DNA of 39,433 bases from Chiloscyllium plagiosum (Eukaryota), in the NCBI RefSeq assembly GCF_004010195.1, contig NC_057719.1:42493820-42533252 (forward strand). Direction: 5' to 3'. The position numbers were made by a program, and so were the translations under genes. Position 1 is the stretch's first letter; every line of letters begins with the position of its first letter. Below the pieces are notes generated by a model. The model worked only from the letters and a program-made list of their open reading frames with translations. It made no database searches and was not told the DNA's origin. Positions 1 to 39,433 of the stretch are shown piece after piece.

Positions 1-178
1 CCCCCAAGTACAAGGCGAAAGTCAGGAGTGTACGGAACATTCCCCACTTGCCTGGATGGGTGTGTGTCTCCAACAACACTCAAGCAGCTTGACACCATCC
101 AGGGCAAAGCACTGTGCTCATTTGGCACCACATCTACAAACATTTGTTGGCTCCACTATCAATGCTCAGTAGCAACTA

Positions 179-515
179 GATTAGATTATATTAGATTACT
201 TAGATTAGATTAGATTACTTACAGTGTGGAAACAGGCCCTTCGGCCCAACAAGTCCACACCGACCCGCCGAAGCGCACCCACCCAGACCCATTTCCCTAC
301 ATTTACCCCTGCACCTAACACTACGGGCAATTTAGCATGGCCAATTCACCTAACCTGCACATTTTTGGACTGTGGGAGGAAACCGGAGCACCCGGAAAAA
401 ACCCGGGTGGAAACCCACGCAGACACGGGGAGAATGTGCAAACTCCACACAGTCAGTCGCCTGAGGTGGGAATTGAACCCTGGTCTCTGGCGCTGTGAGG
501 CAGCAATGCTGCCCA
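179..515 (-). mobile_element. HE1-type V-SINE (tRNA-derived)
   Basis: Reverse complement is near-identical to the copy at 26315-26652: B box GGTTCAATTCC, V-domain GTGTGGAGTTTGCAC...CCTCCCACAGTCC, (TAATC)n tail. About 20 nt including the A box are missing. Possible TSD CAACTA at 173-178 and 516-521. Confidence 0.92.
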
Positions 516-609
516 CAACTACATGTACCATCTGTGAGATGCACAGCAGAAATTCACCAAGGCTCCACCGATGTATTTTCAAAAGCCATGGCCTGTACTG
601 TTGCAAAGG

Positions 610-700
610 TCTGAAGAAGGGCTCATGCCCGAAACGTCGATTCTCCTACTCCTTGGATGCTGCCTGACCTGCTGCGCTTTTCCAGCAACACATTTTCAGC
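610..700 (+). mobile_element. 91-bp PLE terminal-repeat insert
   Basis: Exact 13-bp TSD ACTGTTGCAAAGG at 597-609 and 701-713. Sequence matches the PLE arms at 37672-38136 and 11569-11700. Confidence 0.88.
611..638 (+). ncRNA. Minimal type I hammerhead ribozyme motif
   Basis: CUGAAGA-A-GGGC(UCAU)GCCC-GAAAC-GUC. Core and stem II intact, palindromic ACGU in place of stem III as in PLE hammerheads. The 5' strand of stem I is lost at the junction. Confidence 0.75.
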
Positions 701-834
701 ACTGTTGCAAAGGATCAGGATAGCAGATACATGGGAACACCACCACTTGCAAGTTCCTTTTCAAGCCATACAGTACCTTGACTTGGAAATGTATCCTATT
801 ACTGCACTGACTGGGTGAATGGCTTCCACCCATT

Positions 835-1090
835 CCTAAATTTTCCACATGCCTGGTTAAGTACATTCCACAACACACAAGATACAAGGTACCTGACACC
901 ATCCAAGACAAAGCAGCCTGGTTGACTGACAGCCAATCCATTACCATAAGTATTCATTCCCTTTATGACTTCTACAGGAGCAGCAATTATTACAATCTAC
1001 AAAATTCACTGACAGCAACACACCAAGTCATCTTCAATAGCACTTTCGAAATCTGTGATCCAATTAGAGCGACCTACACCAGGGATTACA
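835..1090 (+). mobile_element. Second, older family A LINE 3' fragment
   Basis: TGACACCATCCAAGACAAAGCAGCCTG (894-920) parallels TGACACCATCCAGGGCAAAGC at 90-110, with colinear downstream sequence. Confidence 0.6.
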
Positions 1091-1149
1091 GCAAGTCAAG
1101 AGGGGTCTCCCCACAACCTGCTCAGGACAGCCATATTGATAACGATATC

Positions 1150-2855
1150 CAGAGTAGGACAGAAAGGAATAGTGTACAAACATAGAAAACAGGAGTAAAT
1201 AGGACCAAACTGTGGGGATGAATGGTAAAAATGTAATTAATGGCATTTTACTTGAATGCTCATCATATTCAGAACAAGTTAACGGCATCAGTACAGGTTA
1301 ACTGGTATGATCTTATTGGCAGCACTGTCAGTATAGGATGGAAGATGCTAATGGTAGGAGGAGTCTCTCTGCCCCTAAAAGCAGTTGTATGGTAAGCCAG
1401 AAAATACAACAGGTGATAATGAGCATACGTAATAATGGCAGTACATTAATCATGAGGACTTGAATCTTCACATAGATTAGGAAAATCAAATTGTTAGAGA
1501 TAGCCATGAGGAGGAATTCAAAAAGTGTGATTTTCGGATAGTTTTCTAGAACAATATGTTGTGGATTCAACCAGAGATCAGGCTATTTTGGATCTGGTGA
1601 TGTATAATGAACCAAGTTTAATAAACAATGTCAGAGTCAAAGATCCCCTAGGAAACTGCGACCATATGGTGTAGAATTTAGCATTCAGTTTGAGGGGAGG
1701 AATCTTTGTTTGGAAACAACCATACTAAAAACTTCAATAAAATGTAATTACAAAGGAATCAGATGTTTAAGAAAAATAGTTGATAATTCACAACAAAGAC
1801 ATAGTCTGATAAGGAGGAATGATTCCAGGAAGGGGATAAACCCCTTAGGGACCAGGCTAGGGAAATGATAATGGGAACCAGGAAATGGCAGGAGTTGAAT
1901 AATTTGTATCAGTCTTTACAGTGAAAGAAACTAATACCACTCCAAAAATACAAAAAGAAAATCAAGAGTTGGGATATCTGGTGGGCATAGACAAGCTGGA
2001 CCGAAGGGTTGTTTCCGTGCTGTATATCTCTATGACTCTATGAATCTAGGAGAGGAAAAAGCATAAAACTTTCACTGGATAAAAAGTACCATTAAGTCCT
2101 CAATACAGAAAGCTAGCATGCATGTTCACTATGTAATGGGAAGGCAAATGAAATTTTTGCCTTTATTTCAAAGGAAATAAAGTATAAAAAATGGGAGGTC
2201 TTGCTGAAATTATACAAGGCCACAGACCACAGCTCGAATACTGTGAACAGCTTTGGAGTCCTTGTCTAAGGAAAAATATACAGCATTGGAGACAGTCCAG
2301 GGAAGGTTTACTAGACTGATCCCACTGTCTCATGAGGAGAGGTTGAGTAGGTTGGGCCTAAACCCACTGGGGTTTTTAAGAATAAGGGGTGACCCCACTG
2401 GAATGTACAAGATTCTCCGGGGAGTTGACAGGGTAGACCTTCCAATTGTTCCTCATGGCTATCTGTAGCATTGTGACTTTTCTAATCTAGGTGAAGCTTC
2501 AAGTCTCATGATAAATATACTGCCATTGTTCTATCTATTTCTGGGAGAGTCTAGGACCAGAAACCATATCTCAGAATAAAGAGGTCACACATTTAAGACC
2601 GAGATGAGGAGGAATTTCTTCTTTCAGCGGACAATGAATTTGTTGAATTCTTTACCCTCTGAAAGATGTAGAGGCTGGATTGTTGAGTATATTCAAAGCT
2701 TAGATAGCCCGATTTTTTTTCATCACTAAGGGAATCAATGGTTATGGAGAAGAGGCAGGAGAATGTGAAGCTGAGAATCATCAGATCAACTATGGTCTTA
2801 TTAGAGTAACAGAGTAAATGCAATGGACTGAATGGCCTACGTCTGCTCCTATATC
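1150..2855 (+). mobile_element. Degenerate CR1 LINE ORF2 (APE to C-terminus) plus 3' UTR, heavily deleted
   Basis: APE start LNAHHIQNKL near 1250; C-terminal ALETVQGRFTRLIP..ERLSRLGL (ORF 2253-2468); CR1 tail GACTGAATGGCCTAC..CTGCTCCTAT near 2826-2850. Confidence 0.8.
1965..2048 (+). mobile_element. Short 3' tail of a HER1-like CR1 LINE nested in the older CR1
   Basis: GGACCGAAGGG..GTTTCCGTGCTGTATATCTCTATGACTCTATGA, the same tail as at 33975-34020 and (minus strand) 13426-13480. Confidence 0.8.
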
Positions 2856-5800
2856 TGCTTATCCGAGGTTTACTCAGGACTGGATAATAAATGCTGACCT
2901 TGCCAGGAAAACTCTCAGTGTTTAAAAAGATCCTTGTTTAATGACTCGTTCAACTGGCAGCAGTTCCAAAAGGCAACACAAGCTCAATATGGTATAGCAG
3001 TGCTAGCTTAGATTTCACTCCCAAGTATTTGGTCGCCGTATTTGAACTTACAACTCAGATGAGAGTGCACTACCCCTACGTTACAGCTAATGTTGTTCAT
3101 TAGCAGGAATATTCATTGCTCCTTTTGACAATAATGTATGAAGGCACTTGTCAAAATTGATTAAAAATACAAAAGTCCTTTATTTCTTTCAGATGTAAGG
3201 GAGCAGACAAATGGATCAGAAGATTCCCAGTTGAATAAGCTAAGGCAGTTCAGAAATTGAATTACACGTATTGTGTAAACAGAAATCTAATGCCAGCTTT
3301 ATATTTTAGGTGAAACAGGTATAACCAACCAATGAAAACAACCAGCAGCTTTAAGGAAATATCCACTTCCTTTTTATGGAACAGCATTTTTAATACTGTC
3401 AAACGTGATTTTATTATCATCACTGGTAAGTAAAATCTTTGTCCATCTTTAAGCAGGCAATTTGATGGCGACCATCAAATTTGAGCTGTGCGTTTTGTTG
3501 TTAGCCCTTTTACAAACTGGGACAAAAACCAGTCACCATTATCTCTCAAAATCTTTTCCCATGTAAATATTATTGTCCCAGTCAACTTCGGTTGACTCAA
3601 GTCTTCACTTTTGATAGTTAGTTCCTTAGTAGTCACTATATTCATCTCATTCTACAGCTCCACATCAAGGGTTTCATCCTTGTCACATGAGCATACCAGC
3701 TCAATGTACTGTGCGAGCTGCTGCTCACGATGAAGGTTGCCTCCACCATCCGCTCTCAGTGGAGGAACCTACAGATCTTTTTGGTCTAAGGCAGTAAAGA
3801 AAGCCCACTTCCCGGCCCACTTAGAAGAGCCTCTTGCAGTAAACAAGGTATAGTTTATTGCATATTAACAGTATAGGTTACATTGATATGATAGACATTG
3901 TTTCAGAGACTTTAAGCACAACCAGATGTGTGAGGATTCACTCCCTCAAAATCCTAAACTGTTTTGCCTACAAGTCCATATGAAATAATCATAGTTGGTA
4001 ATACTTATGGCAGTATTTAGTTTTAACCCCTTCAAACCCAGGTATAAGAATTGCAACTTAGCAACCTATACTGTACTCCCAGTTTACCATCTATTAATTC
4101 CGCCATTTCTCTTTTATATCCTCTCTCACTTGTGCCTTAATAATGAAGTTTATACATATACATGTTATGTCCTGATTTTCTGCTGCTGTAGTCTCTTCTA
4201 AACAACTCATAGCCTAGCAGTTGTACGTTATCTTTCCACAGGAACTGTTGCAATAATTGTAAGTATTTGGAGAAGCGAAGAAATGCTGAAGAAACAAAGA
4301 ATTAAAAATGAACATCATTTTTATGTTATATTTTAAAACCAAGGTGAACACTTCAATGATCCAAGCTACTTGTGAAATATTATCCTAAAATAGAGCTGCC
4401 AGTGGAATTCCCCGCTGTGGAAGATGCAGATGGGGAGAGTATGCTAACTCTCCAGTTCAATTCAATCTGTCTTTGGATAGACATCTGCCCTCTATCAGCT
4501 GATCAAGAGAAAAGAAGCATCTGTGCTGTGAAATAAAGCATGTATTTTCTCTCACCTATTTTGACAATAGAACCACAGCTGGGGAGGTGAAAGGCAAAGA
4601 AAAAGGAAAGAGGAAATATAGAAAAACAAACCGGCAACTCGAGCTCCACTAATAATGGAGTACAGAAAAAGCAAAAGCATAGTTGCTGATAATTGATTCC
4701 GCCTATTTTGCCTCGAATCAGTGCCAAATATCTGAAGGATCTCCTCATCAAGATCTATGAACTTACTGAGAAACACCAGATGCAACATTTAAAAGAAGAT
4801 GTTCCGAATTAAAATTCACATGCCAAGTTCAATTAATGGTGAACATTTGCAAAAGAAATCCAAATATGTGAGCAGAAACATTTGAATTTTAACTATTTAA
4901 GATAGATTTTCCAAGATCTTGAAGATGAAAGTCACCGCACTCTTTACAAACAATCAGAAAAAATTCACAATTAGTAATATGTCACAGCACATGTCTGACT
5001 CAATATCTGTTGTATTGCTACACAGTTCTCAGAGAGGCATTTTACCTTGAAGGCATCTAAATGGCATCATAGTACTTTGGTAAAACTTTGGTATACATGA
5101 TCTCTATCTCTTATTCTCTGTACAAAGTTAGTTGTTTTTAGAAAATTCTGATTAAGAACCCAAGTTTGTGAAACATGTTACATGGGCTAACATATAGATA
5201 TCCACACCATTAATACTTGCTGTCAAGTATGTAGTGATATTATTTCCAACAGCATAACAGAATGGTCCAAACTGCAAAAGCAAATCATACTTTTGTACAT
5301 CTTGGAACAACTAATGGAACTAATAAATTTTCAGAGTTTATCAACAGAGAACAAAATTAATTTACAATATCAGAAATTGTTGGGTTGTCATTTGTGTATA
5401 CTGCTTAAATCTTTGTCTATTCTAGAGAAAAAAATAAATTCTATTTAAAGAACAATCTACTTTGTCACAGATATCATATTTGAGGTACCCAGTTTTCAAT
5501 CCTAAAATGGCAGCACTCCTATAAACTGACTCAGCAAGGCAGCATTAGATTATCAGTATCAAGGGGCTACAGATATCTAATACAGTATTCCAGCAAAAGA
5601 AAAACTACCTTTTTTTTTGAAAAAATAGCCCAATTAATCAATATTCTACTTTGTTAGGATCAAGTATTTACAATAAAGGCACGGTTTACATGTGCATCTT
5701 TCAAGGTTTATTTGTTTTAAGAAAAGGTAAAGAAAAGGAATCTTGGGACTTTTTATAACTGGGCAACTGAAAATAACCTGGTTTAAAATTGACAATTTTA

Positions 5801-6524
5801 GATTACTCTGGTTATTAAAATATAATGACTTGACAGCCAACTAATTGGGGAATCCATGCAAGCTGCTGTGAAATTTTCTCAATATATAAAGCTGTGCCCT
5901 TGCTTTGTCTTTCACATCAGTGAAGTTCTGGACACAACTGGATATATCACTGCAACAACAAACAACAAAATACTTCCCCATGCACAAAGGAAAGCAGTTA
6001 ACCAGTTGAGCAACTGACATATCATAATATTCTAAACAATTATAATAATAACAACATGCATGGCCCAAAACTTTAATGAGAATACCTGTGTGAAAATCAC
6101 TCCAATTAAATAGATGCTTCAAAAAGAATAAAGCACAGAAGGATTTTGCTCAGGAGCAACATGTGTTATAAACTAAGACAAAGGTTCAAAGATAATTAGG
6201 AAATTGGTCACACAAATAAAAATAGTAACTCCCACATCTTTGATGCTGCAAAATGGATAATTGCCAGCTCTCAAACATCTCATTTGAAGTAATTCTTTAT
6301 AAAACAACAGCAGATACCTAACACTTTTGTTCTGCTGCTATCATTTTTTATCATGACACACCAATGGCTTCATTTTTAGAGGACTACATTGCAGCATAGC
6401 TAGTGCATGCTGGCTATTCTGAAGAATTTACTTGTTAAAGTCATAATATAGTACCCATGTCTTGATTAATTATAGAAGGTAAAGAAAGAAAGAGTGAAGC
6501 GAAGAGTGCTGCAAAGTGCACTGC

Positions 6525-6845
6525 CTCAATGTGGAGACAGGCCCAACAAGTCCGCACTGACCCTCCATAGAGTAACCCGCCTAGACCCATTCCCTTACCC
6601 TACATTTACCCCTGACAAATGCATGTAACCTACACATCCCTGAACTATAAGCAATTTAGTACAACCAATCCACCCTAACGTGCACATCTTTGGATTGTGG
6701 GAGGAAACCAGGATACCCAGAGGAAACCCACGCAGACACAGGGAAAATGTGTAAACTCTGCACAGTCACCAGAGACTGGAATCAAACTTGGATCCCTGGC
6801 GCTGTGAGGCAGCAGTGCTAACCACTGAGCCACCATGCCACCCAT
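6525..6845 (-). mobile_element. HE1-type V-SINE, diverged
   Basis: Minus strand shows A box TGGCTCAGTGG, a degenerate B box and the V-domain; colinear with the other HE1 copies. Confidence 0.88.
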
Positions 6846-6944
6846 TCTTTAAACCAGTTAGCTGGCCCTAATTTTTTAAAAAGCAAAGAAATTTGCCCTG
6901 AGGAATATTCTAGAAAGACTTGAAAATTCTATTTGCGAACCACA

Positions 6945-7305
6945 TTTTTTTTCTTTATTCACTTACGGAATGAGGGCATTGCTGGCTAGGTATTATTTAT
7001 TGCCCATCCCTATTTGCCCAGAGGGCAGTTAAGAGTCAACCACATTGCTGTTGGGTCTGAAGTCACATATAAACCATACCAGATAACGATAGCAACTTCC
7101 TTCCCTAAAAAGACATTAGTGAACCAGGTGTTTTTTTTCCTGAAAATCGACAATGGATTCATGGTCATCATTGGATTCTTAATTCCAGATTTTTTTGATA
7201 CAAATTCCATCACCGGCCATGGCAGAATTCAAGCCCAGGTCACCAGAACATTATTTGGGTCTGAGGATTAACAGTCCAATGGTAACACCACTTGGCTATC
7301 ATCTC
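6945..7305 (-). mobile_element. tRNA-derived SINE ('family B') whose 3' tail resembles the family A LINE end
   Basis: Homologous to 8547-8900 and 27405-27650. Tail ..GGGATGGGCAATAAAT.. resembles the LINE end at 25080-25130. Confidence 0.8.
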
Positions 7306-7677
7306 TCCACATGGGGTGTAATCTTGTTTAATGAAAATTAAGGAGGTGTGCCTGAAGTGGGACATACGTCCATTCAGGTTTTCTTTTGTGATTATGACCT
7401 TCTTAGATTATTGAGTATTCACGCACAGGTTGTACATCAAATTGTTTGGACAGGCAGCTGGGAAGATCTGCATGTGCATTAACATCTCCCCTCTCCCACC
7501 ATTACCACCCCACAGGCATGACTTTTTTTTTTTAAATCTCCAACCACTGGCCAGTGTCTTTTAAAAGGTAACTGGCCAGCATTTTATTCTCTGCAACTAA
7601 GGAGCATTACTCAATCTCCACTCATAACCCTGATTCACCCCTGGAAATATTAGAGACCAGGCAAAACGTGAAGAGTT

Positions 7678-7852
7678 AGCAATCTTTCCTTAGATGTTCT
7701 TCCGAAGGTTGTCCAGGAAAGAAGGGAAGTTCTTTGAAGTGACAAAGACAATCTCTACAGAAGTGGCAGCAGAAGTTAGCACTCATGGGTGGCTCAAGAG
7801 GACCTGATTCCAGTACCAGAAAAGGATGAATGACATGCTGCATTCTGCAAGG
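7678..7852 (+). pseudogene. Myb/SANT-like DNA-binding domain remnant (Harbinger accessory ORF, NAIF1/MSANTD-like)
   Basis: Manual translation across a frameshift: SNLSLDVLPKVVQERREVL*/VTKTISTEVAAEVSTHGWLKRT*FQYQKRMNDMLHSAR, fitting the pattern L..L...V..R..VL...W.EVA..V....RT..QC.K..ND. Confidence 0.65.
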
Positions 7853-8546
7853 GCTGTACTACCACTTGCTCAACGCTTCATGCCTCTGCGAGTAAGTTGA
7901 CATTGCAAGGCTGCTATTAGAGAGGACTGGCACATACAAGTTTGGCAGCCAGACATCTCCATCAGGCACCTCATGTGCAATCAATGTCTTCCACTTCATG
8001 TCAACTCCCAATGTAACAACTACCACAATGGCACTGCCTCTAACTCATCTGCCAGGGTTCACATTTCAAATATTAAAAAGGAGTGACAACACTCAACAGC
8101 TCACACCCCATCAATTCACTTAGCTTTCTTAACTCTCAGAGAATGTACACATTTGATTGTTTTTCAACAAAGGTTTGCAGGAGACAAGAACACAAGCACA
8201 AAAGATGCTTTGGAATCAACACTTCACAGATATCTCAGGCATACACATCTTACAATGTTTTGTTTGTCAACAACTGTAGTTCTTTGACAATGCTGACTCA
8301 CATTTCAATGAGAATTCTTCAACGCCTAACTACCATCCATACCACCATCTTCTTAGTTGTGACTTGGACAATCACAAGATTGCACCTACACAGAAGACCA
8401 TCCCACATCAGGCTTGAACACTCTATGCCCCAGAACACCACAGACCAGCTGCCAAGGGTCATCAGCGTAACCTGACAAAGGAGTCAGCTGGCTTCTTCAA
8501 GCTCTGCTGTGGCTGCTACAGTGGCACACAAGACCAAATGGTAGGA

Positions 8547-8900
8547 TTTTTGTTTTGTTCACAGATTGTGGGCATCACTGCCCAAGCCAGCATTTAGTGC
8601 TCATCCCTAATTACCCAGAGGACAGTTATGACTCAACCACATTGCTATGGGTCTGGAATCACATGTAGGCCAAACCAGGTAAGGATGGTGATTTCCTTCT
8701 CTAAAGTACATCAGTGAACCATATGGGTATTTCCTACAATAAATGATGGTTTTTCATGGTCTTAGTCCTTAATGTTTTGCTAGATTCTTCATTCTGAATT
8801 TTCATAGAATTCAAATTCCATCATCTGCCATAGTGGAATATGAGCCCAGGTCCCCAGAACATCATTTAGGTCTCTGGGCTAATATTCAAGCACTACACCA
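8547..8900 (-). mobile_element. Family B tRNA-derived SINE
   Basis: Colinear with 6945-7305 (TCAACCACATTGCT..GGGTCTG..TCACAT; AGTGAACCA; AATTCCATCA). Confidence 0.8.
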
Positions 8901-10274
8901 ATACCTGAGGTTTGTGCACTCAGACCATTAGCCATACTTTTTGGGAGTATCCCTTATCGCCCTGGAGTTGATAAAGGGATCTGGGAGATGTGCAGAATGT
9001 AAGTGTTATGTCAGCTCCCTGTATTACTGGTGCACAGCTGCAGGAATTGCTGCCCTTGGTCACAAAGCTGGATATTGAGGGAATGAAATCAGGAATAGGA
9101 CCTGGATGATGCTATGGAGTCTGAGCACCAAATGCATGCAGTCGATGGTCCTAGTACCTAAGAATACACAATGATGATTGCCAATCTAACAGCTTGGCCC
9201 ACTTTGGTCCATAGTGAACTGGACAAACTGTATTGCTTTCCTGTAATGGGCACAAATGAACTCACAAATGCACTTGTGATCTGCAGATTGAGATTTGAAC
9301 TAAGGTTTGAAAGGAGCTGGTAGTGAGGAAGTTCAAGGTTTTTGTCATCTTCAGTGCCACTGCCATAGTCTGCCTCCCAGGCCATGCATTTGCAGATTTG
9401 TATTCAGAAGGTAGCAGACATGTGTACTGGTTTCCACAGTTTGGTAAAGATGTTTCCAACATTGTCTCTCATTTATCTATAAATAGCTACAACATCTTCA
9501 ATACATTCTCTCTCAGTTTACGGCTTGATGGCACTGAAGACCCTGATTCCCCTTTTCAGGTAATGCTTGCTTCTCCACAGCAGCCATGCTACTCCTATGC
9601 CTCTGGTTCTGCTGGCACTGGGCATTTCTTGTTCTCTTCCTCCTTAACCACAGCAATGTTAGTACTGCTCCTGGGTTAAGTTGGTCTAACATCTGGCATA
9701 AAAGTACTAATCCATGAAGAAATATCAGGATGAGTTACTTCCTATTTGAAATCTAGACATAGCCACACTACCCCTTCAGCCCTTATCAATTTGTTAATGT
9801 GTTGGGTGATAGTCTGACTGAAAGCCACCTCAACATGATGAGGTACATCCTTCATGACCCAGGACCAATTTTCCTCTTCCTCATTCTGCCCTGTGCAAGA
9901 TCTAATATTTTAGTAGTCTTCATTACCCCTTGTGAGCAGCCTTATAGCAGGGGAATCTACAGTCTACCAATTTCTTTTTAAACCATCCCTGCCCCACCCA
10001 CCTTGACCTTCAGTGACACGGGCCTTTGAATGCTCCTCCATAACTGTGTATACAACTTTCCCTGGCCCCTGCCAACCCCCATACCACTCCTACTGAGTCT
10101 TAGGTACCCTTCTTCTCAGATGTAACAGCAACATGGATAATGATGTTCAGAATTGATAGAGCTTGTTCAACTTTATTCTGTAGAGTACTTCATTTTGGTG
10201 CTAAGCCCTTAACTGTGTGCACACGCAACAGTATTTTTCAGTTTGTATTTGATTCCCTCAAAAACAAAAACTTA

Positions 10275-10512
10275 AACACATGTACCAACAGATTCAAGAA
10301 CACCTTCCTCCCCACTGTTATCAGATTGCTGAATGGACCACTCAAATTTTAAATTTAAACGTTGATCTAGCTCTTTGTGCACCTTCTTTGCAACCATAAC
10401 ATTGTATTCTTTGCTCAGTTCTATTATCCTAATGCACTTTGTATTGAATGATCGGTCTGTACCACATGCAAAACAAAACTTTTCACTGTACCTAGGTACA
10501 TGTGACAATAAC
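10275..10512 (+). mobile_element. Rex1/Babar-type LINE 3' end
   Basis: C-terminal motif TCTNRFKNTFLPTVIRLLN, then a 3' UTR ending TTTTCACTGTACCTAGGTACATGTGACAATAA. Confidence 0.7.
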
Positions 10513-10599
10513 ATTTTAAAAAATTAAAATTTGTAGTACAGATGCAAACCAATTTAGGAGGAAGATGGTAGTTGCTTTAACATTCACCTACCTTTTCCC

Positions 10600-11100
10600 T
10601 CTGTACTATACTGAATTCTCCCAATCACAGTAGAAGGCCTTCTCCTTTCCTCTAATATCTCCTTTCTCCTCAAACCTCCCTCTGTGACTCACAGTTCTTT
10701 CACCACCTCCCTGGATATTCCATCTATTCTGCCAATCCACTCCCATTCAGATCCTCATGCCAAGCCTTAGCCTTAAAACATCCTTTATTCAATTTATCTG
10801 CTCTTTCTCCTATCCTCGCATCCCAATTATCTCATGTAAGGTATTCCTGACTGTAACTATGTAGCTGTCATCCTTCCTTGTTTGTTTTGTCCTTATCAGT
10901 GTGATTTTCTCTTTTGTATCCCTGTTTCTAGTCTCCAGGAATGTTAGTGCCCCTAACAATCATACCCTTAAAAGTTACATTCTTTATTGTTCTTTTTCCC
11001 TTAATCCACATTTATTTGAACCCTAAGAGTTAAACCCTCCTTTCCACTAGAGCCCCATGTTGAGTAGAGCCCAATTTTCCTATCCCAGTCAGGTTTGCTT
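10600..11100 (-). mobile_element. Very old CR1 relic (ORF1 end and APE start)
   Basis: AGTTAAACCCTCC near 11028 and flanking blocks resemble the ORF1/ORF2 junction of the CR1 at about 18800-19130. Confidence 0.4.
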
Positions 11101-11568
11101 GGACAGATTTGTTGACCCAATTTAGCTTCATCCTTTACACTGTAAGCGCTTGAGCAAAGAAATAGCTTGATAATGAAGGAGCCAAGTTACTGAAGGAGTT
11201 ACTTAGGGAAGCCTGGAGGAGGAAGTCTATCCCACCAGCCATACATCTCACTTAAAAAGCTGAATTAGTGAAAGATGTTTTTTTAGCTATCAAAACTGTG
11301 CCTGTAAATGTAATTCCAGTGGACTATGGTATTAACGAGTACTCAAGGCATGCTAACACATTCTCTGCTTTCAAGGTCGGGGAAGCCAACCCACCTGAAA
11401 GGTCAAGAACCTAATCCCAAATCTTTAACCCACCACTGGGAGACTGATTTTTAGCCACCCACCCAATTAAGTTTCCCATCTGCCTTTTCAAAGATATTGG
11501 GTGGGTCTGAAACATTACATCCATGATTCTATAAACAAAAACCACATAGGAAGCAAAGAAAGTTATGA

Positions 11569-11700
11569 GGTAAAAACAAGGACTGCAGATGCTGGAAACC
11601 AGGTTCTAGATTAGAATGGTGCTGGAAAAGCACAGCAGTTCAGGCTGCATCCGAGGAGCAGGAAAATCGACGTCTCGGGCAAAATCCCTTCATCAGGAAT
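11569..11700 (-). mobile_element. PLE terminal repeat with complete 3' end and a mutated hammerhead motif, fused to the ferritin retrocopy
   Basis: Minus strand reads ATTC-CTGATGA-A-GGGATTTTGCCC-GAGAC-GTC...CCAGCATCTGCAGTCCTTGTTTTTACC; homologous to 37672-37800. Confidence 0.88.
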
Positions 11701-12178
11701 ACACTTTGCTGAGTTCTTCAAAGAGCAGTCTCATGATGAATGGGAACACGCTGAGAAACTGATAGAATTCCAGAATAAACATGGAGGCTGAGTCCTCCTG
11801 CAGGATGTCAAGAAGCCAGAGCAGGATGAGTGGGGCAATGGTCTGGAGGCAATGCAGAGAGCTCTGCAGATGGAGAAGGATGTAAACCAGAGTCTGCTGG
11901 ATCTGCACAAACTCTCCTCTGACCACGCGGACCCTCACCTGTGTGACTTCCTGGAGAGGCACTACTTGGATGAATAAGTAAAGATGATCAAAAAGCTGGG
12001 ACATCACCAACCTGAAGAGATGGGAGCCCCTGAGAATGGCCTGGGAGAGTACCTGTTTGACAGGCTCAGCCTGAGCTGAGTGGGACTCTGGAATAATTTC
12101 ATATTGCAGTTTCACCATGTATGGTACTAAACTGTGAATTTGCATTGAATTTGGAAATAAATCCTGTTCATGACAAAA
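11701..12178 (+). pseudogene. FTH1: 5'-truncated processed pseudogene of a ferritin heavy/middle-type subunit
   Basis: From 11702: [122 protein letters not shown]. Stops at 11789 and 11975, two frameshifts, native stop 12077-12079, AATAAA 12156-12161, A tract from 12175. No introns across the usual ferritin exon 2/3 and 3/4 junctions. The exact paralog (H or M) is uncertain. Confidence 0.95.
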
Positions 12179-13184
12179 AAAGAAAGTTATGATCCTGCTG
12201 GACAAATTTTAGAAAAGGAATTCAAGCTTCCAGTTGATAGCTAAAGGGAGAGCATTCCTCTAGTGCAAGTGAAACAAATCTTTCAGGTTCTTTTTACCCC
12301 TCAGGAATTTGGCTTTAATGTTCTAAATGTGAGCTCTTATTTACATTCCTGTGGAGTTATTGAGTCTCCAGCTTCTTCCTCTCTCCTGGGTCCTGGCAGA
12401 CTAACGGTCCCTGAGAGTTTCCAGGAACATCTCAGAAAATGCTCTCCTCCATCGACCCCCACCCACCCCGCATGGTTTTGGAAATCATATGGAGCTTGTA
12501 TGCAAGTAGAAACGCTGACTAATTATTCTAAAGACCCCAATATTTGAAGCTTAAAAACATATCTGCTTACAATTCCAACATTCTCAGCATGTTCCTGTAA
12601 TTTGGGAGACTTACAGTCAAACCACTGTAAACACCGATGCCCAAGTGTGACCACCTTGTACCTTCTTCCCAGCAAAACAAAAAACTTTCAAATCTTTACC
12701 AGCCATGTCGACTAGATCTGTTATCAAGTTGACATCAAAACTGATCACACGACTCCCTTCAATTATCCAAATTAAAAGTTAAAACATAATCTGACATCTC
12801 AAATTGTAACCTCCTGAGAAATGAAACGTCACTGAAGTGATGAATTTTCATAACTTATAAACAGTTCATGCATTTTAACTAATTTACTACATACAGTTAA
12901 AGTCAAATTATTGTTCCCCTGTCACCACCCTCATGTTGTCATAGCTTTCCATCAAACATGTTGGCACCATCACAATACTTAACTTCAAATCACATCAACC
13001 AAATGTTTGTATCAGTTTGAATTTAAAGTCAGCTTCATTTTGATTTCTAAAATTCTTTATTCATATAGCTGAGCATTTATTTCTTTCGTTGTGGATTTGC
13101 CTTCCATTAGGCATTGTAGTACCTCTCCTTTCTCACTATCATTTATATTTCACGTTCTCAGTTAGACAGATTTATCCTTAGTTT

Positions 13185-13292
13185 AACAGCAAATTACTGC
13201 AGATGCTGGAAACTCTACTGAAAACAACAAATGCTGGAGATCACAACAGGTCAGGCAGCATCCATGGAGAGAGCACAAGCGAACGTTTTGAA
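13185..13292 (-). mobile_element. PLE terminal fragment (related subfamily)
   Basis: ACTGCAGATGCTGGAAA...AATGCTGGAG..CAGGTCAGGCAGCATCC parallels 11582-11652. Confidence 0.7.
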
Positions 13293-14345
13293 TATATTGC
13301 TTTGGAGAGGGTACAGAAAAGATTTATAAGAATGTTGCCTGGTATGGGGGATTTTAACTAAGAGGAAAGTTGGATCGAATGGGTTTATTTTCACTTGAAC
13401 TGCAGCAAGTTGAGGGGCAATCTGATAGAGTCATAGAGATATACAGCATGGAAACAGACCCTTCGGTCCAACCCGTCCATGCCGACCAGATATCCCAACC
13501 CAATCTAGTCCCGCCCCTCATAATTTTGTAAACCTCTATAAGGTCACCCCTCAGCCTCTGACTCTCCAGGGAAAACATCCCCAGCCTCTCCCTGTAGCTC
13601 AGATCCTCCAGCCCTGGCAACATCCTTGTAAATCATTTCTGAACCCTTTCAAGTTTCACAACATCTTTTCGATAGGAAGACCAGAATTGCAAGCAATATT
13701 CCAACAGTGGCCTAACCAATGTCCTGTACAGCCGCAACATGACCTCCCGACTACTGTACTCAATACTCTGACCAATAAAATAAAGCATACCAAACGCCTT
13801 CTTCACTATCCTATCTACCTGTGACTCCACTTTCAAGGAGCTATGAACCTGCACTCCAAGGTCTCTTTGTTCAGCGACACTCTCTAAGACCTTACCCTTA
13901 AGTGTATAAGTCCTGCTAAGATTTGCTTTCCCAAAATGCAGTACCTCGCATTTATCTGAATTAAACTCCATCTGGTCCAGATCCTGTTGTAATCTGAGGT
14001 AACCCTCTTCGCTGTCCACTACACCTCCAATTTTGGTGTCATCTACAAACTTACTAACTGTACCTCTTATGCTCGTATCCAAATCATTTATGTAAATGAA
14101 TGGCATGGATAGAGGGAATGTATGAGGCCTTTTCCCAGGATAGAGGGGTCAATTACTAGGGGACACACATTCGAGGGGCAGTGGGTTGGCATGGTGGGGG
14201 TGGGGGGGTTGGTTGGAATGTTTAAAAGAGATGTGAGAGACAAGTTTTTCACATAAAGGGGGCAGTTTTAGTTTGGAAGGGTAAAATGTGGGAGCACAGG
14301 CTTGGATGGCTGAAGGGCCTGTTCCTCTGCTGTGTTATTCTTTGT
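13293..14345 (+). mobile_element. CR1 3' fragment split by an opposite-strand CR1
   Basis: IALERVQKRFIRMLPG at about 13296-13345 resumes at about 14098 and ends in the tail GGCTGAAGGGCCTGTTCCTCTGCTGT. Confidence 0.75.
13426..14098 (-). mobile_element. HER1-like CR1 LINE, 5'-truncated (RT C-terminal half plus tail)
   Basis: ORF 13633-14106: FIYINDLD..SKFVDDTKIGG..KCEVLHFG..LYRTLVRPLLEYC; (CTATGACT)n tail at 13426-13440. Confidence 0.92.
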
Positions 14346-14399
14346 AGATTACCGATTTCTGATAATTGCCCTGGTCTGAGAGCCAGCTAGTGTAGATTT

Positions 14400-16010
14400 G
14401 TACACCAATAAGAAATTCTGTTTACCTTCTGTTTCATCCAAAGTCAACGCCCAAATGACAAATCATCCTTCTCTTTCAGAACTAAATGTTTCCTTAATGC
14501 TCACATTTTAAAGAAAGCTTCAGTGAGCGAGCTATGAGTCATCTTCCTTCTCTTTAAATGCAAGATTACAGAGCTGTTTCACTGCTTCAAGAATCTCATT
14601 GAGCTGACATTGATGCTCCAATAATAAAAATCCAGATTCTTCTTTTAAAAGTCAGCTCTCACATTCTTTTGCCTTAATAATGTTTCATACCTTCTCTTTC
14701 AAAATGAACTTTGCCCTATTTCACCTGATCAACAGCCACAGTGTCTTCATTTTAAAGTTTTACTTTCCCTCCCTGAAACTCTCATACTTGTAACTCCACA
14801 AAATCAACCAAGTCATTTTGCTTTAAAAGGCCAACGCTCTCTGAGGCTCCAACATTGCTTTTTTTATTGTTACCAACATCTTTAGTTCTGCAGGCAAGTT
14901 CAATGATGACGGATTCAGTTTGTTAGAGCTCTCGGATTTCAGTTTCAGAAATAGAGCTATTGACTCTTGGGACATAAATCAAGTTGAAAGAGTACTTTCT
15001 ACAGCAGGATTCAACATAGTGTACTAAAGAAATCAGGGATTATCAATAGACTTTGTACCATCCCAGGAAATGACAGCACATCAATTCCCATGAAGTGAAT
15101 TCTAGACATAACTGATGTGAGTAAGCTACTTGTGATAGTGTTAGGGTTACAGTTAGAGTCATGCTGATGTTAGGGTTAACCCTAACAATAGATGTATTGA
15201 CTAAAACACAGATCAAATTCATGTCACACAATGGAACAGATGAACAACTTCTGTTGGTACGCTTTTATTTCGTGAATAACTTGAAGAGAAATTCATAGAT
15301 TTTTCTAACTTCAGGAATTGGGCAACCTAGTATCAATATCAAGCTAAAGTGGAATTACTTGTACCACAACTACAAAATTCCTATAGTTTTTAATGTTTTG
15401 ACGATCCTCAGCAAACATATCAGACGGCATTGATTTGCCACAAGCTTCACTCACTGGCACATTTTCTGGAGAAACACTAAACTTGCCCACAAAAGTTAAT
15501 AGTTTGGCTTTAAACTTCCAACAGTCTGTCTTTGCATGACTTGTGCTATGGCAAAAATCAACATGTCGGTCTTCAATCACACGTATCTCTCACTATATTC
15601 CTTTTGCTCTAACTCCATCTGTCACTTACTCTGCACTTCTCCAACCCCAGCTTCTGCATAAATCATCCTTTTCCGAGCTACCATAGTTCGGAGGGTCACT
15701 GGACCTGAAACATTAACTCTGATTTCTCTCTACAGATGCTGCCAGACCTGCTGCGTTTTTCCAGCAATTTCTATTTTTGTTTCTGGTTTCCAGTATCGGC
15801 AGTGCTTCTGGGTTTTTTGTTTTGTTTTATCTGAATTGATTTTTCTTCCTCAAGTTCCAAGAGTTGAGCTCAACGATCCCTGTGGTTTTAGTATATGTTC
15901 TTAAATCGGTTTCTAACCTTTTGCTATTGCCCTCAAATTAGCCTTTGTTACTGTTGCAACATGATAAAGATAAATTCTCCCATTCAAGGAATGGTTCAGC
16001 AATAGACATA
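14400..16010 (-). mobile_element. Ty3/Gypsy LTR retrotransposon relic (gag region)
   Basis: ATG near 16009 gives MSIAEPFLEWENLSLS/TVTKANLRAIAK (gag-like N-terminus). Degenerate CCHC knuckle DFCHSTSHAKTDCWK in ORF 15344-15580. The left boundary is a guess. Confidence 0.55.
15600..15815 (+). mobile_element. PLE terminal repeat with a decayed hammerhead, inserted in the gag relic
   Basis: AGTT..GGGTC(ACTG)GACCT-GAAACATT-AACT, then AGATGCTGCCAGACCTGCTGCGTTTTTCCAGCA as in the other PLE ends. The CUGA core is deleted. Confidence 0.7.
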
Positions 16011-16039
16011 GATAACTTAACTTCACTTGAATTCAATAA

Positions 16040-19000
16040 AATAAAGAACAACACTGCACAGGAACAGGCCCTTCAGCCCACCAAATCTGCACCAATTCCT
16101 AGTCCTTACTTAGACCCGCTACTCATTGGCCATATGCAGTTTTTATTCCCCTGTTCGCCTCTAGTTCATGTGTCTATCAAGATATGCCTTAAAATTGCAA
16201 AGTGCGTCTGCTTTCACCACCTCCACTCGCAGTATGTTCCGGGCACCCTCCACCCTCTGCGTGGAAACTTTCCGCTGCACTTCTCCCTTAAAAACTTTCC
16301 CCCACTCACCTTAACCTTGTGCCCTCTTGTAGTTGATCTCTCACTCTGGGAAAAAGTCTCTGACCATACAGCCTACTTATGCCTTTCATAACTTTGTAGG
16401 CCTCTATCAGGTCACCCTCAGCCTCCATCTTTCCAGTGAAAGCAATCCGTGTTTATCCAGTCTCTGCTTATATCTAAAGCCCTCCAGACCAGGCAACATC
16501 CTGGTTAACCTTCTCCGCACCGTCTCCAAAGCATCCATGTCCTTCTGGTAATGAGGTGACCAGAACTGCACGCAATATTCCAAATGTGGCCTGAATAAAG
16601 TTTTGTACTGCCAAACATAACTTGTCAACTTTTATATTCAAAACCCCAGCTGAGGAAGACAAGCGTGCTTCCTGACCACGATACTCACCTGGGTTGTCAC
16701 TTTCAGGGATCTGTGGACCTGTATGCCCAGATCCCTCTGCATGTCAATGCTCCTTAGGGTTCTGCCATTTATTGTACAAGTCATATATGAATTTCATCTT
16801 ATAAAATACATCATCTTGCATTTTTATGGATTAATTGCCATCTGCCATTTTTCTACCCAAATCTGACATTTATCTATATTTTGCTGTATCCTTTGATAAT
16901 CCTCCTCACTACCGGTAACTCCACCAATTTTGGTGTCATCTACAAACTTCCTAATCAGACCACCTACATTTTCTTCCAGACCATCATACGTACGACAAAC
17001 AACAAAGGTCCAACTATTGATTCTTGCAGCACACTGCTAGCTATTGATCTCCATTCGAAAAGCACCCTTCCATCATTACTCACTGTCTTCTATGACCAAG
17101 CCAGTTCTGTATCCATGTAGCCAGCTCACCCCGGATCTCATGAGACTCTACCTTTTGTACCAGCCTGCCATGAGGTACCTTATCAAATGCCTTACTCAAG
17201 TCCCCATAGGCAATATCCACCACCCTTCCCTCATGAACCATTATTGTCATCTCCTCAAAAAACACAAGAAAGTTGGTGAGACATGACCTTCCCCACACAA
17301 ACACATGCTGCCTATCACTAACAAGTCCATTTGCTTCCAAATGTGAATAAATATCATTATCTTCTCCAGAAGCGGCCCACCAGACATCAGCCTGTAATTA
17401 CCTGGATTATCTTTGTTTCCATTCTTAAACAAATGAACAACATCAACCAATTTCAATTCTCTGGAATGGCACCTGAGCCCAAAGAGAATGCAAAGATATC
17501 GGTTAAGATCCCAGCGATATCCCCCCACAGTTTCCTGGGATAGACCTCATCTCATAACACATTTCAAAACATTTCCTCCTTCATTATATTGACCTGTCCG
17601 AGAATAATCACTCACCTTTCCCTAATCACAACATCTGTCACATCCTCTCTTTAATGAATACCAATGTAAAGTACTCAGTCATAGAGTCATAGAGACACAC
17701 AGCACAGAAACAGACCCTTTGGTCCAACTCGTCCATGTTGACCAGATATCCTAACCTAATCTAGTCCCATTTGCCAGCATTTGGCCCATATCTCTCTAAA
17801 TCCTTCCTATTCATATACCCATCTAGATGCCTTTTAAAACGTTGGAATTGTACTCATTGAGGATCTCATCCATTTCCTCTGGTTCCATACATAACCTCCT
17901 CCTTTACCCTTCAGTGAGCCAACTCTTGTCTGAGCTACCTTCTTGCTCCTAACATTTCATGGCCCTTTTTAGCCCTCCTAACTCCCTGTTTGAGTTCCTT
18001 CCTACTTTCTGTATATTCTTCAATGACTTCATCTGTTTTTAGTTGCCTAGACCTTAGGTATGCTTCCATCTTTTTGACTAAGCTGATAATTTCCCAGCAT
18101 CCAAGGTTCCCAAATCCTACCATTCCTGTCTTTCATTTTCAGAGGAACATATCCTGTCCTGCACGTTGGTCGACTGGTCTTTAAAAAATTCTGTCATGTC
18201 AGATGTGGATTTACCCTCAAACAGCTGCTCCCATTCCATATTCTCCAATTCTTGCATAATTCAGTTTTGTAGTTGGCCTTCCCCCAATTTAACACCTTTG
18301 AGGTTCACTCTTGTCCATATCCATAACTATCTGAAAACTTACAGAATTATAGTTAGTATTCCCAAAATGCTCCACCACAGATATTTTGATCACCTGGCCA
18401 GGTGCATTTCCAATATCAGGTCCAGTATAGCCCATCCCTCATTGGATTATCCACATACTGTTTTTAAAAACCCTCTTAGACATGCTTAACAAACACTCGA
18501 TACTAAGGGAGTGCCAGTCCATTGTTGGGGGCGGGGGGGATGGAATATGCTAAAAGCACCCTATTATTTTTATATTTTCCAGAATCTGACTACATAGCTC
18601 TTCCTCTATCTTGCACTGGCAGTTGGAGGTCTGTAGTACAATCCCAGCATTGTGATTGCATCCTTCCTATTCCTGAGATCTACTCAATACCTCACTGCAA
18701 GATCCCTCAGCACAGTGGTGATTATGCTCCCTAACCAATAAAGCAACTCCCTCCCACTTCTTTTGCTTCCTCCTCAGTCTCGTCTAAAACATCAAGCTGC
18801 CAATTCTATCCCTCTTTCAACCATATCGAATTGATAGCAACAACATCATCACTACATGCATTAATCCAGGCTCTAAGTTCATCTGTTTTATCTGCTATAC
18901 TTCTTACAATGAGGCACATACAGTCTAAGTCTCCAGTTCTGCTGAGCTCAGCAACTTCTCCCTGACCGCTCTTCCTCTTAGTTATATTTGCTTTGATCTC

Positions 19001-19420
19001 AAGTTCTTCCCCAGGCTCTATACTTATTGATCTGCTGCTCTGGTTTCCACCCCTCTGCCACAGTAGTTGAAACCCTCTCGAGTGGCAAAATAGAACTACC
19101 CTGCCAGGATATAGGTGCCCCTCCAGCTTAGGTGCAAACTGTCCTTCATGCATGGGGCCCAACTTGCCTGGAAGACATCTCAAATGATCCACATATCTGA
19201 AGCTCTCTCCCCTACACCAGTTCTTTAGTTATATATTCAATTGTACTATATCTCTATTCCTCAATCTCAGGAGCACTTGGCATGGGGAGTGATCCTCCTT
19301 TTTAGTTTACCATTTAACTCCCTGAATGGTCACTGCAGGACCTTGTCACTCTTCCCACCCATGTCATTTGTGCCAATGTGGACAATAACGACTGCCTGTG
19401 TGTACACTCTCCCAGCTCCT
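16040..19420 (-). mobile_element. CR1 LINE, about 3.4 kb, with ORF1 esterase, APE and RT remnants
   Basis: ORF1 SGNH-like VHIGTND near 19365-19385; APE CLIVRSIADKTDELRAWI..DVVAI (18806-19192); RT QHVFVWGRSCLTN..DLSKAFDKVPH (17080-17340); C-terminal RPHLEYCVQFWSP; tail near 16045. Confidence 0.92.
17677..17852 (-). mobile_element. HER1-like CR1 3' tail nested in the larger CR1
   Basis: AGTCATAGAGTCATAGAG..CAGCACAGAAACAGACCCTTTGGTCCAAC, the same tail as at 13426. Confidence 0.85.
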
Positions 19421-19439
19421 GCTGCTGGCTCCTCCTGAA

Positions 19440-20490
19440 AGGAATGTGCCCGAACCAAAACTAAGACTGTGAAGTGCCTGTGTAATCTGGTTCATTTAAA
19501 TCCTGGTCAAATCCAGTGTACCAGTCTCAACTTGTGAGCTCTTAAAATCCCAAAGAAAAAGTCCAAATTTGTCTTGATCCCTGTACAGTGCAAAAATTTT
19601 TTCAAAAGTTCAAACCTGCTGAAGTGACAAAATAAGATTTCACATTAAGACATTTATTGTCACAACAAAACAAACTAAAATCACAAATCAATTATTCTGT
19701 CAGCAATTTATACTTTAAACTAGAGAACAGAACCTTTCCTTTTCTCTTGTAGCACAATCGAAAGTCAAATGCCACAGATATACTTTATACAGTCTTTTAA
19801 ATAGTTATTCAATTTTCCTGGAATCAGTCCAAGGTGATTCTCAGCTCCAAAGGGTCTATTTCCATTCTGTTCTTTTCCTACCCCAGTAAATTATTAACCC
19901 CAGAAATACCTTTTTTTGGCAGGGGGAGGACTTTACTGCAGATTCTTCCCATCACAAGCTAGGCAAACCTTTAATTTTAACTGGTGAATTTGTTCTTACA
20001 ATTGAACAAGGGCTTCCACCTTCATTCCCACACCGTGAGCTATCGAGAATTTCAGTCTCTAGCTACTCTCACTTCCTCATAGCCTGGTGAGAGTTTTCAG
20101 GGACATCTTAGAACCATTTCACCTCTCACAGCCTTTGCGCAGAATGAAGTGAATGATGTGGCCCTTGTATCCAGGTGGAAATGCTGACTAGCTATCCTTG
20201 AGATACCAACTTTATTTTATCTTGAAACTAAATGGATAGCTAAAAGGATATCTGTGATTGGACAACATTCGCAACACCTTCCTTGGGACATGAGATCACC
20301 TCTGTAAACACAGACACTGCTGCTTGTGTCCAAGAATCAACATCTTTCACTTTCTCCCGTCAAAAAAAAAAGACAACTCTTTAATCTGTAAACTTTAGGA
20401 AGACTTCAGAACAGGCCTCATGAATCTTATTATTTTACTTGAAAGATACAGCCCCAAAATAGAACTTGGGAAATGTTATAACTGTAAACA
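19440..20490 (-). mobile_element. Possible 5' leader and LTR of the Gypsy relic
   Basis: Lies directly 5' of the gag ATG once the CR1 insert is removed. ATCCTGGTCAAATCCAG-TGT near 19500-19519 weakly resembles a decayed tRNA-Pro primer-binding site beside an LTR end. No second LTR found. Confidence 0.3.
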
Positions 20491-21381
20491 ACAGTTAGAG
20501 TGTAGGAAACAATTTAGACACAAAGATTTTGTTTTTGATCAGGAGCTGCTTTGGGAGATTAAGGTTTTTTTTTTAAAATCCACAAATTGAACATCATTGT
20601 GCCACCTCAGAGATGTTTCCATTCATTCACAGAAAGTGGCCATCCTTGGTTGATTGTGGTAATTTCTGCAGTTCATGAAGAAGTTAGGAACACCTCCAGC
20701 GCTGAGAAGGAATTTCGAGATTTTGATACTATTATGTAGGAGAAATGATGATAGATAATGCCAAATCAAGATTGCCTATGCATGTTAGAAGCTACTAAAG
20801 GTGTTATGAACAGGACACTCCTATACGTTCGAGGTAATCAGACAGAGCCAACATGGTTTTGTCAAAGGCAAGTCATGCTCAACTCATTTATTGGAGTTCT
20901 TTGAAGAAATAACTTGTGCTGTGAAGGAATGGGGAAACTAGTGAATGCATTGTATTTAAATTTCAAGAAGACATTTGATAAGATGACACATCACAAGTTA
21001 TTATGGAAAATAAAAGTTCAGATAGACAGAAGATTGTTTCCTGTTAGCTAGCCAGAGTGTAGGAATAAACAACTCTTTACTCATGACACCTTGCCAGCTT
21101 GAAAATGTGCCACAGGGGTCAATGCTAAGGCCTCAACTCTTTATAATTTATATAAATGATTTAGACAGTCACTGAAAGTAAACATGCAGCTACAGCAGTG
21201 AAGAAGAGGAAAAATAGTCTGTTGGCCTTCATAGGAACAGGGTTGTCTGATTGCAATTGTACAGCGCCTTGGTAAGGCCACAATTGAAGTTGTGTGTGCA
21301 GGTTGGTCTTCTAATCTGAGAATGGATATTCTAGCTATGGAGGGAGTGCAGCAAAATGTTTGCCAGACTGATTCCTGAGAT

Positions 21382-21602
21382 AAAAGTTAAAAATCACACA
21401 ACACCAGGTTATAGTCCAACAGGTTTAATTGGAAGCACACTAGCTTTCGGAGCGACGCTCCTTCATCAGGTGATTATCACCTAATGAAGGAGCGTCGCTC
21501 TGAAAGCTAGTGTGCTTCCAATTAAACCTGTTGGACTATAAACTGGTGTTGTGTGATTTTTAACTTTGTACACCCTAGTCCAACACCGGCATCTCCAAAT
21601 CA
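21382..21602 (+). mobile_element. 221-bp fold-back PLE insert (inverted terminal repeat plus 35-nt tail)
   Basis: 92-bp inverted arms 21383-21474 and 21476-21567 with 3 mismatches and a 1-nt spacer. Exact 13-bp TSD TGATTCCTGAGAT at 21369-21381 and 21603-21615. Confidence 0.92.
21438..21472 (-). ncRNA. Minimal type I hammerhead ribozyme, intact core
   Basis: CAC-CUGAUGA-A-GGAGC(GUC)GCUCC-GAAAG-CUA-GUG: stem I CAC/GUG, 5-bp stem II, palindromic AGCU in place of stem III. Confidence 0.8.
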
Positions 21603-21849
21603 TGATTCCTGAGATGGCAGACTGACTTACGAAGAGAAATTGGATTAATTAGAACTATATTCATTGCAGTTGAGTAAAAAGGGGTGGGTGGTGGGGTGCA
21701 AAGAAAATATAAATGGATACCTGTAAGATTCTACCCTCGAGATGGTAAATGCAAGAAATATGTTCCCAATGATCAGGGAATCCTAGAGCCAGGATTTGTT
21801 TCCGTGCCATATGACTCTATGGGTATGATTCGATAAATAAATGCTAAAT

Positions 21850-22880
21850 TGCATTTGACTTCCTAACTGGCAACTTCATCTGCATGACAACCAATAGGAC
21901 TCTTGAATCCCTTTGTGCTTATTTCATTTCTCCATCTGGGAAATAGTCTTTGCCTCTATTCTTCCTACAAAAGTTCATAACCTCCCACTTTCCCACATTT
22001 ATATTCCATCTGCCACTTCTTTGCCAACTCTCCCAGACTAAGTCTTTCAGTAGCCTCCATGCTTCCTCAACGCTACTTGTAACTTCACCTTTGTGTCAAC
22101 TGTAAACTTAGCAACAATGTCCTCAGTGCCTTCATTCAGATCATTAGGGTGAAGCATGAACAGTTGTGCTCCCAACATGGACCTCTGCAGAACTCCACTA
22201 GTTACCACCTGCCATCCTGAAAAGGACCCCTTTAACCCACTCTCTACCTTCTGCCAGTCAGCCACTCCAGTGCCTTGCCCCTAACACCGCGGACTCTTCT
22301 CATTTAACTGCCTCAAAGAACAAAAAAAAAATACAGCCCAGGAACAGGCCCTTCGGCCCTCCAAGCCTGAGCCGATCCAAATGTACTGTCTAAACATGTC
22401 GGTCAATTCCTAAGCATCTGTATCCTTATGCTCCCCACCTACTCATGCATTTGTCCAGACACATCTTAAATGAATCTACCGTGCCGGCCTCTACCACCTC
22501 TGCTGGCAACGCATTCCAAACGCCCACCACCCTCTGTGTGAAGTACTTACCGTGTGTATCTCCCTTAAACTTTGCCACCTCTCACCTTGAAAGTGTGATC
22601 TCTCGTTATTGAATCCTTCACCCTGGGAAAAAGCTTGTCTCTATCCACCCTGTCTACACCCTTCATGATTTTGTAAACCTCAATCAAGTTCTCCCTCAAT
22701 CTCATTTTCTCGAATGAAAATAAACCTAACCTACTCAACCTCTCTTTGTGACACCTTGACAACTGCATTCTGGAAATTGAAATCGATCATGTCCACTGGC
22801 TCTCCTTTGTCAAATTTATTTGTTGACTCCGCCCTATTTTACCATGCACTTCCATGTATTCCACAATTTCATCATTATTA
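21850..22880 (-). mobile_element. Older CR1 RT fragment with a younger CR1 3' end inserted at about 22315-22745
   Basis: ORF 22047-22265 VTSGVLQRSMLG..AKFTVDTK; ORF 22565-22768 RLSRLGLFSF..LIEVYKIMKG; tail near 22315-22365. Confidence 0.85.
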
Positions 22881-22884
22881 TTGG

Positions 22885-23140
22885 ATGCTTTAGGCCTTAG
22901 ATGGGGAGAAATTTCTTCACCCAGAAAATTGTGAGCATGTGAAACTCTCTGCCACGGAAAGTGATTGAAGTCAAAAGTACTGAATATTTTCAAAAAGATC
23001 TTAGAAATAGTTCTTAGCACTAAAATCAGTGTGATAAGAAAGCAGGAACAGGTAAGTGAGCTGGATGATCAGCTATGACCATATGGAATGGTGGAATAGG
23101 CTCATTTGGGCCAAATGGCAACTCCTGCCCTTATTTTGTG
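22885..23140 (+). mobile_element. CR1 3' end
   Basis: GAGAAATTTCTTCACCCAGA..GATGATCAGCTATGACCATATGGAATGG, homologous to 39190-39433. Confidence 0.8.
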
Positions 23141-23149
23141 TTTCTTCCC

Positions 23150-23550
23150 TTCTGCAACCTCTACCACCTAGATTTGGAAGATGCTGTTGGAGGAGTCTTG
23201 ATGAGTTGCTACAGTGCATCTTGTAGATAGTGAATGGAGTAAATGTTGAAGGTTGTGGATGGGACTTCAAGAAGTGTGCAGCTTTGACCAGGAAGATATT
23301 GTGCTTTTTGAGAGTTGCGGGAGCTAGACTCATCCAGCCAAGTGGAAAGCATGTAATCACTCTCCTTGTAGATGGTGGACAGGCTTTGAGGAATCAGGTG
23401 GCAAGTTACCCTCCACAGAATTCCCAGCCTCTGACCTGTTCTGTAATCAATGTCTATATATGGCTGGTTCAGGTCAGTTTCTGGCCAATAATAACCCCCA
23501 GGATGCTGATAGTGGGGGATTAAAAAATTGTTATGCCATTGAATACCATG
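23150..23550 (-). mobile_element. Family A LINE fragment
   Basis: Reverse complement is colinear with about 24430-24850 (TIYKMHCSNSSRLLQQHLPN versus TIYKMNCSSSWRLLQPHHPN). Confidence 0.75.
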
Positions 23551-23649
23551 CATCATGTATCTAGGTCTGGTGAGCATAAAGGAAAAATTAAGGAACACCA
23601 CCAATACTGTACAAAATTAATGCCTTTTACAAATAACTCCGCAAAAGCA

Positions 23650-23880
23650 TTATTTAGCAGGAATTAGTTGGCTAGATCTCTAGTTTGTGGTTCAGAATGA
23701 CGCAAACAGCTAAAGTTTGATTTCTATTCCAGCTGAGATGGAAATAGGGTCTACCCTCTTGACCTGCACCCAAAAGGCAGTAGGTGGCCACAAAACAAAG
23801 AAACAAACAAAAAAAAAATGGATGAGCCATCAGCAATGAGTCAAGGACCTGCCTTTAGGAACATAGTGATTTATTATAAC
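23650..23880 (+). mobile_element. Degenerate tRNA-derived SINE ('family C')
   Basis: AGTTGGCTAGA..CAGAATGACGCAAACAGC..GTTTGATTTC..GCTGAG resembles the head at 31745-31830. Confidence 0.45.
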
Positions 23881-23999
23881 AACTTGCTTTGTTCAGTATT
23901 TGTTGTACTTACTTGTTAAGACAGAGAAATCTAACAATGAAAATAATTCCCTTTTAAGTAAAAGGTTTCTGGAGGCAAGAGTGACTGACTTTGACATCA

Positions 24000-25132
24000 A
24001 AACCATAATTGAATGAGTGTTGACAACAAGGAGATTGAGCAAAGTGAGAGTCAATGTGAATCAGAAGGAAAACTCTCCGCTGATAGGAGTCATTCCTCAC
24101 ACAAAGGAAGATGGCTGAGGTTCTTAGAGCTCAGTCGTCTCCGCTCTAGAACATCTCTGCTGTGGTTCTCAGCCAACCAACTTCAATTGTTTCAGCAATG
24201 CCCTTCCCTTCACCTTAAGGTCTGAAATGGGAATGTTCACTGATGATTGCACAACTTTCAGCACCCTTCACAACTCTTCAGATATTGAATCAGCCTGTAT
24301 GTATAAGCAGCAAAACCTAGACAACATCCAGGCTTGGACTGACAAGTGGCAATGAACATTTGCACCATACAAGAGCCAGAAAGTGGCCATCTCCAATAAG
24401 ACAGAATCAAATCATTGTCACTCAACATTCAATGGCATTACCATCACTGTATCCCCCACCCTGAGCATCCTGGGAGTTACCATTGACAAGAAACTGAACT
24501 GGATTAGCCATAATGAATAACAGTGGCTATAAAAGCTGGTCAGAATCTCGGAATTCCACAGTGAGAATTTCATCTCCTGTCTCCCCAGTGCCAGTCCACC
24601 ATTTACAACGGCAAAATCAGATGTGTGAAGAAATACTCCCCACTTGATTGGATGGGCGCAGCTCCAACAACACTCAACAAGTACAATACCACTCAAGACA
24701 AATAGCCCACTTGACTGGCACACCAGGTGCCATCCTTCAATATTCACTCACTCCACCACCTATGCAGCAGTGTGCACCATCTACAAGATGAACTGCAGCA
24801 GTTCTTGGAGGCTCCTCCAACCCCACCATCCAAACCCATGGTCTCTGCCACCAAGAAGGAAAAGGTCAGCAGATGCACAGGAACACTGCCAAATGCAGAA
24901 CCTCCAAACCAATCATCAACCTAACTTAGAACTATATTGCTGTTCCTTCACTGTTGCTGATTCAACTTCCTGGAACCCCCCTTCGCAAGAATACTGTAGG
25001 TTTTTCGACACCCTGAGGACTGCAGCAGATAAAGAAAGCAGCTTATAACCTCCACCTGCACACGGATAATTAAAGAAAAGTAATAAATGCAGACCCAGCC
25101 AGTGACACGTATATCCCATGAATAAATGAAAA
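24000..25132 (+). mobile_element. Family A LINE (CR1/L2 group), RT C-terminus plus long 3' region
   Basis: RT catalytic motif GMFTDDCT near 24230-24253, then QQNLDNIQAWTDKWQ and ILGVTIDKKLNW; tail ending CCCATGAATAAATGAAAA. Confidence 0.85.
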
Positions 25133-25629
25133 TACAATTTTTCCATTCATTAGCTCCTGATAAGTTAGTATTTGGTGCAATCATGGATACTTGCTTCCTA
25201 CAAAGACAACAGGTGCAGGTTATATCTTCACTCACCTCATTCACTGGATGAATACTTCAAGAATTTGCATTGTATTACAGAATGTGGAAAAACTAAGAAC
25301 CTTTCAGAATGGATACTATATAAAATACAACTTTCCTTGTGATCAATTTCCAGCAGAGGACTGTAAAAAGAACATTTTGGAAATTTTGCCTTTCAGCTAC
25401 TTCATGTTAAAGCTGAACAGTGTATCTTGGGTTTTATCAATCTTGTGACCAATTGCCTCAGGGACCAATCTGCAGTGGTTATATGAACAACAAATTAGGT
25501 ATTAATATTGAAACAGTTTCAGTCATTCTAACATTCTCACTAGCACAACCTTTTCCAACCCTTAGCTGCTATTGCAATTCATAAGGAGTCATGTGCATTT
25601 TGGGGCAATGCTCTGCAGTGTATTTTAAT

Positions 25630-26000
25630 ATCAATCTTTAGCCAATTTGATAGTACAGTCAACTCTTGTCTCAAGGTGTTGCGTTTCAAGTCCCACACAA
25701 TAACCTCATCACTTAATCTAGACTGACAATTTCATTTCCTATACAATACCAAATCGATATTGCCTGTTAGAGAGATTGCTCTTTGAAGATGAGACTTTGT
25801 TTAGATAATGTAAAAGATGTACACTTCAGAGTTCATCTGATTTGCTACATTACATTTATTCCTTAGGGGTCACCATCAAAACAGATAAACTACACATTTA
25901 CAACCTCATGTAATTGAGTAATTAACTCATAAAAGTGCTTGCTTTGAGATATCCCAAAGACATGTAAGGCACTATTAACTGCAACTTCTTTGTTTCTTTT
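25630..26000 (+). mobile_element. Highly decayed ancient SINE (DeuSINE/SacSINE1-like)
   Basis: tRNA-like head (GTTTCAAGTCCCAC), central GATGAGACTT..TGTAAAAGAT..ATTTATTCC..AAAACAGAT, and an L2-type tail (GCTTTGAGAT..AAGGCACTAT). Recognised by eye only. Confidence 0.4.
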
Positions 26001-26314
26001 TCCCCTCCCAATGGCTCGGGATAGAGTATATGATTATAAATCCAGAAAATACTTTGTTTGCACTTGTTTTACACACAATGTTGTTAATTGCATGTCAGCA
26101 ACAAGGTATCATTTAGACTGACTAGTTTGGCATAATTAGAAAGACTACAAGGAGCCAGAGTGGACATGTCAGTCTCCACTGGAACATGGTCCACGACTGC
26201 TCTTCTTCACCTGAAAACTGCTATAATATTAAATTGGGTGAAGCTTAATACAGCTTCAACATTAACTCTTTCACAGCCATTTTTTTATACAACATCCTCC
26301 AACAAGGAGCCAGA

Positions 26315-26652
26315 GTGGGCGGCACGGTGGCACAGTGGTTAGCACTGCTGCCTCACAGCGCCAGAGACCCGGGTTCAATTCCCGACTCAGGCGACTGACT
26401 GTGTGGAGTTTGCACGTTCTCCCCGTGTCTGCGTGGGTTTCCTCCGGGTGCTCCGGTTTCCTCCCACAGTCCAAAGATGTGCAGGTCAGGTGAATTGGCC
26501 ATGCTAAATTGCCCGTCGTGTTAGGTAAGGGGTAAATGTAGGGGTATGGGTGGGTTACGCTTCAGCGGGTCGGTGTGGACTTGTTGGGCCGAAGGGCGTG
26601 TTTCCACACTGTAATGTAATCTAATCTAATGTAATGTAAAGAATCTAATCTA
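26315..26652 (+). mobile_element. Full-length, young HE1-type V-SINE
   Basis: A box TGGCACAGTGG 26328-26338, B box GGTTCAATTCC 26372-26382, V-domain, CR1-like tail GGGCCGAAGGG..TGTTTCCACACTGT, (TAATC/G)n end, many undecayed CpGs. Confidence 0.95.
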
Positions 26653-26659
26653 AAGGCTT

Positions 26660-27400
26660 CAGCCCATTGTTAACATTTATACTTTCAGGTGTATAACCAC
26701 TTTTATACTCCATCTCCCTCAAATCTCGGACTCCACAAATTCATGTGGTCTAATCATCTTTCTGATGCCCTTTACAGAGGATGCTGTTCCTGCTAAGTGT
26801 GACAGTTGGCCCATTACCTTGAAGAGGTAATGAATAATCTCCTTTGCAGAAAATCTCTTCCTTGCTAAGTCAGGTAGTTGCCCTTTAATATCTGATTACC
26901 TTTAACTTGATGACTCTCAATGATGAAAGATGACTAACCTGTTCAAATAGGCAATGTTCTCTTCTTGACTAAGTCGTGAAGCTGCATTTGATGCTATGAA
27001 AGCTGGCTTCCATGCTGTCAGATGCAGCTCATCTCCATTTTGTTCAAGCAAATACTTACTCTCTTTTTATTAACAACTCTGTATTGGAATACGTAATCTT
27101 TTCTTCACTCTGCTGAGTAGATCGGATAGCTCCATTCACAATTGTGATGTCTTCCTCATGAACTGACATTTTTACAGCCTCAATTGTGTTACTGGAGGAC
27201 AATACTTTGTTTGTACATTTGTCAAGTTATATTCCACATAAGGCAAATCCAACAGCTCTGAAATGATTTGCTTCTTTGGCTGATGGATAGCATTGATATG
27301 GGTTTGAGTCACAGTCATCAAGTCCCACCTGTTCCAGAGGTGTTTAATAAAATCACGGAGCAGGTTGGTCAGAAAAATAGGTTGAAAACAGGACAAAATA
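26660..27400 (-). mobile_element. Probable very decayed Ty3/Gypsy pol (RNase H region) relic
   Basis: Ordered frameshifted fragments PYVEYNLTNVQTKY (cf. AYASRSLT..E.RY), FQYRVVNKK (cf. Y.F.V.YKPG) and NSILCKGHQ (cf. DGILFKG.R). Confidence 0.4.
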
Positions 27401-27404
27401 TTAA

Positions 27405-27650
27405 GCTCAATAAAAATCTGGAATTAAGAATCTAATGATGACCATGAATCGATTGCCAAATGTCAAGAAAACACCATCTGGTTCACCGATGTCCTTTAGG
27501 GAATGAAACAGTCATCCTTATCTGGTCTGGACTACATGTGACTCCAAACTCTCAACAATATGGTGGACTCTTAACTACCCTCTGGGAAATTAGGGATGGG
27601 CAATCAATGCTGGCTTAGCTGATGCCACTCTTACCTTATGAATGAGTAAA
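27405..27650 (+). mobile_element. Family B SINE, 5'-truncated
   Basis: AAAAATCTGGAATTAAGAATC..GGTTCAC..TGTCCTTTAGGGAA..TTAGGGATGGGCAAT matches the reverse complement of about 6950-7200. Confidence 0.85.
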
Positions 27651-27669
27651 CAACAAACAAAACATTGTT

Positions 27670-27960
27670 AGGAGGTCTTGTGATGTAGTAGCCTCCTCTG
27701 CACCAGGAGGCAAGGATTCAAGTCCCATCCACTCGAAAAGTGTGTAATAATTTGAAAATATCAAAATGATTCATTCAAATCACACTTGCTCCAGAGGTGT
27801 GCCATAACATCTCTGAACAGTAATTAAAAATACCAAAATGCTACATTTGGGCTCTTGTGACAAGTGGTAGTGTCCTTACCTCTGAGCCAGGAGCCCTGGG
27901 TAAAAGTCCCACCCGCTCCAGGGGTATGTAATAACATCTCTGAACAGGTTAATTTAAAAA
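27670..27960 (+). mobile_element. Cluster of 2-3 short (about 110 nt) tRNA-like SINE copies
   Basis: Repeated TCTTGTGA..GTAG..CCTCTG..CCAGGAG..AAGTCCCA..GCTCCAG..ATAACATCTCTGAACAG units near 27671, 27775 and 27849. Confidence 0.6.
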
Positions 27961-28339
27961 AACATATGAGGTTATTTCTAAATTTCTCTCATATTCCACC
28001 ACACCGTTTTTAACGTACATTGTCATGAATCTTCATTGGATTTCTTGCACTGGTTTGGTTTCTGTAAAATACAAACTTCACCAATCAACACTTTTTGTAG
28101 ATTTTATAGGACTGTCTTGATATAGATACCAGTTTTAATATTGTGTACAGAAAACACCTGGTTTTCTTTACAATAACATAAATCATTGGACCAAACAGTA
28201 ATATAATATCTGGCATTAAATTAGTAGCAGTGAAGGTGTTTCTGCAAATCTGAGGAAATGAGCCTAATCTAATGCTATATTCAGACTAAATTTAGGTCTA
28301 TCCAAAACCGCAGGAATCCTGATTAAACCAGTGAAATTA

Positions 28340-28366
28340 CAAACAAACAAACAAACAAACAAACAA
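28340..28366. repeat. (CAAA)n microsatellite, about 6 units
   Basis: CAAACAAACAAACAAACAAACAAACAA read directly. Confidence 0.95.
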
Positions 28367-28424
28367 TCAAAATCATTTTCTAAGATTTTTCCAACATTAA
28401 AATAAATGGACTCAAAGGAGGATA

Positions 28425-28815
28425 CAGTCAGAGTCATGCAGCACAGAAACAGACCCTTTGGTCCAACCAGTCCATGCCAACCATAATCCCAAACAAAACT
28501 AGCCCCATCTGCCTGCGCTTGGCTTGTATCCCTCCAAACATTTCTTATTCATGTACTTACCCAAATGTCTTTTAAATGTTTTAATTGTACCTGCATCCAC
28601 CATTTTCACTAGAAGTTCACTCAACACATGAACCAGTGACTAAAAAAAAATCCCCTTTTATCTTTTTTTCAAATCTTTCTCCTCTCATATTAAAAATATG
28701 TCCCCTAATCTTGAATGCCCCAGCCAAGGAAAAAGACACTTGCCACTCACCTTATCTATACTCCTCATGATTTTATAAACCTCTATAAGGATACCTACAT
28801 TCTAGTGAAATAAAA
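28425..28815 (-). mobile_element. HER1-like CR1 3' fragment
   Basis: CAGCACAGAAACAGACCCTTTGGTCCAAC tail and CTCATGATTTTATAAACCTCTATAAGG (LIEVYKIM on the minus strand). Confidence 0.85.
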
Positions 28816-29204
28816 AAAAGGGATAGTTCTGGAAATGTGCACAGTTTATATTGCAATAAATGCTCGGGTTTATTTTCAATATTCTGCTCAATCTATTTCA
28901 TAACTTTCTGGATCACTAATACAAATGTGGCAATAATAGAATGGTACAAGATGGCACATACATAGATGAATCAGTCTTAATAAGCTTGGTTTTTAAAATT
29001 ATAAAGAATTTCTGCAGAAGATCAAACACAGCAGGAAGCTAAGTAATCTGATAAAATAATGTCTGAAGCTATAATTTATGTTAATCAAAGATTAAGCACT
29101 GAGCACTTGTCAAATAAGAAACAGCTTTCTAAGGAATGTTAACACGCAAAAGATATAAATAGACCAAATGAAGTGTACTAGCCAAATCAAATACAGCTTC
29201 AGAG

Positions 29205-29455
29205 TGAAGGGACAACGTTTTCAAACTGAGATGAGGAGGAATTGCTTCAGCCAGGGGGTGGTGAATCTGTGGAACTCATGCCACAAAAGAGGCCAAGTCA
29301 TCGAGTATCCTTAAAACAGATAGATAGATTCTTGATTGGTAAGGGGATCAAAGATTACAGGGAGAATGGAGTTGAGAAACATATCAGTTGAGAATGGTGG
29401 AGCAGACTCACTGGGTTGAATGCCCTAATTCTGCTCCTATATCTTGGTGTTATGG
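29205..29455 (+). mobile_element. CR1 3' end
   Basis: ACTGAGATGAGGAGGAATTGCTTCAGCCAG..CTAATTCTGCTCCTATATCTT, homologous to 2595-2855. Confidence 0.8.
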
Positions 29456-31744
29456 CCCTAAATATAATAGACACATTGGTGGTCATCCTCCAAGATTCTA
29501 TTTTATAAACACCAGGACTGTATAAATTGGAAAAATACGAGGTCATCTGCAACAACTCACTTCTAAGTGTATGCAAGGTGCCAGTCATGTATATGAGCAT
29601 CAAGTGTATGAGATATAAAATGTAAAATAAATCTCCTTGTGCACATAAACACCAAGTTACCCAGAGATAAACTTTGATCCAATACCAAATTGATAACTAT
29701 ATTTTGAACTGAAATTACACAGCTGGGCACATTTAAGATAAATTCAATATTCCAGATGACAGGAGGAAGATATACTTTGTGCGACATGAATAATACAATT
29801 TCAATCAATAAAGTAGCAGCAATTACTAACAAATGCTTCCGCTCTCCCCTAACATATAGTACAATTTACATTTGGCAGAATTAGTTGATGATTCATCCAA
29901 TTCCAGAACTCATTAACTTCAGTGGAAAATTTGGAATGAGACACTTCTGATCAATTTTATATTATCATTAATGCCTTAATCTGTTTTTGTCAGGTAGTGA
30001 CTTGTATCAGTTTATTCTACTAAGTTCCGAATTGTTCACAAATATCAAGCATACAAGTGAAGTAATCTCTTGTGACAGAATGCTAACAGCAAAAGTTTGG
30101 GGTTATGACAACAAAATCAAATAACTATGCAGCTGGTCAGGATATAGACTAAGGAAGGCCACATGAAATGCAGTCCATTTCAAAAATGTGTGGTTATGAC
30201 CCAGGTAACAACTTGCATTTCAGCATCAGAAGCATTTAATAAGCGACATTACTCACAGAACTCATATTCTGTACAGACTTTTTATTGTCATGTTAATCAC
30301 TCTGTTGCCATAACAGCTGTCTTATGGTTTAATTGCATATTGGATTTTTAAGAAGCAGAGAGTTGAGTCAGGAATGATAGTTTGAGAAAGCAACAGCACA
30401 ACATTGATGCAGACAGTACAAATAAACATAGAAGTTTAAGCAGGAGGGCATATGTGAGAAGAGGAAATGACAAACGGAGCAAGAGACAGACATCAAATCA
30501 ATAATTTTAAGTAGATGGAACTAAATCAAAACAACTTAACTGCGTCATTTACCAAGAAATTAATTGGCAGACATCTTGAAAAACTTTCATTTTATTAGCT
30601 ACTTCCTTTGTATAGTGATCACTTAATCCCCTGAAATCCTTTTTATGTAGTCAATCACACAGCAAATGATGGGGGAAGATGTCCAGTTTACACCAAAGAC
30701 ATGGCAGTAGCAGGTTCAGAATCCTGTCGAAGAACTTATTCCAACTTTTGGGTGGTCTGGTCTTATATAGCTAGAGTGCCCAATGGAAACAGCTAAGTAC
30801 CCAAAAAACATTAGGGTCAAATTATGTTCTCAAATGGCTAATGCCAAATCTGTCTCAGCTAACATTGCTACAACTGACTTACACCCCACGCATAAATGAT
30901 GAGTATTGCAAAATGGAAGACCACCATTTCCAGCATTTACATTACTTTCTCCATGGACAACCAGAAACAGATTACAATTCTGTGACACAGAAACATTGCC
31001 TATTTTCCCTGGGTCCAGAATATCATTGATTGGATGCAGGCTAAATGATATGACCTCAGCTCCACTTTCTTTTCTGACCATTTAGAATATCACTGCCTAC
31101 TCTTTGTCCTTGCACAGCAAATGTGAGGTTAGTTACTTTTGGAAACACAGCTTGCCCTGGCACTCTTACGTCATTAATCCTCTCAGGAACTCTCACTCAG
31201 TGGTTGAACTGCACTAGAATCAAACCTACTCTGGCAGCTCTAATATTCTCATTACATTTTTTTAATTGCACTGCACTGCAGGAAGGTCCATAGAACAACA
31301 TTTGTGGCATTTACTTGCTTTATCAGCTCTGTGTCTGTTGCTCACTGTGATTACACATGCCATTAGCACCTCCAGCACTGCAGGGATATTCAGAACCCCA
31401 GCCATCATATCACACACTTCATTTATTTAGCTGATTCATTTAAATGCACAGATGCTTTTTTTTATCCTACCAGACTCGTATGACAACTTAAATTGGGAAA
31501 AGTCTGGCTTGTACTTGGCCTCGGATAAAACTTTTGGATTGCTCTGTGAACATACAATTTGGACAAAACAATGGCCGTGGCTGAAGGCAGGCTTCAAGCT
31601 TTTGTAGTCTTATCAAGAAAATATTCCTTCCCGTGGAGGAACTGCTGTTTATCCTTAAGCAGAGGCCATCCCTCTCAACTGGCAAGCTGTTTATCAGAAT
31701 CATCACCGACTTGCCAGTTACAATTAAATTAGCTTTGGCCTAGG

Positions 31745-31955
31745 GTTTGGGTGTCAGTTAGATCGGATGGTTGGATGGCTGGCTTGCAATGCAAAGTGAT
31801 GGATTCGATTTCCACACTGGCTGAGGTTAATATGAAGGACTCGACTTCTCAATTTCTCCTCTTGGTGACCCTCAGATTATACCATCATCAGTTTCTCTCT
31901 TAAGAGAGGGCAACCCAATGCTCCAGTAGAATTATGGTAAATTTACCTTTACCTT
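31745..31955 (+). mobile_element. tRNA-derived SINE ('family C')
   Basis: B-box-like GGATTCGATTTCC at 31801, internal TCTCTCTTAAGAGAG palindrome, (TTTACC)n tail. Confidence 0.55.
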
Positions 31956-32970
31956 GAGGCTGAGCCACAGAACCTGCACAGGCCCTCACCATCAAGCAGA
32001 TGGAATGGTTGCCCTAAATATGTCACTCATGAAAACTGCCACCTCATCCATGGCAGTTTAATTCTATTGCTTGTATAGTTCATACAAGCTTAAAAGATTA
32101 AGACACTACCAATATGTAAAGTGTCGAATTGGAAATGAAATTAACATGGGAAAGGTCTATAAAATTAAAGGTCACCTTAATGTTGTTGTCCTATCTTACA
32201 TATAGCAACAGATTACAGAAACACTGGATACAATCAGTGCTAGTTAGTTCCTTTCTAGTTTCAGCTGTTCAGACTGAGCAGAGTGTGAAGATCTATGTCA
32301 ATCTTGTATCAATCTCAATTAAAAAGTTAATTTTATTGCATGTGGCCACCTTTATAATCAAATACCAACCAGAACGCAGTGACCAGACTCATGCAAAAAG
32401 ATAAAGTTCAAGCAAGATAGCAAAGACCTTAAGACCATAAGATTTAGGAATGGAAACAGGCATACACAGCTCATCGACTCTCTCTGCCATTCAATGTGAT
32501 CATAGCTGATTTGATCATTCTCAACTTCACTTTCATGCATTATCCCCATAACCATCAATTCCAGTACCAATTAAAAATCTATCTTAACCTTCAATATACT
32601 CAATAATCCAGCCTCTCCAGCCCTTTGCAGTAAAGAATTCCACATTTCACTACCCTCTGGGAGAAGAAGTTCTTCCTCATTGCTATCCTAACTGGCAAAC
32701 CTCTTATTGTGAGATTACACCCACTGGTCCTAGAATATCAATTCTTTTAATCTCTCAGGAGCCTTCTTCTCAATTCCAATGAATACAGACCCAAACTACT
32801 CAACTTCTCCTCGTAACACAATCCTTCCACATCCTGTACTAACCAAGTTTGGATTGCCTCCAAACCTTGGCTAATGGCACAAAAACTGATCACAGTGCTC
32901 TAACTGTAATCTGCCTAACATCTTGTGTAATTTTGACAAGACTTCCCTATTTTTATACTTAATTGCTTTT

Positions 32971-34020
32971 CAGATTGGAGGCCTGTGACCAGTGGAGGGC
33001 CACAATGATCATTGGTAGGTCCACCGCTTTTCATCATTTATATAAAATGATTTGGATGTAATCATAAGAGGTACAGTTAGTAAGTTTGCAGATGAGACCA
33101 AAATTGGAGGTGTAGTAGACAGCGAAGAAAGTTACCTCAGAGTACAATGGGATCTTGACCAGATGGGCCAGTGGGCCAAGAAGTGGCTGATGGAGTTTAA
33201 TTTAGATAAACATGAGGTGCTGCATTTTGGAAAGGCTAATATAATTAATGGTAATGTCTGGAGTGTGTTGCTAAACAAAGAGACCTTGGAGTGCAGGTTC
33301 ATAGTTCGTTGCAAGTGGAGTCTCAGGTAGATAGGATAGTGAAGAAGATTCCTGATGAATGGGTTTTGCCTGAAACGTAAATTCTCCTGCTCCTCGGATG
33401 CTGCCTGACCTTCTCTCGACTAGAGAAGAAGGTGGTTAGTATGCTTTCCTTAATTGGTCAGAGCATTGAGTATAGGAGTTGGCAGATCATGTTGTGGCTG
33501 TACAGGACATTGTGTGCAATTCTGGTCACCCTCCTATAGGAATGATGTTACAAAACTTGAAAGGGTCCAGAAAATATTTACAAGAACGTTGCCAGAGTTG
33601 GAGGGTTTGAGCTATCAGAAGAGGCTGAATAGGCTGAGGCTGTTTTCCCTGGGGTGTTGGAGGCGGAGGGTTAACCTTATAGAGGTTTATAAAATCATGC
33701 AGGGAATGGATAGGATAAATAGTCCAGAACTAGAGGGCATGGGATTAGGGTGAGAAGAGAAAAATTTTAAAAGGGACCAAAGGGGCAATTTTTTCACACA
33801 AAGGATGTTGTGTGCACAGAATGAGCTGCTAAAGGAAGTGGTGGACGCTGGCACAATTACAAAATTTAAAAGGCATCTGGATGGGTATATGAATAGGAAG
33901 GGTTTAGAGGAATATGGGCCAATTGCTGACAAATGGAACTAAATTAGGTTAGGACATCTAGTTGGCATGGACGAGTTGGACCAAAGGGTCTGTTTCCGTG
34001 CTGTACATCTCTATGACTCT
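32971..34020 (+). mobile_element. HER1-like CR1, 5'-truncated
   Basis: SKFADETKIGGVVDSEE (33052-33330), CVQFWSPSYR..LIEVYKIM (33454-33753), tail GTTTCCGTGCTGTACATCTCTATGACTCT. Confidence 0.92.
33348..33420 (+). mobile_element. 73-bp PLE terminal-repeat insert with a decayed hammerhead
   Basis: ATTC-CTGATGA..GAAAC-GTA; TSD TAGTGAAGAAG 33337-33347 and TAGAGAAGAAG 33421-33431 (1 mismatch). Confidence 0.82.
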
Positions 34021-34579
34021 AAAGAAAGGCCAACATTCCAATTGCCTTTCTTACTGCCCTGAATGCTAGTTTTTTTGTGATTTATGGACAAAGAATCCCA
34101 AAACCCTCCCTGCTGTAGCTTTATGCAACCTTTTCCCTATTTAAATAATATTCAGCTCCTCTATTCTTCCTACCAAAGTGCATAACCTCACATTTCCCCA
34201 TATTAATCCATTTGCCAAGTTAAGCCAGTGGGCAAAACCTTTCTTGATCCCTCTGCAGACTTTTTGTCATCTTCACCACTTAGCTTCCCATTTACTTTGG
34301 TGTCTTTTGCAAACTTGGCAATAGTATATTCACTTCCCTCAACCAACTCATCAATATATATTGTAAATAATTGTTGCTCAAGCATTGATCCGTGTAGCAC
34401 TCCACTAATTATAGGTTACAATCTTGAAAATGCCCCCTTCCCCCAACTCTCCATCTTCTCAGAGGCAGCTAATCCTCAGTCCATGCTAATATACTGCTCC
34501 AAACATCAACGACTCTTATTGAGTAGCCTAACATCTGGCACCTTTTCAAACACCTGCTGAAAATCCAAATATATTACAA

Positions 34580-35565
34580 ACATGTATAGGATCTTTCAAG
34601 TTAATTAGCTGCTGTTTTAGTGTGTTGGTGGGTTTATGGGCTACCATGATGCCAAGGGGTCTGAGTAGTCTGGCAGTCATTTTCCTCTGCTCTTCACAGT
34701 TCCTCATTGCTGCAGTGTGCGTTGGCTCATTGAAATAATGTTCTGATGCAGCTTCGTTTGTGGATGTTGGGGTGATTGCTTCTGTAGTTCAATATTTGAT
34801 CCGTATGTGTTGGTTTCCTGTAAACTATGGTTTGAAGTTCCCCATTGGCTGTTCACTCTACTGCGGCATCTAGGAATGGCAGTTTGTTTTCCTCTTATTT
34901 AGTGAATTTTATGCCAGTAAGGATATTATTGATGGTCTTGAAGGTTTCCTCTAATTTGTTTCATTTAGTGATGACAAAGGTGTCAACCATGTAGCAGACC
35001 CAAAGTTTGGGTTTGAAAGACCCTACAGAGACAACAAGCAAAACTAATGTCATTTACAAAATACCGTGCAAGAACTGTAACAAACACTACATTGGACAAA
35101 CAGGCAGAAAACTAGCCACCAGGATACATGAACATCAACTAGCCACAAAACGACATGACCCTCTCTCACCTAGTATCCTCACATACAGATAAGGAAGGAC
35201 ACCACTTCAACTGGGACAACACATCCATCCTAGGACAAACCAAACAGAGACATGCACGAGAATTCCTAGAAGCATGGCATTCCAATCGAAACTCTATCAA
35301 CAAACACATTGACTTGGATCCCATTTGCCACCCCCTGAGGAAAAGAACAGGGAATGACATCACCATCAGAAATGACATCACCACTGGAAACGACAACAAC
35401 CCAAGGAAACCCAAATGTATAAATTTAAAGCAGGAAACACCAGCTCCGTCCGGAGGCTCACTGAAGATGATCCTAGTATGGTGATGAAACGTCTGAAAAT
35501 GAACCTTCCAGCTCAGCCGGAGCTACAAATCCAGAACGTCAACCGGAGCTACAAATCTTCTCAAA
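34580..35565 (+). mobile_element. Penelope/Poseidon-type retroelement, 5'-truncated and 5'-inverted (RT on minus, GIY-YIG and terminal repeat on plus)
   Basis: Plus strand: NVIYKIPCKNCNKHYIGQTGRKLATRIHEH..REFLEAWHS (GIY-YIG). Minus strand from about 35006: LWVCYMVDTFVI (decayed WVRYVDDTF), KLPFLD, VYRKPTHTDQILNY. Confidence 0.92.
35458..35496 (+). ncRNA. Hammerhead motif in the PLE 3' terminal repeat
   Basis: UCA-CUGAAGA (35461-35467), decayed stem II, GAAAC-GUC (35486-35493), UGA; stem I UCA/UGA. Confidence 0.65.
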
Positions 35566-36540
35566 ATTTCAAATATATAATTATGAAGGAGGAGCATGTA
35601 AGAGACACATCAGTCCTGTCTGATTCACTGACAAAATGAACTGCATCAATGTAATTATTTAATGAGATTGTTCCTAAAATTCTAGATTTCTTCAAAAACA
35701 GCCCTAACAAGAAAAATTAGAAGTTGTGCTACTAAGTTGCCTTTTATTCCCAGTCTAATAATTATATGGTACTAACAAAGAACAAAATATGAAGCTTGAT
35801 TTATGTAAGCAAGGTAAATAAAAGGACAAACATGACAGATGAACTTAAAGATTAACATTCCATTTAATGTCATTCAGTTTATGATTTAACTCAGCATATC
35901 ATCAAATGGGGACTGATATCTGAAAATGACATCTATTTTAAAAAAAGTGTTTAGTGGTGGCAAATTTAGAATAATAAGATTAAAATCAAAAAGCTTTAAA
36001 GAAGATAATCTGCAAGTACTACTTCTTTAGTTTTCACCAACCCAGAATTAATTAAATCCAGTGCTGCCTTGCAACTATAATTGTTCAATATTAGAAGCTG
36101 CAGCTTTCAAGCAAGCATCTGAGGCAATAAATGCAACAATCAAGCTCTAACCAGAACAAATGTTAGTTCATTTTAATTTGCCCCACTATTACATTTCTGC
36201 CATTGTACAAAGTTGATGCATTAACAATATTACAGCCTTTCCCATTAACAGATTAGATAGCCCTCAAACTGGTGCTACAGATTTGTTGAAACTGTAGATT
36301 GCTGTTATGAAGACGTGAAAAAAAAATCTCAAATGAGAGCCACTGTTTTTTTTCTGCTGTATGCTAAATAAAGAACATGTGTTTACTGAGGACCTCGGTT
36401 TTGTTTGGCTATTGAGAGATTATAGGACTGCTTCTTTGTTGATTTTCTACGGTCACTCTCTGTATCCATTCTCTAACTTTGCCTCCAGCGTACAGCTGCG
36501 GACTGTTCCACTGTGCCCTGCATCTCAATGAACCTGCTCA

Positions 36541-36660
36541 GACTGCAGTCAGGAGTGCACCCCAATGGAGAGGTCAAGCCTGAGTCAGCAGACTGTCTGC
36601 ACTAGACTGGCGCTCCGCAGCTTAGCAATGCTTTGCATCTTTCATTGCCCATATAAGGCA
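36541..36660. promoter_or_regulatory. Candidate enhancer: AP-1/MAF-NFE2 site plus CArG box
   Basis: TGAGTCAGCA at 36581-36590 and CCATATAAGG at 36649-36658 in a GC-elevated patch with no repeat I recognise. Motif evidence only. Confidence 0.35.
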
Positions 36661-37671
36661 GCTTACCATTAAAACCACCTATTCACAATAAGGCAAATCC
36701 ACTTGCTGTTTTTGTGCGCACTTCAGTCCTATGAATTTTGCATTAATGCACTTACAACAGACTGCATTAGGATGACTGACGTTGCCGTCAACAGGTTGAT
36801 GAGAAATGCCAGGCTCTCAAGTGCCACTACAGCCTTTTTTAAGCTGCATTTTATTCTCACGCTCACACATTACATACTGCACCTGCTTAATTATCATACC
36901 ATTATGCATACATTGGTACCCCAAGTTCTGAATTAACAATTAAAACTATATGACAATGTCATCATATTACAAAAGTTGTTTGTTACAAAAACTTTTTCCG
37001 CTTGCTTCCTCAAATCCTGGTGGCGAGCAAATATAATTTAAAAATACTCCTGAACTTCTCATCTGAGTTCTACCTCAATAGATCATCCAATTAATTCAAT
37101 TAGAATACAACATTATAAGGCAATAACTTTACAAGCTATACTTGGTAAACATCCAGAGACACAAAACCAGCTGTACCTGAACACTGCAGTTAGAAACTAT
37201 TTATTTATACTGGGTTTCTTTAAGTCCACTGTGAAGCATATTTTCGTTCTAAATTCCATAAATGCTCTTTTCAACTATTATATTCCTTCCTGAAAGATTG
37301 TTTCTGCTTTTAAGGTTTCTTCGTATAGACGGTTATTAAATAGAGGACTGGAAAGGTGTCAGAGAGGATCACCCAGCCCCAAGTCTCTCTCAATTACTAC
37401 AAATTACCTTCATTTCCAACTTCTTCAGATCGCCTGAATGAGCTTAGTAACTTACAGATATATATGTATAAGAAGCATCACACTAATACACATTATACTG
37501 TTACAACATCTCTTTCATGCACATGTAAAGATAAATTATACAACATCCTGGAAACAGCTAAATAGACTTATGAATTGTTTTCCTCAAAATTTCTCTTGCT
37601 ATCACCTCTCCAAAAACATTACCAACACAAACCTTGTAGCCAAAGCGGCTGATTGGCTCAGTGGTTAGCAT

Positions 37672-38136
37672 GGAGAAAGTGAGGACGACAGATGCTGGAG
37701 ATCAGGGTCGGGAGTGTGGTGCTGGAAAAGTACAGCAGGTCAGGCAGCATCTGAGGAGCAGGAGAATCGACATTTTGGGCATAAGCCCTTCATCAGGAAT
37801 GAGGCTTGTGGGCTGGGGTGAGGGAGGGGGGGGCGCGCTGAGNNNNNNNNNNNNNNNNNNNNNNNNNNNNNNNNNNNNNNNNNNNNNNNNNNNNNNNNNN
37901 NNNNNNNNNNNNNNNNNNNNNNNNNNNNNNNNNNNNNNNNNNNNNNNNNNNNNNNNCTTCATCCACCTATCACTTTCCCAGCTACATTCCCCCCAACCCC
38001 ACCCGCTCCCATTTATCTGTCAGCCCCCCCGCCCCACAAGCCTCATTCTTGTTGAAGGGCTTATGCCCAAAACATTGATTCTCCTGCTGCTCTGATGCTA
38101 CCTGACATGCTGTGCTTTTCCCGCACCACACTCTCA
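37672..38136 (-). mobile_element. PLE with inverted terminal repeats spanning an assembly gap
   Basis: Arms at about 37712-37842 and 38020-38136 are inverted, and both hammerhead motifs are mutated. TSD GCTCAGTGGTTAGCAT 37656-37671 and GCTCAGTAGTTGGCAT 38137-38152. Confidence 0.88.
37843..37956. other. Assembly gap (114 N)
   Basis: Run of N. Confidence 1.
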
Positions 38137-39082
38137 GCTCAGTAGTTGGCATTGCTGCTTCACAGTGCCAACAACCCAGATTTGATTCTAGTGTCGGGTG
38201 ACTGTCTATGTGGAGTTTGCACATTCTCCCAGTGTCTGCGTGGGATTCTGCTGGATGTTCTAGCTTCCTCTCACAGTCCAAAGATGTGCAGGTTAGATGG
38301 ATTGGCCAAGCTAAATTATAGTGTCCAGGGATGGGCAAGCTAAATGAACTAGCCATGGTAAATATGGGGTTACAGGGGAGGAGGATGGGGTCTGGATGGT
38401 CTTCAAAGATTTGGTGCAGACCTGATGGGCCAAATAGCCTCTTTCCACATTCAGGATTCTACAGTGATTCTATAATGAAAATAATATTTAAGACTTCACT
38501 AACTCATAAGAACACATAAGGAAAAGTCTATTTACCCTCTTGAGCCTACACTGCTATTCAATGACAGCATAGCTGATCCGCAATCTAACTACATGTATGA
38601 AGGTTCTTTTAAAAGTGTAGATAAATATGAGCATGAAAAACAATCGAAATTTATTAACATATGGGAGTAAAATTTGATGATACTGAAGTTAATAACTGGG
38701 GAAGAATACCAACTTTTATTGTATATGCACCTTCTCTATTTGTACTCCTCCTGCAGTTAAAGGAATAAAAGGCAAGCTACTCAACAAAATGCTATTCATG
38801 GATTCTACATGCATGGGATTGTTCACAAATTGTTAAATGTACACATGCTGCCTTGTTACATGGGAAAAATGAAGAAAATATATCTAGCATTCCATAAAGG
38901 AAAAATAGAAACAAAAAAAAAAACCAGTTACTTCTAATCAGGCCTGATTTAATAACTGAGCAGGAGATTTAAGTTATCCAAGTATCAGTGAAGAAGCAGT
39001 GAACTAGATTTAGATGGGGTGCAGTGATGATTCCATGGTCATTTCAGACATAGTTGGTACTCAAATGCGGACTCCAGTCCCA

Positions 39083-39433
39083 GTCAGACTTGGCTTAATC
39101 TGGAGGCAGGAAACATGTTTCCGCTGATGTGCGAGTGCCGAACCAGAGGACACAGCTTAAAAATACGGGGTAGACCATTTAGGACAGAGATGAAGAGAAA
39201 CTTCTTCACCCAGAGAGTGGTGGCTGTGTGGAATGATCTTCCCCAGAGGGCAGTGGAGGCCCAGTCTCTGGATTCATTTAAGAAAGAGTTGGATAGAGCT
39301 CCCAAGGATTGTGGAATCAAGGGTTATGGAGATAAGGCAGGAACAGGATACTGATTAAGGATGATCAGCCATGATCATATTGAATGGCGGTGCAGACTCG
39401 AAGGGCTGAATGGCCTACTCCTGCACCTATTGT
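39083..39433 (+). mobile_element. Young CR1 3' end
   Basis: ORF 39115-39354 RTRGHSLKIRGRPFRTEMKRNFFTQRVVAVWNDLP, followed by the tail GAAGGGCTGAATGGCCTACTCCTGCACCTAT. Confidence 0.92.

Follow-up and report, generated by a model that had tools for sequence, protein, structure and literature searches.

Endonuclease-positive PLEs insert as a characteristic unit, an inverted 5'-truncated copy together with a one-sided tail of 30-40 bp (parts of PMC8557442 and PMC3846280). For a lizard PLE protein, the portion of PMC11167929 considered here describes nicking and extension of both strands, with two start sites that define the tail; the protein is predicted to be a dimer, and its initiation in vitro is internal and homology-independent. 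PLE terminal repeats also carry a minimal hammerhead motif, for which an excerpt of PMC4209133 served as the comparison. Human LINE-1 forms chimeras with antisense 5S, tRNA-half, U5, Alu and some mRNA sequences, ascribed to twin priming (PMC13174262, in part, citing Ostertag and Kazazian 2001); the word Penelope is absent from the main text of that paper. In the rotifer Adineta vaga, a host gene mobilised by a PLE retains its introns and is flanked by pLTRs (PMC3846280, in part). In the open-access literature, supplements aside, no description was found of a PLE insertion with a spliced mRNA as one arm, nor, in papers on PLEs, of a PLE enzyme that primes on poly(A).

The locus described here lies in a 39,433-nt stretch of the Chiloscyllium plagiosum genome (the window, to whose first letter all plain coordinates refer). 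By comparison with these systems, it appears to be a two-RNA chimera of the LINE-1 twin-primed kind built on a PLE insertion unit, and its closest precedents are the antisense RNA/LINE-1 chimeras and the rotifer capture with introns retained. As far as the cited portions of PMC8557442, PMC3846280 and PMC11167929 describe the PLE insertion unit, the two have in common the TSD, the tailed arm, a 5' end at the front edge of the hammerhead-like motif, and 3' ends of both halves that face the two TSD copies; unlike that unit, the window has a spliced, polyadenylated host cDNA in place of the inverted tailless arm. The LINE-1 chimeras, in the part of PMC13174262 concerned, likewise have two opposed RNAs with their 5' ends meeting inside one TSD of similar length, but the window locus has no LINE-1 sequence, a PLE tailed end takes the retroelement's part, and it is the mRNA that gives the poly(A) end. 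With the Adineta vaga capture, as partly described, it shares host sequence in a PLE-bounded insertion with a TSD; here, in contrast, the cargo is spliced, its 3' end is without PLE sequence, and an A tail adjoins the TSD. Ordinary processed pseudogenes, represented by the 27 other ferritin retrocopies of this genome, are similarly intronless and 5'-truncated, with a short A-run and an A-rich TSD start, whereas an antisense PLE arm at the 5' junction is found only at the window locus (0/27 of the others).

Structure of the locus

The features are as follows.

11555..11568, plus strand: left TSD copy AAAGAAAGTTATGA, 14 bp
11569..11703, minus strand: PLE tailed terminal arm, 3' tail end adjoining the left TSD copy
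11569..11603, minus strand: PLE "tail" of ~35 nt, not present in the inverted second arm of relatives
11665..11700, minus strand: minimal hammerhead-like motif, by eye (CTGATGA, stem, GAAA mutated to GAGA, CGTC)
11702..11703, no strand: 2-nt microhomology CA, common to the PLE arm and ferritin exon 2
11702..12079, plus strand: remnant of spliced ferritin coding sequence, from within exon 2 through exons 3 and 4; frameshifted, with stop codons at 11789 and 11975
12080..12174, plus strand: ferritin 3' UTR, from alignments to genes, with AATAAA at 12156-12161
12175..12178, plus strand: A-tail remnant of 4 nt, or 7 A counting the first three TSD letters
12179..12192, plus strand: right TSD copy, bridged by contigs in X17, X6 and X10

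Within the window, AAAGAAAGTTATGA has just two exact occurrences, 11555-11568 and 12179-12192; in shuffled sequence it has a mean of 0.08 matches, and none of 100 shuffles held two or more. The prediction of one exact 14-bp TSD around a minus-strand PLE terminus and a plus-strand ferritin copy is thereby confirmed, with 135 nt of minus-strand repeat and ~477 nt of plus-strand ferritin between its copies, and no separate TSD for the PLE piece is visible. The halves are joined directly, as had been proposed, but not at 11700/11701: past that boundary the PLE family reads on as GGAATACA and the ferritin gene reads ...GCGTCACTTTG, so that the arm extends to 11703, ferritin starts at 11702, and the two overlap by CA. 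The predicted AATAAA also stands, while the tail outside the TSD is just 4 nt long.

The PLE-ferritin junction is single-copy in the genome, with up to three mismatches allowed. A chimeric source transcript from elsewhere was considered and rejected, since the junction is single-copy and truncation exactly at the tail end would have to be coincidence. Similarity beyond the junction, at 12/16, was matched or bettered at 121/685 cDNA positions in a fixed 20-mer test and is not significant by that measure (shuffle p 0.025). Between the second arms of PLE insertions and their own TSDs, an automated comparison gave 0-2 nt of microhomology in 10 cases.

In contigs from organism A (X17, a 2025 study), record 12 spans 11647-11840 with no other letters and one gap, a second contig bridges the right boundary, and the left contig enters the PLE tail by 25 letters (threshold 31). 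Contigs from organisms B (X6) and C (X10) connect ferritin to the right flank, and their left-flank contigs reach 24 and 14 letters, respectively, into the PLE tail. The opposite-strand joint 11602-11701 was found in contigs of all four runs. The inner junction being bridged by a contig of an independent study, the suspicion of a misjoin was not borne out. In related organisms, the ferritin half does occupy the site in B and C, so that the insertion is probably older than the three organisms; the predicted empty site with a single TSD was not seen, nor a half-filled one, among the 15 joints listed out of 23 for them, where a missing contig joint is no proof.

Sources and age of the two halves

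The PLE arm is 93-96% identical to its relatives (best 39 of 40 scored, from 3312 candidates). All three longer relatives carry a putative GIY-YIG remnant (PF01541; E 3e-4, 1.4e-3 and 0.028, all below the Pfam cut-off) with a YIGET motif, and a putative RT remnant in the longer relatives is an 80-aa stretch containing AMG and YIDD motifs (RVT_1 at E 0.0023, again short of the Pfam cut-off). The core letters of the hammerhead are present in the arm by eye, with one core base mutated in the window copy; at position 11674 of the motif this copy differs from its relatives. An Rfam scan of the chimeric locus, hammerhead-like motif included, gave no match.

Relatives are usually arranged as TSD, tailed arm, inverted arm without the ~35 nt, and TSD, their second arms beginning near TTCTAG/AGATTAG. 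A set of tailed arms was picked regardless of left flank (n=71, TSD resolved in 47); 35/47 have the inverted second arm, and hence an inverted terminal copy with a one-sided tail of 30-40 nt and a TSD, and 12/47 are single-armed. These units correspond to the published PLE insertion unit and match the activity of the lizard PLE protein, since it nicks both strands and extends them from two start sites. The mode of TSD length is 14-15 bp (24/47 here, and 47/94 in a second set), and only one of the 47 resolved TSDs begins with AAA. An arm end without any shift from the family tail end is the commonest class (13/47), and the window arm belongs to it. Its tailed arm is thus normal and flush with the TSD, and the ferritin cDNA sits where an inverted arm would normally be.

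Other PLE ends in the window lie at 37684-38133, 611-700 and 33348-33414. One inverted PLE pair there has a 16-bp TSD-like repeat that spans an assembly gap. TSDs of 11-16 bp had been predicted for other PLE copies in the window; what was found, by eye, is TSD-like repeats of 13 and 16 bp at two other PLE ends. A decayed ORF at ~34546-35522 is PLE-like by eye (35143-35481 is without a Pfam match), and at 21383-21567 lies an inverted repeat of 92 bp, near-perfect and with 1 nt between its arms, which has an Rfam microRNA match below the gathering score.

The ferritin half matches Pfam Ferritin above the cut-off. It is without introns at the exon 2/3 (11812/11813) and exon 3/4 (11938/11939) joins, where intron-containing genes of the same genome (a cluster on C39, and C74429 and C92025 among others) have them, so the claim of an intronless cDNA holds at two exon joins. 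Its 3' UTR is 87-88% identical to those of C74429 and C92025, and together with the two joins this indicates a spliced mRNA as source. A source-type gene has AAAA where the A tail of the window copy lies, but in retrocopy L035 polyadenylation took place at nearly this position. Precisely lost introns, a 3' UTR, a poly(A) signal, a short tail of 4-7 A and a 14-bp TSD characterise the copy as a processed pseudogene. It is a dead one, 5'-truncated in exon 2, with stops at 11789 and 11975 and deletions of 5 nt and 1 nt near 12000-12020; "retrogene formation", as the original prediction put it, is therefore an overstatement, the reading frame being broken by the truncation, two stops and a frameshift.

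At non-CpG positions, the ferritin coding part diverges at 13/362 and the PLE arm at 5/124 (Fisher p=0.79), the latter measured from relatives selected as similar (8/122 when these were picked by pattern); 4/105 letters of the ferritin UTR are private. Divergence from source is thus ~4% for both halves, and the comparison that had been called for reveals no age difference.

There are 28 ferritin retrocopy loci, against 34 cyclophilin and 9 EF-Tu-domain matches, which are mostly partial and not sorted singly; the surplus fits an abundant passenger RNA. In the other ferritin retrocopies the A-run is 5-14 nt long and resolved TSDs likewise begin in it. Two target types recur in the 3' flanks (L069, L071, L072, L078, L079, L083, L085-L088, L090, L009, L020, L074, L080, L089): an A-run with CAGG after it, within a single repeat that is putatively LTR-like from its appearance, and a site immediately before the head of a tRNA-type SINE. 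The tails of 9/25 ferritin retrocopies are followed by A-run+YAG, against a 7% background. Such targets suggest a target-preferring element of L1/Tx1 type. Two of these loci, L088 (C19:45.78 Mb) and L090 (C35:29.12 Mb), hold the same retrocopy with near-identical flanks, either a duplication or an assembly duplicate. As for the genes, C39:4.53-4.75 Mb (L026, L027, L029, L030) is a tandem array of at least 10 near-identical intron-containing ferritin genes, which differ in introns and 3' UTRs.

Search for further chimeras

The original prediction anticipated a genome-wide enrichment of PLE-mRNA chimeras; no second case turned up in the samples examined, which overlap in part and were drawn with exact motifs. 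One set was defined by AAARAAA 4-10 nt before the tail, and took in one subfamily in full (71 rows) and 100 of the 265 rows of another. It came to 159 distinct arms including the chimeric locus (94 TSDs resolved; TSD-unresolved cases read by eye among the first 95, the later 64 by script only), and an mRNA arm is present only at that locus: the 158 others, 34 of them with a TSD starting in the A-run, have none. At 3/94 resolved PLE insertions in this set (L200, L206, L411), LINE-like fragments, identified by eye, lie at the arm join. Taken with L012, these loci have 25-190 nt of LINE-like or SINE-like sequence where the arms meet.

Other patterns gave the same result. A PLE core followed within 500 nt by AATAAA and an A-run yielded 0/50 distinct chimeric loci (7 matches with A10; 290 with A7, 100 of them listed; rows opening with a second PLE arm left out). 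A tailed arm with AATAAA and A6 yielded 0/71, from 100 of 150 rows and with a reach shorter than the insert of the chimeric locus; the window passed as positive control for the script. At the 5' junctions of the 27 other ferritin retrocopies there is no antisense PLE arm; a fuzzy flag for one at L022 proved false. Searches with cyclophilin and EF-Tu domain 3 found few intronless-looking copies, and BLAST for nearby PLE arms gave no lead. Among the cyclophilin loci, L245 (C3:105809379-105809843) has an intronless full-length domain within an uninterrupted frame of 186 aa and may be either a retrogene or a gene of one exon. Unlike the chimeric locus, L016 (C22:7515952-7519227) is a ferritin retrocopy into which a 132-nt PLE end has inserted, flanked by a separate TSD of ~15 bp. 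On the samples examined, PLE-mRNA chimeras are not a recurrent class; by extrapolation from these, a few dozen could remain genome-wide.

Possible origins

Very probably the locus arose in a single event, with two nicks primed on different RNAs, as originally proposed. A shared TSD, halves in opposite orientation, an arm ending exactly at the family tail end, a join at microhomology and equal age all argue for this, as do the length of the TSD and the slot that the cDNA occupies. No allele with only one half was seen among the listed joints. Opposite orientation, a common TSD and equal age are also what marks twin-priming chimeras.

As to the enzyme, we somewhat favor a single PLE insertion in which the second primer was extended on ferritin mRNA instead of PLE RNA, the PLE enzyme copying the mRNA. 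PLE reverse transcriptase is related to telomerase. The PLE endonuclease would make a cut with a 14-nt stagger. The top-strand nick would prime at the PLE-specific tail start, and a copy of 135 nt would take in the hammerhead-like motif and stop a little past it. On the bottom strand the nick, with its TTTCTTT-3' end, would anneal where the poly(A) tail of a plentiful ferritin mRNA begins, and PLE reverse transcriptase would likely extend it by ~475 nt; the two cDNAs would then join at CA, with gaps filled by repair. With AAA at the start of just one PLE TSD in 47, the A-rich start of this one calls for a cause such as poly(A) pairing. The LINE-like pieces at the arm joins of L200, L206 and L411 speak for the PLE enzyme too, as a sign that PLE insertions in this genome accommodate foreign sequence. 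Against it count the lack of a second chimera in the samples examined, the internal, homology-independent initiation in vitro, and the retention of introns in published host-gene captures by PLEs. The proposal of mRNA copying driven by a PLE thus fares well as to the two-nick event, and less firmly as to the copying enzyme, an A-rich TSD start being common to L1-type retrocopies.

The ferritin end would be equally well explained by an L1/Tx1-type enzyme, since ordinary retrocopies in this genome have the same A-rich TSD start and A-runs of 5-14 nt, a range that includes the 7 A of the window copy. Again in a single event, such a reverse transcriptase would have copied the ferritin mRNA from the A-rich nick. 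The opposite nick would have been extended with PLE RNA as template, whether the PLE enzyme did this or that L1-type enzyme as well (twin priming in trans); the antisense chimeras with human LINE-1 are ascribed to twin priming (PMC13174262, in part). An L1/Tx1-type enzyme is a serious possibility, though a less probable one. The arm ends at the exact PLE tail start and at no random internal point, and the AATAAA/A-run and A-rich-flank sets contain no PLE arm joined to another poly(A) 3' end, whether L1-like or not; a weak point against it is that the site is without the A-run+YAG motif seen after 9/25 other retrocopies (7% background). An L1 enzyme would also be expected to prefer its own RNA.

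Two separate insertions are improbable. Either a PLE would have entered at the 5' boundary of the retrocopy without a TSD of its own, or the retrocopy would have landed on the PLE's second TSD with deletion of target sequence. PLE ends are dense, with two tailed arms in the 39-kb window; PLEs do enter ferritin retrocopies (L016, L021); the script resolved no TSD for 65/159 tailed arms; and, no empty site being seen among the joints listed, the order of events is not observable. Nucleotide-exact placement, the right orientation and the loss of one TSD would nonetheless be required, for which rough inferred odds are 1e-5 to 1e-4 per retrocopy, or ~1e-3 over the 28 ferritin copies. The equal divergence of the halves argues against it as well, as does the fact that B and C both have the ferritin half here, their contigs also reaching a short way into the PLE tail.

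Still less probable is the copying of DNA rather than RNA, with the free T-ended strand of the PLE invading the A tail of a ferritin pseudogene elsewhere. All eight candidates with the same 3' UTR were scored: the retrocopies on C5 and C1 are shorter and 80-82% alike, the genes are closer, and the coding part differs from the genes by 3.6%, although, with 40 of 177 candidates scored in the ferritin search, a donor could be missed or lost. An assembly misjoin can be dismissed almost entirely: no single contig among those listed spans the whole element, but the TSD is exact, X17 bridges the inner junction and the right boundary, and X6 and X10 bridge the latter.

The chimera is one dead fossil, without visible host effect. 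It bears on the origin of PLE inverted ends, for which the choice is between self-priming by fold-back and two priming events. A second arm derived from an unrelated spliced mRNA cannot be the fold-back of one cDNA, and so is a natural sign that another RNA molecule can serve as template at the second nick. More generally, we judge it an evenly balanced question whether vertebrate PLEs can prime on mRNA poly(A) at the second nick, which would let them generate spliced retrocopies independently of LINE-1; the insertions taken for fold-backs would then be two-template products, the second template being chosen in trans. Copying of mRNA by a PLE could be tested directly with the lizard PLE assay, as far as it is set out in the cited part of PMC11167929. 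If the PLE enzyme did copy the mRNA here, LINE-1 would not be the sole source of processed pseudogenes in PLE-rich vertebrates.
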